A program made the position numbers and the translations under genes. The notes under the pieces are model-generated. The model made no database searches, had not been told where the DNA came from, and was given only the letters and a program-made list of their open reading frames with translations. Of a stretch of DNA of 64,000 nucleotides, positions 1 through 64,000 are shown piece by piece. This DNA is from Minisyncoccota bacterium (lineage in GTDB: Bacteria > Patescibacteriota > Minisyncoccia > UBA6257 > GWB1-50-10). The stretch covers positions 879 through 64,878 of the forward strand of contig JAGVBU010000003.1 of NCBI GenBank assembly GCA_020059585.1, in the 5' to 3' direction. Position 1 is the stretch's first letter. Every line of letters starts with the position of its first letter.

Positions 1-3
1 GTT

Positions 4-2610
4 GTGTCGGAAAAAAAGGATGCGCTCGCGCACAACAACGAAGAACTTCTTCGCGTGCAAAAAGAGATAAAAATACTCGGTAAGAAAATGGCGGATACTC
101 CGAGTAGTCTCACTCAGGAGGAGAGAGATGATATAGTTGGAAAATATATCGATCTCCAGAAAAAAGAAAAGCTCTTGAGAACATACGAATTGAGTCTTGG
201 ATCGAATTCTGTAAAAACATCAGATACCGTTTCTGTCGAAGAGCAGAAGAGCGTTAAACAGGAACCGGAAGTTAAGAAAAAGATTGTTTTTCCTCCAATT
301 CCAAAAACAGCAGGAACGGTTGAGGTGTCTCCCGAAACTAAAAAGGATGCCGTTATTGAGAAAAAAGAATATACAGATTCCCAGCTTTTGGATGCTGCGG
401 AAATATTTTGTAAATATAATCCGTTCGGATATGCAACGGATATTGAAAAAAACGCTGCGGGGGCGAAAGCAATAGAGCTTGTAAAAAAAGATCATTCCTC
501 GGAAGAGATTGCAGCCGCCGTGCACGTTGCTGAGGTGAGAAATAACATGCGAGGGCTTGTTGAGAGGGCAAAGTCCGTAGAGGAACAGTACAAGAACGCC
601 AAGGAGAATCAAAACGCCGATATTTCCCAAGTAACGGCAAAGCGCGATCAGCAGATAGAAACCATCCGCCGCGACAAGAAACTTCTCGAGAATGAATATG
701 GGGATCTTCTTCGTAATCTTAAGATAGAAAATATAAAACATCAGCTTGCGGGAATAGAGAAGTTCAAGGAACACGGTGATTTTCCGGAGAAAGTTAAGAA
801 TGTTGAAAAAACCGCGTTTGCGATGATTAACTCGGAAATGATGCGGTGGCAGGATGCGCGGATAGACACGAACAGAAAGATAAATCCTGAAGGATGGGAT
901 CATGTGGTTAATTTCTTTTCCCGCGTGGGAGATAAGGCGGGGAAGAGTAAAATGCTCGGGAGATATTTCAAGATGAACAGAAGTCTCAGGACCGCACTGA
1001 CCGCTGCTGTAATCGGCGCGGGAACGGCGGTGATACTTCCTTCCGCGGTAATTGCCGCGGGGGTTGGAACGGCGGGATATCTCGGAGTGAAAGCGATAAA
1101 TGCCATGACGGGAGGAGCATACTCCTATCAAATATCGAAGAGGATTATCCAGCCGCTTGAAGGAAAAGCGTATGGAAGCGATACAAAAAAAACGACGGAA
1201 AAATTTCAGGGAGAGGTGTTGAGAGATGAACACGTGAAAAGACTTGAGGATATCGCGCGTGGAGGAATGGATCAAAATGAGGTAGATGCGTTGCTCGCGA
1301 AGATAAGCGATAAAAATATAAAAGTGAGCGAGAAATACGCGCAGGAGATGCGCCGTCATGGAAATTACCGCAAGGCGAATCGTTTTCTCGGAACGCTTGC
1401 CGCGGGTCTTTTGGGCGGACAGGGCGCGGTTATGACAACCGATTATCTTCTTGGGCCCGGTATGTTAAATATATTCGGCGTGAAGGATGTGAATGCTGCG
1501 GAAGTTCTTCCCGATGATAAGACCGGGGAAGTTATGCCGGTTCCTGAAGCTCCGGAGATTACTTCTCCCGAGATAAATCCTGAAACATTGAAGATGGGAA
1601 CCGTGGGCGAGGGTGAAGGAGTTGAGCATGTATTCAGGCGTCAGCTTGAGGCTGATCCGGGAAAATTTGGATTTAAGGGTGATTTAACCGACAAAGCGGC
1701 TATCCGCGCATGGTCCGGCGGAGAAGCGCATCGTATCGCGATAGATGAGGGATATGTTGACGCGGTTACCGGAAAGGAAGTCCGCGTATTCGATATGGGT
1801 CCTGACGGCCCCGAGGGAAACCCTGCCTATATTTTGGAACAAGGCGCGGATGGAAAGCCGAACGTGCGTGAATATTTCGAAGGAAAGATGTCGGGCGGCG
1901 AGGGTACGAAGAATGTATATGAATACCTCCACGACAAGCCGAAAGTCATTGCGGATACTCCTGCGGTGGAGGAGGCACCGGCGAAATCTGGAAGCGATCT
2001 CTATGCGGAACGTTTGAAGGCCCCCGTGGAAGCAATGGGATTGCATACGCCGGAGGTGAGTATTCCGGATCATCTTGAACTTCCGCCAAGCGTGCAACGT
2101 GCGAATATTTTCGATAATTTCAATAAAGTTGTTCCCGAAATGGAACATATGATAGATCAATTTCCGAAGCTTTCCCTTTCTCAGCAGGAGGAGTTTCTCT
2201 ATGGTGCAAAAATGAATACCGTAGCTGAACAGATAACATATCTTCAGAAAAATAACGTACTTGAAAATATTTCGGAAAGTGAGGCGGAGGTATTCGGAAA
2301 GCTAAAGGATCATTGGCTGGAGATGTCTGAAGTGTTTGAGGAAAATGAGAAGAATTTTGAAGCCGCCGTGAAAGGCACGGTGCAGCTTAACAACGCGGGG
2401 TTTGAAAAACTTATGAACACGAAGATCCACAAGATATGGGATATACCTAACGGACCCCAATTCAACAAATTTTCAGATCTTCTCAAATCCGTGAATGTGT
2501 CATCAAATGAACTTGCGTCAGGCGCGTCAGTGGGAGAAATATTAAGGACGCGGTTTGTGAATGGGGAATTCATGAAAGCGGCTCAGGTGGACAGTGTACT
2601 CAAGATCTAA
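4..2610 (+). CDS. Large hypothetical protein (868 aa), with N-terminal coiled-coil/charged region and a central Gly/Ala-rich transmembrane segment; possibly 5'-partial at window edge
   Basis: Longest ORF in region and it runs into the window start (GTG at position 4). Repetitive K/E-rich heptad-like N-terminus. Hydrophobic stretch AVIGAGTAVILPSAVIAAGVGTAGYLGV. Convergent terminator downstream. No recognisable catalytic motif. Confidence 0.5.
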   Translation: MSEKKDALAHNNEELLRVQKEIKILGKKMADTPSSLTQEERDDIVGKYIDLQKKEKLLRTYELSLGSNSVKTSDTVSVEEQKSVKQEPEVKKKIVFPPIPKTAGTVEVSPETKKDAVIEKKEYTDSQLLDAAEIFCKYNPFGYATDIEKNAAGAKAIELVKKDHSSEEIAAAVHVAEVRNNMRGLVERAKSVEEQYKNAKENQNADISQVTAKRDQQIETIRRDKKLLENEYGDLLRNLKIENIKHQLAGIEKFKEHGDFPEKVKNVEKTAFAMINSEMMRWQDARIDTNRKINPEGWDHVVNFFSRVGDKAGKSKMLGRYFKMNRSLRTALTAAVIGAGTAVILPSAVIAAGVGTAGYLGVKAINAMTGGAYSYQISKRIIQPLEGKAYGSDTKKTTEKFQGEVLRDEHVKRLEDIARGGMDQNEVDALLAKISDKNIKVSEKYAQEMRRHGNYRKANRFLGTLAAGLLGGQGAVMTTDYLLGPGMLNIFGVKDVNAAEVLPDDKTGEVMPVPEAPEITSPEINPETLKMGTVGEGEGVEHVFRRQLEADPGKFGFKGDLTDKAAIRAWSGGEAHRIAIDEGYVDAVTGKEVRVFDMGPDGPEGNPAYILEQGADGKPNVREYFEGKMSGGEGTKNVYEYLHDKPKVIADTPAVEEAPAKSGSDLYAERLKAPVEAMGLHTPEVSIPDHLELPPSVQRANIFDNFNKVVPEMEHMIDQFPKLSLSQQEEFLYGAKMNTVAEQITYLQKNNVLENISESEAEVFGKLKDHWLEMSEVFEENEKNFEAAVKGTVQLNNAGFEKLMNTKIHKIWDIPNGPQFNKFSDLLKSVNVSSNELASGASVGEILRTRFVNGEFMKAAQVDSVLKI

Positions 2611-2629
2611 CGGGAGAGTATCGTCACGC

Positions 2630-2662
2630 AAAAAAAGGAACGGGGGATACCGCTCCTTTTTG
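2630..2662. terminator. Bidirectional hairpin terminator between convergent genes
   Basis: GGAACGG-gggatac-CGCTCC stem flanked by A-run upstream and T-run downstream. Confidence 0.45.
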
Positions 2663-2665
2663 TAT

Positions 2666-3274
2666 TTAGAATGAAACCATTGCACCGACGTCAATGACAA
2701 GATTATACCCGAGTTTTTTCCCCTCGTTTTTCCCGTTGTACAGCGCTTTCGAAAATACGGAAAAATTTTTAAGCGGGGATATACTTGCGTATAACCCATA
2801 TCCTTTCAGATCTTCTGCGGCAACTCCGAGTCCGAGCCATTCGGTGAAATTGTGGGCATAGATAACCTGATATCTGATTCTTTCTCCCGCCCATATATTG
2901 GTCCATAAATCATTATAGGGATCTCCTACCCACATTCTCCCTATAAACATTCCATGTTTTTCTGAATTTTCCGGATCAATTTCAACTCCCGCGGCGAGAT
3001 CAAATCTGATATTTTTCGACGCAAGAAATCCGATTCCTGCGGCAATCGTCGCAACGCTGTCATTTACCATCGAATATCCTGAGATACCGACGGTGTGTTC
3101 ATAAAACATCATCCGAACAAGGATTTCTCCTTCTATGTTTTTCAGATCTCTTCGATCTGTATAAACATCGTTCGTATGTGTTCCCTTAAAGAAGCCGTGC
3201 ACGCGTGGTGTTTGCGCAGAGAGCGTTATCACGCAGATCATCATGAAGGCAAGAAGAAGCACAATCTTTTTCAT
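2666..3274 (-). CDS. Outer-membrane beta-barrel-like protein (OmpW/OmpA-like small barrel), with signal peptide
   Basis: N-terminal signal peptide MKKIVLLLAFMMICVITLSA-Q. Alternating hydrophobic/polar dyad pattern throughout. C-terminal ...IDVGAMVSF with terminal Phe, the classic OMP barrel signature. Confidence 0.5.
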   Translation of the reverse strand: MKKIVLLLAFMMICVITLSAQTPRVHGFFKGTHTNDVYTDRRDLKNIEGEILVRMMFYEHTVGISGYSMVNDSVATIAAGIGFLASKNIRFDLAAGVEIDPENSEKHGMFIGRMWVGDPYNDLWTNIWAGERIRYQVIYAHNFTEWLGLGVAAEDLKGYGLYASISPLKNFSVFSKALYNGKNEGKKLGYNLVIDVGAMVSF

Positions 3275-3356
3275 CTGTGATTTCCTTATATTTGGTTATG
3301 TAAATAAAATTGGTTACAATTTCACGCTGGTTTTATAGTAGCATTAATTTCATAAT

Positions 3357-4403
3357 ATGTCAATTTTTCCCTGTATTAATCGTCGGTTTGCAAGTACAAT
3401 GGAGAGTGCAATGAATTTCGGATTCTGGAGAAAACTGAAGAAACCTTTTCTTATAATCGCACCGATGTCCGATGTGACGGATGTCGCGTTTCGCGAAATG
3501 TTTGCGCGTCATGGCGCGCCCAATGTGTTTTGGACTGAATTTGTTTCCTGTGATGGGTTGTGTTCCGAAGGAAAAGATCGGCTTCTTTCGCATTTTTTGT
3601 ACACAAAAAGACAGCGGCCTATTGTCGCGCAGCTTTTCGGTGCCACGCCCGAGCATTTTTATCGCGCCTCACTTCTTGTAAAAGAATTAGGATTTGATGG
3701 TATCGATATCAATATGGGATGTCCCGATCGTGCGGTGGAGCGGCAGGGAGCGGGTGCCGCACTTATTAATAATCCGAGACTCGCCCAAAAAATAATTTTT
3801 GAGGCAAAGCGGGGCGCGGGACGGCTTCCTGTTTCGGTGAAGACGCGCCTTGGATATCACAAGGATACAATGGAGGAATGGCTTCCGTATCTTTTTGAAA
3901 CGGAACCCGCGGCGATCACACTTCATGCGCGTACGCGGAAGGAATTGTCGAAAGTTCCGGCTCGCTGGAACAGGATCGCGGATGCTGTTGCGTTGCGTGA
4001 CGGATATTTTTCCGGCACTCGGTCAAAACCGTTCATACTTGGGAACGGAGATGTGACGAGCGTTGCCGACGGATATATGAAAATGAAGGAAAGCGGCGCG
4101 GATGGGGTTATGGTTGGTCGCGGCATATTCGGTAATCCGTGGTTTTTTAATCCGCGTGGGCGGCGCGTCTCTGTTGAAACGCGCCTCAAGGCGCTTCTCG
4201 AGCATACGATTCTTTTTGAAAAATATTTTGGAAATTCAAATCACGATCGCTCTACGGCGATAAGGAATTTTGATATTATGAAAAAACATTTTAAGGCATA
4301 TGCGTCCGGCTTTGACGGCGCGAAAGATATTCGGATGAAATTAATGACTATGAAATGCGCCGATGATATGCGTGCTTTTCTGAAAAAGAAAAGATATCTA
4401 TAA
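3357..4403 (+). CDS. dus: tRNA-dihydrouridine synthase (Dus family, TIM-barrel flavoenzyme)
   Basis: Motifs LIIAPMSDVTDVAFR, GFDGIDINMGCP and HARTRKE are typical of the Dus family. True start may be an internal Met (MESAMNF / MNFGF). Confidence 0.8.
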   Translation: MSIFPCINRRFASTMESAMNFGFWRKLKKPFLIIAPMSDVTDVAFREMFARHGAPNVFWTEFVSCDGLCSEGKDRLLSHFLYTKRQRPIVAQLFGATPEHFYRASLLVKELGFDGIDINMGCPDRAVERQGAGAALINNPRLAQKIIFEAKRGAGRLPVSVKTRLGYHKDTMEEWLPYLFETEPAAITLHARTRKELSKVPARWNRIADAVALRDGYFSGTRSKPFILGNGDVTSVADGYMKMKESGADGVMVGRGIFGNPWFFNPRGRRVSVETRLKALLEHTILFEKYFGNSNHDRSTAIRNFDIMKKHFKAYASGFDGAKDIRMKLMTMKCADDMRAFLKKKRYL

Positions 4404-4417
4404 AGAAATAATATTCT

Positions 4418-5611
4418 ATGAAAAGAATGCTTAAAAAACACTTTGGATTTGATTCATTTCTCCCTTTTCAGGAGGATATTGTCGCCGACGTGTTGCAAAA
4501 AAAAGATGTGCTTGTGGTTCTCCCGACAGGCGCGGGAAAATCGCTTTGTTACCAGCTTCCCGCGCTTGAACTCCCTGGAACCGCGCTCGTCATTTCTCCG
4601 CTTATATCCCTCATGAAGGATCAGGTTTCTTCGCTTGAACGGAGAGACATCGCCGCGGCATATCTGAACAGCAGCCAAGGGGTCAAGGAAACGCGCGAAG
4701 TGAAGCAAAAGGTTCTTGATGGAAAGATAAGGCTTTTATATGTCGCTCCCGAGCGGATAATGAAGGATGGATTTCTCGATTTTTTGTCCGATGTGTCGGT
4801 TTCGTTTGTTGCGATTGATGAAGCGCATTGCATTTCGGAGTGGGGTCATGATTTCCGTCCCGAATACAGAAAACTCGGCACGCTTCGCGAAGCGTTTCCC
4901 CGCGTGCCGTTCATCGCGCTTACGGCGACCGCGACAAAAAAAGTACGTGACGATATAAAGAATCAACTTCGTTTTGTGGATTATGCGGAACACGCGGGAA
5001 GTTTTGACAGAAAAAATCTTACGTATCACATTAGGGCGAAACAGAATACGTATTATCATATAGTAAGCTATATCGAAGATCATCCGAATGTTTCGGGGAT
5101 TATTTATTGTCACAGTAGGAATTCTACTGAAAAAATGGCAAGCGATCTTTTGCGCGATGGCATTGACGCGGTTCCGTATCATGCGGGACTTCCTCAGAAG
5201 GAGCGTACTGAAAATCAGGAGAGATTTCAAAAAGGAGACGCAAAAATAATCGTGGCGACGATTGCGTTCGGAATGGGAATCGACAAACAGGATGTCCGGT
5301 TTGTTATCCATTATGATCTTCCAAAGAATATTGAGGGGTATTATCAGGAGACCGGCCGTGCGGGGAGAGACGGAAAACCCTCTGATTGCATTCTTTTCTT
5401 TAGTTATAGCGATAAGATGAAGCACGAATTCTTTATTAATCAGATGAAAAATCCGAATCGTGCCGCGGTGGCGCAGTATCAGCTCGAGAAGATGGTTGAT
5501 TTTTGCACGTCGTCAGAATGCAGGAGAAAAATGCTCCTTGGGTATTTTGGAGAGACATATAGAAACGAAAATTGCGGCGCGTGCGACATATGCACTGAAA
5601 CATATTATTGA
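4418..5611 (+). CDS. recQ: RecQ-family DNA helicase, short form (helicase core + zinc-binding, no HRDC)
   Basis: FGFDSFLPFQEDIV..VLPTGAGKSLCYQLPAL (motif I), DEAHCISEWGHDFRPEY (DEAH box). C-terminal Cys cluster CRRKMLLGYFGE...CGACDIC matches the RecQ zinc-binding module. Only 397 aa. Confidence 0.8.
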   Translation: MKRMLKKHFGFDSFLPFQEDIVADVLQKKDVLVVLPTGAGKSLCYQLPALELPGTALVISPLISLMKDQVSSLERRDIAAAYLNSSQGVKETREVKQKVLDGKIRLLYVAPERIMKDGFLDFLSDVSVSFVAIDEAHCISEWGHDFRPEYRKLGTLREAFPRVPFIALTATATKKVRDDIKNQLRFVDYAEHAGSFDRKNLTYHIRAKQNTYYHIVSYIEDHPNVSGIIYCHSRNSTEKMASDLLRDGIDAVPYHAGLPQKERTENQERFQKGDAKIIVATIAFGMGIDKQDVRFVIHYDLPKNIEGYYQETGRAGRDGKPSDCILFFSYSDKMKHEFFINQMKNPNRAAVAQYQLEKMVDFCTSSECRRKMLLGYFGETYRNENCGACDICTETYY

Positions 5612-5761
5612 GTGCGTGGGAGCATTTTTATGCATATTTGGTCTTTCCGATGGGTGTGATTCGTGGTATCATGGGCACATGAATAAGGCGAGAAAAATTG
5701 CAAAGAAAAAGCATAATAAAAAGAAAGGGAAAAAAGTATCGCTTAGAAACCGATAGAGGCA

Positions 5762-6949
5762 ATGATCCAGCGCGGAATCGCCACATTCACCCTCGATTAT
5801 GGGAAGTGTCCCAAGTGGCTTTTTGATCGGATGGTGGCGCTGGGACGCGAGATGATCAGGGTTATCGTTGCCGAGGAGGGTTCCGATGCGTTTATCCGGA
5901 GAATCGGAGATCCCGCGTGGTTTCAGTCGCTTGGTACGGTGCTTGCGTTTGACTGGAATGCGTCCGGGCTGACCACTATACTTACCGCGGCACTTAAGGA
6001 AGCTATCCGAGGCGAAGAGCGCGACCTCGGTGTTTTTATTTGCGGAGGGAAGGGAAAGACGTCACGAAAGACTCCTGATGAGATATCGTCGTGGGGTATG
6101 CGTATGGCGCTCGATAGAAAAAATACCGACGCGCTTGCGTATAATTCAAGGATGGCGGCGAAAGTGGACAGCGCGCTCATTCAGGACGGGTTTCAGATAT
6201 ATCACCATAGTTTTTTCTTTACGAAGAATGGCGCGTGGACCGTCGTCCAGCAGGGGATGAATCTTGAAAACCAAAGCGCGCGCCGATATCATTGGCATTC
6301 CTCGAAGGCGAAAGATCTCATCCGCGAACCCCATTCGGGGATTTCAAGCGAATGTACTGTTGAAAATGTTTTGAATATGACTGCGGGGGAGAGCGAAAAA
6401 AATCGTGCTATCAGCACAGCTCTCGTAGAGCAAAGTTTTGGGACGCTCATGAAAGACATTACGCTCTTGAGGAAACATTATTCACCCGTATCGCGTATGG
6501 CGTCGATTGGAAATCTGTCTGGTACGCAGCTTACGCTTCTTGAACTTGAAAACAGAGAATTCACCACACATCCCGTCGTGCGAGAAGATTTTTCAAAAAG
6601 CAAATATCTTGAGAAAATACTCTCAAAACTATGCGATGAGCAGCCGGAAGATTATGAAAAACTTGTGGCGACTCAGGGTGTCGGTCCGAAAACGATCCGT
6701 GCGCTTTCGCTTGTATCCGAAGTAATCTATGGAGCAAAGCCGTCATACGAGGATCCGGCGCGATATTCTTTTGCGCATGGAGGAAAGGATGCGACGCCAT
6801 ATCCTGTGGATACGGTGACGTATGACGAGACTATTGATACAATGAAAAAGTACGTCGAAAAGACGAAAATCTCACCGATTGAGAAGAGGAAAATAGTCAA
6901 AAGAATGGAAACAAAAAGCGAGCAGTATGAAGTATCGAGTATCAAGTAG
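5762..6949 (+). CDS. Conserved hypothetical protein, DUF763-like
   Basis: N-terminal MIQRGIATFTLDYGKCPKWLFDRMVALGREM resembles the conserved start of the DUF763 family (recalled from memory, not searched). No catalytic motif recognised. C-terminal codons overlap the AGTA-repeat motif. Confidence 0.45.
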   Translation: MIQRGIATFTLDYGKCPKWLFDRMVALGREMIRVIVAEEGSDAFIRRIGDPAWFQSLGTVLAFDWNASGLTTILTAALKEAIRGEERDLGVFICGGKGKTSRKTPDEISSWGMRMALDRKNTDALAYNSRMAAKVDSALIQDGFQIYHHSFFFTKNGAWTVVQQGMNLENQSARRYHWHSSKAKDLIREPHSGISSECTVENVLNMTAGESEKNRAISTALVEQSFGTLMKDITLLRKHYSPVSRMASIGNLSGTQLTLLELENREFTTHPVVREDFSKSKYLEKILSKLCDEQPEDYEKLVATQGVGPKTIRALSLVSEVIYGAKPSYEDPARYSFAHGGKDATPYPVDTVTYDETIDTMKKYVEKTKISPIEKRKIVKRMETKSEQYEVSSIK

Positions 6950-6962
6950 AAAGTATTAAGTA
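6925..6962 (+). repeat. AGTA-rich dispersed motif copy 1 (..agtatcgagtatcaagtagaaagtattaagtattgggt-ATG)
   Basis: Seen in sequence. Shares the AAGTA(G/A)NAAGTATT core with copies at 40149, 46106, 47874 and 50120. Confidence 0.5.
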
Positions 6963-8645
6963 TTGGGTATGAATACATCAGAAAAAAGAAACTGTCAGAA
7001 CTGTCATCAAGAGTTCACTATCGAACCCGAAGATTTCGATTTCTACAAAAAAATCGACGTACCGCCGCCGACGTGGTGCTCGGAATGCAGGCAAATGAGG
7101 CGCTATTCATGGCGCAATGAGCGTAATTTATATCGAAGGAATTGCGATAAATGCGGAAAATCGACGGTAACCATTTATCATCCCGATGCTCCGTATACGG
7201 TGTATTGCCATGCGTGCTGGTGGAGTGATGTATGGAACGCAAAAGACTTTGGAATGACAGTTGACGTTGATCGTCCATTTTTTGAACAGTTTAGAGAATT
7301 ACAGCTCAAGGTGCCGCGCGTCGCGCTTCTCGGAAAGAATTCCATAAACAGCGAATATACGAATCATTCCGCGGATAATAAGAATGTCTATCTTTCGTTT
7401 GATTGTTTCAACTGTGAGAATGGGTTTTATATGAGTAACTGCTGGAATGGAACGAAGGATTCGTGCGACGTGAATCTTGCATATGAGGGAGGGGAATTCC
7501 TCTACGAATGCTTCCATTGCGATCGGTGCTTTAAGTGCGAATTCTGCCTTCTTGTCGACGACAGTATTGAGTGCAAGTATTGTTTTGATTGTGTAAATTG
7601 TCAGAACTGTTTTTTAAGCTGGAATCTGCGAAACAAGAAATATTGTTTCAGAAATGAGCAACTGACGAAAGAGGAATATGAAAAAAAGATAAGCGAATTG
7701 GCGCTTGGTTCTTATAAGGAGAGAGAAGAACTTTATGCGGAATGGAAGAACATTCTTGAGAAAAAGTCCTTTCATAAGTATGCGCAGATCGTGAAATCAC
7801 AGAATATATCTGGCGACGTCATTCATAATTCGAGAAATGTGAAGAATGGATATTATATATATGATAGTGATAATGTACGCCACAGCATCATTGCAATTGC
7901 GAAGGATTCGATGGATCTTTTCAGCGTAGGGCTTGGCGCGACCAATTCGGTATACGAATCGCATGCGCTTACCGACGCATCAAACGTGAAATTTTGCCAT
8001 CTTTCTTATGAAAATGCATTTATCGAATATTGCGACTCATGTCATAATTCGCAGAATCTTTTCGGATGCATCGGACTTCGTAAGGGAGAATACTGTATTT
8101 TAAACAAACAGTACACGAAAGAAGAATATGAATCTGTAAGGGGTGAGCTTATCAATAAAATGACCGCGCGAGGGGAATATGGCGAATTTTTCCCGCAGTC
8201 GCTTTCGCCATTTGGATATAATGAGACGCATGGGGATATTTATATGCCGATGACAAAGGAGGACGCGCTTGCGCACGGATTCCGATGGCAAGATAACATA
8301 CTCATTACAAAGGGGAAGGGAACGCTTCCTCCCGAAAACATTCCCGATAATATTCGCGATATCAACGATGCTATTACGAAGGAGGCGCTTACGTGTGTTT
8401 CATGTTCGCGAAACTACAATGTAGTGCTTCCTGAGGTCACTTTTTATAAAAGAATGGATATTCCTGTTCCGCGTCGTTGCCCCGAGTGTCGATATCGAAG
8501 ACGGATCGGGCTTCGTCCGCCACGAAGGCTCTGGCATCGCCAATGTATGAAACCGGGCTGCACAAACGAGTTTGAGACAAGCTACGCGCCCGAGAGGCCG
8601 GAGATTGTGTATTGTGAGAGCTGTTATCAGCAGGAGGTTATATAA
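6963..8645 (+). CDS. Zinc-ribbon-rich protein, paralog A (560 aa; >35 Cys in CxxC pairs; internal tandem modules)
   Basis: N-terminal CQNCHQEF..EDFDFYKKIDVPPPTWCSECR. C-terminal matching module CVSCSR..FYKRMDIPVPRRCPECR, then CMKPGCTNEFETSYAPERPEIVYCESCY. Two internal repeats end in YC(F/I)xNxQ(L/Y)TKEEYE. Paralog of 46144..47871. Confidence 0.6.
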   Translation: MGMNTSEKRNCQNCHQEFTIEPEDFDFYKKIDVPPPTWCSECRQMRRYSWRNERNLYRRNCDKCGKSTVTIYHPDAPYTVYCHACWWSDVWNAKDFGMTVDVDRPFFEQFRELQLKVPRVALLGKNSINSEYTNHSADNKNVYLSFDCFNCENGFYMSNCWNGTKDSCDVNLAYEGGEFLYECFHCDRCFKCEFCLLVDDSIECKYCFDCVNCQNCFLSWNLRNKKYCFRNEQLTKEEYEKKISELALGSYKEREELYAEWKNILEKKSFHKYAQIVKSQNISGDVIHNSRNVKNGYYIYDSDNVRHSIIAIAKDSMDLFSVGLGATNSVYESHALTDASNVKFCHLSYENAFIEYCDSCHNSQNLFGCIGLRKGEYCILNKQYTKEEYESVRGELINKMTARGEYGEFFPQSLSPFGYNETHGDIYMPMTKEDALAHGFRWQDNILITKGKGTLPPENIPDNIRDINDAITKEALTCVSCSRNYNVVLPEVTFYKRMDIPVPRRCPECRYRRRIGLRPPRRLWHRQCMKPGCTNEFETSYAPERPEIVYCESCYQQEVI

Positions 8646-8663
8646 ATAGAAAAGCATATCTTT

Positions 8664-8690
8664 AAAAGCCCGTTGGGGCTTTTTGTTTTT
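8664..8690 (+). terminator. Rho-independent terminator closing the dus-recQ-DUF763-ZnR gene string
   Basis: AAAAGCCC-gttg-GGGCTTTTTGTTTTT. Confidence 0.5.
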
Positions 8691-8710
8691 AGTGCTAAAA
8701 TGCGAAGGAA

Positions 8711-11692
8711 ATGATGAGAAAAGAGGAAAAGTTCGACGAGTTATACAAGAAACTGAATCCAGCGCAAAAGGAGGCAGTGGACGCGGTTGAGGGTCCTGTC
8801 ATGGTAGTTGCGGGACCGGGAACGGGGAAGACCCAGATATTAACCCTCCGTATCGCGAATATTCTTCGAAAAACCGATGCGCAGCCCGGAAATATTCTTG
8901 CGCTCACTTTTACGGAATCGGCGACGGTATCCATGCGGCGTCGTCTTGTAGATATTATCGGAGGTGCGGCGTATTCGGTTGTTATCGGGACATTTCACGG
9001 GTTTTGTAACGATGTCATTCGGAATTATCCGGAGGAATTTCCGCGCATTATCGGCTCGCAGAACATTACCGAGATTGATCAGGTACGCATCCTCGAATCG
9101 ATCATTAATGCGATGCCGCTCAAGGAACTGAAGCCGTTCGGCGATCCGATGCATTATCTGCGTTCTGTTCTCTCGAATATAAACACGCTCAAGCAGGAGG
9201 GTGTGAGTGTTGACGTATTTAAGAAAACGGTGACACAGGAGCGGATTGAGTTTGATGCGCATGAAGAGAAATTCCATGTAAAGGGACCGCATGCGGGGAA
9301 GATGAAAGGGGAGTTTCAGCGTCAGGAGAAGCAGATAAAAAAGAATGAGGAGCTGGTGACGGTGTATCGCGAATATCAAAAAGAGCTTGCGCGCGCAAAA
9401 TATTACGATTGGAGCGATATGATCATCGAGGTCTATGAGGCGCTTCTGCGGAACAGCGATCTTCTTCTTATGCTTCAGGAAAAGCACCAATATATTCTTG
9501 TTGACGAACATCAAGACACAAACAATGCCCAAAACAAGATTCTTGAGCTTCTTGCGAATTACTACGAGAACCCGAACATTTTCGTCGTGGGGGACGAAAA
9601 ACAGGCGATATTCAGGTTTCAGGGAGCGTCGCTTGAGAATTTTTTGTATTTCAAGGAGAAATATCCCGACGCAAGAATGATCACGCTTGAGGAAAATTAC
9701 CGTTCAACGCAGTCGATTCTTGACTCCGCACATAGTCTCATTGAGAGCGAGAAGCGCCTAAAGGCGAACGCATCCCATGATGAGCGGAATATAATGCTTT
9801 TTTCTTTTTCCCGTCCGGAAGTCGAATATTTCTTTCTTGCGGATCATATTGCAAAACGGATTCGGGGCGGTGTTCATCCGCATGAAATTGCGGTCATATA
9901 CCGTGATAATCGAGATGTGTTTCCGGTCGCGCATGTGTTTGAGAAGCATACAATCCCTTTTGCGATTGAATCCGATCAGAACATTCTTGAGGATATAGAC
10001 ATAAAAAAACTCCTCCTCTTGTTTCGCGCGGTGGAACATTTCGGAAAAGACGAACTCCTTTTCGAGGCGATGCACATCGATTTTTTCGCGATCGATTCCG
10101 TTGATATATATACGCTCATAGATTACGCGCGGAAAGAAAAAGCATCCGCGCTTTCTCTGATGCGCGCGCCGGATATTCTTGATGCAATGGGGCTCGTTTC
10201 TCTTAAAGAAGTGAAAAGATTTTTTGCGAATATGTCCGTGTGGAAATCAAAGAGCAAAAATGCCGATATCGTGACTTTTTTTGAGACGGTTGTTCGGGAA
10301 TCGGGTTTTCTTTCTCATATTCTCTCCCTTCCCGATTCGGTGGAAAAAATGGATAAGCTTATTGCTCTTTTTGATGAAGTAAAGTCACTCGCCGAAGTGC
10401 ACCGCGGAATGACGCTTGGAAAGTTTATTGAATATCTCGACACGCTCGATGCGCACAATGTTTCAATAAAAAAAGGCGGTGCTCGCCACGTTGTCTCACG
10501 GGTCCGTTGTATGACCGCGCATCGGGCGAAAGGGCTCGAGTTCGAATATGTCTATATCATCAATGCGTATGACGGACACTGGGGAAACAAGAAGAAGATC
10601 AATTCACTTCCTCTTGTTCCGCGCGCGTTCTCGCTTTTCGGAAGGAGTATTGATGGAAACGAAATTGATGATGAAAGGAGGCTTTTCTATGTTGCGCTTA
10701 CCCGCGCGAAAAAGGAAATATGCGTTTCATATGCGCGTACCGACGACGGGGGAAAGGAGAAAATACCGTCGCAGTTTCTTTCCGAATTAAATTCCGCGCA
10801 TATTACCGAGGAAAAATCCGATGAATATGAGGATGCGTATGTTTCGAAGAAGTCAGAGATGTTTTCGGAATCGTTTTCCTCCGGCGTTGATGTGCGGAAC
10901 AAGGATTTTGTAAGGGATGTGTTTATGAGGAACGGACTTTCCGTCACGGGACTCAATAATTATCTTGATTGTCCGTGGAAGTATTTTTACATGAATCTTT
11001 TGAGAATTCCGAAGGCACCCGAGAAACATCAGATGTACGGCATCGCAGTGCATGGAGCGCTCAAAGATTTTTTTGAAAACCTCAAGAAAAGGGAGGTTGG
11101 AAGCGACTATCTTCTCCAGCGGTTCGAGTTTTATCTCAATCGCCAACCCCTTACGCCTAACGATTATTCCGAAACTCTTGAGAGGGGAAAAAAGGCGCTT
11201 GCGGGATATTTCGAAACCTATGCGGGGCGTTTCCATACGCGCTCACTCACTGAATTCTCGATTCAGGGCGCGCTTCTCGCTCCCGACATCCGTCTTACAG
11301 GAATTATCGATAAGATGGAAATGCTGGACGAGACGGGGAAGGTGAATGTTGTTGACTATAAGACGGGAAAACCGAAATCGCGCGGAACGATAGAGGGCGC
11401 CACGAAATCATCCGACGGCGGAATCAAACGCCAGCTTTTGTTCTATCGTCTTTTGCTCGAGCTCTATAAAGAAGGAGGAAAGTTCACTATGGTTTCCGGG
11501 GATATCGACTTTGTCGAGCCGGATGAGAAGGGGAGATATAAAAAAGAACACTTCGATATTGTCGAGGGGGATGTGGAGGAATTAAGACAGCTCATTCTCA
11601 CGGTCTCCAAAGAGATTCTTGAACTTTCTTTTTGGGACAGATTTTGTGATGAACCGAAGTGCGAATTCTGCGAACTCCGAAGGATGATGTGA
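8711..11692 (+). CDS. UvrD/PcrA-like SF1 helicase fused to C-terminal PD-(D/E)XK (RecB/Cas4-like) nuclease with Cys cluster (AddA-like)
   Basis: LNPAQKEAV..VVAGPGTGKTQILTLRIA (Walker A, UvrD-like N-terminus), LVDEHQDTN, GDEKQAIFRFQGA, VRCMTAHRAKGLEFEYVY. C-terminal VVDYKTGKP..QLLFYRLL and terminal CDEPKCEFCE. Confidence 0.75.
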   Translation: MMRKEEKFDELYKKLNPAQKEAVDAVEGPVMVVAGPGTGKTQILTLRIANILRKTDAQPGNILALTFTESATVSMRRRLVDIIGGAAYSVVIGTFHGFCNDVIRNYPEEFPRIIGSQNITEIDQVRILESIINAMPLKELKPFGDPMHYLRSVLSNINTLKQEGVSVDVFKKTVTQERIEFDAHEEKFHVKGPHAGKMKGEFQRQEKQIKKNEELVTVYREYQKELARAKYYDWSDMIIEVYEALLRNSDLLLMLQEKHQYILVDEHQDTNNAQNKILELLANYYENPNIFVVGDEKQAIFRFQGASLENFLYFKEKYPDARMITLEENYRSTQSILDSAHSLIESEKRLKANASHDERNIMLFSFSRPEVEYFFLADHIAKRIRGGVHPHEIAVIYRDNRDVFPVAHVFEKHTIPFAIESDQNILEDIDIKKLLLLFRAVEHFGKDELLFEAMHIDFFAIDSVDIYTLIDYARKEKASALSLMRAPDILDAMGLVSLKEVKRFFANMSVWKSKSKNADIVTFFETVVRESGFLSHILSLPDSVEKMDKLIALFDEVKSLAEVHRGMTLGKFIEYLDTLDAHNVSIKKGGARHVVSRVRCMTAHRAKGLEFEYVYIINAYDGHWGNKKKINSLPLVPRAFSLFGRSIDGNEIDDERRLFYVALTRAKKEICVSYARTDDGGKEKIPSQFLSELNSAHITEEKSDEYEDAYVSKKSEMFSESFSSGVDVRNKDFVRDVFMRNGLSVTGLNNYLDCPWKYFYMNLLRIPKAPEKHQMYGIAVHGALKDFFENLKKREVGSDYLLQRFEFYLNRQPLTPNDYSETLERGKKALAGYFETYAGRFHTRSLTEFSIQGALLAPDIRLTGIIDKMEMLDETGKVNVVDYKTGKPKSRGTIEGATKSSDGGIKRQLLFYRLLLELYKEGGKFTMVSGDIDFVEPDEKGRYKKEHFDIVEGDVEELRQLILTVSKEILELSFWDRFCDEPKCEFCELRRMM

Positions 11693-11708
11693 CGCAATAA
11701 AAATTCCG

Positions 11709-12038
11709 CTATTTATGGAGCGGAATTTTTGATGCAAGTTCCTTATGCTTCTTTCTTTTTTGCACACGCACCGCGATATAGGTACCAAGCCATCCTCCGA
11801 TGACGATGGGGACGGTATAGAGAAAATTTTCAACATAGCTTAATACACCGACCGCGCCGATGATATAGAGCACGGAGCCGAACGACGCGGCGCGTCCTGC
11901 TTTGAGGTCGGTAACCGAGATCATATAGTACGCGTAGAGCACGTCATACACGAAATAAGCGACGAATACTCCGGCGACAAGAAGAAAGTCGAGATCATTC
12001 CATGCCCATAATATTTTTTCTATGAGGGATGCGGTCAT
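11709..12038 (-). CDS. Small membrane protein (hypothetical)
   Basis: Start chosen at internal Met (MTASLIEK..), which gives a 4-nt ATGA overlap with the upstream methyltransferase stop. Two to three hydrophobic helices. Confidence 0.4.
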   Translation of the reverse strand: MTASLIEKILWAWNDLDFLLVAGVFVAYFVYDVLYAYYMISVTDLKAGRAASFGSVLYIIGAVGVLSYVENFLYTVPIVIGGWLGTYIAVRVQKRKKHKELASKIPLHK

Positions 12039-12694
12039 GATAGTTTTCTTTTTTTTGCGATAATACCGATACGCGTGAGATTCGTGGGAAATTCGTTCCA
12101 CAAGAAAGGAATTACCGAAATCTCGTCAAAATTATTAATGCGGAGCATTCGCGAGAATTCTTCGGGAGCGATAACGGGGAAATTGAAAATAGTTCCATAT
12201 GATTTTCCGATTATGCTGTTGCTCATGCCTATGTTTATGAAGCATCCTCCGGGTTTCAGTATCCGCGCGATGACGGGGAGCGAGATCTCGAGATCAGAAT
12301 GCTCCATGACCGCGCTTGCGATTACGCAATGAAATGAATCGGGCTTAATATGCGTCCACTCCTCTTTCGAGAGATACAGGATTTCTTCGGGATTATTGAC
12401 GTCCGCTTCCCCGAATTCTATGCGTTCCGGCGGAACCTTCCTCTTAAATGCGATTTTTGCCGCCGCAAGAAGCATATTAGGATCGATGTCGGTCGCGGTG
12501 ATGTGCGCGTTCGGGAAACGCTCAAGGAGCGTAAAACTTGCGATTGCGGTGCCGCATCCTATTTCAAGGATTTCTGGATATGGGGGGAGCGCGATAGGGA
12601 GGCGCATGATGTATTTTTTCAATCCGCGTTCAAGTCCGCTTATTTTCATGCCCGCATTCCACAGCCCAGACACTTTTGTGTACGGTGTTTCCAT
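12035..12694 (-). CDS. Class I SAM-dependent methyltransferase
   Basis: LEIGCGTAIASF (motif I), ITATDIDPNML (motif II) and KPGGCFI (post-II), a Rossmann-fold methyltransferase layout. Confidence 0.65.
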   Translation of the reverse strand: METPYTKVSGLWNAGMKISGLERGLKKYIMRLPIALPPYPEILEIGCGTAIASFTLLERFPNAHITATDIDPNMLLAAAKIAFKRKVPPERIEFGEADVNNPEEILYLSKEEWTHIKPDSFHCVIASAVMEHSDLEISLPVIARILKPGGCFINIGMSNSIIGKSYGTIFNFPVIAPEEFSRMLRINNFDEISVIPFLWNEFPTNLTRIGIIAKKRKLS

Positions 12695-12778
12695 ATGTTT
12701 CTATTATAGTCCAAAAAAATAATATTGACAAATATATAAAATATTTGTATCGTATACACAGATGTTTTTATAAAGGAT

Positions 12779-13234
12779 TTGGAGCACGCAATGAGGAAGA
12801 ATATCGCGCAGATCTTCTTTAATCATATGGGATATCCGCGAGACGTGGAGGATTTTCTCCTTCCTTACGTGATACGCTCTCTTGTGGTTTTAGAAGGTAT
12901 GTTTAAGGAAGAGGTTACTCTTCTTTCCCTTTGTAAATGTAAGCTTCGGTTTATCACGTTCCTCAAGGAACACGCCTTGGAAGATATGAAGAAGCGGGGT
13001 ATGCATACCCAGTGTACGCGTCTTTTTGATCTTGAAACAAAGCTACGAGAAGTGATTGACACGCTTCCCGAAATTTCGAAAAGAACGCCATATTTTGAGG
13101 ATTTCTTTTTCTCGTTCGGACGTGAGGGCGCGGGCATCGGACTTACGGAATCGAATATGAAGTCCTATATGAATGGGACTTTGAAAATCATCGACATTAT
13201 CGAGTCTCAGCCAGAAATTGTGTTTCGGGTGTAA
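12779..13234 (+). CDS. Hypothetical protein
   Basis: ORF of 151 aa in an otherwise gene-free interval; no motif recognised. Confidence 0.4.
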   Translation: MEHAMRKNIAQIFFNHMGYPRDVEDFLLPYVIRSLVVLEGMFKEEVTLLSLCKCKLRFITFLKEHALEDMKKRGMHTQCTRLFDLETKLREVIDTLPEISKRTPYFEDFFFSFGREGAGIGLTESNMKSYMNGTLKIIDIIESQPEIVFRV

Positions 13235-13268
13235 ATTCTAAGAATTATAACGCACGTTTTATTGTGCG

Positions 13269-14243
13269 TTATTTTTTTATCTTCTCGTCTTTTATTCCGT
13301 TTAATATGCGTTGCATTTCCTTAATATCTTTGTCGTCAATGACTGAAACAGGGAGCACTGTTTTTTTTATCTTCTCGGAAAGTTTTTTCGCTTTAAGAAT
13401 TGTTTCTTTCTCTGGGGGGATATCTTTTTTTGAAAGGAATACATATTCATCTTTTTCCGCAAGTGCGGGATTATATTTTGAAAGTTCTTTCCGTATCGTA
13501 TCGTAGTCTTTTTTTGGGTTATCACTTTCCGCTGAAATGAAATGAAAGAGGACGCGTGTCCGCTCGATATGCCGGAGGAATTTTATACCAAGCCCCTTTC
13601 CTTCGTGCGCACCCTCAATAAGTCCGGGAATATCCGCGAGAATAAGTTCATAGTACACACCAAGGTGCGGCTCAAGCGTAGTGAATTGGTAATTCGCCAC
13701 TTTGCTTTTCGCGTTTGTGAGCGTGTTGAGCCAGCTCGATTTTCCCACGTTGGGAAGTCCGATGAGTCCCACATCAGCGATCATTTTAAGTTCAAGACGG
13801 AGCGTAAAATGTTCTCCGGGAGTTCCCGGCTGGAACTCTTTGGGAGATGTGTTGCGCGGCGATCGGAAATGGAAATTTCCTTTTCCCCCTGATCCACCGC
13901 GCGCAAGAAGAATCCGTTCTCCGATTTTCGTGATTTCATCGCGGGATGAATTTGTGAGGTTATAAATGACGGTTCCGACGGGAACCTCAATGATGGAATC
14001 TTTTCCAGTGGTGCCATCGCGGAACTGTGATCGTCCCTCTCCTCCTTTTTCCGCCTCTATTTTCTTTTTGTATCTGAAATGATTGAGCGCCCCCAAGTCA
14101 GCGACGCCTTCGGCGTAGATGCTCCCTCCGTTTCCTCCGCGTCCTCCGGAGGGCCCTATGGCGAGTTTATTCTTATCAAATGCAACTGCGCCACGTCCCC
14201 CCGCGCCTCCTTTTATTTCGATTGTTACGTCATCTATCAGCAT
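13269..14243 (-). CDS. obg: GTPase Obg (short form: Obg fold + G domain)
   Basis: Gly-rich Obg fold (GGAGGRGAVAF, GGRGGNGGSIYAEG). G motifs GLIGLPNVGKSS (G1), TLEPHLG (G2), DIPGLIEGA (G3). Confidence 0.85.
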   Translation of the reverse strand: MLIDDVTIEIKGGAGGRGAVAFDKNKLAIGPSGGRGGNGGSIYAEGVADLGALNHFRYKKKIEAEKGGEGRSQFRDGTTGKDSIIEVPVGTVIYNLTNSSRDEITKIGERILLARGGSGGKGNFHFRSPRNTSPKEFQPGTPGEHFTLRLELKMIADVGLIGLPNVGKSSWLNTLTNAKSKVANYQFTTLEPHLGVYYELILADIPGLIEGAHEGKGLGIKFLRHIERTRVLFHFISAESDNPKKDYDTIRKELSKYNPALAEKDEYVFLSKKDIPPEKETILKAKKLSEKIKKTVLPVSVIDDKDIKEMQRILNGIKDEKIKK

Positions 14244-14344
14244 GCTTTGATTGTATGCAATTTAGAGGATATGCGCCATTTGCGCGCTGTGATGTTCTGT
14301 TGTACGGTATGGATAGATTTTAAACAACACGAAAGAGGTATGCG

Positions 14345-14908
14345 ATGAAAGTCATAGGGATAGTGGGAGAAAAAGCGAGCGGAAAAGAGACGTGGGGCAA
14401 TCTTCTTTTCGAGTTTCTCGACGCGGAAGGAAGTACATACACGAGAATCCGATCCTCTGATATCCTGAACGAAACTTTGAACTTGTGGCACATTCCCTCG
14501 ACGCGAGAGAATCTCCAAAAGCTTCCTGTGGGAATGGAATCCATGTTCGGCGAAGGATCGTTGACGCGTGCGGTAGAGGCGCGTATCAGATCATTGGCTT
14601 CCGATATCGTCATTTTCGACGGAGTGCGATGGTATTCTGACGTGGCAATGATACGTTCTTTTCCCGATAATCTTCTTATATACGTAACCGCATGCGTAGA
14701 TACGAGATTCATGCGCATACGGAACAGAAAAGAGAAGGTGGGGGAATTTGGTATCTCATACGAGCAGTTTCTTAAAGAAGAACGCGCGGCAACGGAGATA
14801 CATATTCCCAAAATCGGAAAAGGTGCCGATTATACATTTGAAAATAACGGAGACGTGCTTGAATTTTCTGGATCCATTGGGGATTTTTATCAGTCGGCTA
14901 TTCGTTAA
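14345..14908 (+). CDS. P-loop NTPase, putative small nucleotide/nucleoside kinase-like protein
   Basis: Walker A IGIVGEKASGKET at N-terminus. Size and layout resemble dephospho-CoA kinase or a small kinase, but specificity cannot be read from sequence. Confidence 0.45.
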   Translation: MKVIGIVGEKASGKETWGNLLFEFLDAEGSTYTRIRSSDILNETLNLWHIPSTRENLQKLPVGMESMFGEGSLTRAVEARIRSLASDIVIFDGVRWYSDVAMIRSFPDNLLIYVTACVDTRFMRIRNRKEKVGEFGISYEQFLKEERAATEIHIPKIGKGADYTFENNGDVLEFSGSIGDFYQSAIR

Positions 14909-14985
14909 TAGCCGATTTTTATATTTTCACACGGGGTTGACCCGGATACGCCTTTCCTATACACTCCACTTTGGAAAATATATTA

Positions 14986-15055
14986 CGGGGTATGAGAGAA
15001 TCGAGGCGTCTTATCTGCAGTAAGACACCTGTGGGATCAATTCCCGCTACCCCGA
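14986..15055 (+). ncRNA. tRNA-like element (acceptor-like stem, anticodon-like arm, T-arm-like hairpin, no D-arm); function unknown
   Basis: Hand fold: 7-bp stem CGGGGTA/TACCCCG, 6-bp stem GTCTTA/TAAGAC with 7-nt loop, and GTGGG-ATCAATT-CCCGC hairpin. The D region does not pair. A terminator follows at 15070..15101. Confidence 0.2.
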
Positions 15056-15069
15056 CGAAATCCATCTAA

Positions 15070-15101
15070 AACCCTCTGCGTCGCAGGGGGTTTACTTTTT
15101 T
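15070..15101 (+). terminator. Rho-independent terminator in the 260-nt intergenic region downstream of the tRNA-like element
   Basis: CCCTCTGCG-tc-GCAGGGGG followed by TTTACTTTTTT. Confidence 0.45.
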
Positions 15102-15169
15102 ATATTTATGATGTATAATATAAGATAGTAATAATTGATTTTTATATAACCTTAAAAAAGGAATATGCC

Positions 15170-15817
15170 ATGAATACGTCAGTGCAGTGGTTTGAAGAGA
15201 ATCTTTCTTCGATTTTCAGCGACGCGTCGGTTCGTGATCAGATGCGTTACGCGAAATTGCTTCGCACCGCGCTCAAATTGCGAAAAATAAAGAATCACCC
15301 CTATTTCGAGGTAATTACAGCGGCACTTTATGAATTTTCTCATTGTTCCCAGAGATCCGATTATATGCCGGTGCTTGAGATACAGAATACCGCATATCTT
15401 TTTGACGGACTTCTCGATGAGGAAGCATCTTCGATTGATGCGATTCTTGAGAATTTCTTCCCGGGAGAAATACGGACTATTCGAGATTTCTTCGCGAAGA
15501 AATTCGAAGCGCCCGTCATTAATCTCTATAACGCTCCCGAAGAAGATCTTTCCGAAGAGGAGAGAATCTATGAGGCGATGAGAGAGGCATCAAATGTTGA
15601 TAATTTTGACGATTTTAAGATTCTCAAAAGTGGTCTTAAGATTGGAGAGATATTTGATGCATTCGAGGAATATTTTGCTTTTGAACCTCTTCATCCGCTT
15701 ACGGGTATCGAACGGAAGGAACGATATGGACAAATGATCGTTCGCCGCGGAAAAGAGCGGATTCTTATTACCGCAACACCGGGACAGAGCGAATCATATA
15801 TCAGTATTGTGAAATAA
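15170..15817 (+). CDS. Hypothetical acidic protein
   Basis: ORF of 215 aa with an AT-rich upstream region; no motif recognised. Confidence 0.45.
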   Translation: MNTSVQWFEENLSSIFSDASVRDQMRYAKLLRTALKLRKIKNHPYFEVITAALYEFSHCSQRSDYMPVLEIQNTAYLFDGLLDEEASSIDAILENFFPGEIRTIRDFFAKKFEAPVINLYNAPEEDLSEEERIYEAMREASNVDNFDDFKILKSGLKIGEIFDAFEEYFAFEPLHPLTGIERKERYGQMIVRRGKERILITATPGQSESYISIVK

Positions 15818-15853
15818 GTTTCACGACGTGCGCAGAAATGCGCGCGTTTTTTA

Positions 15854-15882
15854 TTGAATAAATCGATTTTTTGTGGTATATT
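15854..15882 (+). promoter_or_regulatory. Sigma70-like promoter (TTGAAT-17-TATATT) for downstream methyltransferase gene
   Basis: Spacing and hexamers read directly. The promoter lies inside the 5' end of the longest ORF (15871), which argues for the downstream Met start. Confidence 0.3.
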
Positions 15883-15960
15883 CTGCCCGACAGGTTGCGA
15901 TATATTCGCGCGGCAATTCACGAATTTAAGGGCTGTTTCGAGAGATTTGCCCACCTCTAT

Positions 15961-16833
15961 ATGAATAATTTTTCAATACTCTCCACATTTCCGGAAAAGG
16001 ACTATGAGCTTCTGGATAGCGGGGAGCGCGACAAGCTTGAACGCTATGGGTCCGTGGTGCTTTCGCGCCCCGATCCGCAGGCATTATGGCCGAAACGGCT
16101 TCCTGAATCTGAATGGGAAAAGCGGGACGGCGCGTTTGTGCGCGCGAAAGTGGGCGCGCGGTGGGTATTCAAATCGGGAGTCCCTGAAAAATGGAGTATT
16201 GAGCTTGGCGGATTGCGTTTCTGGATTCGTCCGAGCGCGTTTAAACATACCGGTGTATTTCCGGAACAGGTACCCAATTGGGAATGGATAGAAAAGAAAA
16301 TTTCCGGGGCGGGGAGAACCGTGTCGGTGTTAAACCTTTTCGGATATACCGGTGGGGCGACGCTTGCGGCGGCAAAGGCGGGAGCGGAGGTATGTCATGT
16401 TGACGGTTCGCGTGTGGCGATTGGATGGGCGCGAGATAATGCCGCGCTTTCCGGACTTTCCGAAAAGCCCGTGAGATGGATATTGGACGATGCGCTTGCC
16501 TTTGTAAAAAAAGAAATAAAACGCGAAAAGAAATATGACGCGATCATTATGGATCCTCCCGCGTTTGGCCATGGACCGAAACAGGAGCTTTGGAAGATAG
16601 AGACCCATATGCTTGAATTACTTTCGGCGACCTATAATATACTTTCCGAGAACCCCCTTTTCTTTCTTGTGAACGGCTATGCGTCGGGATATTCGGCGCT
16701 TGCGTACAAGAACAATCTTGACGCGCTCACTGCCCGGTTCGGAGGGCGCGTTTCGATGGGTGAACTTTCCATCAAAGAAAGCGGAAGCGAACGCCTTCTG
16801 CCCGCAGGCATATTCGCGCGCTGGGAAAAATAA
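15961..16833 (+). CDS. SAM-dependent RNA methyltransferase, RlmI/YccW-like class I fold
   Basis: VLNLFGYTGGATLAAAKAGAEVCHVDGS (motif I), ILDDALAF, YDAIIMDPPAFG (the DPPxF motif typical of RlmI-like m5C/N-methyltransferases). Start moved to Met 15961 downstream of the predicted promoter. Confidence 0.6.
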   Translation: MNNFSILSTFPEKDYELLDSGERDKLERYGSVVLSRPDPQALWPKRLPESEWEKRDGAFVRAKVGARWVFKSGVPEKWSIELGGLRFWIRPSAFKHTGVFPEQVPNWEWIEKKISGAGRTVSVLNLFGYTGGATLAAAKAGAEVCHVDGSRVAIGWARDNAALSGLSEKPVRWILDDALAFVKKEIKREKKYDAIIMDPPAFGHGPKQELWKIETHMLELLSATYNILSENPLFFLVNGYASGYSALAYKNNLDALTARFGGRVSMGELSIKESGSERLLPAGIFARWEK

Positions 16834-16842
16834 AGATTATAT

Positions 16843-17499
16843 ATGCTCCGCATACTCTACGAAGACAACCATCTTATTGCCGTATTGAAGCCCGCGGGCG
16901 TTCTGACGCAAGGTGACCGGAGTGGAGAGGAAAGTCTCATGGAGATGGTGAAGAAATATCTGAAGGAAAAATATCAGAAGAAGGGGAATGTATTTTTGGG
17001 GCTCCTCCACCGCCTTGATCGTCCCGTGGAGGGAATTGTGCTTTTTGCAAAAACGAGCAAGGGAGCATCGCGGCTTTCCGAGCAGATACGCGAACGGCGT
17101 ATAAGGAAAATATATCATGCGATTGTATCGGGTATGCCTCGGGAGAAGAGGGGTATACTTGTGGACTTTCTCGAAAAGGATACGGCGCGGCTCAAGGCGC
17201 GCAGATCCGAGAAAGGCGTTCGCGCCGAGCTTGCGTATGAAACGATCCGTATGGGAAAAAAATATTCGCTTGTGAGAATAGACCTGAAAACGGGAAAATT
17301 CCATCAGATCCGCGCCCAGTTTTCGCTCATGGGGTGTCCTATCGCGGGGGATGTGAAATACGGCGCGCCGGAGGCGCTTCCGGGAGATGCGATTGCGCTT
17401 GCAGAAACCGAACTCTCCTTTGAAACCGCAACAACGGAGGAGATAAAAAGAATTTCAATTCCATTTCCGAATATCTGGGAAAATCTCTTAAAAGAGTAG
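16843..17499 (+). CDS. RluA-family pseudouridine synthase
   Basis: Catalytic HRLDRPVEGIVLFAKT motif (HRLD with catalytic Asp), then KIYHAIV.. Confidence 0.8.
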   Translation: MLRILYEDNHLIAVLKPAGVLTQGDRSGEESLMEMVKKYLKEKYQKKGNVFLGLLHRLDRPVEGIVLFAKTSKGASRLSEQIRERRIRKIYHAIVSGMPREKRGILVDFLEKDTARLKARRSEKGVRAELAYETIRMGKKYSLVRIDLKTGKFHQIRAQFSLMGCPIAGDVKYGAPEALPGDAIALAETELSFETATTEEIKRISIPFPNIWENLLKE

Positions 17500-17525
17500 T
17501 AATTCTCCGAAATTCCCCAAAAACA

Positions 17526-17556
17526 TCATCCACCCATTAGCGCTAATGGGTGGATG
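17526..17556. repeat. 31-bp palindrome copy 1 (CATCCACCCATTAGC|GCTAATGGGTGGATGG)
   Basis: Seen in sequence; identical to 18072..18102. Confidence 0.6.
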
Positions 17557-17620
17557 GAGAGGGTTAGGATGTGTTGAAAATAAGGGAGTTGGGTGGTAGG
17601 ATATCTCTGTTTTCTATTTT

Positions 17621-17664
17621 TATTGCCGGATTGCCTGCCTGCACAGGCAGGTCTAATGGTAGGA
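17621..17664 (+). repeat. Duplicated 5' half of tRNA-Gln (tattgccggat...tctaatggtagga) interrupted by a 20-nt GC-rich palindrome (tgCCTGCCTGcaCAGGCAGG)
   Basis: Direct comparison with the intact tRNA at 17705: 11 nt + 13 nt identical, with 'cg' replaced by the 20-nt hairpin. Confidence 0.5.
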
Positions 17665-17704
17665 TAGTAATACGGGAAATAAAAGAAAATCAGAAATAAA
17701 ATAT

Positions 17705-17775
17705 TGCCGGATCGTCTAATGGTAGGACGCCTGACTCTGGATCAGGTAATTGGGGTTCGAATCCCTGTCCGGCAG
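17705..17775 (+). tRNA. tRNA-Gln (anticodon CUG)
   Basis: Hand fold: acceptor TGCCGGA/TCCGGCA with U1:A72 and G73 discriminator (the bacterial Gln identity set). D-arm GTCT-AATGGTA-GGAC, anticodon arm CCTGA-CTCTGGA-TCAGG, T-arm TGGGG-TTCGAAT-CCCTG. No encoded CCA. Confidence 0.8.
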
Positions 17776-17785
17776 CTAATGAAAA

Positions 17786-17816
17786 ATTGAGGCACCTCGC
17801 GTGTCTCAATTTTTTA
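17786..17816 (+). terminator. Rho-independent terminator after tRNA-Gln
   Basis: ATTGAGGCAC-ctcgc-GTGTCTCAAT followed by TTTTTTATT. Confidence 0.55.
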
Positions 17817-17944
17817 TTCTTCTGTTGATGACAGGGATTCGAACGGAACTTTTGCGCATGCGTTGCATGATGAAGCAAAAGTCCGTGGCTTCGGGGGAAC
17901 AATTTCATTTGAGCAAAGTGAATATGTAAATTGTGGGGGAGAAG

Positions 17945-17982
17945 GAATCCCTGCCTGACGGCAGGCAGGCCTGTCCGGCAGC
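17945..17982 (+). repeat. Duplicated 3' end of tRNA-Gln (gaatccctg...tccggcagc) interrupted by the same-family 20-nt palindrome (CCTGacggCAGGcagg cctg)
   Basis: 9 nt + 9 nt identical to the tRNA 3' end, with a 20-nt hairpin insert. Related minus-strand T-loop fragments (gttcgaatccc) lie at ~17826..17845 and ~18041..18060. Confidence 0.5.
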
Positions 17983-18071
17983 AGTTAGATCTTGCCATGG
18001 TGGAACGTTCGCAAAATCAACTGTCCCGATATTAATCGGGGCTTTTTGTTTTCGGGGATTCGAACTCCGAC

Positions 18072-18102
18072 CATCCACCCATTAGCGCTAATGGGTGGAT
18101 GG
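18072..18102. repeat. 31-bp palindrome copy 2 (identical to 17526..17556)
   Basis: Seen in sequence; perfect 16-bp arms (18071..18102). Confidence 0.6.
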
Positions 18103-18203
18103 AGGATTTTAGCGAATTGTCAGGATTCTCAAAAGAATAGAATGTAGTTTTGTGGAAGGAGGTACTAAAAAGATTCTGTTTTAATTTTTGATATAATCAC
18201 AAT

Positions 18204-18509
18204 ATGAATAAAAAGATTACGATACTTGCTGTTATTTTTATTGTCGTGATTGCGGCAGTTTATTTTTTTAGAGAAGACGCGGGGGATGGGGTGCTGGAAG
18301 TGGGAGTGCCTACCGCGTGGGAGCGCGCGAAAGAGGCTGTTCTGAACTGCGAGGCAGAGGGCATTTTTCAGACACACGCAAGAGAAGTGAGTGTGAAACT
18401 GAAGAATGGCGGAACGATCACCGCCATAGAGCCGAAAATCGATGATATATTCGATGTTGTGAAAGAAGCCGTGCCGCAATGCGGAACGATTCGTATGGCA
18501 ACGGAATGA
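18204..18509 (+). CDS. Small secreted/membrane-anchored hypothetical protein
   Basis: N-terminal hydrophobic helix MNKKITILAVIFIVVIAAVYFF; 101 aa; terminator follows. Confidence 0.45.
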   Translation: MNKKITILAVIFIVVIAAVYFFREDAGDGVLEVGVPTAWERAKEAVLNCEAEGIFQTHAREVSVKLKNGGTITAIEPKIDDIFDVVKEAVPQCGTIRMATE

Positions 18510-18534
18510 TATCTACGGGCATAAAATTTGGATG

Positions 18535-18562
18535 CAGAAAAACCGCCCTAGGGCGGTTTTTA
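18535..18562. terminator. Bidirectional terminator
   Basis: AAAAACCGCCCTAGGGCGGTTTTT: a perfect palindromic hairpin with A-run and T-run. Confidence 0.6.
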
Positions 18563-18784
18563 GGAAACCTTACAGAAATGTTTCCCGAGATAGTATGGCC
18601 AGATGATGATGGCGAGAACGCCTTTCCAGAAGGAAAGTTTTAGATATCCTATCGTGAATAACCATCCGATGAACCATAGAACGTCAAATGAGATTTCCAT
18701 AGGAGCAATTATAGCACATTCTTTGTTGTCGGTTTGTCGGTCTTTCATTCCTCCGCGCCAACGAGAGTAGTATTGAAAAAACAT
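18560..18784 (-). CDS. Small membrane protein (hypothetical)
   Basis: 74 aa with two hydrophobic segments; ends at the bidirectional terminator. Confidence 0.35.
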   Translation of the reverse strand: MFFQYYSRWRGGMKDRQTDNKECAIIAPMEISFDVLWFIGWLFTIGYLKLSFWKGVLAIIIWPYYLGKHFCKVS

Positions 18785-18812
18785 ATAGGACTGTCTTATT
18801 CTTGATAGATCA

Positions 18813-19883
18813 ATGGAACATGCGTCCGCACATCCGAACAGGAAGAAACGAAACGTTTTCGTCTCTTACATAAAGGGATTGGCGATGTTCGGTATTGTGC
18901 TTGTACACCTTATTAATTGGTCCAATCTTTCGCTTCCGTGGGGCGCGCTTCTTGCGAAAGAGGTGCTTCATACAGGACTTTTTCTTTTTGTACTCACCAC
19001 GGGGAGTGTTGTATTTATCGCTTACGCACACCGTCCGTCTCTCTGGAAATCATCAATCCGTTTTTTTTATCGCGCCCTGCAGCTTCTTTTCGTGTATTAT
19101 CTCTACAATATCGCGAAGTTCCTTGTTTTCGATTTTTCGACCCAGCCATTCTATCTCCAGTTTATTGAGCGGGGGACATTTTCGATTTCCGGAATCCTTG
19201 CGTTCAAAAGCTTTTCCGTTCCTATCACTATTCTCCCGACATATTCTATCCTTCTCTTTTTAGCTCCACTTCTCCTTCTGTTCCATAAGCGCATTCCATA
19301 CGCGAAGATTTGGATGTTGCTTCTTGCTGCGGGTATTTTCGCGATGAACTACGCGAGTCCGATGCCATCTTTTGATCATCCTTTTATCGCGTTTCTTTAT
19401 GCGCACGGATATTCCATTGTTTCCGTGGCACTTTGGATATTCCCGTTCATTTTGGGGTTTTTTCTCGCGCAGACTGGGTTTGAGAAAAATACGTTTCGTA
19501 TTCTAATCGGAAGTGGCGTACTTACGCTCGCATACGGAATTTCATTTTTTGCGCGACAGGAATCATTCTTTCCTTCGGATTATCAATTTCCTCTCGGTCC
19601 ATATTTGATGACATTCAGTCTCTTTATTTTTTCCGTCCTCGTCTATCTTTTTCGATTTCTTGAGACGCGGAGCGAAAACGTGGTTAAACATATCCTTTTG
19701 ATCGTACGATATGTCGGAAATCACACGCTTTTTGTCTACGTTTTTCACTGGATAGTCATTGATATTACCGTATGGATTTTTTCCCCGCACGTTTGGGTTA
19801 TTTGGATTTCCGTTCCGGCAACTCTTGCTTTTTATGTTCTTTTCCGAAGATCGGGTGTCGCCGATATAGGGCAAAATGGATAA
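18813..19883 (+). CDS. Acyltransferase family 3 (OafA-like) integral membrane protein
   Basis: About 10 predicted TM helices. N-terminal R..VF..YIKGLAMFGIVLVHL pattern is typical of acyltransferase_3 proteins. Confidence 0.5.
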   Translation: MEHASAHPNRKKRNVFVSYIKGLAMFGIVLVHLINWSNLSLPWGALLAKEVLHTGLFLFVLTTGSVVFIAYAHRPSLWKSSIRFFYRALQLLFVYYLYNIAKFLVFDFSTQPFYLQFIERGTFSISGILAFKSFSVPITILPTYSILLFLAPLLLLFHKRIPYAKIWMLLLAAGIFAMNYASPMPSFDHPFIAFLYAHGYSIVSVALWIFPFILGFFLAQTGFEKNTFRILIGSGVLTLAYGISFFARQESFFPSDYQFPLGPYLMTFSLFIFSVLVYLFRFLETRSENVVKHILLIVRYVGNHTLFVYVFHWIVIDITVWIFSPHVWVIWISVPATLAFYVLFRRSGVADIGQNG

Positions 19884-19906
19884 AAAGCGGTTATACTACG
19901 CATATC

Positions 19907-20290
19907 ATGCATAAGAAAAAAACAATGCGTATGGCGATTGGAGCCGCGCTTTTTGGAATATTGCTTCTCCTCTGGGTGAATGGCGCTGTAGGTATCATCG
20001 GGAATGAGGACAACCCGATGAATCTTATGTATCTCGGCGTGATTGCCGTTATTATTATTGGCTCCGTTGTTACGTGGATGAGGCCCCGCAGAATGATGTG
20101 GGTGATGTATATGGCGGCATTTGCGCAGGTGTTGGTTCCCGCGATCGCGCTTCTCATCTCCAAGGAAGTATCTTGGGGTTCGGCGGGGGTTAAAGGCGTA
20201 TTCGTATTCAACGCATTTTTCGCTTTGCCGTTTATTGCATCAGCCCTCCTATTTCACAGAGTGAATATTGCTGACGTGATGCGGGGATAA
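19907..20290 (+). CDS. Small membrane protein (hypothetical)
   Basis: Internal Met start chosen to avoid overlap with the acyltransferase gene; 3-4 TM helices. Confidence 0.4.
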   Translation: MHKKKTMRMAIGAALFGILLLLWVNGAVGIIGNEDNPMNLMYLGVIAVIIIGSVVTWMRPRRMMWVMYMAAFAQVLVPAIALLISKEVSWGSAGVKGVFVFNAFFALPFIASALLFHRVNIADVMRG

Positions 20291-20324
20291 ATTTTTCCTC
20301 CAATTCGCGTTTTTTTTCTCAATA

Positions 20325-21629
20325 ATGGCGTTTTTCGCGGTTAGGGCGTATGATGATTGTTCTATGACACCAATATCAAAAGGATTCGGGGGGCTCTCAA
20401 TCGCGCCGAGCGTTTTGGGAGTGCTTGATTATTTTAAATTTGTAACTCCTACTCCGATTCAGGAGCAATCGATTCCCATCGCCATCGAGCGAAAGGATCT
20501 CATTGGCATCGCGCAGACGGGCACGGGAAAGACTCTTGCGTTCGGCATTCCTCTTTTACAGTATGGGCTTCAGGGGAAACGTGCGCTTGTTGTGGTGCCG
20601 ACGCGGGAACTCGCGCTTCAGGTAAGCGAAACACTGAGAAAACTCGGGGTACGCATTAATGTTCGTACGGCAACGCTTATCGGCGGAGAGCCAATGTGGC
20701 GCCAACTGAAGGACCTTGAAAAGAAACCTCATATTGTTGTGGGAACTCCCGGAAGAATTATTGATCACCTTGAACAGAAAACCGTTTCATTTTCCGATTT
20801 TGAGACGCTTGTGCTTGATGAGGCGGATCGAATGCTCGATATGGGATTTGCACCGCAATTGAAGCGCATTCTCACGGTCTTTCCGAAAGAGCGGCACACG
20901 ATGCTTTTTTCGGCGACGATGCCGATTGAGATCGTGAAAATCACGCGCGCGTATATGAAACTTCCGGTGCAGATACAAATCGCGCCGACGGGAACGACAG
21001 CGAAAGACGTGACGCAGGAAATATTTTTTGTGCCTCAAGAATCGAAACAGCAGCTTCTTGAGAAAATTCTCTATGACTATCACGGTTCTATTTTGGTATT
21101 TTGCAGAATGAAACATAGCGTGAAACGAATTACCGCGCACGTGCGTACTTTGGGACATACCGCCGCGGAAATTCATTCAAACCGCACACTCAATCAGAGA
21201 CGCGACGCGCTTGAAGGATTCAAATCGGGAAGATACCGCGTGCTGATCGCGACCGATGTCGCGTCTCGTGGGATTGATGTAAAGAATATTGAACTCGTGG
21301 TGAATTTTGATCTTCCGATGATTGCGGAGGATTATGTGCATCGCATCGGGCGTACGGGGCGCGCGGGAGAACATGGACACGCGATTTCATTTGCGCGGCC
21401 GGATGAACGGAGGGATATCCAGGCAATTGAGAGACTTATCAGAAAGGCGCTTCCCGTATCGAAACTTCCCGATCTGCCGCCTCCACGTCCCACGCGAACG
21501 AGCGAGCGGGCATATCGCGCCCACGCCTCAACGCAGTCACGCAATCCAAGAAGAAATCCGGCGCCCCGAGGAAGATTTTCCTCCTCCCGCAGCGGCGCGC
21601 GTTCGAATTTCAGACGGAGAACACGCTAG
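20325..21629 (+). CDS. DEAD-box ATP-dependent RNA helicase
   Basis: F..L.L (Q-motif region PTPIQEQSIP), AQTGTGKTLAF (motif I), PTRELA (Ia), VLDEADRMLDMGF (DEAD), SAT (III), HRIGRTGRAG (VI). Basic RS-rich C-terminal tail. True start may be Met at 20363. Confidence 0.85.
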   Translation: MAFFAVRAYDDCSMTPISKGFGGLSIAPSVLGVLDYFKFVTPTPIQEQSIPIAIERKDLIGIAQTGTGKTLAFGIPLLQYGLQGKRALVVVPTRELALQVSETLRKLGVRINVRTATLIGGEPMWRQLKDLEKKPHIVVGTPGRIIDHLEQKTVSFSDFETLVLDEADRMLDMGFAPQLKRILTVFPKERHTMLFSATMPIEIVKITRAYMKLPVQIQIAPTGTTAKDVTQEIFFVPQESKQQLLEKILYDYHGSILVFCRMKHSVKRITAHVRTLGHTAAEIHSNRTLNQRRDALEGFKSGRYRVLIATDVASRGIDVKNIELVVNFDLPMIAEDYVHRIGRTGRAGEHGHAISFARPDERRDIQAIERLIRKALPVSKLPDLPPPRPTRTSERAYRAHASTQSRNPRRNPAPRGRFSSSRSGARSNFRRRTR

Positions 21630-21653
21630 TATTCTCTGGTATACTGTTTATAT

Positions 21654-21980
21654 ATGTTCAAGAAATATATTGAATATCTCAAAGATAATCCTGAAGGATA
21701 CTGGTTTAAGGCAAAATGGTACGGATGGGGATGGACCCCCGCCAGATGGGAGGGATGGGTGGTCACGTTCGTGTATGTAGCGCTTCTCATATTAAGCGGA
21801 CTTACAATTGATGAAAATTCATCGAACAGAGAAGCGGCATTCACGTTTTTCATTCCCGTAGGTATTCTCACCGCACTATTTATCCGCATCGCTTATAAAA
21901 AAGGAGAGCCGCCTCGCTGGAGATGGGGATATCCCGAAAAGGGAAAAGAGACTCGCCAAGATTCAGATATAAAAGATTAA
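21654..21980 (+). CDS. Small membrane protein (hypothetical)
   Basis: 108 aa, Trp-rich, with one or two TM helices. Confidence 0.4.
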   Translation: MFKKYIEYLKDNPEGYWFKAKWYGWGWTPARWEGWVVTFVYVALLILSGLTIDENSSNREAAFTFFIPVGILTALFIRIAYKKGEPPRWRWGYPEKGKETRQDSDIKD

Positions 21981-22044
21981 GAATTGGAAGTGAGAGGGGA
22001 ATCGTATTATAAAAATCCGCCACGTGAAAGTGGCGGGAGTTTTT

Positions 22045-23463
22045 TTATTTTCCTAATAGATATTGAATCGCTTGCGCGGCAGAGTAGGAACTTTCTTCAT
22101 TCTCCATGAGAAATGGAAGAAAATGCACATCATCGCCCAAGGTGACGATTGGAGGTTCTTCCTCGTCTCCGAGATTCGCGGCGGAGATAAGTCCGTTGCA
22201 AAGACATCCGCGTCCGACTGCGTCCGCAATATTGCCGCCTTTTGCGGAATATTTGTCCACGGGTTCGCTTGGACACCGGGAACCTATTGTTCCGTTCGGG
22301 CGTTCATAGAGAGACACAAGTTCTCCTTGATTACAGATACGCGTTCGCGCGGCATATACTTCCGGTTTTGCGATAGTATCGTCGAGATCCACTACCTTAA
22401 ATGGAAATCCGGTAGGTGAGATTCTCATATCGGTTTTAACGGTAAGCGTTTTTTTAAAACCGCGTGTACGGATTCTTCTGCGGATATCAGGATCCATTCC
22501 CGATTCTTCCGAAAGCGCAAAAATGGAACCCGCTTGGATACCTGCGGCACCGATTGAAAGCGCCCATTCGAGCTTTTCGGGTGACGCACATGAACCACCG
22601 ATCCAGAATGGTACGCCAAGAGACGTCATCGCGCGGTAATCCACTTCATCTTTCTTTCCATAGACAGGTTGCGGTTCACCCCATTCGTTCACTATAGGTT
22701 TCCGTGGAGGCGCGTTGTGTCCTCCTGCGGTGGGTTCTTCCACTACAAATCCGTAAACGCTTCCCAGCGGAAGTTTATTCATGAAAATGTTTGCGAGAAG
22801 ATTCGACGCGACAATAGGAATAAATCCGGGTTTTTTCATTATCGGAAGAGGACTCCCGAAAAATTTTTCCGGTTCAAAAGCCATTGTGTGGCTTGTGATG
22901 TTCTTTCCGATGACGGGAATGCGATAACGGGCAGTACGTCCCTCGGCAATATCATTAATAAGTTCCGGAATCTGAAGGGGAATACCCGCACCCATTGTTA
23001 TGAAATCTACGCCGGCAAGCATTGCGCCGGTGATTGCGTAGGGATGGGGCATTGCCACTTTCTCAAGATAATTGATGCTTATCGGATTCGGATTATTTTC
23101 TTTTGCGAGCCATACAAATGCATAGCTTGCGCATACCGTAAGCGCGATAAGAAGACGTGACGGATGAGCGGTAAATACAGGAGTCGCTTTGAATGGTGTT
23201 CCTTTCGGAATTCCGTTACGCACATAATATCGCTCTATAATTTCTTCGGCGACCGATGGAAACGGAAAGTGCGCGAGCGCCCGGCGGATGTGTCCTCCGG
23301 GATCTCCTTTCTGGAGAATTCTTGTGATGATGCGCTGAAGCGCAACACCGGATACCGTGCCTTGTTCACCAAGAAGCGACACGGTTCGCGCAAGAAGCCA
23401 TCCGGAAATGTTCACTCCCATCCCGCCTTGAATGATTTTTGGTCTTACAAGAGGGCTTTTCAC
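22045..23463 (-). CDS. Nitronate monooxygenase/FabK-like FMN TIM-barrel oxidoreductase with Cys-rich C-terminal extension
   Basis: N-terminal IIQGGMGVNISGWLLA..VSGVAL is typical of the NMO/2-nitropropane dioxygenase family. Extra ~120 aa C-terminal region with several Cys. Confidence 0.55.
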   Translation of the reverse strand: MKSPLVRPKIIQGGMGVNISGWLLARTVSLLGEQGTVSGVALQRIITRILQKGDPGGHIRRALAHFPFPSVAEEIIERYYVRNGIPKGTPFKATPVFTAHPSRLLIALTVCASYAFVWLAKENNPNPISINYLEKVAMPHPYAITGAMLAGVDFITMGAGIPLQIPELINDIAEGRTARYRIPVIGKNITSHTMAFEPEKFFGSPLPIMKKPGFIPIVASNLLANIFMNKLPLGSVYGFVVEEPTAGGHNAPPRKPIVNEWGEPQPVYGKKDEVDYRAMTSLGVPFWIGGSCASPEKLEWALSIGAAGIQAGSIFALSEESGMDPDIRRRIRTRGFKKTLTVKTDMRISPTGFPFKVVDLDDTIAKPEVYAARTRICNQGELVSLYERPNGTIGSRCPSEPVDKYSAKGGNIADAVGRGCLCNGLISAANLGDEEEPPIVTLGDDVHFLPFLMENEESSYSAAQAIQYLLGK

Positions 23464-23585
23464 GGCTACTCTCCTTTCTTGTGTATTTGTTATTGATCTA
23501 TATAAATGATATCAGTCTTTTCTTGTTTGTCGAAAATTAATGATTCTTGTAATATCGCTGTTTTCTTGGTGTTATTAAACATAAA

Positions 23586-23612
23586 AAATTCCCGACAGAG
23601 TTGTCGGGAAAA
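23586..23612 (-). terminator. Rho-independent terminator (minus strand) with stem TTCCCGAC/GTCGGGAA
   Basis: AAAAAATTCCCGACagagtTGTCGGGAA on the + strand, giving a T-run on the minus strand. The same stem sequence recurs at 59497. Confidence 0.5.
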
Positions 23613-23623
23613 TGTGCGGTCTT

Positions 23624-24070
23624 TTATTCAATTAACTTTGCGCCGGCAGAGAATGCGACACGGATCGCTTTTCTAATGTTATTATAGTGCGTTCCAACTT
23701 TTTTTATTTTCTGCATTCTCGTATTATATCCGGTGAGTTCCACTACTATTTTTTTATCCTCGTAGTACGCATCTAATTCAAATCCTTTGTATATCCATGC
23801 GTCTAATGGATCGTTTCCAGAAGGTACTGCACCGGTAAGATAGTGGGGATATATTTTTCCGTACACTTTTTCATATTTCCTTCTCCCCGCAAGGTAATCT
23901 TCGTTTGCATGAGAAAACGCATCTGCCGCCATAGGATGTTCTCCATATCCCACAAGATCTCCTCCGCGTTTTTCTTTTTCGATTCTCACCACCCGCAATC
24001 CTCCTCCAGAACGGAAAGCGTGAAGCACGCATCCGTTTTTTAATGCGGTTACGATACCTGAAAGTTTCAT
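23624..24070 (-). CDS. Hypothetical protein
   Basis: 148-aa ORF with an appropriate downstream terminator. Confidence 0.45.
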   Translation of the reverse strand: MKLSGIVTALKNGCVLHAFRSGGGLRVVRIEKEKRGGDLVGYGEHPMAADAFSHANEDYLAGRRKYEKVYGKIYPHYLTGAVPSGNDPLDAWIYKGFELDAYYEDKKIVVELTGYNTRMQKIKKVGTHYNNIRKAIRVAFSAGAKLIE

Positions 24071-24183
24071 AGAACCTCTCTATAATTTAATGAAAAATCT
24101 GTTTTTCATTATGTAATTATTTTGTTTTTTTGTCAATTAAATCCCGTGCATTCGATGTGTCATCCGTGGTATTCTGAATATAT

Positions 24184-24978
24184 ATGAAATGGCCGCATAC
24201 ACTCACTTTTATACGCCACGGAGAGTCCGCGTATAACGAACTCAAAGAAAAGAAACGGATTCACGCGGATTATGATCGTTTTTGCACGGTGTTTGATCGC
24301 GATTTCGCGCACGCGAAGGATGAAGCGTGGCCAAGCGAGGAATTGAAGGAACTTGCGGAAAAGATATGGCACGAAACGACGCTTTCGATGAGCGACTATG
24401 ACACGCCGCTCACGCGCGCGGGACTTTTGCAGGCTAAAAAGGTGGGAAAGAAACTTGAGTCCTCAATCCCATTTCCCTCGGTGATATATGTGTCTCCCTA
24501 TGTGCGGACGCGGCAAACCTTTGAGGCAATCCGCGGCGAGTGGAAAGAATTGGCGAAGGTAAAAACCGTATATGAAGAGCGTATTCGTGAGCAGGAGCAC
24601 GGGCTTGCAACAGTGTTTAATGATTGGCGGGTGTACAATGTCAAAAATCCTCTCCAGGCGCTTCTCTATAAGATGGAGGGGGGATATGAATACAGATTTT
24701 TGAATGGCGAGAGCAAGGCGGATGTCCGCGATCGGGTGCGTGATTTTCTTGGAACCCTTGTCCGGGAGCACGCGGAAGAGCACGTGCTTGTGATTTCCCA
24801 CCATCTCACCATCCTTTCCTTCCGCGCAAATTTAGAACATTGGGACAGGGATCAGTTCATAACAACGGACAAGAATGAGGCGCCTATCAATTGCGGTATT
24901 ACGATGTATCAGGGGCATCCCGAACTTGGAAAGGAGGGGAAACTTCTGCTCGATATCTATAATAAAAAACTATATTAA
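24184..24978 (+). CDS. Histidine phosphatase superfamily protein (phosphoglycerate mutase-like)
   Basis: N-terminal LTFIRHGESAYNE (the RHG catalytic motif). Confidence 0.65.
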   Translation: MKWPHTLTFIRHGESAYNELKEKKRIHADYDRFCTVFDRDFAHAKDEAWPSEELKELAEKIWHETTLSMSDYDTPLTRAGLLQAKKVGKKLESSIPFPSVIYVSPYVRTRQTFEAIRGEWKELAKVKTVYEERIREQEHGLATVFNDWRVYNVKNPLQALLYKMEGGYEYRFLNGESKADVRDRVRDFLGTLVREHAEEHVLVISHHLTILSFRANLEHWDRDQFITTDKNEAPINCGITMYQGHPELGKEGKLLLDIYNKKLY

Positions 24979-24987
24979 TCTTCCGCT

Positions 24988-26061
24988 ATGCTCCGCGAAC
25001 AGATAGCACATTCCATTTCAGCGCGGGCAGAGGATGCCATTCGAACGAATGTTTTTCCCGGATGCGTCATAGGTATCGTGCGCGCGGATGGGGAGAGGTT
25101 GGTGCTTCCTTTTGGGAGATATACATATGAGGAAGAATCGCCCGCCGTGGAAGATAATTCCGTGTACGACATGGCGTCTGTCACGAAATCAATCCCCACC
25201 GCGTCGCTTCTTATGCTCCTTGTGGAGCGAGGGGTGGTGTCTCTTGATGATCTAGTGACGCGCTATATTCCCGAGTTCGGGAATCATCACGGAAAAGACA
25301 ACGTATCGCTTCGCCATCTTCTTTCTTATACCCTCGATCTTGAGGTGCCCACGATGTCGTCTTTAAAAGATCGCACTCCCGAAGAAATCGTGTCCGCGAT
25401 CGTGTCCGCTCCGCTCCGTCGTCCTCCCGGATCTTCATATCTTTACACGAATTCTACCGCGTGCATTATCGGACTCGTGCTAAGGAACGCATCCGGAAAA
25501 AACATTGATACTTTTGCGGAAGAAGAATTCTTTTCTCCGCTTGAAATGCGTTCTTCGACATTTCATCCGGAAGTTTTTGAAAAGAAGCGTATTATTCCGA
25601 CCGAATTCGATCTATGGAGAGGAATTCTTGTTCACGGAGAAGTGCATGACGAAAGCACCGCGGTGTTGAACAGAAAATTCATACTCGGTATTTCCGGACT
25701 TTTTTCATCCGCTCCCGATATTCTTAATTTTCTCGAGATGCTTCTTTACGGCGGAACACGCGGAGGGATCCGATATTTTTCCGAATCGACAATTCGCATG
25801 ATGGAAACAAATCAGATTTCGCATCTCGATGATTTCGCGAGTTTTGGGTGGGAGTTAAATCAGAAGTGGTTTATGGGGCGTAATGCGGGTCCCCATACTT
25901 TCGGAAAAACGGGATTCACGGGTACATGCGTCGTGTGCGATGTCGAACGCGGGATTGCATACACCATTCTTTCAAATAGAATATTTCCAAAACGCCCCGA
26001 AAATTCATCCGCAATAAACGCGTTCCGCGCGGCTATCGGAGAAATCATTCTTTCCTTATGA
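24988..26061 (+). CDS. Beta-lactamase-fold serine hydrolase (class C/PBP-like esterase family)
   Basis: YDMASVTKS (the S-x-x-K active-site motif) at the expected position; overall size ~357 aa. Confidence 0.65.
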   Translation: MLREQIAHSISARAEDAIRTNVFPGCVIGIVRADGERLVLPFGRYTYEEESPAVEDNSVYDMASVTKSIPTASLLMLLVERGVVSLDDLVTRYIPEFGNHHGKDNVSLRHLLSYTLDLEVPTMSSLKDRTPEEIVSAIVSAPLRRPPGSSYLYTNSTACIIGLVLRNASGKNIDTFAEEEFFSPLEMRSSTFHPEVFEKKRIIPTEFDLWRGILVHGEVHDESTAVLNRKFILGISGLFSSAPDILNFLEMLLYGGTRGGIRYFSESTIRMMETNQISHLDDFASFGWELNQKWFMGRNAGPHTFGKTGFTGTCVVCDVERGIAYTILSNRIFPKRPENSSAINAFRAAIGEIILSL

Positions 26062-27680
26062 CACATTCAATCACGTCAAAATATAAGGGTATCGCGATTT
26101 TCGGCGCGCCGGGAACCGGAAAAACGACTGTGGCGCGTCTCCTTCTTTCGGAAATTCCGGAGTCGAAATATATCGAAACATCCCATTGCGTCATCTATCC
26201 CGCGATGGCGATGAAAGATCATCTTCCCGAAAAGAAGAGAGCGTTCATCCGAATGCTCGCGGATCAATATGGCGCTCGCATGTCTTTTCACGCGGCACGG
26301 AATGACGCGCGTGAGTTTTCGACATATTTAAAGCACGCGTACGCGCCGGCGATCATCGCGGAAACACTTGAGGCGATTCACAGGAATAAATTTTCAAAGA
26401 AATTTGCCGTGATTGCGGGCACGCGTGGATATGCAAATGCAGTCCACCTCAAGAAGAGGGGATATTTTGTCGCGTATCTCGAAACGGGCGGATCTCACGC
26501 GACGCGGCGTGTCGCGCGAAGGGATCGTCTTTCAACGGCTGCCGCGCGCAAAGAACGCATGATTGAAGAAAAAATTTTTTCCACGAGCAACGTGAAAAAA
26601 ATCGCGCATATTTCTTTTAATACGGGAGCACTACCGAAAGAGCGTATTGTCGCGGACATAATGGCGCGCACCTTCCCTCGAGAATGTGCTCGATGCGTCA
26701 ATTCAAATGTAAATCCCGCGTGTCATATAGGAAAATCCGGATTATGCGATATATGCGAACGATACGCGCGAGATTTTGCCAAAGCGCCTCTTAAGAAAGA
26801 AAAGCGATTTTTAGAGTCACTCAAAGGAAGCGGAAGGGGAGCATATGACGCGCTTGTGGGAATCTCGGGAGGAAAGGACAGCACCGCGGTGTTATATGAG
26901 GTAAAAAAGATGGGATTTCGGCCTCTCGCGTTTTCCCTTGATACGGGATATTATCCAAGACATATTTTTCCGCGCGCGCGGCGCGTCGCGGAACAGCTTA
27001 GCGTTCCTTATAAAAAAATAGACGCGAGAAAATATATGCGTCCCTCAGACGTGGAAAGCTTTCGAAAGACCGCCGCGCTCTATGAAGAAAAAGAATCAGA
27101 CGCGCTCGGAGAAAAATTCAGAACATGGTACGCGGAAGATCGGCGCCATTATTCCATCAAGTGCGTTCACGCGCTTCCGTTCGTTCGCACGTGCCAGCTT
27201 TGCAGGAGAATGATCATTCGCGCGTATTATGGCGAGGCAATCGCGCATGGTGTTCGTCTTGTGATACTCGGCATCAACGAATGGGCGGGACTCAGCCAGA
27301 ATACGTCATCTAAAAAATTTGTATTTTCGGCGATACGGGAATTAAAGCCGTTTGCGCGCAAACCCTCGGTATATGTAGTGCATCTTCCGTTTCTTTTAGG
27401 AAGAACAAGCAAGGACACGCGCGCAATATTGAAAAAAATCGGTTGGAAGATTCCTTCAAGAGAATCATTTATTGAATCGAATTCGAATTCATGTCTCTTT
27501 GCGCGCGCCGCGGAAAGCAAAGCGCGGCGAATGCTCGGATTTCATCCTGACGCGACGCGTCTTGCGCGCGAAGTGACGGTGGGATTTATCACGAAAAAGC
27601 AGGCGCATGCCGCGTTGAAGAAAACGCACCGCTTCCGCCACTCAGTGCATACGGTGTTGAGGAGAGCGGGTATACTCTGA
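26058..27680 (+). CDS. Fusion protein: N-terminal P-loop kinase-like domain + zinc finger + TtcA/TtuA-like PP-loop ATP pyrophosphatase (putative tRNA thiolase)
   Basis: IAIFGAPGTGKTTVARLL (Walker A), CARCVNSNVNPACHIGKSGLCDIC (CxxC..CxxC), LVGISGGKDSTAVL (the SGGKDS PP-loop), later CQLC. ATGA overlap with the upstream gene. Confidence 0.6.
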   Translation: MTHSITSKYKGIAIFGAPGTGKTTVARLLLSEIPESKYIETSHCVIYPAMAMKDHLPEKKRAFIRMLADQYGARMSFHAARNDAREFSTYLKHAYAPAIIAETLEAIHRNKFSKKFAVIAGTRGYANAVHLKKRGYFVAYLETGGSHATRRVARRDRLSTAAARKERMIEEKIFSTSNVKKIAHISFNTGALPKERIVADIMARTFPRECARCVNSNVNPACHIGKSGLCDICERYARDFAKAPLKKEKRFLESLKGSGRGAYDALVGISGGKDSTAVLYEVKKMGFRPLAFSLDTGYYPRHIFPRARRVAEQLSVPYKKIDARKYMRPSDVESFRKTAALYEEKESDALGEKFRTWYAEDRRHYSIKCVHALPFVRTCQLCRRMIIRAYYGEAIAHGVRLVILGINEWAGLSQNTSSKKFVFSAIRELKPFARKPSVYVVHLPFLLGRTSKDTRAILKKIGWKIPSRESFIESNSNSCLFARAAESKARRMLGFHPDATRLAREVTVGFITKKQAHAALKKTHRFRHSVHTVLRRAGIL

Positions 27681-27765
27681 ATTCGTCCTTCCGATCTGCT
27701 ACACTGAATAATAGAAGGATTCACATCAACTAATATGCACGCGCTGAGAAGAAAGGAGGTGCGCC

Positions 27766-28362
27766 ATGAAAAGAATAGTACGCATTTCGTTTATTGCGGT
27801 GTTTTTTGCGCTCGTGTTCGCGATGTCGGGGTGCTACACTTCGCTCCACATACAAGAACGGGAACACGCCGTGATTTCCACGGATTCCGTTTCGTATGAT
27901 GTATCGGTTGTCATATTTCCTCGCTACCGCGACTATCGTTTTTATCCGGGATATTCCGATTTCTATTTTTATCCTTATTGGCGTCATTACGGCTCTTATT
28001 ATTCTCCATGGAATTATCCATGGTACCGATTCGGGCTGTATTGGAATGGCCATACGATAGGATGGTGGAATGATCGTTATATTCGCCCTTGGTATATCCA
28101 TCCGAACGTGAAATACAGACCTCCTCCACGCACGCGGGATACTATGGGCGGAAGGGGCTTCATACGGAAAGAAGGATCTTTGATGCGAGATAACGACGCG
28201 GAAAAAGAAAGACAGAAACGCATCATGCCACGCACGAATTCGGGAAAAGAAAGAACACGCGAAGGGGTGTCGCCGCGAAAGGAAAGAGTTCCCGACAAGG
28301 GAAAATCTCCAGAGAAGACTCCGACAAAAAGGGGGTCGGTACGGGAGCGGGGACGCCGCTAA
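27766..28362 (+). CDS. Lipoprotein with extremely aromatic (Y/W/F/R/P) low-complexity region and basic C-terminal tail
   Basis: Signal peptide plus lipobox (..VFAMSGC). Then YRFYPGYSDFYFYPYWRHYGSYYSPWNYPWYRF..., and a C-terminal K/R/E-rich tail. Confidence 0.5.
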   Translation: MKRIVRISFIAVFFALVFAMSGCYTSLHIQEREHAVISTDSVSYDVSVVIFPRYRDYRFYPGYSDFYFYPYWRHYGSYYSPWNYPWYRFGLYWNGHTIGWWNDRYIRPWYIHPNVKYRPPPRTRDTMGGRGFIRKEGSLMRDNDAEKERQKRIMPRTNSGKERTREGVSPRKERVPDKGKSPEKTPTKRGSVRERGRR

Positions 28363-28413
28363 TCATCATTCCGTTGCATCACGCAACGGAATTTTTATAA
28401 AAGGAGGTGTTCG

Positions 28414-29145
28414 TTGTATAATTTTTTTATGAGAGTAATTTCTTGGAATATATGGGGAGGGAAATATATGGATGATATCCTCTATTTTTTGAAGCGTGCT
28501 AACGCGGACGTGATTGCGCTTCAGGAAGTGATTCAGGAAGTTGATGGTACAGGAAACATTGCTGGTAAAATTGCGGAAGAGCTTGGATACGAATGGGTGT
28601 ATTTTACGACGGAGAGATTTCCTATCTCGCTTCTTGAACAGCAAAGCGGACGGGAAATTGACTGGGGAAACGCGATAGTAAGTAAATATAAAATTCTTGA
28701 AAAAAAAGTTCATATACTTTCCGAAGAGAACTCAAGAACAGCAGTTGAAGCGGTATTGGACATCGAAGGAAAACCTCTCAGTTTTTTTAGTACGCATCTT
28801 TTTCATACTCATCAAAAACCTTCTAAACTTCAGGAACTCCAAACGAGGAACCTCTTAAAAATCGTTCCTAAAGAACGGGCGATTGTTGCGGGGGATTTTA
28901 ATGCGCTTCCCGAGAGTGGTGCAATAAAAATTATGGAAGAAAAGCTTACGAATGCGGATAAGAGCGATTTTCGACCGTCGTGGAGCGTTTATCCTGACGG
29001 GTGTCGCGTTTGTAGGCCGGAAGGAATAATTTACCGACTTGATTATATTTTTGGCACGAAAGATGTTCAGTTCGATTCATTTGCAGTCGAACAATCAGAT
29101 GGCGCGGATCATCTGCCGATTTCGGTGAAATGTAGTTTTTTGTAA
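28414..29145 (+). CDS. Endonuclease/exonuclease/phosphatase (EEP) family protein
   Basis: ISWNIWGG, ADVIALQEV, AGDFNALP and DH motifs are typical of the EEP fold. Confidence 0.7.
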   Translation: MYNFFMRVISWNIWGGKYMDDILYFLKRANADVIALQEVIQEVDGTGNIAGKIAEELGYEWVYFTTERFPISLLEQQSGREIDWGNAIVSKYKILEKKVHILSEENSRTAVEAVLDIEGKPLSFFSTHLFHTHQKPSKLQELQTRNLLKIVPKERAIVAGDFNALPESGAIKIMEEKLTNADKSDFRPSWSVYPDGCRVCRPEGIIYRLDYIFGTKDVQFDSFAVEQSDGADHLPISVKCSFL

Positions 29146-29148
29146 AAT

Positions 29149-29748
29149 ATGGATGAACAAACGATAAATACATACAACGCGCTAGCGAAAGATTATGATG
29201 ATGAGACGGTTGAATTTTGGGATTTGTTTCCGAAAGAGGTTTTTGATAAATTCATTTCTTTTACGGGGAAGGGAAGAGTTCTTGATATCGGAAGCGGTCC
29301 CGGAAGGGATGCGGTTTTTCTTCGTGATCGGGGCGCGGAAGTCGTTTGCCTCGATGCGTCTGAAACAATGATTGCGATGACGTCAGAAAAGGGGTTTGAA
29401 TCGGTGCGCGCGGATTTTATGCATCTTCCTTTTTCTGACGAATCGTTTGACGGAGTATGGGCATATACCGCGCTTCTTCATATCTCGAAGGCGGACGTTC
29501 ACGCGCCGCTTGAGGAGGCGCGAAGAGTGCTTAAAAAGGGAGGAATATTCGATTTCGGGATGATCGAGGGCGAGGGGGAGATTTATCGGGAAAGTTCGGG
29601 CGTCAAATCACCGCGCCTTTTCAGTCTTTATACGAAACACGAAATGGAAACGCTTCTTCACGATCATGGATTTGAGGTGCTTCATTATGGTGAATTCAAA
29701 CCGCGTTCAAAAAATTATCTCAACTTTATTTCAAAAAAACATGATTAA
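29149..29748 (+). CDS. Class I SAM-dependent methyltransferase
   Basis: VLDIGSGPGRDAVFL (motif I), VCLDASETM, KKGGIF. Confidence 0.65.
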   Translation: MDEQTINTYNALAKDYDDETVEFWDLFPKEVFDKFISFTGKGRVLDIGSGPGRDAVFLRDRGAEVVCLDASETMIAMTSEKGFESVRADFMHLPFSDESFDGVWAYTALLHISKADVHAPLEEARRVLKKGGIFDFGMIEGEGEIYRESSGVKSPRLFSLYTKHEMETLLHDHGFEVLHYGEFKPRSKNYLNFISKKHD

Positions 29749-30403
29749 AGCGGCAATATTTGATATGGACGGATTGATGTTCGATACAGAATCGGCATAT
29801 TCCATCGTGCAGACGAAAATGTTCGCGCGACGGGGTATGGTGTTTACGAATGATATAAAACGGACACTTATGGGAAAGCGAGCGCGAGAAGTTATGGAGA
29901 GTTTGAATGAATTATGGGGCAGGAATGAGCACGTTGAAGAGCTTCTTGAAGAGCAGGATAAAGAATTGATTTGTGTATATAAAGAATCAGTGGAAAAACT
30001 TAAAGGACTTGATACTATTTTGGTGTTTCTTGAAAAAGAAAAGATACGAAAATGTATCGGGACGTCATCACGAAAATTTCTTGTCGATATACTTTTTGAA
30101 AAATTCGATATGGGTCGGGAATTCGAGTTTGTTGTCACGGGTGATGAGGTAAAAAAGGGAAAACCAGACCCGGAAATATATATCGCGTGCGTTTCGCGTC
30201 TCGGTGTTTTTCCAGATGAATGTATCGTTTTCGAAGATTCACTGAACGGTATAAAAGCCGCGCGCGGCGCAGGATGCAAAACATGCGCGATTCCTTCGGA
30301 ATATACAAAAGAAGAAGACTTTTCAATTGCTGATATAGTGTGCAATTCTCTGGAAGATCCTGCGATACGGAATTTCATCACATCGGTTACGAGTGTGAAG
30401 TAA
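29743..30403 (+). CDS. HAD-superfamily hydrolase (subfamily IA, beta-phosphoglucomutase/phosphatase-like)
   Basis: IKAAIFDMDGLMFDTE (the DxDG motif I) with the catalytic Asp; C-terminal KGKPDPEIY and FEDS..G motifs. Internal Met start chosen. Confidence 0.7.
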
Positions 30404-30413
30404 CGATAAAAAT

Positions 30414-30441
30414 AAATACCGCACACATATGCGGTATTTTT
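30414..30441. terminator. Bidirectional terminator
   Basis: AAATACCGCA-cacatat-GCGGTATTTTT. Confidence 0.55.
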
Positions 30442-30455
30442 AGTTTTATTCAATC

Positions 30456-30629
30456 TCAAAATCCTTTGAGAACGGCAACAACACCTTCTTTTTTTCTCAC
30501 AAGCATTAAGATATCTTCTTCAAATACAAGCGTTCTCTTCGGATTCCTTCTTGTGGGATCGTTTTTCTTTCTTACAAGCTCTTTAATCTTTTCGTTGATG
30601 GTTTCGATGTCAGAAATCAATCTTTCCAT
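30456..30629 (-). CDS. Unlisted small ORF (57 aa), K/E-rich coiled-coil-like hypothetical protein
   Basis: Hand translation from the minus strand: MERLISDIETINEKIKELVRKKNDPTRRNPKRTLVFEEDILMLVRKKEGVVAVLKGF*. It sits in a 310-nt gap and ends at the bidirectional terminator. It is below the 60-aa cutoff of the ORF track. Confidence 0.25.
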   Translation of the reverse strand: MERLISDIETINEKIKELVRKKNDPTRRNPKRTLVFEEDILMLVRKKEGVVAVLKGF

Positions 30630-30716
30630 GATATTTATCCTGAATTATGTTATATGGAACTTCGATTATGGTTGCAACAAATAGAAGGAATGTCAATTTA
30701 TTGATATAATGCGGTT

Positions 30717-31319
30717 ATGAGACAAATTGTGATAATCCACGGAGGAGATAACTTTGAGACGTATGAGGAATATGTATCGTTTCTCAAAAATTTTAAGATT
30801 GATAGCATTGAGTATTTTAAAGGAAAAGATTGGAAGGCAACCTTGCAGGAACGGTTGGGGAGTGGATATGAGGTTATCGCGCCGCGCATGCCGAACGCGC
30901 TGAATGCGCGGTATGCGGAGTGGAAGATATGGTTTGAAAAACTCATCCCTTTTCTTACTGACGGAGTAATTCTCATCGGTCATTCGCTCGGCGGAACATT
31001 TCTCGCAAAATATCTTTCGGAGAAAAAACTTCCAGTCACGATTGCGGCGACTTTTCTTTTGGGTGCTCCTTTTGATGACGAGGGGAGCGACGAATCGCTT
31101 GTTGATTTCGCGCTTCCGCAATCGCTCAGTCTTTTTGGAGAGCAGGGGGGAAAGATATTCGTATATCACAGCGCGGATGATCCGGTAGTTGATTACTTCC
31201 AGCAGCGGAAATTTCTGAAAGCGCTTCCACACGCGCTCCCCATAACCTTCGACGGCAGGGGACATTTCAGGCAGGAGGAATTTCCCGAACTCATAAAAGA
31301 TATCCGAAGCATAGAATAA
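30717..31319 (+). CDS. Alpha/beta-hydrolase fold serine hydrolase (RBBP9/YdeN-like)
   Basis: VIIHGGDNFETYEEY..., ILIGHSLGGTFL (the GHSxG nucleophile elbow), HSADDPVV, GHF. Confidence 0.6.
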   Translation: MRQIVIIHGGDNFETYEEYVSFLKNFKIDSIEYFKGKDWKATLQERLGSGYEVIAPRMPNALNARYAEWKIWFEKLIPFLTDGVILIGHSLGGTFLAKYLSEKKLPVTIAATFLLGAPFDDEGSDESLVDFALPQSLSLFGEQGGKIFVYHSADDPVVDYFQQRKFLKALPHALPITFDGRGHFRQEEFPELIKDIRSIE

Positions 31320-31327
31320 AAAAGCGG

Positions 31328-32104
31328 CTAGGTTTTCCTTGCCGCTACAAAGACCCCGAAGGGGTTCTTTTTGAATAATTGTATAAGTTCGACGACTTCC
31401 TTGTTTTTTGTTTTTGAGAGAACAGTTTTTTCGATGTTACTCGGAAGAACGGCATCCCTCATTTCAAGGACATCGAATCCCGCGCTTCGGTTCATAAGAT
31501 GTATTTCCGGCCAGTCGAGGCGAAAGAGAGGGAGTGATTCCCCGAACTCCTTTTCTCCCCATACGTCGATATCTAGGGGATAAAAGTAATTTTTCGTTCG
31601 TCCCGTAAATTGTCCGGTTTGTTCGTCCATATACCAATGTCTCATGAAAAAAGGATGACAGCATGAATATATCCAGAATCCTCCGGGTTTCAGAATTTCA
31701 TATATTGCCCGAACAGTATGTGCCTGACCCTCTTTCGGAAGATAATGCAAGGCGAAATTCGAAAATACCGCATCGAATGTGTGAGGATTGAAATATTTTT
31801 CTGCTTGATGCATTGACCCAAGCGTCAAATTGGTGCATCCGCGTTCGGACGCGATCGCGAGCAGTTTGTCTGAGATATCTAATCCATACGTGAGTGCTCC
31901 GCGCGTTTCCATTGCTTTCATAAGTCCTCCGGGACCGCATCCAAGGTCAAGGACCGTAGCGCCCTTGAATTGGAAACCGTAGTGTGTTGCGATGGAAATG
32001 AGTCCGGTGTGCATAATTTCCTCGTTGAAGAATCGAGCGCCGGAAAAATACGCATTCGCAATCTTGTTATACGATGCTCTTACACCATCTACTATCCCTT
32101 TCAT
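31328..32104 (-). CDS. Class I SAM-dependent methyltransferase
   Basis: VLDLGCGPGGL (motif I), YGLDISDKLL, KPGGFWI. Confidence 0.65.
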   Translation of the reverse strand: MKGIVDGVRASYNKIANAYFSGARFFNEEIMHTGLISIATHYGFQFKGATVLDLGCGPGGLMKAMETRGALTYGLDISDKLLAIASERGCTNLTLGSMHQAEKYFNPHTFDAVFSNFALHYLPKEGQAHTVRAIYEILKPGGFWIYSCCHPFFMRHWYMDEQTGQFTGRTKNYFYPLDIDVWGEKEFGESLPLFRLDWPEIHLMNRSAGFDVLEMRDAVLPSNIEKTVLSKTKNKEVVELIQLFKKNPFGVFVAARKT

Positions 32105-32173
32105 ATATTCCTCCGTTTTTAATAATCTTCACTTATAGTGCACTAGGGGAGTCCTGTATGCAATCCCGTCAAC

Positions 32174-32203
32174 TTTTACGGCTGTGTATAACTTTCCGTA
32201 AAA
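32174..32203 (+). promoter_or_regulatory. Candidate operator: 8-bp inverted repeat TTTTACGG-N14-CCGTAAAA immediately upstream of the lexA-like gene
   Basis: Seen in sequence about 20-50 nt upstream of the start codon at 32222; possible autoregulatory site. Confidence 0.3.
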
Positions 32204-32221
32204 ATATGCTATATTTAGAAT

Positions 32222-32881
32222 ATGCACAAAATACAAGAAGCGCTTCTCCGCGCGGCGCAGGAAAAAAATCTCGGTCAATATACGCTCCGTGAGATAGGGT
32301 CGTTTATCGGCGAGTCTTCGCCTCAGAAGATAAAGCATCACTTGCTCCAGCTTGAGACGAAGGGGCTTATTAAAATAGACAAGATAAAGGGTCTTATAAA
32401 GAAAACAAGACAGGAATGGGAACGAAGTCTTTCCGGAAATACAAAACTTCTCACTATTCCAATTCTCGGGTCGGCAAACGCCGGTCCCGCGAAAATATTC
32501 GCGGAAACGAATATTGAGGGATTTTTGCGTATTTCAAGTTCTCTCCTTGCTCCTGTAAAAACGAAAGAACCCAGATTCTTCGCGCTCAAGGTTTCGGGAC
32601 CGAGTATGAATCGTGCCGAGATTGGCGGGAAGCGGATCGAGGACGGTGATTATGTTATCGTTGATGTGAGCGATAAGCATGTGCGGAACGGCGATATCGT
32701 CCTTTCTATTATCGACGGGATGGCGAATATAAAGAAATTCTATCTCGACAAGAAGAACAATCAGGTGATTCTTATGTCCCAATCAACGAAAGATTTCCCT
32801 CCTATTTATATCCACGAAGACGATGACTTTATGATCAACGGAAAAGTGGTGCAGGTCATCAAGAGGCCGAAAATACGATAA
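32222..32881 (+). CDS. lexA: LexA-like transcriptional repressor (wHTH + S24 peptidase domain)
   Basis: N-terminal HTH (LREIGSFIG). C-terminal VSGPSMNRAEI (catalytic Ser in the G-x-S-M motif) and ANIKKF (Lys) are typical of the S24/LexA autopeptidase. Confidence 0.65.
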   Translation: MHKIQEALLRAAQEKNLGQYTLREIGSFIGESSPQKIKHHLLQLETKGLIKIDKIKGLIKKTRQEWERSLSGNTKLLTIPILGSANAGPAKIFAETNIEGFLRISSSLLAPVKTKEPRFFALKVSGPSMNRAEIGGKRIEDGDYVIVDVSDKHVRNGDIVLSIIDGMANIKKFYLDKKNNQVILMSQSTKDFPPIYIHEDDDFMINGKVVQVIKRPKIR

Positions 32882-32916
32882 GGCGGCTTGGAGAGCTACA
32901 AAAAAACCGCGTGCTT

Positions 32917-33516
32917 TTATGAAGCAGGGGCGGTTTTTGAATATTTATGAAATACAAGAAGCATGATTGGAATAATGATAATGCTTCTTATGGAGTATAT
33001 TAGGGACAGTGTATTCCCGTTCATCCACGCGGGATAGAGCGCGACAATAGCGGATACAAGGAACAGTATCCAGCTTTTGTATGGCTCATTCCTCTTTCGT
33101 TCTTTTCTCGCTTTTTTTATCGTAGGCCAGTATCCGAGCGTGATGAGTGCCTGCGAAAAATAATTTGCCCATATCGCATCTTTGGAGAGTATCCAGAAGA
33201 GCACGATGGCGCCGGCAAGAGAAAAGAAGATTGCATCGAATCGATCGAACGACATCTTCGGATTTTTTGAAAAAATGAACCCGAGGATGGCAATGCACAT
33301 CAGAAAGTCTCCGACATTCAACACATTACTCACCACGCTTATCTCCGTCGCCTTAAAGACGGAGAGCACGCTGAGCAGCGTTCCTACGGAAAAGAGACCC
33401 CATGTGCCGACAGCCGGAGATGACTCTCTTTTTATCGCGCGGATATAATCATATCCCGCGTAAAAATAGATGCCATACACCGCAATCGTCGCGACAAGTA
33501 CCGTGAATTTCTCCAC
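32917..33516 (-). CDS. Integral membrane protein (hypothetical)
   Basis: 199 aa with 5-6 hydrophobic helices. Confidence 0.45.
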   Translation of the reverse strand: MEKFTVLVATIAVYGIYFYAGYDYIRAIKRESSPAVGTWGLFSVGTLLSVLSVFKATEISVVSNVLNVGDFLMCIAILGFIFSKNPKMSFDRFDAIFFSLAGAIVLFWILSKDAIWANYFSQALITLGYWPTIKKARKERKRNEPYKSWILFLVSAIVALYPAWMNGNTLSLIYSIRSIIIIPIMLLVFHKYSKTAPAS

Positions 33517-33634
33517 GTCTCCTCCTTACGATATGTGAATTTTTACTGTACAAATTATAAAATATTTCTTGTATAAAATCAAGTATGCGTCTGCTGCGCT
33601 AGGGCGTATATGCGCGTGATAGCTTTGTATAATA

Positions 33635-33664
33635 AAAAACACCCTTTGATGAAGGGTGTTTTTG
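33635..33664. terminator. Bidirectional terminator
   Basis: AAAACACCCTT-tgatg-AAGGGTGTTTTT. Confidence 0.5.
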
Positions 33665-33679
33665 TAACAAGTGAAAAAA

Positions 33680-34015
33680 TTATTTCTCCGTACTTGTCGT
33701 GTTTTCTTCGAGATACCAGAAATTCTTGTCGCGAGGCATCATTTTTCCGGGACCGAAATCATCCCCGTAACTCTCGTCATAGTATCCGTTGAACATCATC
33801 GGATACGCGCTGCGATACATTCCGCATTTGATTCCGTGTCCGTATCCGTAGATCGCGCTCTTAAATTCGCCGAGCTTCACTCCAAGAGAGAATACGACGG
33901 CAAGAATGAGTATGCCTAATATCCAACGCGCCCAGATATATCCCTTTCCGTTGCAGCACCATTTTCCGCATATGGTTTCGCAACACCCGTGCATCTCCTT
34001 TTTTGTTTCTTCCAT
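33680..34015 (-). CDS. Small Cys-rich membrane protein (hypothetical)
   Basis: N-terminal HGCCETICGKWCCNGKG, a single TM helix, and a Tyr/Gly-rich tail. Confidence 0.45.
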   Translation of the reverse strand: MEETKKEMHGCCETICGKWCCNGKGYIWARWILGILILAVVFSLGVKLGEFKSAIYGYGHGIKCGMYRSAYPMMFNGYYDESYGDDFGPGKMMPRDKNFWYLEENTTSTEK

Positions 34016-34154
34016 ATATATTTTGAATGTTTTTTTTGACCTTTTTCCGTATTATATACTACGTGCGGAAACCATGCTTTCTTTCGCGTGTTTTTTTGAC
34101 CTGTTTCGCGCGGGGATGTAGGATGAGGAAAGTATATTTCTGTGAGGATAAACT

Positions 34155-34568
34155 ATGAAAAAAGTTTCACGTGCAATTATATTGAACGAAAAATGGGAGG
34201 TGCTCCTTGGAATGAGGATACGGAACAAAGGTGAGGGACAGTGGGCGCTCATCGGCGGAAAGCCGGACGAGGGGGAATCACCGGAGGACGCGGTGGTGAG
34301 GGAAGTAGCTGAAGAGATTGGAGTCATATTCCACCCTTCATTTTTCGAGGATAGAATCACGCAGCTTCCCGGAGAGGAAGAACCGTGGCACCTTTCCGTA
34401 TTCTATGGACCAATAGAGGGAACTCCCGTGTTGAAAGAGGATGAGGTGCGCGCGCTTCAATATTTTTCAAGAGAGGAAATACGCTCCATGGCGCTTGCGT
34501 TCAATCATTGCGAGGTTCTTGAGAGATTTTTTTCTTCGGAGTTTTACATTTCCCGCCGCCCCACATGA
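34155..34568 (+). CDS. NUDIX hydrolase
   Basis: Nudix box GGKPDEGESPEDAVVREVAEEIGV (GX5EX7REVXEEXGU). Confidence 0.7.
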   Translation: MKKVSRAIILNEKWEVLLGMRIRNKGEGQWALIGGKPDEGESPEDAVVREVAEEIGVIFHPSFFEDRITQLPGEEEPWHLSVFYGPIEGTPVLKEDEVRALQYFSREEIRSMALAFNHCEVLERFFSSEFYISRRPT

Positions 34569-34912
34569 GGCGGTTTTTTTGTTATACTGTCTCTATGGAT
34601 AAAAAAAATATCATTGCGCGCGCGGGAGGGAATGCGTGCCTTGTTGCGTTATATGTGATCGCGGTTCCATTTCTTATGCAATATGTAGGCGAGCGTCAGA
34701 TAGAAGAGAAGATGGGATCGTTCGCTCCGGCGGTATTCCTTCTTCTCTTTGTTTTCTCCGCGGCGTTTATGGCGGTAGTGGTATTCGGGAAGCCCGCGCT
34801 TCTTTATCTTGAGGGACATAAGAAAGAAGGGGTGTCTCTTGCGCTTGCAACGGTGGGATTCATCGGGGTGATGCTTGTGATCGCCCTCGCGGCCGTGCTT
34901 CTCATTGTGTAG
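34565..34912 (+). CDS. Small membrane protein (hypothetical)
   Basis: ATGA overlap with the Nudix gene; three hydrophobic helices. Confidence 0.45.
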   Translation: MRRFFCYTVSMDKKNIIARAGGNACLVALYVIAVPFLMQYVGERQIEEKMGSFAPAVFLLLFVFSAAFMAVVVFGKPALLYLEGHKKEGVSLALATVGFIGVMLVIALAAVLLIV

Positions 34913-34934
34913 TTTTCGCCAAATACGTCATTTT

Positions 34935-36149
34935 ATGTACCATCCTGATAAAAAAATACTCAGCGCGTATGCCGATGTACTTGTGAACTTCGCGCTTGGC
35001 GGGGGAAGGGGAATCCGGAAGGGCGATGTTGTGTATGTGGCGGCGTATGAATATTCAAAACCTCTCTATGTGGAGATTTTGCGTGCCATCACGAGAGCAG
35101 GAGGAAATACAATCTCTCACTATATGCCGAACGTTGATCGCACATTTGATATCACGCGCGATTTTTATGCGAATGCCCGAGCGCACCAGATAAATTTTTT
35201 TCCGGGAAAATACTTGCGCGGACTTATCGATGAGATTGATCATTCCATATTTATTCTGAGCGATACCGATATGGAAGCATTAAAAGGAATTCCTCCCGCA
35301 AAAATTATGGCGCAGAGCAAGGCATTTAAGCCGTATCGCGAATGGCGCGAAGAAAAAGAAAACAAGGGAAAGTTTTCATGGACGCTTGCACTCTATGGAA
35401 CCGAGGCCATGGCAAGGGAAGCGGGACTCTCGGAAAAAGAATATTGGGACCAGATCATCAATGCCTGTTTCCTTAAGGATAAAAATCCTATCGCAACGTG
35501 GAGGGGCGTCGAGAAAGAAATAGCCGCATATCGGAAAAGGTTAGATGCGTTGCATATTAAATCGGTGCACGTTAAGGGACCTGATGCGGATCTCCGTATT
35601 GTGATGGGGAAAAAACGGAGGTGGGAGGGCGGTGGAGGCGCAAATATTCCGAGTTTTGAAATATTCACTTCTCCTGATTGGCGCGGGACGAACGGATGGA
35701 TGCGGTTCAATAATCCCGTGTACACCCAGGGACATCTTATTTCCGGCATTTTTCTCGAATTCAAAAACGGCATCGTCGTGAACGCGAAAGCGAAGAAAAA
35801 CGCGAAATTTCTTGAGGAGTTCATCAGGGTTTCTGGCGCCAATCGCATCGGCGAATTTTCCATGACCGATCGGCGTTTTTCGCGTATTACAAAATTCATG
35901 GCGGAAACGCTCTATGATGAGAATATCGGAGGACCGCACGGGAATATGCACATTGCGCTCGGGAATTCATTTCATTCGTGTTATGACGGGAATCCTGCGC
36001 GCGTGAAGAAATCAACGTGGGAAAAACTAGGATTCAATGATTCGGCGATGCATCAGGACATTGTTTCAACGTCTCCGCGGACGATTACCGCAATGCTTTC
36101 CAATGGAAGGGAGAGAGTTATCTATAAAGATGGAATGTTGGTATTATAA
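34935..36149 (+). CDS. Aminopeptidase, M29 (AmpS/PepS) family-like
   Basis: N-terminal K.L..YA.VLVNFALGGGRGIRKGDVVYV pattern and ~400 aa size resemble thermophilic metalloaminopeptidases. HxH/E residues are present but not rigorously mapped. Confidence 0.55.
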   Translation: MYHPDKKILSAYADVLVNFALGGGRGIRKGDVVYVAAYEYSKPLYVEILRAITRAGGNTISHYMPNVDRTFDITRDFYANARAHQINFFPGKYLRGLIDEIDHSIFILSDTDMEALKGIPPAKIMAQSKAFKPYREWREEKENKGKFSWTLALYGTEAMAREAGLSEKEYWDQIINACFLKDKNPIATWRGVEKEIAAYRKRLDALHIKSVHVKGPDADLRIVMGKKRRWEGGGGANIPSFEIFTSPDWRGTNGWMRFNNPVYTQGHLISGIFLEFKNGIVVNAKAKKNAKFLEEFIRVSGANRIGEFSMTDRRFSRITKFMAETLYDENIGGPHGNMHIALGNSFHSCYDGNPARVKKSTWEKLGFNDSAMHQDIVSTSPRTITAMLSNGRERVIYKDGMLVL

Positions 36150-36168
36150 TTGGAATATCTGATTTGTT

Positions 36169-36759
36169 ATGAATAAAAAAATATTTATCCTTCTTGGACA
36201 CCCCGATGATGAGAGCTATTGCGGCGCGCTCTTTCGCTCGTATGAAGCGGGCGCGCGGGAGGGAGGGCACGAGGTGCGAATTCAGTCACTTCAGCGAATG
36301 GATTTCAACGCGAATCTGGAGTATGGATACAACGCGATTCAGGAACTTGAACCGGATCTTCGCATGTTCCAGGAAAATATCCGTTGGGCGGAGCATATCG
36401 TGATTGTGTTTCCCATCTGGTGGGGAACCTTTCCTTCGCGGCTTAAGGGGGTTTTTGACAGGGCGATTCTTCCCGGTTTCGGGTTCAAATATTACAAAAA
36501 GAACGGGATTTTCTGGCGCCGGCTTCTCAAGGGAAAAAGCGCGCGGCTCATCATCACGATGGGAATGCCGCGGATCGCGTATCTTCTCACGTCGCTGTAT
36601 GTCATTCCCGGTGTCCGTCTTCTTAAATACGGTATCTTGAAATTTTGCGGGATTTCGCCGGTTTATACATCCTCGATCTCAAGGGTACTTGCCGCGTCTC
36701 CGGAGAAACGGGAACGATTTCTTGCTAAAATAAAGAAGCTTGGGATAAAAGGAAAATAA
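36169..36759 (+). CDS. Flavodoxin-like fold NAD(P)H-dependent oxidoreductase (NQO/general stress protein 14-like)
   Basis: KIFILLGHPDDESY.. start and ..IVIVFPIWWGTFPSRLKGVFDR are typical of the Flavodoxin_2 family. Confidence 0.6.
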   Translation: MNKKIFILLGHPDDESYCGALFRSYEAGAREGGHEVRIQSLQRMDFNANLEYGYNAIQELEPDLRMFQENIRWAEHIVIVFPIWWGTFPSRLKGVFDRAILPGFGFKYYKKNGIFWRRLLKGKSARLIITMGMPRIAYLLTSLYVIPGVRLLKYGILKFCGISPVYTSSISRVLAASPEKRERFLAKIKKLGIKGK

Positions 36760-36787
36760 AAAGTCGAAACAATATAAGAAAAAAAAT

Positions 36788-37183
36788 ATGAAGGGATATA
36801 TAGACAACATAGAAAAAGCAACGAAGGAGAATATGAATTTTAGGAAGGTTCTCTACACGGCGGTGCACACGCAGCTTGTCGTGATGCATTTGAACCCCGG
36901 CGAGGAGATTGGGGAGGAAGTGCATGAACTCGCGCAGTTTATCCGCGTTGAGGAGGGGAAGGGAGTTGCGATATTAGATGGTGTCACAACGCCGGTTGAG
37001 GATGATTTCGCGATTATCGTGCCCGCGGGAGCGATGCACAACATAATAAACACGGGAGATGAGCCGATGAAGCTTTACACGCTCTACTCGCCGCCGGAGC
37101 ATAAGGACGGCACGATCCACGCGACGAAAGCGGATGCGGAAGCCGATACCGCCGATCATTTTGACGGAAAGACGACGGAATAG
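36788..37183 (+). CDS. Cupin-domain protein
   Basis: G(E/D)..H.H....E...V..G (cupin motif 1: PGEEIGEEVHELAQFIRVEEGKG) and ..G..H...N.G (motif 2: PAGAMHNIINTG). Confidence 0.55.
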   Translation: MKGYIDNIEKATKENMNFRKVLYTAVHTQLVVMHLNPGEEIGEEVHELAQFIRVEEGKGVAILDGVTTPVEDDFAIIVPAGAMHNIINTGDEPMKLYTLYSPPEHKDGTIHATKADAEADTADHFDGKTTE

Positions 37184-37208
37184 TTTGTAAAGTAGAGGGT
37201 TTATAAAG

Positions 37209-37236
37209 AAAAATCCCCGAAAGCGGGGATTTTTTG
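37209..37236 (+). terminator. Rho-independent terminator
   Basis: AAAAATCCCCG-aaa-GCGGGGATTTTTTG. Confidence 0.55.
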
Positions 37237-37261
37237 CGAGCACGTCGGAAGAAGAATATAA

Positions 37262-37813
37262 TTGAATGACGCTGTATTAAGTGAATCATGTTCAAAAATG
37301 ATTTTATCATCCAGACAAAAGTTATTTCATATGAAAGAAAATAATTTTGAAAAAAGGGAGGAGGTGAAGACGGAAACCCTCACGGCGCGGGATCTTGTTG
37401 ATGTTATCTATAAGGGCGAATCGCTGCCGCAGGACGCGCGGTTTCTTTCCGAGAAAGACGGGGGAGTGTTCCATTATTTCGACCCGCGAAATTTGCAGGA
37501 AAATAAGGAAAATAAATTTTATTCCGTCGTAAAGGCAGACGAGGAGATCGCGGGGCTCGGGGAACTAGAAAGGAATCCGTTTGAAGAGGATGAGACGTTT
37601 TGGATAAAATTCCTTTCCGTGGATCCGAAACATCAAGGAAAGGGGTACGCGTCTCTCCTCGCGCGCGAAATATTTTCATTCGCAAAAGAGAGGGGATATA
37701 TTCTCGAAGGTTCGGCATATTCCGATGCGGGATACGAGAAATTGAAAGGACTTTTCAACGTGCTTGCCCAAGAACTTGATGTGCGTTTCAAGGATACCGA
37801 ACGGAGGATATAA
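37262..37813 (+). CDS. GNAT-family N-acetyltransferase-like protein
   Basis: FLSVDPKHQGKGYASLLAREIFSFAKERGYI resembles the GNAT motif A (Q/RxxGxG/A). The start is uncertain: Mets at 37262, 37298 and 37331. Confidence 0.5.
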   Translation: MNDAVLSESCSKMILSSRQKLFHMKENNFEKREEVKTETLTARDLVDVIYKGESLPQDARFLSEKDGGVFHYFDPRNLQENKENKFYSVVKADEEIAGLGELERNPFEEDETFWIKFLSVDPKHQGKGYASLLAREIFSFAKERGYILEGSAYSDAGYEKLKGLFNVLAQELDVRFKDTERRI

Positions 37814-37839
37814 AAAACCCGCCTTTGAGAGCGGGTATT
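37812..37839 (-). terminator. Rho-independent terminator for the minus-strand gene 37856..38365
   Basis: AAAAAACCCGCctttgagaGCGGGTATT on the + strand, giving a hairpin plus T-run on the minus strand. Confidence 0.45.
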
Positions 37840-37855
37840 AATGGTATGAAATTCG

Positions 37856-38365
37856 TTAGTTCAATCCGAGGAATTTGTTGAGATAATGATCTTTCTGGAA
37901 AAAGCTTTCCGGTAACTTTCCGCCGTTGCTTTTTACATTTTTGCATATATTTTTCGGCGTTGTATTGAATATATATGCCAATCCTCTTACTCCCAAGGCA
38001 ACGTCTTCTTCCGCCTTCATTCCGGAAATGGATATCTGAACGTACATTTCATTTATATATACGCCAATACTTCCGGCAAAGCGCATTCTTATTGGATCGC
38101 TCGTATTTTCCGATGATGTATCCTTCATGATGTGTGAGCGTATCGCTTTTTCCGCGGAGAAAAACATTGCGTCTTCTGAGGGGTTTTCGATTGGGAAGAA
38201 AATAAGATTTCTTGTATCGGGTTCTCTCACGAGAACTTGAATGCCGGTGCGCATTTTTCCGTCCTGACGGATACTTTGTGGTAGGGAGTTCAATGTTTCA
38301 AACATCCTTTTCATGAATTGTATGATATCCGATTTTTCGTCTTTTAGGTTGACTCTCATTATCAA
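37856..38365 (-). CDS. Hypothetical protein
   Basis: 169-aa ORF with a downstream terminator and an AT-rich upstream promoter region. Confidence 0.45.
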   Translation of the reverse strand: MIMRVNLKDEKSDIIQFMKRMFETLNSLPQSIRQDGKMRTGIQVLVREPDTRNLIFFPIENPSEDAMFFSAEKAIRSHIMKDTSSENTSDPIRMRFAGSIGVYINEMYVQISISGMKAEEDVALGVRGLAYIFNTTPKNICKNVKSNGGKLPESFFQKDHYLNKFLGLN

Positions 38366-38436
38366 TCTCCTATTAGTGATGAAATAAATTTGTTTAAATT
38401 AATGCTGAGTTTATTATATATTAAAATATAGTTTAT

Positions 38437-38464
38437 GTCAATATGTACCCACGACGTATTGACA
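38437..38464. promoter_or_regulatory. Inverted repeat TGTCAATA-N12-TATTGACA in divergent AT-rich promoter region
   Basis: Seen in sequence; contains TTGACA-like hexamers on both strands. It lies between the divergent genes 37856..38365 and 38586..39455. Confidence 0.25.
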
Positions 38465-38585
38465 ATTATTGTTTTATATGCTTAAATGTTCCCAGCATTT
38501 CCGTATAGCGGAGATGATTTTCTTTCGGAAACGCCGGAAGAAAATTCTTTAAAAAACTAATTATTAATTATTATTTGGAGGTTCT

Positions 38586-39455
38586 ATGTTTTTTTTCATC
38601 ATCAGTGTCATCGTGCTCATCGTCGGAATTGCTGTCTTTGTAACCGGAAAGCAAGAAGAGTCATCGGGAATGAAAGTGGGCGGATCAGTTGTTGCCGGTT
38701 TTGGCGCGTTTCTTATTCTCCTTAACTTTTTCGTAGTTATTCCCGCCGGACACGTTGGCGTAGTTGATTTTTTCGGTAACGTGGCGGAAAAACCTCTTAC
38801 TTCAGGAATCAACGGAGTGAATCCTCTTGCCTCGGTCCATGTGATGAGCGTACAAACTCAGGAGATAAAGGAAGAGATGAGCGTTCCTTCAAAAGAGGGA
38901 CTTACTATAAATCTTGAGATAAGTGCGCTTTTCAAACTTAATCCTAATAGTGCTCCTGAGGTATATCGGACGATTGGCGAGAATTATGTTGATGTGATCC
39001 TTATTCCTCAATTCAGATCGGTGGTGCGTGGCGTGACGGCAAGCTCTGAGGCGAAGATGCTCTACAGTTCTGACCGCGAATCACTTGGTCTTACTATTGT
39101 GAGTGATCTTGAAAAACTAGTGGGAAACAAAGGGATTATCGTGGAAAGCACCCCGTTGCGCGGAATCATACTTCCGGCAAGCTTAACCGCATCAATTGAA
39201 GAAAAGCAGAAGGCGGATCAGGATAATCAACGGATGGAATTCGTGCTTCAAAAAGAATCAAAAGAAGCCGAAAGAAAAAGAATTGAAGCGAAAGGTATAA
39301 AAGATTTCCAGAATATCGTCTCACAGGGAATCAGCGAACAGCTTCTTAAATGGAAGGGCATCGAAGCGACCGAAACACTTGCAAAATCCCCGAATGCAAA
39401 GATTGTCATTATCGGTTCCGGCAAAGATGGTCTTCCTATCATCCTCGGACAGTAA
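38586..39455 (+). CDS. SPFH/band-7 domain protein (prohibitin/HflK-like)
   Basis: N-terminal TM helix, then VIPAGHVGVVDFFGNV.., and a C-terminal coiled-coil EEKQKADQDNQRMEF..EAERKRIEAKG. Confidence 0.7.
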   Translation: MFFFIISVIVLIVGIAVFVTGKQEESSGMKVGGSVVAGFGAFLILLNFFVVIPAGHVGVVDFFGNVAEKPLTSGINGVNPLASVHVMSVQTQEIKEEMSVPSKEGLTINLEISALFKLNPNSAPEVYRTIGENYVDVILIPQFRSVVRGVTASSEAKMLYSSDRESLGLTIVSDLEKLVGNKGIIVESTPLRGIILPASLTASIEEKQKADQDNQRMEFVLQKESKEAERKRIEAKGIKDFQNIVSQGISEQLLKWKGIEATETLAKSPNAKIVIIGSGKDGLPIILGQ

Positions 39456-39559
39456 CCTCCAAATACATATTTTTCATATGCCCCACTTGCGAAAGTGGGG
39501 CATTTTTTTACCATTCGTGTAGAATGATATGTGTCGGTCAACCAATAATTAATTATTTT

Positions 39560-40150
39560 ATGTCAAAAGAATATAGCGCGGAGCCTTTGCGGCTCGATAA
39601 AGATCTGGAAGGAATCAGTTTAAAGTCGGTTACGGAGCATCAGAAGCTCTATGAGGGATACGTGAAAAAGACGAATGAGATACAGGGAAAGATTTCCGCG
39701 GCGGACAAGTTGGAAGCGAACGCGGTCTATAGCGCGATTGGCGAACTGAAGCGACAGGAGACGTTCGCCGTGAATGGAATGAAGCTTCACGAGGCCTATT
39801 TTCCGCTTCTTGGAGGTGATGGCGTCGCGAAGGGGAGAATCCTTGAAATGATTGAGCGGGATTTCGGTTCATATGACGCGTGGAAGGATGATTTTATTGC
39901 AACAGGGATGTCCGCGCGGGGATGGGCGATTCTCGCATACGATTGGAAGGATATGCGTCTTCATAATTACGGCATGGACGCGCAGAACGTGGGGGCCGTG
40001 TGGGGCGCTTCGCCGCTTATCGCGATGGATATGTACGAACACGCGTTTTTTATGGATCATGGAACAAACAAAAAAGCGTATATCGAAGCGTTTTTCAAAA
40101 CCCTCAACTGGGATTTTGTGAATAGTATCGTTGAGAAATATATCGGATAA
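39560..40150 (+). CDS. Fe/Mn superoxide dismutase
   Basis: N-terminal LPYDL-like start (LRLDKDLEGIS..HQKLYEGYV), NAVYSAIGELK..NGMKLHEAYF, and C-terminal DMYEHAFFMDHG (the DxWEHAYY metal-ligand motif equivalent). Internal Met start chosen to avoid overlap with the SPFH gene. Confidence 0.65.
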   Translation: MSKEYSAEPLRLDKDLEGISLKSVTEHQKLYEGYVKKTNEIQGKISAADKLEANAVYSAIGELKRQETFAVNGMKLHEAYFPLLGGDGVAKGRILEMIERDFGSYDAWKDDFIATGMSARGWAILAYDWKDMRLHNYGMDAQNVGAVWGASPLIAMDMYEHAFFMDHGTNKKAYIEAFFKTLNWDFVNSIVEKYIG

Positions 40151-40188
40151 GTATTGAGTATAAAGTAGTAAGTATTAAGGGGTCGGGA
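40149..40188 (+). repeat. AGTA-rich dispersed motif copy 2 (taagtattgagtataaagtagtaagtattaagg)
   Basis: Seen in sequence immediately after the SOD stop codon. Confidence 0.5.
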
Positions 40189-40191
40189 GTG

Positions 40192-40225
40192 AAAAAAACA
40201 GCGTGAGATTTCACGCTGTTTTTAT
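40192..40225. terminator. Bidirectional terminator
   Basis: AAAAAACAGCGTGA-gattt-CACGCTGTTTTTATTT. Confidence 0.55.
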
Positions 40226-40584
40226 TTAGTTATTTTTGCTACAAGTTCCTGCAATTGAGGTTCTATACTTTCTCTTCCTCCCTCATTTACCATAAGGAAA
40301 ATTTCTCTGAATGTTTCAATCGGGAGCATCACTTTCGGTTCGCATAGTTCGTTATTTTTTCCTTCTCGCAGCATCCCTAGCGCTCTTCCCACGTCGCCGA
40401 TGTTGTACCACGGCATCTTAATGTTGTTGTGTTCAATGAACGTAAGAGAAGCGATAATTTCTTTTGGTGGAGAGAAAACCCCCTTTTTTTGACTTTTGAT
40501 TAATTTTTCATAAAGCGCCGAAAACGCTTCGTAAAATGTCGAAAAGGATCCAGCTTCTTCTCCTAAAAAGATAGCCTTAAACAT
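40222..40584 (-). CDS. Hypothetical protein
   Basis: 120-aa ORF ending at the terminator. Confidence 0.45.
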   Translation of the reverse strand: MFKAIFLGEEAGSFSTFYEAFSALYEKLIKSQKKGVFSPPKEIIASLTFIEHNNIKMPWYNIGDVGRALGMLREGKNNELCEPKVMLPIETFREIFLMVNEGGRESIEPQLQELVAKITK

Positions 40585-40694
40585 TCCTTCCTCCTTTTTT
40601 GTGAATATCTTCCTCTACGATACAACAAATCATATTCTTTGGTCAATGTGTTTGTTTTGTTTTATATTCTTTCTTTTTTGTGTAAAATGATTGT

Positions 40695-41645
40695 ATGGAA
40701 CAAACAATACAGACGGTAAAAAGACCAGAAACGTCGCCGAAGGATTTTTTTCTTCACTTGTTGTCGATTGTGACTCTTTACGCGAGCGCCATCAGTTTTT
40801 CAACACTTCTTTTTCAGTGCATTAATTACTGGTTTCCCGACGCGCTCGGCGGCTATTACGCGATGAATGCCTCATTTGAGGCGATGCGGTGGGCAATCGC
40901 GATGCTTATCGTCTTTTTCCCCACGTATGTCGCGACAAATGTGTTCTTGAATAAGGATTATCGCGTAGCTCCGGAAAAGAAGGAGCTCCGGATCAGGAAG
41001 TGGCTTTTATATTTCACGTTGTTTGCTGCGGCACTTATTATTCTCGGTGATTTCGTGGCGCTGCTTTTGAACTTCATGCAGGGGGAACTTACTATGCGAT
41101 TTGTGCTGAAAGTGATCGTTATTTTCTTCGTTACCGGTTCGATATTCGGTTATTATCTTTGGGAACTCAAGAACGCGGGTTTCAGCAGTCGAGTGAAGAT
41201 GTTTGTATATATTATTTCGGGAATCATTCTCGCGTCGATTGTCGCGGGATTTCTTATCGCCGGATCACCCGCGAAAGAGCGCGCAAGAAGATTTGATGGA
41301 GAACGCGTCTCGAACCTCCAAATGATACAGTCTGAAATCGTTTCTTATTGGCAGAGAAAACAAACGCTTCCAGAAGATCTTTCGGCGCTTAATGATTCGA
41401 TAAAGGGATTCTCTGTTCCGAATGATCCAAGGACGAGCGCGCCCTATCGATATGAGGTGACGGGTTCCGAGTCATTTTCCCTGTGCGCAACATTCGAAAT
41501 GGAGAGCGGGGAAGGGAATCCCAGAGAATATCCCTATGGAGGATGGGGGGCGAATTGGGATCATCCCGCGGGAGAAAAGTGTTTTGAGCGCTCTATTGAT
41601 AAAGATTTATATCCATTCATTGTTCCTGAAAAAAGAGCACTATGA
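40695..41645 (+). CDS. Polytopic membrane protein with ~110-aa C-terminal soluble domain (hypothetical)
   Basis: Five to six TM helices followed by the hydrophilic domain ERARRFDGERVSNLQMIQSEIVSYWQRKQ... Stop overlaps the start of the next gene (ATGA). Confidence 0.5.
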   Translation: MEQTIQTVKRPETSPKDFFLHLLSIVTLYASAISFSTLLFQCINYWFPDALGGYYAMNASFEAMRWAIAMLIVFFPTYVATNVFLNKDYRVAPEKKELRIRKWLLYFTLFAAALIILGDFVALLLNFMQGELTMRFVLKVIVIFFVTGSIFGYYLWELKNAGFSSRVKMFVYIISGIILASIVAGFLIAGSPAKERARRFDGERVSNLQMIQSEIVSYWQRKQTLPEDLSALNDSIKGFSVPNDPRTSAPYRYEVTGSESFSLCATFEMESGEGNPREYPYGGWGANWDHPAGEKCFERSIDKDLYPFIVPEKRAL

Positions 41646-42388
41646 CGATTCCCGGAAAACGAACCCGCAACATCTATAATCCAAAGAGTGAGGATCCTTT
41701 CAAGCTTTCGCGCTCGAAAATAGAATTATTCACGGAGTGTCCCCGCTGTTTTTATCTTGATCGGCGTTTGGGAGTTGGGCGTCCGCCGGGATTTCCCTTC
41801 ACATTAAACTCCGCCGTTGATACGCTTTTAAAAAAAGAATTTGATGTTCATCGCGCTCGAGGTTCGCGTCATCCGCTTATGGAAACATACGGAGTTGATG
41901 CCGTTCCGTTTCAACACGACATGATGGATGAGTGGCGGGAAAATTTCAAAGGGGTGCAATTCTTTCATCGCCCGACAAATCTTATCATCACTGGCGCCGT
42001 GGATGATCTTTGGGTGAATAAAAAGGGGGAGGTTATCGTCGTTGATTATAAGGCAACCTCAACCGATGCCGAGATCACGCTTGATGCCGACTATCGCGCG
42101 TCATATAAGCGACAGATGGAGATTTATCAATGGCTTATGCGGAAAAACGGATTTGCCGTTTCCGACACGGGATATTTCGTGTATGCGAATGGAAATAAGG
42201 ACAAGGCCGCGTTTGACGCGAAACTTGAGTTCAGCGTCCAGCTTCTTTCCTACAAAGGAAACGATTCGTGGGTGGAGGATGCGCTTTTCGAGATAAAAAA
42301 GTGCCTTGATGGCGCTTCGATTCCGAACGCGGGAAGCCGATGCGAATATTGTCCCTATCGCGACGCCGCACGGTCGTATGAGGTATAA
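41642..42388 (+). CDS. Stand-alone Cas4-like/RecB-family PD-(D/E)XK nuclease with 4-Cys cluster
   Basis: N-terminal FTECPRCFY (first Cys pair), ITGAVDDLW..VIVVDYKATS (the D..D/ExK core), C-terminal CEYCPYRD (second Cys pair). This is the Cas4/DUF83-type Fe-S nuclease layout. Confidence 0.7.
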   Translation: MTIPGKRTRNIYNPKSEDPFKLSRSKIELFTECPRCFYLDRRLGVGRPPGFPFTLNSAVDTLLKKEFDVHRARGSRHPLMETYGVDAVPFQHDMMDEWRENFKGVQFFHRPTNLIITGAVDDLWVNKKGEVIVVDYKATSTDAEITLDADYRASYKRQMEIYQWLMRKNGFAVSDTGYFVYANGNKDKAAFDAKLEFSVQLLSYKGNDSWVEDALFEIKKCLDGASIPNAGSRCEYCPYRDAARSYEV

Positions 42389-42396
42389 TTGATAGT

Positions 42397-43422
42397 ATGG
42401 ATTATAAGAGAACACAAACATCTTTTTTCTTCTTGGTGCTCATAGGGACGCTTGTGCTTTTGTTTTTTGTGTTTCGCCCGTTTCTCTATCCGCTCCTTTT
42501 TGCGGGGGCATTCGCGCTTGTATTTGAACCTCTTGAAAAAAAAGTGGGAAATCTCGTCGGAAAAAAACGCGCGGGAATTTCAGCATTTCTTACCACCGCG
42601 CTCGTATTCCTTATCATTCTTATCCCTCTTTGGTTTTTCGGGACTCAGGTGTTTTATGAAGGGAAAGATCTTTATGAGGTGTTGACTCGGAATGGCACGG
42701 ACAGTGCTCTTGCCTTCGCGCAAAATTTTGTGCATCAATTTTTCCCCGAGACGTCACTTAATTTTTCCGCGTACGCGACGCAACTTTCAAAATGGGTTGT
42801 GACGAATATCGGCCCTATTTTTTCTGGTGTGACACAAATACTCACGGGTGTGCTCATCAGTTTTCTCGCGCTTTTCTTTTTCCTCAAAGACGGTTCAAAA
42901 ATGAAGGAGGCGCTTTATACGTATAGTCCGCTTGAGGATCGATACGACAAAGAGATTGTAAAGACGCTCACGCAGACGACGCGATCAGTAGTGAAGGGGA
43001 CTCTTGTGGTTTCAATACTGCAAGGAATTGCGGCGGGGATAGGATTTTGGATATTCGGCGTGCCGAGCCCCGCGCTTTGGGGACTTGTGACGGTGGTTGC
43101 GGCGCTTATTCCACTCGTGGGAACGATGCTCGTGGTGCTTCCCGCGACATTATATCTCGCGCTTACGGGCGCGCCTATCTTTGCGCTTGGAATGTTCGCG
43201 TGGGGAGCGCTTATTGTCAGCATGATTGATAACGTGCTTCGTCCGATACTTATGGAGCGTGAGGTGAATATTCATCCATTTCTTATATTTTTGAGTGTGA
43301 TTGGAGGATTGCAATTTTTCGGTCCCGCGGGATTTCTCCTTGGTCCTCTTGTATTGAGTCTTATATTCACCCTGTTTAATATCTATGGGTCAATGATGGC
43401 GCGGGAAGCGCACAAGGAGTAA
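42397..43422 (+). CDS. AI-2E family transporter (PerM/YhhT-like, UPF0118)
   Basis: Eight-TM topology. Conserved F....PLL.A...A..F.P and ..G..G..LG.P pattern is typical of AI-2E family permeases. Confidence 0.6.
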   Translation: MDYKRTQTSFFFLVLIGTLVLLFFVFRPFLYPLLFAGAFALVFEPLEKKVGNLVGKKRAGISAFLTTALVFLIILIPLWFFGTQVFYEGKDLYEVLTRNGTDSALAFAQNFVHQFFPETSLNFSAYATQLSKWVVTNIGPIFSGVTQILTGVLISFLALFFFLKDGSKMKEALYTYSPLEDRYDKEIVKTLTQTTRSVVKGTLVVSILQGIAAGIGFWIFGVPSPALWGLVTVVAALIPLVGTMLVVLPATLYLALTGAPIFALGMFAWGALIVSMIDNVLRPILMEREVNIHPFLIFLSVIGGLQFFGPAGFLLGPLVLSLIFTLFNIYGSMMAREAHKE

Positions 43423-46103
43423 TGGATTATTGGCACGCACGAACTGTCGACGATATCGTTGAATCACTTCAGTCTGATGCCGTTCGCGGGCTTCGCGAAA
43501 AAGATATTTTTTCAAAACGTTCTTTATACGGAGACAACACGATTCCCGAAGGAAAATCGAGGAATCTTTTTTTAATATTTTTAGACCAATTCAAAAGTCC
43601 CCTTGTATATATCCTTCTTGTTGCCTGCATTATTGTGTTCTGGATACGGGAATATGTCGATGCCGGTATTATTCTTGGGGTTATTTTTCTGAACTCTCTC
43701 ATAGGCACTATTCAGGAGGGACGAGCGGAGAAGACTCTTCAGGCGCTCAAACATTTCATTGAGACGGAAGCGACCGTGATACGTGATGGAGAGGAGATTA
43801 TCATTCCTGATAAGGATATTGTGCCGGGAGATATTGTAATGCTTCGGGAGGGAGACAAGGTTCCGGCGGATGCGCGCATCATAGAATTCAGGCATTTTAA
43901 AGTTGACGAAGCAGCACTTACAGGAGAATCCGGCGCAGTCGAAAAATCGAATGTGCTCATGGATGGGAAAAATGTTTCTCCTTCCGATACGAAAAATATG
44001 ATATTCAGGGGGACGAATGTAGTAAGCGGTACGTGTCGGGCGATTGTCGTTGAAACGGGACTTGATACAGAGCTCGGGAAAATAAGTTCCGCCATTGCGG
44101 CAATTGATACGGAAATACCGCTTAAGAAGGACATCAGGAATTTTTCGAAATTACTTGTCGTAGGGATACTTGGCGCACTTACTCTTCTATTCGGGTTTGG
44201 TATTTTCTTGGGACAACCGCTTGGAAACATGTTTATCACCGTAGTATCGCTTGCGGTGTCTATCGTACCGGAAGGACTTCCTGCGGTTCTTACTATTGTG
44301 CTCGCGCGCGGCATGTTCCGTATGGCGAAACAGAATGCACTTGTGAAAAGACTTCAAGCAATAGAGGCATTGGGGCAGGCGCGAATTATTGCGGTTGATA
44401 AGACGGGCACTCTCACGCGAAATGAGATGGTGGTGAGGCGACTTTTTGTGAGTGATTCGTTTTTCGATATTTCAGGTGTCGGATATGAACCAAAAGGAAA
44501 TGTCTTGAAGGATGGAAAAAAACCTGACGATATATGGATGCAAGAAGTTTTTTTTGCCGCGCGTACCGCCGCATCAGGAATTGAAGCGCATGCTGTTTTT
44601 TCCGATACTACAAAGACATGGAAAACATTTGGGGATCCGACGGAAGCCGCACTTTCGGTGTTTGGAGAGAAATTAGGCTTTCCAAAAAAGCGCGTAGATG
44701 AAGAAGATGCCGTTTTTGTCGATATTCCTTTCGATCATGAGACAAAATATCATGCAGTGTTTCGAGAACGGAAAGACGGCTCTCAGTTTGTAATTATCAT
44801 AGGTGCGCCCGAGACGGTACTCTCTCTTTGCAAAAATATACGAAAGAACGGAACACAAGAACTTTTTACAGAAAAGGAGATGCAGAAAATAGAAGAAGCA
44901 ATAAGAATTCTTTCTTCTGACGGTATGCGCATACTTGCTGCGGCGGCATATGAAATTCCGAAAGGAGAGAAAGAAAAGAACGTAAAAAATATAGATGATT
45001 TTTCTCTTGTGGCGCTTTATGGGATTGAGGATTCATTGCGCGAAAATGTGAGAGATTCTGTGCGCCAAGTGATTCAGGCAGGAATACGCGTAGTGATGAT
45101 TACCGGCGATCACAAACTTACCGCCATTGCTATCGCGAAGGATGCGGGGATTTACAAGGAAGGAGATGAGGTGCTGATCGGAGAGGATATACGAACATTA
45201 AGCAAGGATGAATTAAGAGAGAAACTTCCACGCACAAGCGTATTCGCGCGTGTCACACCGGAACATAAGCTTCTTATCATTCAGGCATATAGGGATATCG
45301 GAGAGATCGTTGCGATGACGGGAGATGGGGTGAATGATGCGCCTTCGCTTGTTGCGGCGGATCTTGGTGTTTCTATGGGACGTACTGGTACTGAGGTTGC
45401 GAAAGAGGCGTCCGACATCATTATTCTTGATGATAATATTGCCACTATGGTTGCAGCGGTAGAGGAGGGGAGAAATATATTTAAGACGGTGCAAAGAGTC
45501 ATTTTATATCTTTTCTCGACCAATTTTGCCGAGTTGCTTGTTATTCTCAGTGCGCTTGCGATAGGATTTCCCCTCCCAATTCTTCCCGCTCAGATATTGT
45601 GGTTGAATCTGGTGACTGACGGGTTCCTTGATGTATCGCTTGCCATGGAACCGAAAGAGAAGGGGCTCCTTTCAAGAAAATTCGTACGTTCGAAGAATAT
45701 ATTCACAAAAGCGATGTTTCTGAGAAGTTTTATCATGGCGGTGCCTATGGTCATAGGAACATTGTTCCTCTTTAGTCGGGTATTCCACATTGATATTACG
45801 AAAGGCATGACGATGGCGCTTACTTCTCTCGCGGTATTCCAGTGGTTTAATGCATGGAATTGCAGAACGGAGAAGAAGTCGATTTTTAGCTCGCATCCTT
45901 TTTCTAATCCCTATCTTGTATTCGGTACGATTGCATCAATAGGATTTCAGCTTCTTGCGGTGTATACTCCATTTTTTCAAAAGATACTTAAAACCACCGC
46001 ACTCTCGCTTGCGGACTGGGGGATTATTGTGCTTATCGGTTTAAGTGTCATTGTTGTTGAGGAGATGCGGAAGATTTTTGTGAGAAGCAGGAAGGCGGTA
46101 TAA
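43422..46103 (+). CDS. P-type cation-transporting ATPase (type IIA/IIB-like, Ca2+/Mg2+ family)
   Basis: TGES, PEGLP, DKTGTLT (the phosphorylation site), KGAPE, MITGDHKLTA, TGDGVNDAPSL, and 10 TM helices. Confidence 0.85.
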   Translation: MDYWHARTVDDIVESLQSDAVRGLREKDIFSKRSLYGDNTIPEGKSRNLFLIFLDQFKSPLVYILLVACIIVFWIREYVDAGIILGVIFLNSLIGTIQEGRAEKTLQALKHFIETEATVIRDGEEIIIPDKDIVPGDIVMLREGDKVPADARIIEFRHFKVDEAALTGESGAVEKSNVLMDGKNVSPSDTKNMIFRGTNVVSGTCRAIVVETGLDTELGKISSAIAAIDTEIPLKKDIRNFSKLLVVGILGALTLLFGFGIFLGQPLGNMFITVVSLAVSIVPEGLPAVLTIVLARGMFRMAKQNALVKRLQAIEALGQARIIAVDKTGTLTRNEMVVRRLFVSDSFFDISGVGYEPKGNVLKDGKKPDDIWMQEVFFAARTAASGIEAHAVFSDTTKTWKTFGDPTEAALSVFGEKLGFPKKRVDEEDAVFVDIPFDHETKYHAVFRERKDGSQFVIIIGAPETVLSLCKNIRKNGTQELFTEKEMQKIEEAIRILSSDGMRILAAAAYEIPKGEKEKNVKNIDDFSLVALYGIEDSLRENVRDSVRQVIQAGIRVVMITGDHKLTAIAIAKDAGIYKEGDEVLIGEDIRTLSKDELREKLPRTSVFARVTPEHKLLIIQAYRDIGEIVAMTGDGVNDAPSLVAADLGVSMGRTGTEVAKEASDIIILDDNIATMVAAVEEGRNIFKTVQRVILYLFSTNFAELLVILSALAIGFPLPILPAQILWLNLVTDGFLDVSLAMEPKEKGLLSRKFVRSKNIFTKAMFLRSFIMAVPMVIGTLFLFSRVFHIDITKGMTMALTSLAVFQWFNAWNCRTEKKSIFSSHPFSNPYLVFGTIASIGFQLLAVYTPFFQKILKTTALSLADWGIIVLIGLSVIVVEEMRKIFVRSRKAV

Positions 46104-46105
46104 TG

Positions 46106-46143
46106 AGCATAAAGTAGTAAGTATTTAGTATTAGGTATCGAGT
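46106..46143 (+). repeat. AGTA-rich dispersed motif copy 3 (cataaagtagtaagtatttagtattaggtatcgagt-ATG)
   Basis: Seen in sequence between the ATPase stop and the ZnR-B start. Confidence 0.5.
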
Positions 46144-47871
46144 ATGACAAACGCAGAAACAAAACAATGTCAATCGTGTAAAGCTGATTTTGTTATCGAA
46201 CCAGAGGACTTCGATTTCTACAAGAAAATCGATGTACCTCCTCCAACGTGGTGTCCGGAGTGTAGGATGATGCGGCGGCTTATGTGGGTAAATTTTTTAA
46301 GTCTCTATAAAAGGAAGTGCAATGTGCCGGGACACACGGAAGATATTATTGCAAAATTTTCTCCTCAGTCGAAAAGAAAAGTCTATGATGCGAAATATTG
46401 GTGGAGCGATGAATGGAATCCGATGGATTACGGACGGGAATATGATTTTTCAAAAAATTTCTTCGAACAATTTCAAGAGATTTCGGAAGTCGTGCCCCTT
46501 AAGAATCTCGATATTACGAATTCGGTAAACTGCGATTATTGCGCATCGGCCGTCGAGTGCAAGAACTGTTATATGTGTTCCGGAGGATATAAAGCGGAGG
46601 ACAGCGTGTATTCGACGCTTATTATCTCAAGCAAAAACTGCGGTGAGACGCTTCAAAGTATAGGGTGTGAATTTCTATATGATTGCGTGGATTGCGCAAA
46701 ATGTTTCCGTGTTGCGCACGCACAGCAATGTGAGAATTGCATGTATTCACAGTTTCTTTATGATTGCCGAAATTGTGAATACTGTTTCGGATGCGTGAAT
46801 CTTCGAAATAAAAAATATTGCATATTTAACGATCAATATACGAAAGAGGAGTATGAAAAGAAAATACAGGAGATGGATATCGGAAGTAGGAGATCGCTTG
46901 AGGAATATCGGAAGCGTTGGGAGGATCTGAAGCTCACATCTCCGCATCGGCACGCGTTTCTTTCGAAGAGTATTGATTGCACGGGTGACATTATCGAAAG
47001 TTCGAAGAATTGTAGACATTGCTTTTGGATCAGTTCCGGCGCGGAAAATTTGAAATATGCAGTTGAGGGGGGATTGGGATTTAAAGATAGTTATGATGTC
47101 TATTCGACTGGAGGTAATTCGGAAATGATATACGAATCCGTCGCGTGCGGATTGGGGAGTAAAAATGTTTTATTCTCGAGCCGTATCCAGCAGAGTCATG
47201 ATGTGTATTATTCGTTTGATTGTTATGGATCATCGAATCTTTTCGGATGTATCAGTTTGAGGAACAAACATCATTGCATTCTGAATAGGCAATATTCGAA
47301 AGAAGAATACGAAGCGCTTGTGCCGAAAATTATTGCGCATATGAAGGCAATGCCGTATATGGATGAGAAAGGAAAAGTATATACATTCGGTGAATTCTTC
47401 CCGTCGGCGATCGCGCCTTTCACATATGACACGAGTACGGCGAATGAGCTTGTGCCGAAAACAAGAAAAGAGCTTCTTGAATTCGGATTTCCTCTTTCTC
47501 AAGGGATCAAACCGGAGCATGTTGCGACTATACAACCAGAGGAACTTCCCGATACGATTGCGGAGACAGATGATTCTATTCTGAATGAGGCGATTGCGTG
47601 CGCCGACAAAGGAGAGTGCGATCATCGATGCACGCGCGTATTCAAAATAGTGCCCGAGGAGTTGCGTTTATTAAGGGATATGAATATTCCTCTTCCAACA
47701 TTATGTTCAAACTGCCGAAATGTCTTGAGATTAAGAAAAAGAAATCCCCTGAAACTCTGGCATCGGAAGTGCATGAAACCGGGATGCACAAATGAGTTCG
47801 AAACATCGTACTCACCCGAAAGGCCGGAGATCGTGTATTGTGAGTCGTGCTATCAGAAGGAAGTGGTGTAG
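46144..47871 (+). CDS. Zinc-ribbon-rich protein, paralog B (575 aa)
   Basis: N-terminal CQSCKADFVIEPEDFDFYKKIDVPPPTWCPECR. Internal YCIFNDQYTKEEYEKK and HCILNRQYSKEEYEAL repeats. C-terminal CMKPGCTNEFETSYSPERPEIVYCESCY is near-identical to the paralog A C-terminus. Confidence 0.6.
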   Translation: MTNAETKQCQSCKADFVIEPEDFDFYKKIDVPPPTWCPECRMMRRLMWVNFLSLYKRKCNVPGHTEDIIAKFSPQSKRKVYDAKYWWSDEWNPMDYGREYDFSKNFFEQFQEISEVVPLKNLDITNSVNCDYCASAVECKNCYMCSGGYKAEDSVYSTLIISSKNCGETLQSIGCEFLYDCVDCAKCFRVAHAQQCENCMYSQFLYDCRNCEYCFGCVNLRNKKYCIFNDQYTKEEYEKKIQEMDIGSRRSLEEYRKRWEDLKLTSPHRHAFLSKSIDCTGDIIESSKNCRHCFWISSGAENLKYAVEGGLGFKDSYDVYSTGGNSEMIYESVACGLGSKNVLFSSRIQQSHDVYYSFDCYGSSNLFGCISLRNKHHCILNRQYSKEEYEALVPKIIAHMKAMPYMDEKGKVYTFGEFFPSAIAPFTYDTSTANELVPKTRKELLEFGFPLSQGIKPEHVATIQPEELPDTIAETDDSILNEAIACADKGECDHRCTRVFKIVPEELRLLRDMNIPLPTLCSNCRNVLRLRKRNPLKLWHRKCMKPGCTNEFETSYSPERPEIVYCESCYQKEVV

Positions 47872-47873
47872 AA

Positions 47874-47910
47874 GAGAGTATATAGTATTAAGTAGTAAGT
47901 ATTGAGTATG
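47874..47910 (+). repeat. AGTA-rich dispersed motif copy 4 (gagagtatatagtattaagtagtaagtattgagtatgg)
   Basis: Seen in sequence immediately after the ZnR-B stop. Confidence 0.5.
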
Positions 47911-47923
47911 GCAGAAAGAAAAA

Positions 47924-47953
47924 TAAAAACCCGATTCAAAATGAATCGGGTCT
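47924..47953. terminator. Terminator hairpin (functional mainly for the minus-strand gene)
   Basis: AAAAACCCGATTCA-aaa-TGAATCGGGT. Confidence 0.5.
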
Positions 47954-47977
47954 CTCTTGAGAGAGAAAATTATTTAA

Positions 47978-48388
47978 CTACTTTGCGTCAAGGAAGTCAT
48001 ATTTCAGCAACTTTCGGGCAATAGGTTTTCCGTCGTCGTACGTTGTTTCAAATTCTTCTTTATATGACACGGTCACCTCCTGTCCCTGTTTCAGCCGGTT
48101 CCATAATTCTTTTGCCTGTTTCTGATCATTCTGGATTATAAATTTTCCGTGCTGACATTGGAACACGACCGCGTAACGCTCCTCAACATCGACGGAAGTG
48201 AAACTGACCCCGAGATCAAGATTCATATCGATGGTGGGGGATATGCCGCTGCCGTGAGTCGATGGAGTGTATACCAGATCAACCACGGTTGCTTTTTCAT
48301 AGAGAACTTCGGAACTTTCTCTTTTTGTTTCAATGCATCCGGTGAAAAGCATACTGAAAACGAATACGATAAAAAATATTTTTTTCAT
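47978..48388 (-). CDS. Small lipoprotein (hypothetical)
   Basis: Signal peptide with lipobox MKKIFFIVFVFSMLFTGC. Confidence 0.5.
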   Translation of the reverse strand: MKKIFFIVFVFSMLFTGCIETKRESSEVLYEKATVVDLVYTPSTHGSGISPTIDMNLDLGVSFTSVDVEERYAVVFQCQHGKFIIQNDQKQAKELWNRLKQGQEVTVSYKEEFETTYDDGKPIARKLLKYDFLDAK

Positions 48389-48524
48389 CGAGGACCTCCT
48401 TTTGATTCGTAAATTATTTTATTAAGTATTTTTAATATCTTTTATAATTATAACAAATTATCGTATGTTTGTCAATTAATGTTTGTAAAATAAAAATTGG
48501 TGTTGTACGTTCTACTATATAGGT

Positions 48525-49823
48525 ATGTTTTCGATACTCAAAAAAGATAACAATTCTCGTGCGCGGAGCGGGACGCTCACAACATTTAGCGGGAGAACCG
48601 TGGAAACACCCGCGTATGCGATCGTGGGAACGCACGCGGAGGTGCGCTGTTTGCCTGCGGAAAAAATGAAGGACGCGAGGGTGCAGCTCATTATCGCGAA
48701 CACATATCATTTGTGGCAACGGTTAGGCAAAGATATTGAGAAGTTTCAGGGACTTCATGCGGAGATGAATACTCCTGATATGGTGATTATGACTGACAGT
48801 GGGGGCTTTCAGGTTTTTAGTTTGGGGTTCGGAAGGGAACACGGAGTAGGGAAAGTGGGGGGTATCAGGAATTCATCTGTCGGGACCGAGCGTTCTCCGT
48901 CTCCTGCGGACAGAGCCGCTCTACGCTCTCATCCTGGCGAATCCGACGTTCGTCGAATACCAAGCTCGCCAGGATTCCGAGAGTTCCCTCCAGACGATTT
49001 CCTGATACATAATGAAAGGAATATGCGAGATAAGAACCTCGTGAGGATTACGGAAGAGGGGGCATATTTTATGACTGACGACGGGGAGCGTTTCCTCGGA
49101 CCGAAGCTTTCGATGGAGATTCAGGAGAAGCTCGGGGCGGATATTATTCTTGCGTTTGATGAATGCACATCACCGGAACATGAATATGAATATCAAAAGC
49201 AGGCGCTCGCGCGCACACATCGATGGGCGGAAGAATGTATTGCGGTAAAAACACGGAATGATCAGATGCTATATGGCATTGTACAGGGTGGGGTGTTCGA
49301 GGATTTGCGGAAAGAGAGTTCGCGATATATTGGAAATCTTCCATTTGACGGATTTGCGATTGGCGGATCGTTTGGTGAGGGGAAAATGCGGGAGGTGATT
49401 GGGTGGAGTGTTTCCGGACTTCCCGAAGAAAAACCAAGGCATCTTCTGGGGATCGGAAAGATAGAAAATATACTTGATGGTGTTGCCGAGGGAATTGATA
49501 CGTTTGATTGCGTGATTCCGACGCGCGAGGCGCGCCACGGCGGAGTGTGGACGCGTGAAGGAAGATTCGACGCAAAGAAGAGCGCAAACAAAAATTCCGA
49601 TGCTCCGATTGAAAAAGGATGTGTGTGTCCAACGTGCGCGATGGGAGTGACGCGCGGAATGCTCTTTGATATGTTTCACTCGAAAGATTTGAGAGCGGGA
49701 GAATACGCGACGATGCACAATATTTTCTTTTTCAATACGTTTATGTCCGAAATGCGGCGGGCGATTCAGAATGGAATGTTCCGAGAATTTGAAAAAGAAA
49801 CAAGGGGGAAACTTAAAAAATAA
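48525..49823 (+). CDS. tgt: Queuine tRNA-ribosyltransferase (tRNA-guanine transglycosylase) with ~65-aa low-complexity in-frame insertion
   Basis: RSGTLTTFSGR..ETPAY, GGFQVFSL, LAFDECTSP, zinc site CVCPTC..H. Extra S/P/R-rich segment between the FQVFSL and VRITEEG regions. Confidence 0.8.
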   Translation: MFSILKKDNNSRARSGTLTTFSGRTVETPAYAIVGTHAEVRCLPAEKMKDARVQLIIANTYHLWQRLGKDIEKFQGLHAEMNTPDMVIMTDSGGFQVFSLGFGREHGVGKVGGIRNSSVGTERSPSPADRAALRSHPGESDVRRIPSSPGFREFPPDDFLIHNERNMRDKNLVRITEEGAYFMTDDGERFLGPKLSMEIQEKLGADIILAFDECTSPEHEYEYQKQALARTHRWAEECIAVKTRNDQMLYGIVQGGVFEDLRKESSRYIGNLPFDGFAIGGSFGEGKMREVIGWSVSGLPEEKPRHLLGIGKIENILDGVAEGIDTFDCVIPTREARHGGVWTREGRFDAKKSANKNSDAPIEKGCVCPTCAMGVTRGMLFDMFHSKDLRAGEYATMHNIFFFNTFMSEMRRAIQNGMFREFEKETRGKLKK

Positions 49824-49925
49824 TTTTTTTAAGCTTTTAAATGCCAATTTATATATTGCGTCAATGGTGGTGAAAAGTGTTTCTTGGTGCGGGAATTATC
49901 CACACCGTGACAGGTCTAGAAAGGT

Positions 49926-49953
49926 GTTGACATATTATATGGCTTGAGTATAA
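49926..49953 (+). promoter_or_regulatory. Strong sigma70-like promoter (TTGACA-16-TATAAT) for the 23S-5S rRNA operon
   Basis: Consensus hexamers read directly, ~260 nt upstream of the 23S 5' end. Confidence 0.45.
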
Positions 49954-50119
49954 TACTAACCACGAACTGAATGAGTAAGAAGAACACATATCGAGGCGTT
50001 TCACCTGGCGTATAGATGTGCGTTTTGCGCTTTTGTGAGACCGCCCCGAACGGCGGTTTTTCTTTCCCCCGAATCGACTGATGTTTGATAATTGAATATC
50101 TGATGTTAGTTAGGTAACC

Positions 50120-50146
50120 AAAATATAAGTAGTAAGTAAGAAGAAC
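50120..50146 (+). repeat. AGTA-rich motif copy 5 (ataagtagtaagtaagaag) in the rRNA leader
   Basis: Seen in sequence. Confidence 0.4.
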
Positions 50147-50212
50147 TCAAAAAACAAAATCAGTTTTTTGAGGTAGAAATTTATATCCGCTTGTTTTTAC
50201 GGATTATACACG

Positions 50213-53775
<3,563 letters not shown>

Positions 53776-53829
53776 ATAGGCGGTTGAATTTCTATCTCAA
53801 AAAGCTGATTTTCATCAGCTCGCACCAGA

Positions 53830-53945
53830 ATTTTTATATGCCGGTGTTTTATTTGAACGTGACCCACCTCTTTCCATTCCGAACAGAGAAGTGAAAGCGT
53901 TCAAACCCGATGATACTTGGCCTTTCGGGGCTCGGGAAAGTAGGG
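53830..53945 (+). rRNA. rrf: 5S ribosomal RNA
   Basis: ..CCATTCCGAACAGAGAAGTGAAAGCG..CTTGGCC..GGGAAAGTAGGGTATGCCGG with palindromic terminal helix GCCGGT/GCCGGT; ~116 nt, directly after the 23S. Confidence 0.7.
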
Positions 53946-54152
53946 TATGCCGGTATTTAAAAGTCCTGGTGTTTTTTTGCGCCCTTTTTAGTCATTTTTA
54001 CATACGAATGAGAGATCTCTGTGTTTTGTCAATCTTTACAATATTCTTTTAAACTTTTTTAAAGTTATCCACAAAAATGGTTGGAAATTTTTTTATTTTT
54101 TTTGTGATAGAATGAAAACGTTCGAACAAACTTTTTACTTTTTTATATTTAT

Positions 54153-56402
54153 ATGCCCACCACATTCCAATCCGTTAAAAAAAGAAACGGACAGATAGAC
54201 TTGTTTGATGAATCGCGGATTATTGCCGCGATTTTAAAGGCAATGGCCGTTTCTCAAGAAGGGGGAGAAAAAGAAGCTGCGCGTGTTTCTGAAAATGTCG
54301 TGAAACTTCTTGCAAAATCCCATTCTTACGAAGACGTATTGGATATTGAAGAAATCCAAGACCTTGTTGAGACACAACTCATCGAGCTTGATTATGTAAA
54401 GACCGCAAAAGCATATATCCTCTATCGGCAAGAGCGATCGCGCGTACGCGAACAGAAGCAGCTTATTCCCGATGATGTAAAAAGACTTGTGGATGAAAGT
54501 AAGGAATATTTTCAGAACCAGCTTGGAGAGTTTATTTATTTCAGAACATATTCACGATGGATGGAAAAAGAGGGACGCAGGGAAACATGGATTGAGACGG
54601 TGGATCGATATGTGAATTTTATGAAAGAAAATCTCGGAAAGAAACTTACCGATGATGAATATGCCGAAGTGCGCGAAGCGATTTTAAAACAAGAAGCGAT
54701 GCCGTCAATGCGGCTTTTGTGGAGCGCCGGAGATGCCGCAAAACGGACGAATATCGCGGGATATAATTGTTCGTTTGTCGCGCCGACAAAAGTTCAGGAT
54801 TTTGCCGAAATTATGTATCTTTCAATGTGCGGCGCCGGCGTTGGGTTTTCGGTGGAACAACAGGCGATACAGCAGTTGCCTCAGATTAAGAAACAGACAG
54901 GAAAAAAACTTTCTCCATTTGTTGTTGAAGACAGTAAGGAGGGATGGGCAGATGCGTTGTCGTTTGGAATGAAGACGTGGTTCGAGGGAAAAGATGTTGT
55001 CTTTGATTATTCAAAGCTGCGTCCGAAGGGAGCTCGTTTAAAGACTATGGGAGGACGCAGTTCTGGTCCTGATCCTTTGCGCGCCGCCCTCGATTTTTCG
55101 CGCAGGAAGATATTATCGAAGCAGGGGAAGCGACTCGAGCCAATTGATGTACACGATATTATCTGCAAGATAGGGGAGGTTGTGGTGATGGGAGGGGTGC
55201 GTCGCACCGCTCTTATTTCGCTCTCTGATCTGGATGATAAGGATATGCGCCATGCAAAAATGGGACAGTTCTATATTACTGATCCGCAGCGTTCTATGGC
55301 GAATAATTCCGCAGTATATAATGAAAAACCGACCGCAAGTGATTTTCTTGATGAATGGATTGCGATTGCGAAGAGCGGCACGGGGGAGCGCGGCATTTTT
55401 AATCGCGCGGGACTCGAAAAACAGATGCCCAAGCGGCGATGGAATAAGTTCATATCCCATCTCGAATTTTCGGGGACAAATCCATGCGGAGAAATAGTGC
55501 TTCGATCAAAAGAATTCTGTAATCTTTCCGAAGTGGTGGCGCGGGAAAGCGATACCGAAGAAACGCTTTTAAGAAAAATACGCGTCGCGACGATTATAGG
55601 AACGTATCAATCGACGCTCACCGATTTTCCGTATCTTTCAAAAGAATGGAAGAAAAATTGCGAAGAAGAGCGCCTTCTCGGCGTTTCTATTACCGGTCAA
55701 TGGGATTGTCCCGCAGTACGCAATGGAGAGACGCTGAAAAAGATGCGCGATCGCGCCATCGAAGTGAATCAGGAATATGCAAAACGTTTTGGTATTAATC
55801 CTTCTGCCTCGGTTACCTGCGTGAAGCCCTCGGGTACGGTTTCTCAGCTCGTGGATTCTGCATCTGGATTGCATCCGCGTCATGCAAAATTTTACATTCG
55901 TCGCATCAGAATTGCCGCCACCGACAGTTTATTTAATATGCTGCGTGATCAGAAGATACCCTTCTATCCGGAAATCGGGCAATATGGCGATAATATCAGC
56001 ACCTACGTACTTGAGTTTCCGGTGAAAGCTCCGGACGGTTCGAATTTTAAGAATGATATATCCGCAATTGAACAACTTGAATACTGGAAAATGGTTAAGG
56101 AGAGTTACACGGAACATAATCCTTCGGTTACAATTTCGGTTGGTGATGATGAATGGATCGCGGTTGCGCACTGGCTCTATGAGCACTGGGATATGCTCGG
56201 AGGACTCTCTTTCCTTCCTCGTGACAATCACGTATATGCTCTTGCTCCGTATGAAGAGATCACGGAAGAAAAATACAACGAACTTACAAAGAATTTCCCT
56301 ACGATTGATTTCGCCCAGTTGGTGCTCTATGAGAACGATGATGAGACTCAGGGCGCAAAAGAGCTCGCATGTGTCGGGGGAACGTGTGAGATTACGACAT
56401 AG
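54153..56402 (+). CDS. nrdJ: Ribonucleotide reductase, class II-like (adenosylcobalamin-dependent NrdJ-type) with N-terminal ATP-cone
   Basis: ATP-cone start (VKKRNGQIDLFDESRI..). Catalytic NPCGEI (thiyl-radical Cys loop). C-terminal CVGGTCE redox Cys pair. No nrdB/nrdF nearby. Assigned to class II rather than I by motif recall, not by search. Confidence 0.6.
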   Translation: MPTTFQSVKKRNGQIDLFDESRIIAAILKAMAVSQEGGEKEAARVSENVVKLLAKSHSYEDVLDIEEIQDLVETQLIELDYVKTAKAYILYRQERSRVREQKQLIPDDVKRLVDESKEYFQNQLGEFIYFRTYSRWMEKEGRRETWIETVDRYVNFMKENLGKKLTDDEYAEVREAILKQEAMPSMRLLWSAGDAAKRTNIAGYNCSFVAPTKVQDFAEIMYLSMCGAGVGFSVEQQAIQQLPQIKKQTGKKLSPFVVEDSKEGWADALSFGMKTWFEGKDVVFDYSKLRPKGARLKTMGGRSSGPDPLRAALDFSRRKILSKQGKRLEPIDVHDIICKIGEVVVMGGVRRTALISLSDLDDKDMRHAKMGQFYITDPQRSMANNSAVYNEKPTASDFLDEWIAIAKSGTGERGIFNRAGLEKQMPKRRWNKFISHLEFSGTNPCGEIVLRSKEFCNLSEVVARESDTEETLLRKIRVATIIGTYQSTLTDFPYLSKEWKKNCEEERLLGVSITGQWDCPAVRNGETLKKMRDRAIEVNQEYAKRFGINPSASVTCVKPSGTVSQLVDSASGLHPRHAKFYIRRIRIAATDSLFNMLRDQKIPFYPEIGQYGDNISTYVLEFPVKAPDGSNFKNDISAIEQLEYWKMVKESYTEHNPSVTISVGDDEWIAVAHWLYEHWDMLGGLSFLPRDNHVYALAPYEEITEEKYNELTKNFPTIDFAQLVLYENDDETQGAKELACVGGTCEITT

Positions 56403-56404
56403 AC

Positions 56405-56434
56405 GAAAAAAACCGCCGTTAATTCGGCGGTTTT
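56405..56434 (+). terminator. Rho-independent terminator after the RNR gene
   Basis: AAAAAACCGCCG-ttaatt-CGGCGGTTTTCT. Confidence 0.55.
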
Positions 56435-56709
56435 CTATATCTTGTAACAATCCTGAAGGGTCTTTGAGTGAATATTTCCATCATTCCATCTATTATCTTT
56501 TTATAGATTACTTTTTTGTTCGGCGTTCTTCTTCCTTCTCTTTTTGGTTGGATAAGTTCGCGTATTAATTGGCGATCCATAAAAATAATCTTGCAGTGAT
56601 TGCAGGTAAAGTAGGGGATATCAAATCGCGCCCAAGAAAAATCAAAAAATAGACACGCAATATTTATTTCAGCCTCTTCTTTGCATAATGGACAAATACG
56701 GGTTATCAC
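56419..56709 (-). CDS. Small zinc-ribbon protein (hypothetical)
   Basis: CPLCKEE..(N)..CNHCKII, i.e. two CxxC pairs; 96 aa. Reading frame overlaps the terminator hairpin, so C-terminal extent is uncertain. Confidence 0.35.
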   Translation of the reverse strand: MITRICPLCKEEAEINIACLFFDFSWARFDIPYFTCNHCKIIFMDRQLIRELIQPKREGRRTPNKKVIYKKIIDGMMEIFTQRPFRIVTRYRKPPN

Positions 56710-56906
56710 ATTCCACCTCCTATTCCGAGTATCTTCCTTAAGAATTCGATAAACCCCGAATTATTTGTGACGGTCGGTGGTGGGAATTCATATTTTTTCC
56801 CGCATCGCGCGCATTGGTATTTGTATTTTTCCTCAAGATTCATCTTTCTCATGAGATATCCGCCGCACGTGCATCGTGGTTCGATGTGAATATCGTTTGT
56901 TTCCAT
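56706..56906 (-). CDS. Small zinc-ribbon protein (hypothetical)
   Basis: CTCGG..(N)..CARCGKKY, i.e. two CxxC pairs; 66 aa; ATGA-type overlap with the downstream ORF. Confidence 0.4.
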   Translation of the reverse strand: METNDIHIEPRCTCGGYLMRKMNLEEKYKYQCARCGKKYEFPPPTVTNNSGFIEFLRKILGIGGGM

Positions 56907-56988
56907 AGAATAGCTCCTTTTTGAATAATCTAAGCTAGTTATACCATGTGATTTTTTATTTTTGAATAAGGGTGCTTAAATAAGGGAT

Positions 56989-58011
56989 ATGAGGAGATTG
57001 CTCATAATTATAGGAACTCTTGTCCTTATCGCGGGTTTTTGGCTTCTTATTTTCCAATACGCTTCCCTGTTCCGCACGACAGAAGATCCCGCAACACCCC
57101 TCCCTCACGCGAACATTGAGATTCAGATACCCGATCCGGAACCCATTGCATCTTCATTGAGAATTCTTTTTACGGGCGATCTCATGCTTGATCGCGGAGT
57201 AAAATACTATGTTGAAAAAATCGGAGGCGGGGACTATACATTTCCCTTTACGAAGATAAAGTCATATCTTGATTCGTTTGATGTAGTTATTCCGAATCTC
57301 GAGGGTCCCGTATCTGACAAGGGAGTGAAGGTTGGAAGTATCTATTCGTTCCGTATGGATCCGAAGGTATTCGAAACATTCTCCTACGCGAATATACACG
57401 CGGTGAATGTGGCGAATAATCACGCGTGGGATTATGGTCGCGTGGCTTTTGAGGATACGCTCCGGAGACTTAAGGAAAAAAACATTGGATATTTTGGCGG
57501 GGGAATCTCTGAGGCGGAAGCGTATGCGCCTCATATATTGGAAAAAGATGGAGTTCGCGTAGGCATCCTTGGATTTACGGAATTTCTTGAACACGCGCAG
57601 GCAGACGGAGACGGTGGGGGTATTGCTTTTACCGATATGGAAAAAATAAAGAGTGCGATACAAAACGCAAAAACAAATACTATCGACGCGCTTATTGTGG
57701 TATATCACTTTGGTGAAGAATATATTCCGGAACCCATCGCGCGCCAAGTGGATCTCGCGCGTTTTGCTATTGATGAGGGGGCGGATCTTGTGGTGGGGCA
57801 TCATCCGCACGTCGTTGAATCGAGTGAGGTCTATAAACAAAAAAAGATTTTCTATTCGCTCGGAAATTTCATCTTTGACCAGAGTTTTTCAAAAGAAACG
57901 ATGACGCCAGGATTTCTTGAGGTCACCGTATCGACACTTGGGATAGAATCGGCGCTTTTGAAGCGGGGATCGATGACACAATATTACGAGGTGATTCCTC
58001 CCGTGGAATAA
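56989..58011 (+). CDS. CapA/PgsA-family metallophosphatase-fold protein (poly-gamma-glutamate synthesis-like)
   Basis: N-terminal TM helix. ILFTGDLMLDRGV, NLEGPV, ANNHAWDYG, VVYHFGEEY, VVGHHPHV are typical of the CapA/YwtB family. Confidence 0.7.
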   Translation: MRRLLIIIGTLVLIAGFWLLIFQYASLFRTTEDPATPLPHANIEIQIPDPEPIASSLRILFTGDLMLDRGVKYYVEKIGGGDYTFPFTKIKSYLDSFDVVIPNLEGPVSDKGVKVGSIYSFRMDPKVFETFSYANIHAVNVANNHAWDYGRVAFEDTLRRLKEKNIGYFGGGISEAEAYAPHILEKDGVRVGILGFTEFLEHAQADGDGGGIAFTDMEKIKSAIQNAKTNTIDALIVVYHFGEEYIPEPIARQVDLARFAIDEGADLVVGHHPHVVESSEVYKQKKIFYSLGNFIFDQSFSKETMTPGFLEVTVSTLGIESALLKRGSMTQYYEVIPPVE

Positions 58012-58030
58012 AAAAGGTATTATAAATGAT

Positions 58031-58513
58031 ATGCATATTTCGAAACGCATCATAGGAGCCACGCTCATCGTATGTCTCGCTTTGCTTGTGGTACTTCTTC
58101 TGGGAGGAGGGGGAAGAGACGATCAGTATTGTTTGTCATTGGCACCCTTCCTTGAAGAGGGGTGTAATGATGACATCGAGAAGGGGGCGCTTCTTGATGT
58201 CCTCGAATTCAAATCGTATGGTATCGGAACTCTTGCGTGCGGGGAGGGAGTGGTGAAGAACATAAGCAAGGAGAGACTCGGGTATGTGCGCTCTATTCTT
58301 ACGTTTTATGAAAAAGACGGAAACGTGTTCGATTTTTCCGAGGGATATATCAATTCCGAAGGGAAAATGTTTCTTCCGGGCGAGGAGGCGCTTTTTAAGC
58401 GGTGTATTGAAGACGATATGTCAAAAGTTGATACGGATCGCACGAAGGCAGCTTTCATGGGAAAGGTGGGAGATGATTTCGACGATAGAAATCTTTATTT
58501 CGGGGAACAATAA
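58031..58513 (+). CDS. Secreted hypothetical protein
   Basis: N-terminal TM/signal helix; 160 aa. Confidence 0.45.
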   Translation: MHISKRIIGATLIVCLALLVVLLLGGGGRDDQYCLSLAPFLEEGCNDDIEKGALLDVLEFKSYGIGTLACGEGVVKNISKERLGYVRSILTFYEKDGNVFDFSEGYINSEGKMFLPGEEALFKRCIEDDMSKVDTDRTKAAFMGKVGDDFDDRNLYFGEQ

Positions 58514-58534
58514 TATCCGGGAACAGCAATTTAT

Positions 58535-59479
58535 ATGATACACGGAGTCATTGTTCCAATTCTTTCTCTAGTCGCGATATTTTTATTCAGCGTCCATAAA
58601 TTCAGCGACCATATGCAGCGGCTTGCGGGAGAAAGATTCAAGTCGATTCTCCGCTCTTTTACGTCGACTCCGGGTCGCGGATTCGGAATCGGAGTGCTTT
58701 TCACATCGCTTATACAATCGAGTACGGCAACTACGGTTATTCTTGTAAGTTTGGTACACGCGGGACTCCTTTCTTTTAGGAGTACGCTCGGAGTCGTGTT
58801 TGGAGCGAATGTGGGCTCAACCATCACCTCCCAGTTGGTCGCGATGAATGTGGGGAATATCGCGCCGTATCTCGTGCTGTTTGGATTTCTCATCACTTTC
58901 TCTAAAAAAAGATTCAGAGAGTTCGGGAAACTTGTGTTTTATTTTGGGCTTATGTTTTTCAGTTTGTTTCTTGTTTCGGTATATCTTGAGCCCATCCGGG
59001 AGAACGGGGAGGTGCTTGATATGCTCTCGCATATGTCGAGTTTTCCTATTGCTGTATTCGCGGGATTTATGCTTACCGCGGTTATCCAGTCGAGCGGCGT
59101 GGTGTCGGGTATGATTATTCTTCTTGTGGGAAACGGATTGATGGGATTCGATCAGGCGTTCGGAATGATTATCGGTGCGAATATCGGGACCACGGTGACG
59201 GCGCTCATTGCGTCGATGTTTATGAATATTGAGGCGAAAAAAGTCGCGTTTGGGCATCTTATGTTCAATCTCATAGGGCTTTTCCTTTTTTTCCCCATTC
59301 AGGGTCTGCTCCTATATGCGGTGAATGGTATAGGGGGGTCCGTGTCCCAACAGGTCGCGAATGCGCATCTTATATTTAACGTGACATGCGGAATATTATT
59401 CCTCATCTTTATAAATCCGTTCGGAAGATTCATAGATTGGATAGGAAACATTTTGTTTTCGCAAAAAGCGCGTGGGTAG
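58535..59479 (+). CDS. Na+/phosphate symporter family (NptA-like) membrane protein
   Basis: Duplicated signature GANVGSTITSQLVA and GANIGTTVTALIAS (the GANIGT repeat of the Na/Pi-cotransporter II-related family). Confidence 0.7.
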   Translation: MIHGVIVPILSLVAIFLFSVHKFSDHMQRLAGERFKSILRSFTSTPGRGFGIGVLFTSLIQSSTATTVILVSLVHAGLLSFRSTLGVVFGANVGSTITSQLVAMNVGNIAPYLVLFGFLITFSKKRFREFGKLVFYFGLMFFSLFLVSVYLEPIRENGEVLDMLSHMSSFPIAVFAGFMLTAVIQSSGVVSGMIILLVGNGLMGFDQAFGMIIGANIGTTVTALIASMFMNIEAKKVAFGHLMFNLIGLFLFFPIQGLLLYAVNGIGGSVSQQVANAHLIFNVTCGILFLIFINPFGRFIDWIGNILFSQKARG

Positions 59480-59496
59480 AGTTTCTCATGATAAAA

Positions 59497-59526
59497 ATAA
59501 AAAATTCCCGACTATATCGTCGGGAA
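59497..59526 (-). terminator. Rho-independent terminator (minus strand) with stem TTCCCGAC/GTCGGGAA
   Basis: AAAAAATTCCCGACtatatcGTCGGGAA; the same stem sequence as the terminator at 23586. Confidence 0.5.
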
Positions 59527-59548
59527 TCTTAATGTAATATAACGCGTG

Positions 59549-60046
59549 TTATCGATTAAGCTTTTCCATCAATTTAAGAAATTCAAGGTCGTTGCCTCCC
59601 ATTCCGATGCTGATGATTCCTATTCCCCCTGAAGTTTCTTCCTCGGGAACCGATACCACCTTCCATCCTTTTCTGATGCCGACGGAATCAGGACAATTTT
59701 CAATGGATGCTCTTACGGACATCCATTTAATGCTTTGATACAGATCGATGAGCTTTTTCTTTTCGTGAAGTTTCTTTTTCAGCGCGCTGCATTTTTCCTT
59801 ATCGTGGGAGAATGGTGTTTCGTGAAGTTTTTCAAGTTCTTTTACTATAATCTCAGCCTCGTCAACTTCCTTTGATGTAAGCACGTCGAGACATTTTGCC
59901 TCATATGGCGCATCGCCGATCTCGACCTCTCCCGTCTTTGTTTCAGGAAGAATTTCCGCTTCTTTTGAGATTTCTTCGTCTGTCACGTTCTGGACAGAAT
60001 CATTTAAATCGAAAAGAATTCCGTTGAAATCTGATTTTTCTGTCAT
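59549..60046 (-). CDS. Acidic hypothetical protein
   Basis: 165-aa ORF with a downstream terminator. Confidence 0.45.
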   Translation of the reverse strand: MTEKSDFNGILFDLNDSVQNVTDEEISKEAEILPETKTGEVEIGDAPYEAKCLDVLTSKEVDEAEIIVKELEKLHETPFSHDKEKCSALKKKLHEKKKLIDLYQSIKWMSVRASIENCPDSVGIRKGWKVVSVPEEETSGGIGIISIGMGGNDLEFLKLMEKLNR

Positions 60047-60183
60047 AACCGCTCCTTATTGTTTGTAAAATGAGTTACACATGGTAACTTTTCCGGATTT
60101 ATTTTTGCATTTTTATAGTGTTTTGTCAATAACTGCGCGATGTACACCCATTTCAGTTTCTCCTAAAATAAGAAGACGCCTTC

Positions 60184-61344
60184 ATGAAAATAGAATTCAT
60201 TATATTTTTCGGCATCGCGCTTCTTATTTACGGGAGCGTTCATTTCTATATTTTCATCCGAGGATGGCAGGCGTGTGCGGCGGCGGGAGGGGTGTTTCAG
60301 GTTTTTTATGCGATTGTTTTTTGGGTGCTTGCATTGTCATTCATTGCGGGGCGCGTGCTTGAGAATTATGTTCAGAACGGATATGCCGACGCGGTGGTGT
60401 GGATAGGATCGCTTTGGCTTTCCGTGATGGTATACCTTTTCTTTTTTGTCCTTATGCTCGATCTTGGAAGATTTTTGTTCACCGTGTTCGGGAATACACC
60501 CTCACAATGGACGGATAGCTATGAGTCATTTAAGCTTTTTGTCGGCGCTTTCGGGTTCTTGTTGGCATTATCCGTCACGGCGTTCGGATTTTGGAACGCG
60601 CGCACGCCCGTAGTGAAAGAATTGGAAATAGTTCTTGAAAAAGAAGGGGGAGAAAAAAAGGAATGGACTATTGTAGTAGCAAGCGATATCCATCTTGGCA
60701 CGATAGTGCATAAAAACCGCGCCGAGGCGCTTGTGGCGTCCGTGAACGCGCTCAAGTCGGATCTTGTGTTGTTTGCGGGAGATACGATCGATGAGGATAT
60801 CCGTCCCGTCATCAGAAGGGACATTGGGGAATCGCTTAAAAAAATATCGTCACGGTACGGCATCTATGCGATCACGGGGAATCATGAATATATCGGGGGC
60901 GCGGATGCGGCGGTGGAATATCTCGAAGACCACGGTATTACAATGCTTCGCGACTCATATGCGCTCATAGGAGACGGGTTGTATGTCATAGGAAGAGAAG
61001 ATACGAGCGTAGAACGTTTTGCGGGAACAAAAAGAAAGAGTATAGACGAGCTCTTTCGGGGGGTTGATGTATCAAAACCTATTATTATTTTAGATCACCA
61101 GCCGTTTTCGCTTGACGCGGTTGCGAGGGATGGACGCGCGGATATTCAGTTTTCCGGACATACGCATCACGGACAGTTGTGGCCGTTTAATTTCATAACG
61201 GAAATGATCTATGAATTGAGTTGGGGACACAGGAAGATAGGGAATACGGAATTTTATGTTTCCTCGGGATGGGGGACGTGGGGACCTCCGATTCGCATTG
61301 GAAATACCCCGGAACTTGTGCGGTTGAAATTAAAACTGCGATAA
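60184..61344 (+). CDS. Membrane-anchored calcineurin-like metallophosphoesterase
   Basis: Four to five N-terminal TM helices, then VASDIHLG, GDTIDE, GNHEY, GHTHHGQ (metallophosphatase motifs I-V). Confidence 0.7.
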   Translation: MKIEFIIFFGIALLIYGSVHFYIFIRGWQACAAAGGVFQVFYAIVFWVLALSFIAGRVLENYVQNGYADAVVWIGSLWLSVMVYLFFFVLMLDLGRFLFTVFGNTPSQWTDSYESFKLFVGAFGFLLALSVTAFGFWNARTPVVKELEIVLEKEGGEKKEWTIVVASDIHLGTIVHKNRAEALVASVNALKSDLVLFAGDTIDEDIRPVIRRDIGESLKKISSRYGIYAITGNHEYIGGADAAVEYLEDHGITMLRDSYALIGDGLYVIGREDTSVERFAGTKRKSIDELFRGVDVSKPIIILDHQPFSLDAVARDGRADIQFSGHTHHGQLWPFNFITEMIYELSWGHRKIGNTEFYVSSGWGTWGPPIRIGNTPELVRLKLKLR

Positions 61345-61396
61345 TCATCAGATTCTCATTTTGCTTCGTTTTGCGATGCGGGTGTAGAATGAGGGT

Positions 61397-61681
61397 ATGC
61401 TGAAGATCATAGGGAATGACGTGATGCAGGACGGAAATAAGGCGGGATGGATAGAAACATCGCGCATTTTCTCCGTGGATGGAAAAAAAATAGGATATGT
61501 CACCGGATCGAGAATATATGATGCCGACGGAGATAAGGTAGGGTATATTGATGGGGAATATTTTTATCCGCAAAAAGGGGATGATACGCGCATTTCGCTT
61601 GAAAGGATGGGTGAATATGTATTAGGAGGCGATTATCCGGTTGAAGTTCGCTGCGCGGTGTATATTCTCTTTAGGACGTAA
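61397..61681 (+). CDS. Small hypothetical protein with internal KIGYVTGSRIYDADGDKVGYIDGEY repeat
   Basis: 94-aa ORF with an internal tandem peptide repeat. Confidence 0.35.
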   Translation: MLKIIGNDVMQDGNKAGWIETSRIFSVDGKKIGYVTGSRIYDADGDKVGYIDGEYFYPQKGDDTRISLERMGEYVLGGDYPVEVRCAVYILFRT

Positions 61682-61693
61682 AACAGAATCCAT

Positions 61694-62656
61694 ATGCGTT
61701 CCCGACATATCACCATCTTTCTTGCCGTTCTGGGAGTGACAATATCCTTTTCTCTTGGCTTTTTCGCAAAGGAGTGGTTTTTTCTTTCGAGGAATTTTTC
61801 CAGAGAGTTGCACGAAGGCGCGTTCCGATTTATAAACCCGCTTTTAGAGTGCGAGAATTCTGAGAATATCACGGAACTCGCTCCTTTTGAGGAAACATTG
61901 AAAGATGTGCTTAATGAGGCCGAACACAGGGAAGAAATTATATCCGCGTCTGTTTATTTTAGAGATTTGAATAATGGACCGTGGCTTGGCATTGAGGAGG
62001 ATGCGGAATTTTCTCCGGCAAGTCTTTTGAAGGTTCCCATCATGATCGCATATTTCAAAGAAGCGGAGGAGAATCCTGCAATTCTTGAAAAGAAAATCAC
62101 ATTCAGTCCATCGAAAGAAGGGAATGCAACACAGTTCTTTTCTCCGGGAGAGGGGCTTGAACAGGGAAAAGAATATTCCGTAAACGATCTCATTGCGAGG
62201 ATGATCATGTATTCTGATAACAACGCAAAAGATCTCCTTCTCCTGAATGCGGAAGATTTTCTCAAAAAGACATATCAAGATCTTGGCATTACCGTTCCAG
62301 GAACAAGAGGAATCGAGAATTTTATGTCCGTCCGCGAATATGCACGTTTTTTTAGGATACTCTATAACGCGTCATATCTTGATGAATATTTCTCGAATAA
62401 GGCCCTTGAGTTACTTTCCCGCGCAGAATTCCGCGAGGGACTCGTAGGTGGGGTGCCCTCGCAGATAAACGTGGCTCATAAGTTTGGAGAGCGGGTGATT
62501 GGCCAGGTGAAACAGCTTCACGATTGCGGCATCGTATATCATCCAAAGAGGCCCTATCTTCTGTGTGTTATGACGCGGGGGAGCGATTTTTCCTCAATGG
62601 GGAACGCAATAAGAGCGATATCCGAGAAAACATTCTCGATCGTTTCCTCAGATTGA
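61694..62656 (+). CDS. Class A beta-lactamase-like serine hydrolase (membrane-anchored)
   Basis: N-terminal TM helix. PASLLKV (S-x-x-K), YSDNNA (SDN) and HKFG (KTG-like) motifs in class A order and spacing. Confidence 0.6.
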   Translation: MRSRHITIFLAVLGVTISFSLGFFAKEWFFLSRNFSRELHEGAFRFINPLLECENSENITELAPFEETLKDVLNEAEHREEIISASVYFRDLNNGPWLGIEEDAEFSPASLLKVPIMIAYFKEAEENPAILEKKITFSPSKEGNATQFFSPGEGLEQGKEYSVNDLIARMIMYSDNNAKDLLLLNAEDFLKKTYQDLGITVPGTRGIENFMSVREYARFFRILYNASYLDEYFSNKALELLSRAEFREGLVGGVPSQINVAHKFGERVIGQVKQLHDCGIVYHPKRPYLLCVMTRGSDFSSMGNAIRAISEKTFSIVSSD

Positions 62657-62773
62657 GAGTTTTCCCGTCGCCCCCATTTTATGGTTTCCTTAGGAACGTT
62701 TGTAATTGCAATACGCGATAGGTGCATCCCGTAAGATCTGTTTTTTGTGTTATAATTCAAAATAAATACTACT

Positions 62774-63226
62774 ATGGATATACGTATATTAGCGCGCGTG
62801 ATTACATACGACGCGGAGGAAAAAAAGATATTACTTGTAAAGAATCGCGGAATGGGTTTTTGGTATGCGCCGGGTGGGGGATGGGAATACGAGAAAGAAA
62901 ATATTCTTGAGGCGGCAAAACGGGAAATGAAAGAAGAAACGGGACTCGATGTTTCTGTTATAAAACTCCTTTATATGCAGGAGTTTCACGCGACAGAAGA
63001 TTCAATCTTTTTTGAAACGTTCTGGCTTGCGACACCAGATGGAGACAAGACTCTGAACGAATTGCATATTGATCTTGATCCGAACGGACAGGTGGAGACG
63101 GCACAGTGGTTTTCTCGCGAGGAACTCTCTGAGTTAAAGGTATTTCCCAAAAGACTCAAGAATACTTTTTGGGAAAATATAGAGAGATTTCTGAATGATG
63201 AAGATCCGTTTATCGGGGTGAGCTAG
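62774..63226 (+). CDS. NUDIX hydrolase
   Basis: Nudix box GGGWEYEKENILEAAKREMKEETGL. Confidence 0.65.
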   Translation: MDIRILARVITYDAEEKKILLVKNRGMGFWYAPGGGWEYEKENILEAAKREMKEETGLDVSVIKLLYMQEFHATEDSIFFETFWLATPDGDKTLNELHIDLDPNGQVETAQWFSREELSELKVFPKRLKNTFWENIERFLNDEDPFIGVS

Positions 63227-63962
63227 AATCCCGTTTTTTCGCACAACAAAAATAGTTCATTGCGCACATATTGAGCGGCCATTTTTTTGTTATTCCCAAA
63301 AATGGATAGCGGTCGATAAAGGTATAAAATCGTCTGAGAAAGGGGAGCCAGCTTCGTATCAGGTCTCCGCCTCTCCTTTCTACGACGGAAAATCCGTGTA
63401 TATTAAGCAGTCCATTGAGCCAGAAGGAGGTTGTAAAGTTTTCTATTCCGCATTCATGGTTTCCCCACGCATCCCATGTTTTTCCTTTATGAGAAGAGTC
63501 GTAGATTTTTTTAATGAGTCCCGCGGGATTAAAATAATTCGGTACGCTGAATATAGCATATCCTCCGGGTTTTAAGACCCTCGAACACTCACGTATGACC
63601 GATTCGGGCCTAAGACAGTGTTCGAGTACCTCCGTGCAAATGACGATATTGAACATTTCTGGCGGATACGGCATGTTTTCTGCATTTGCGCAGATTATTT
63701 TCAGAGGTATTTTTTTATTTTCCGAAGAGTTTTTCACATTTTCTACGACCTCGGGAGAGATATCAAACGCTTCGATTTCAGAGACAAACGCCGCTATCGT
63801 TTCGAGATTGTTTCCAATTCCTGTTCCCACATCAAGACAACGTGCGTTTTGGCTCCGTCCTATTTTTTTTAAGAAGTCCATTACCACTATCTGTTGCCAC
63901 GGAACCGAAGTGTGGGCATGAATATTAATTTTTTGCGTGTAATAGTTTACCTTTTTTTCCAT
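63210..63962 (-). CDS. Class I SAM-dependent methyltransferase
   Basis: CLDVGTGIGNNL (motif I), EAFDISPEVV, KPGGYAIF. Confidence 0.65.
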   Translation of the reverse strand: MEKKVNYYTQKINIHAHTSVPWQQIVVMDFLKKIGRSQNARCLDVGTGIGNNLETIAAFVSEIEAFDISPEVVENVKNSSENKKIPLKIICANAENMPYPPEMFNIVICTEVLEHCLRPESVIRECSRVLKPGGYAIFSVPNYFNPAGLIKKIYDSSHKGKTWDAWGNHECGIENFTTSFWLNGLLNIHGFSVVERRGGDLIRSWLPFLRRFYTFIDRYPFLGITKKWPLNMCAMNYFCCAKKRDSSSPR

Positions 63963-64000
63963 AGGGTTATTTTTCTGTTCTGTAGAGGATGGGTTGTTTT

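Follow-up and report, generated by a model that had tools for sequence, protein, structure and literature searches.

An intact tRNA-Gln gene among interrupted part-copies of itself and ArsR-associated palindromes in a Minisyncoccota bacterium

In a contig of a Minisyncoccota bacterium, a tRNA-Gln gene lies among pieces of its own sequence, two of which are split by the same small palindrome, and the non-coding block around it is bracketed by two long palindromes. This raises the question whether the block is an unusual split or permuted tRNA, a small mobile element, or the residue of repeated integration and excision at a tRNA gene, all of which were considered in the original prediction. We examined the locus in the window, i.e. 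the whole analysed stretch of 64,000 nucleotides (64 kb), and in related metagenome contigs. All sequence features listed in the original prediction, a D-loop-like fragment included, exist well beyond chance, at coordinates shifted by at most 1–3 nt; the comparison with the related contigs alters their meaning. The best explanation, which we hold with about even confidence, is an ordinary tRNA-Gln gene amid decayed insertion and recombination scars, with ArsR-associated palindromes as a second, unrelated layer. Of the earlier readings, scars at a tRNA hot spot and palindromes as predicted protein sites are retained, while the MITE, the split tRNA, the element termini and the D-loop fragment are not supported. 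What looks remarkable in this CPR genome, an array of tRNA halves, hairpins and palindromes, would thereby be traced to known processes, namely hot-spot scars and regulator-associated palindromes.

The tRNA-Gln(CUG) gene is the sole functional gene of the block. The gene and its transcription signals are:

17574 to 17602, plus strand: sigma-70-type tRNA promoter (TTGAAA, 17 nt, TG-g-TAGGAT), which holds TGGTAGGAT
17705 to 17775, plus strand: intact tRNA-Gln(CUG), called by ARAGORN; Rfam tRNA 60.1 bits, full length, U1...A72, G73
17778 to 17818, plus strand: terminator 1 (A-run, 18-bp stem, T-run), in this strain only
18023 to 18052, plus strand: terminator 2, GTCCCGAT-atta-ATCGGGGC, then TTTTTGTTTT

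In the predicted primary transcript the tRNA-Gln part folds as a cloverleaf, and an Rfam search of the block gave no match beyond tRNA-Gln itself. The open reading frames of at least 40 aa that touch the block are short (42–102 aa) and overlap one another, and one of them is antisense to the tRNA. The element at 17594–17602 (tggtaggat), which had been taken for a fragment of a D-loop, is the extended −10 box of the tRNA promoter. The promoter is kept with equal spacing in the outgroup contig L175 (7077–7105) and in L003. We propose that today tRNA-Gln would be transcribed from TTGAAA-17-TGgTAGGAT, that RNase P would cut off the leader with the dead 5' copy and its hairpin, and that the transcript would end at terminator 1. 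The remaining block would then be non-functional DNA.

Around the gene lie the following pieces of tRNA sequence and the hairpins and spacer that belong to them:

17624 to 17664, plus strand: dead 5' part-copy, tRNA nt 1–23, split after nt 10 by an 18-nt palindrome
17634 to 17651, no strand: hairpin hp1, CCTGCCTG-CA-CAGGCAGG, a clean insertion between the two pieces of the 5' part-copy
17665 to 17704, plus strand: A-rich 40-nt spacer from the 5' part-copy to the true tRNA; with 17624–17664 it makes up an 81-bp leader insertion
17830 to 17844, minus strand: inverted copy of tRNA nt 51–65, GTTCGAATCCCTGTC, 15/15 match
17945 to 17982, plus strand: dead 3' part-copy, tRNA nt 55–72, split after nt 59 by hp2
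17950 to 17969: 20-nt hairpin hp2, CCTGCCTG-ACGG-CAGGCAGG, a clean insertion between the pieces of the 3' part-copy
18055 to 18068, minus strand: second inverted T-loop-like piece, GGAGTTCGAATCCC, 13/14 match

The 5' half copy with its internal hairpin, the 3' end copy interrupted at a different point of the tRNA and both minus-strand T-loop fragments are present as originally described, the 5' copy within 3 nt of its assigned place. In the 5' part-copy, 17624–17633 differs from tRNA nt 1–10 by one mismatch and 17651–17664 matches nt 10–23 in 14/14 positions. The 3' part-copy consists of GAATC at 17945–17949 and CCTGTCCGGCAGC at 17970–17982, the latter with a 13/13 match to the tRNA. Both are direct repeats interrupted by a small palindrome, nt 1–23 being repeated 63–81 bp upstream and nt 55–72 186–206 bp downstream; together they cover nt 1–23 and 55–72, and nt 24–54 are absent. 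Local scores of the part-copies and inverted pieces against the tRNA range from 23 to 30, and random 630-bp chunks of the window never exceeded 22. The shared hairpin family likewise stands, since CCTGCCTG-n-CAGGCAGG has exactly two copies in 64 kb (17634–17651 and 17950–17969) against 0 expected. Both hairpins are perfect self-paired 8-bp stems with loops of 2–4 nt and no pairing with their flanks, and the counterpart of hp1 in L001, L176 and L177 is the perfect palindrome CCTGCCTGCGCAGGCAGG. A minus-strand pseudo-tRNA at 17830–17945 did not hold up on inspection or in an Rfam search with E up to 10.

It is scarcely credible that the hairpin-bearing pieces are functional RNAs, whether as parts of a split or permuted tRNA, as a leader for processing or regulation, or as a decoy. 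The 5' piece does lie in the predicted leader transcript, where it folds as an independent hairpin, and it persists in strains up to 3.6% apart. However, an intact, high-scoring tRNA-Gln with its own promoter is present and is the only Rfam match, the 5' piece is missing from one clade and from the outgroup, and the number of changes in the pieces equals the neutral-drift expectation. One change in L001 even weakens the hp2 stem, and the 3' piece lies behind a strong terminator. The hairpins are wholly self-paired and so leave no bulge-helix-bulge splice motif. Given the intact gene, the missing motif and the dispensability of the pieces in related strains, the reading as a split or permuted tRNA is not supported. 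The locus resembles the split, permuted and multi-intron tRNA genes of archaea in having short, GC-rich and self-complementary inserts that break up tRNA sequence at non-canonical positions. It differs from them in belonging to a bacterium, in its intact gene, in lacking a bulge-helix-bulge and nt 24–54, and in its dispensable pieces. This distinction is of use for annotating poorly known CPR genomes and for avoiding false split-tRNA calls.

Between related strains the locus is polymorphic and not conserved: the leader insertion, the downstream block and the sequence abutting the tRNA 3' end all vary. The 81-bp insertion in the tRNA leader (17624–17704) is absent in L003 and in the outgroup L175/L010, and the 5' part-copy is present in L001, L176 and L177. 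On the other side of the gene, L175 7114–7189 equals window 17702–17777 at 100%, and homology returns at L175 7203, corresponding to window 18179. The DNA in between is:

17778 to 18178, no strand: lineage-specific composite insertion from the tRNA to the next gene, 401 bp here versus 13 bp in the outgroup L175

It contains two units, each of a tRNA 3' end, a terminator and an inverted T-loop piece, and in addition the right long palindrome, pal2. The window and L001 differ by 0.33% upstream and by ~8% in 17913–18053, which points to an import of foreign alleles, and their terminators are unrelated. In place of terminator 1, unrelated terminators are found in L001/L003 and in L177. The 3' part-copy is retained with SNPs in L001, where 1.2 kb with two genes are inserted inside the second T-loop piece, after GGGGATTC. 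In L177 a third unrelated terminator follows the tRNA, and then another inverted T-loop piece. This L177 allele may be an assembly chimera, joined in the 76-bp tRNA sequence that is identical between lineages. L176 was dropped as an example of an empty site, since it matches the outgroup lineage at 99.94% identity over its right half and is therefore probably a chimera. More generally, tRNA genes that are identical across co-occurring lineages and perfect palindromes of at least k-1 length can lead to chimeric joins and contig breaks in metagenomes. We also considered terminator 1 as the L001 terminator in inverted form, flipped between the tRNA and the inverted T-arm copy; blastn on both strands gave no match in L001. 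The relatives P0006 and L007 show no synteny downstream of RluA.

Polymorphism of this kind is what hot-spot scars predict, and it strengthens the earlier idea of repeated integration or excision: the 5' copy is missing in L003 and the outgroup, the downstream block of ~390 bp is missing in the outgroup, and the sequence at the tRNA 3' end is wholly different between near-identical strains. Partial tRNA genes are known by-products of the integration of genetic elements (PMC9897764), and Patescibacteria have prophages with attachment sites on either side (PMC13059738). We propose that the part-copies are dead by-products of insertion or replacement in which tRNA-Gln sequence would have served as the joint, as at attachment sites. 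One event would have brought 81 bp into the leader and duplicated tRNA nt 1–23. Several others would have stacked ~390 bp past the tRNA 3' end, each of which would have carried in a tRNA 3'-end copy, a terminator of its own and a T-loop piece in inverted orientation, and the integrating elements themselves would since have been lost. Described integration hot spots at tRNA genes (PMC9897764) share with the locus the direct part-copies beside an intact tRNA, the presence/absence polymorphism between strains, the unrelated DNA at the tRNA 3' end in close relatives and cargo genes, here those in L001. In contrast to them, no integrase or element is left here, the pieces are tens to hundreds of bp apart and some are inverted, two are split by palindromes, and one is found 5' of the gene, within the tRNA leader. 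Of the marks of an attachment-site scar, we found direct part-repeats of the tRNA and an empty site in relatives, but, among the 46 predicted proteins of the window that were scanned, no integrase or recombinase gene. Conservative site-specific recombination alone yields neither inverted T-loop pieces nor a palindrome-split part-copy.

Small GC-rich palindromic insertions also occur elsewhere, as GC clusters in yeast mitochondria and as palindromic elements in Rickettsia. CCTGCCTG..CAGGCAGG resembles them as a short GC-rich clean insertion in colinear sequence, including sequence of an RNA gene. However, it is only 18–20 nt long, and its two copies lie within 320 bp of each other, in dead part-copies of a single tRNA.

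Searches for a mobile element or a donor gave little. Pfam scans of 46 predicted proteins of the 64-kb window, which include every ORF of at least 150 aa (all 43 non-overlapping predicted genes of that size), found no integrase, transposase or phage gene. The filler DNA at 17845–17944 and 17983–18054 matched no phage or plasmid record, the phage and plasmid collections giving only other tRNA-Gln genes, and the A-rich spacer at 17665–17704 has no second copy in the window. A MITE-like dispersed element, also envisaged at first, is not borne out, as the hairpin, the palindrome and the filler all lack further copies, both in the 64 kb and in the fetched relatives. The ends of the 401-bp and of the 81-bp insertions are not mutual inverted repeats, and an extension of the palindrome into the inner flanks pairs at 9/15 positions only. 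None of 185,579 species-representative genomes contained the long palindrome. The tRNA-Gln pattern was found there mostly in Actinobacteria, with one useful CPR-like contig, L015, a MAG whose tRNA-Gln(CTG) adjoins a large serine recombinase gene, which speaks for tRNA-Gln as a target of integration; no remnant of that recombinase was found in the block, tblastn giving only an antisense tRNA match. A metagenome scan yielded L006 as the one relevant contig, besides the phage-like contigs L004 and L005, which are unrelated. In IMG/VR, the tRNA 3' end, the junction of hairpin and tRNA 3' part and the long palindrome had no match. A match there to the 5' 23-mer was a phage tRNA array only, and the numerous matches to the short junction and core patterns were taken as chance, because none came with the full hairpin or an ArsR-like gene. 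By exact-protein look-up, two downstream ORFs of the window are not on record.

The missing recombinase gene would also fit a local origin, in which the pieces were made without any mobile element by replication slippage, template switching or fold-back synthesis at tRNA stems and then drifted; we regard this as unlikely but plausible. The 5' part-copy ends in TGGTAGGATA, which equals the −10 region of the promoter 63 nt upstream and suggests misalignment between TGGTAGGA repeats, so that a local duplication could account for the 81-bp leader insertion. Moreover, the sequence around hp2 allows a reading as two degenerate tRNA 3'-end copies that overlap, and the hairpin arms CCTG/CAGG equal the anticodon-stem arms of tRNA-Gln. 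However, local sequence offers no source for three mutually unrelated terminators directly behind the tRNA or for a 1.2-kb segment with two genes, the filler DNA occurs only once in the window, and the downstream block is ~8% diverged between strains that are 0.33% apart upstream. For these parts, insertion of outside DNA at the tRNA is the preferred reading, although the searches gave no donor element.

The second layer consists of the two long palindromes:

17527 to 17556, no strand: left palindrome pal1, perfect, 30 bp, CATCCACCCATTAGC joined to GCTAATGGGTGGATG, of the ArsR-associated family with core ATTnGCGCnAAT
18071 to 18102, no strand: right palindrome pal2, perfect, 32 bp, CCATCCACCCATTAGC joined to GCTAATGGGTGGATGG

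Both had been named as boundaries of the block, and both are indeed perfect palindromes. They form a 33-nt direct repeat without a difference (17527–17559 = 18072–18104) and are the only two copies in 64 kb, with 0 expected. In six related lineages (L006, L008, L009/L010/L175, L025, L026 and L178–L180) palindromes of this family, with core ATTnGCGCnAAT, bracket a gene for an ArsR-type protein of 87–96 aa, which matches PF01022 HTH_5 above the Pfam cut-off. Read from the sequences, in six lineages the distance from the end of the upstream palindrome to an extended −10 box (TGnTAnnAT) is 0–12 nt. The core occurs twice in L175 against 0.07 expected. In an alignment of 14 palindromes, 95.4% of arm positions pair and 9/14 pairs show compensatory changes, which 0/500 shuffles reach. 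Due to the constant association with an ArsR-family gene in relatives, we propose that the palindromes are predicted binding sites of the ArsR-like protein, and the earlier suggestion of protein-binding sites gains support from it. Regulators of the ArsR/SmtB family are autoregulated and have inverted-repeat sites that overlap the regulator's own promoter. Like these operators, the upstream palindrome lies directly before the −10 box of a small HTH_5 gene and keeps its core bases. In contrast to them, the palindromes are unusually long (30–34 bp) and perfect, a second copy always lies 3' of the gene, the arms vary but remain self-complementary, and in the window they flank a tRNA without a regulator gene. 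To our knowledge almost no regulation has been studied in Patescibacteria, for which the pal-arsR-pal module, whose palindromes keep their core and change their arms in a compensatory way, provides a concrete pair of regulator and putative site.

The position of pal1 suggests how a palindrome came to lie here. In the sister lineage the order is RluA, palindrome, arsR, palindrome, tRNA promoter, tRNA-Gln. The left flank of pal1 is the 3' end of RluA, as for palA of L175, and its right flank is homologous to the flank of palB of L175, which holds the tRNA promoter; pal1 is followed after 17 nt by the −35 box of this promoter. The homologues of RluA are from Parcubacteria/Patescibacteria MAGs. 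By position, pal1 looks like a fusion of both palindromes that flank arsR in the sister lineage. Since arsR of the sister lineage sits exactly between RluA and tRNA-Gln, we read pal1 as the remainder after loss of arsR, which may have occurred by recombination between the two flanking palindromes, leaving one. The second, identical palindrome lies within the DNA inserted downstream of the tRNA. With pal1 in the place of the arsR module and pal2 within later-inserted DNA, the earlier suggestion that the two are the ends of one 577-bp element is not supported. The 64-kb window contains no arsR gene; judging from L006 alone, the ArsR-like protein is probably encoded elsewhere in this species, at a locus of the L006 type. 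It is a speculation that the two palindromes, 545 bp apart, could be bridged and thereby affect transcription of tRNA-Gln.

It is distinctly unlikely that the 30-bp palindromes are recombination or hairpin sites bounding exchangeable cassettes (palindrome, cargo, palindrome), with arsR as the usual cargo, here tRNA-Gln and in L001 two further genes. Both arsR in L178 and the tRNA block in the window lie between identical palindromes, the arsR module occurs in at least four gene contexts (L175, L025, L026, L178), and homology between L006 and L025 is confined to the stretch from palindrome to palindrome. The window has a clean empty site at the position syntenic with the L026 module, the palindromes enclose different cargo in the window and in L001, and the arms conserve self-complementarity rather than sequence. 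On the other hand, no module comes with a recombinase, and two palindromes in 64 kb of the window and two in 12.7 kb of L175 give no sign of proliferation. The position of the upstream palindrome is fixed relative to the −10 box of arsR, as for an operator, and synteny with the outgroup extends over the tRNA, its promoter and the genes on both sides, which argues that the tRNA has not moved in. Against the preferred reading as binding sites of the ArsR-like protein, arms that differ between the two palindromes of a genome yet remain self-complementary fit a need for a hairpin or cruciform better than simple sequence recognition. A wider proposal holds the palindromes to be hairpin or cruciform recombination sites of small Patescibacteria cassettes with the ArsR-like protein as cognate factor, the tRNA-Gln locus to be a cassette site and CCTGCCTG..CAGGCAGG to be footprints of an undescribed hairpin-forming joining reaction; this we consider very unlikely. 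RAYT genes are flanked by REP sequences, their cognate palindromes, and the arsR module resembles them as a small gene flanked on both sides by palindromes that it presumably recognises. However, its gene encodes a winged-helix HTH_5 protein of 87–96 aa and not an HUH/Y1 transposase, and its palindromes are not found in many dispersed copies. The palindrome palB of L006 equals the palindrome of L003 letter for letter over 28 nt.

The tRNA-Gln(CUG) gene of the block is an ordinary one, recognised by ARAGORN and matched by the Rfam tRNA model over its full length (60.1 bits). It lies downstream of an RluA-type pseudouridine synthase gene, the closest homologues of which are found in Parcubacteria/Patescibacteria MAGs. 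The features listed in the original prediction were all found in the sequence: the intact gene, part-copies on its 5' and 3' sides that are each split by a hairpin of the same family, inverted T-loop fragments and two copies of a perfect palindrome bounding the block. The supposed D-loop-like fragment TGGTAGGAT, however, is the extended -10 box of the tRNA promoter and no tRNA piece, because that promoter contains it and recurs, spacing included, in the outgroup L175 and in the close relative L003.

Features of the tRNA-Gln locus in window coordinates
16843-17499: RluA-type pseudouridine synthase gene, upstream of the block
17527-17556: left long palindrome (pal1), perfect, CATCCACCCATTAGC followed by GCTAATGGGTGGATG
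17574-17602: sigma-70-type promoter, TTGAAA-17 nt-TG-g-TAGGAT
17624-17631: copy of tRNA nt 1-8 (visual extension reaches nt 10 at 17633, one mismatch)
17634-17651 and 17950-17969: small palindrome, CCTGCCTG-n-CAGGCAGG
17651-17664: copy of tRNA nt 10-23
17705-17775: intact tRNA-Gln(CUG)
17778-17818: strong terminator after the tRNA
17830-17844: inverted copy of tRNA nt 51-65 (15/15)
17945-17982: copy of tRNA nt 55-59 plus nt 60-72
18055-18068: inverted copy of tRNA nt 48-61 (13/14)
18071-18102: right long palindrome (pal2), the same palindrome extended to 32 bp

We read the locus as a composite of recombination scars at the tRNA and ArsR-type palindromes, a reading to which we give about even weight. 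The tRNA pieces, located by local alignment of the tRNA with the block, score 23-30, and the scores of random 630-bp chunks from the window stayed at or below 22. In both interrupted copies the small palindrome is a clean insertion with flanks colinear with the tRNA (...GGATCG^TCTAAT... and ...GAATC^CCTGTCC...). It is confined to these two dead copies, follows G(G/A)ATC(G) each time, and its arms are identical to the CCTG/CAGG arms of the tRNA anticodon stem. The search for further copies of this hairpin and of the long palindrome found none in the 64-kb window, where the remaining perfect hairpins, from a scan for all of them, are almost only terminators. The order of tRNA 3' end, terminator and inverted T-loop piece occurs twice in the block (17755-17844 and 17945-18068). 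The primary transcript is predicted to fold into a cloverleaf for the tRNA and a separate hairpin for the upstream part-copy; that the pieces are functional split or decoy RNAs is in our view very improbable.

Comparison of strains, which had been proposed as a check, revealed presence/absence polymorphism. Over 1.2 kb upstream of the block, the five recovered assemblies of close relatives differ from the window by 0.33% (L001), 2.0% (L176), 2.4% (L003), 2.8% (L002) and 3.6% (L177). The window, L001, L176 and L177 have an 81-bp leader insertion, made up of the part-copy, the hairpin and a spacer, which L003 and the outgroup lack. Since its end TGGTAGGATA is identical to the promoter -10 region, the leader insertion may have arisen by local duplication, which speaks for the alternative that purely local replication errors produced the tRNA pieces; we nevertheless consider that alternative unlikely. 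A 76-bp tRNA segment is 100% identical between the window and L175, and homology returns only at window position 18179, so that 401 bp follow the tRNA in the window versus 13 bp in the outgroup. Directly 3' of the tRNA, the window and L001 carry wholly unrelated terminators, the replaced segment reaching from the tRNA 3' end to the inverted T-arm piece, and in 17913-18053 the two differ by ~8%, against 0.33% upstream. In L177 the terminator is again unrelated, a third kind, and behind it stands one more inverted T-loop piece; in L001 an insertion of 1.2 kb, with genes for a DUF6064 protein and a 129-aa protein, lies within the second T-loop piece. L176 (GCA_020724625.1, DYGO01000022.1) is window-like on its left (98%), whereas its right part shares 99.94% identity with the L175 lineage; the two parts meet at 5589-5664, within the shared 76-bp tRNA-Gln. 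Its sequence points to an assembly chimera as the most likely explanation, and it was for this reason left out as an empty site; L177 could be similarly chimeric.

The replacement of unrelated DNA exactly at the 3' end, the direct-repeat part-copies, the cargo genes of L001 and the empty outgroup site together form the signature of an integration and recombination hot spot at a tRNA. Events at this hot spot would have left the part-copies and replaced the DNA at the 3' end. Integrations at tRNAs are documented to leave partial tRNA genes behind (PMC9897764), and prophages flanked by attachment sites occur in Patescibacteria (PMC13059738); the tRNA part of the locus would be a further example of an already known phenomenon. 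Against a simple integration stand the possible local origin of the leader insertion and the inverted pieces and palindrome-split copies, which are not normal products of conservative site-specific recombination. Also against it, neither a recombinase nor a donor element was found: Pfam scans of 46 predicted window proteins, including those of all 43 non-overlapping predicted genes of at least 150 aa, yielded housekeeping and hypothetical genes and no integrase, transposase or phage gene, and the filler DNA has no further copy in the window or any fetched relative's locus and no match in phage and plasmid collections. In another CPR-like MAG (HSP1.bin6, JAJZBA010000056.1), a tRNA-Gln(CTG) is directly adjoined by an ORF (1382-2923) that runs antisense into it; the ORF encodes a large serine recombinase of 509 aa, comprising Resolvase, Recombinase and Zn-ribbon domains. 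CCA is encoded in this tRNA gene, whose trailer GTTAGGA is similar to the trailer AGTTAGA of the window's dead 3' copy.

The long palindromes share an identical 33-nt direct repeat; at up to 3 mismatches, no copy of the palindrome besides these two occurs in the 64 kb, with 0 expected. In L175 the order is RluA (~70% protein identity to the window RluA), palindrome, 96-aa gene, palindrome, tRNA promoter and tRNA-Gln, with the next gene's promoter 13 bp on; three further contigs (L008, L009, L010) have the same left part. The core ATTnGCGCnAAT occurs twice in 12.7 kb of L175, with 0.07 expected. The bracketed gene belongs to the ArsR family (PF01022 HTH_5, above Pfam's cut-off), and palindromes of the same family also bracket ArsR homologues at other loci in L006, L025, L026 and L178-L180, the two copies in L178 being identical over 34 bp. 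Direct reading of the sequences of six lineages places the end of the upstream palindrome 0-12 nt 5' of the ArsR gene's extended -10 box (TGnTAnnAT), where autoregulatory operators are usually located. The earlier suggestion of protein-binding sites thus gains from the ArsR bracketing and the operator-like position, with the sites themselves putative.

Homology between L006 and L025 is limited to the palindrome-to-palindrome span, and the gene neighbourhood of the module takes at least four different forms; window 48388-48525, syntenic with the L026 module, has neither gene nor palindrome. A palindrome-bounded cassette system is nonetheless a rather improbable explanation of the block. Under the composite reading, pal1 is best read as the single palindrome remaining after recombination between the two flanking copies removed arsR, because its left flank, the RluA 3' end, resembles that of the upstream palindrome of L175 and its right flank, the tRNA promoter region, that of the downstream one. 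No ArsR homologue was found in the window by tblastn. An ArsR-like regulator is probably encoded elsewhere in the species, since L006 carries arsR and a 28-nt stretch of its downstream palindrome is identical to the palindrome of strain L003.

In an alignment of 14 distinct palindromes, A5, C11, ATT13-15, G17, G19, C20, AAT22-24 and T32 are invariant. The arms otherwise vary and remain self-complementary, with 95.4% of arm cells pairing and changes on both sides in 9 of 14 pairs, which none of 500 shuffles and no slid register comes close to. Because the two palindromes of one genome can differ in their arms (L025, L175, L026), it seems to be self-complementarity as such that is kept, for which simple sequence recognition does not seem to account. 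The module is a plausible new pair of regulator and putative binding site in a little-studied phylum, with co-varying arms as its odd trait. In L025, a tRNA-Ser(GGA) (1-86) lies ~140 bp from the module, a second case beside a tRNA gene. The ArsR gene flanks of L026 (1940-2740) are full of other short perfect GC-rich palindromes, e.g. GCAACGATGTCGGACGTCGTTGC and CAATATTGGGATGTACAACATCCCAATATTG, so that such palindromes may be a general trait of intergenic DNA in this group.

The Logan contigs L001 and L002 end, and L026 starts, exactly inside 30-bp palindromes, as would be expected if perfect palindromes of length k-1 break k=31 de Bruijn graphs; the breaks would hence be no evidence of multiple copies. 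At palindrome loci of this kind, systematic fragmentation is expected in k=31 assemblies.

Further observations concern other parts of the window. The 101-aa ORF at 18204-18509 (MNKKIT...) is an in-frame internal deletion version of a 224-aa gene in L175, where a DEAD-box helicase follows directly and the next 1.8 kb of the window (to 20313; Acyl_transf_3 gene and 172-aa ORF) are missing. A function-unassigned 184-aa gene between a 215-aa gene and a methyltransferase in L001 (8553-9119), L002 and L007 is missing from the window, where ~90 bp are left (15871-15961). The 23S rRNA gene at 50202-53955 spans 3570 nt versus the 2925-nt model, corresponding to ~650 nt of insertions, and the small minus-strand ORFs at 50585-53867 fall within it; a 5S rRNA follows, and directly upstream there is no 16S gene but a TGT gene (48525-49823).
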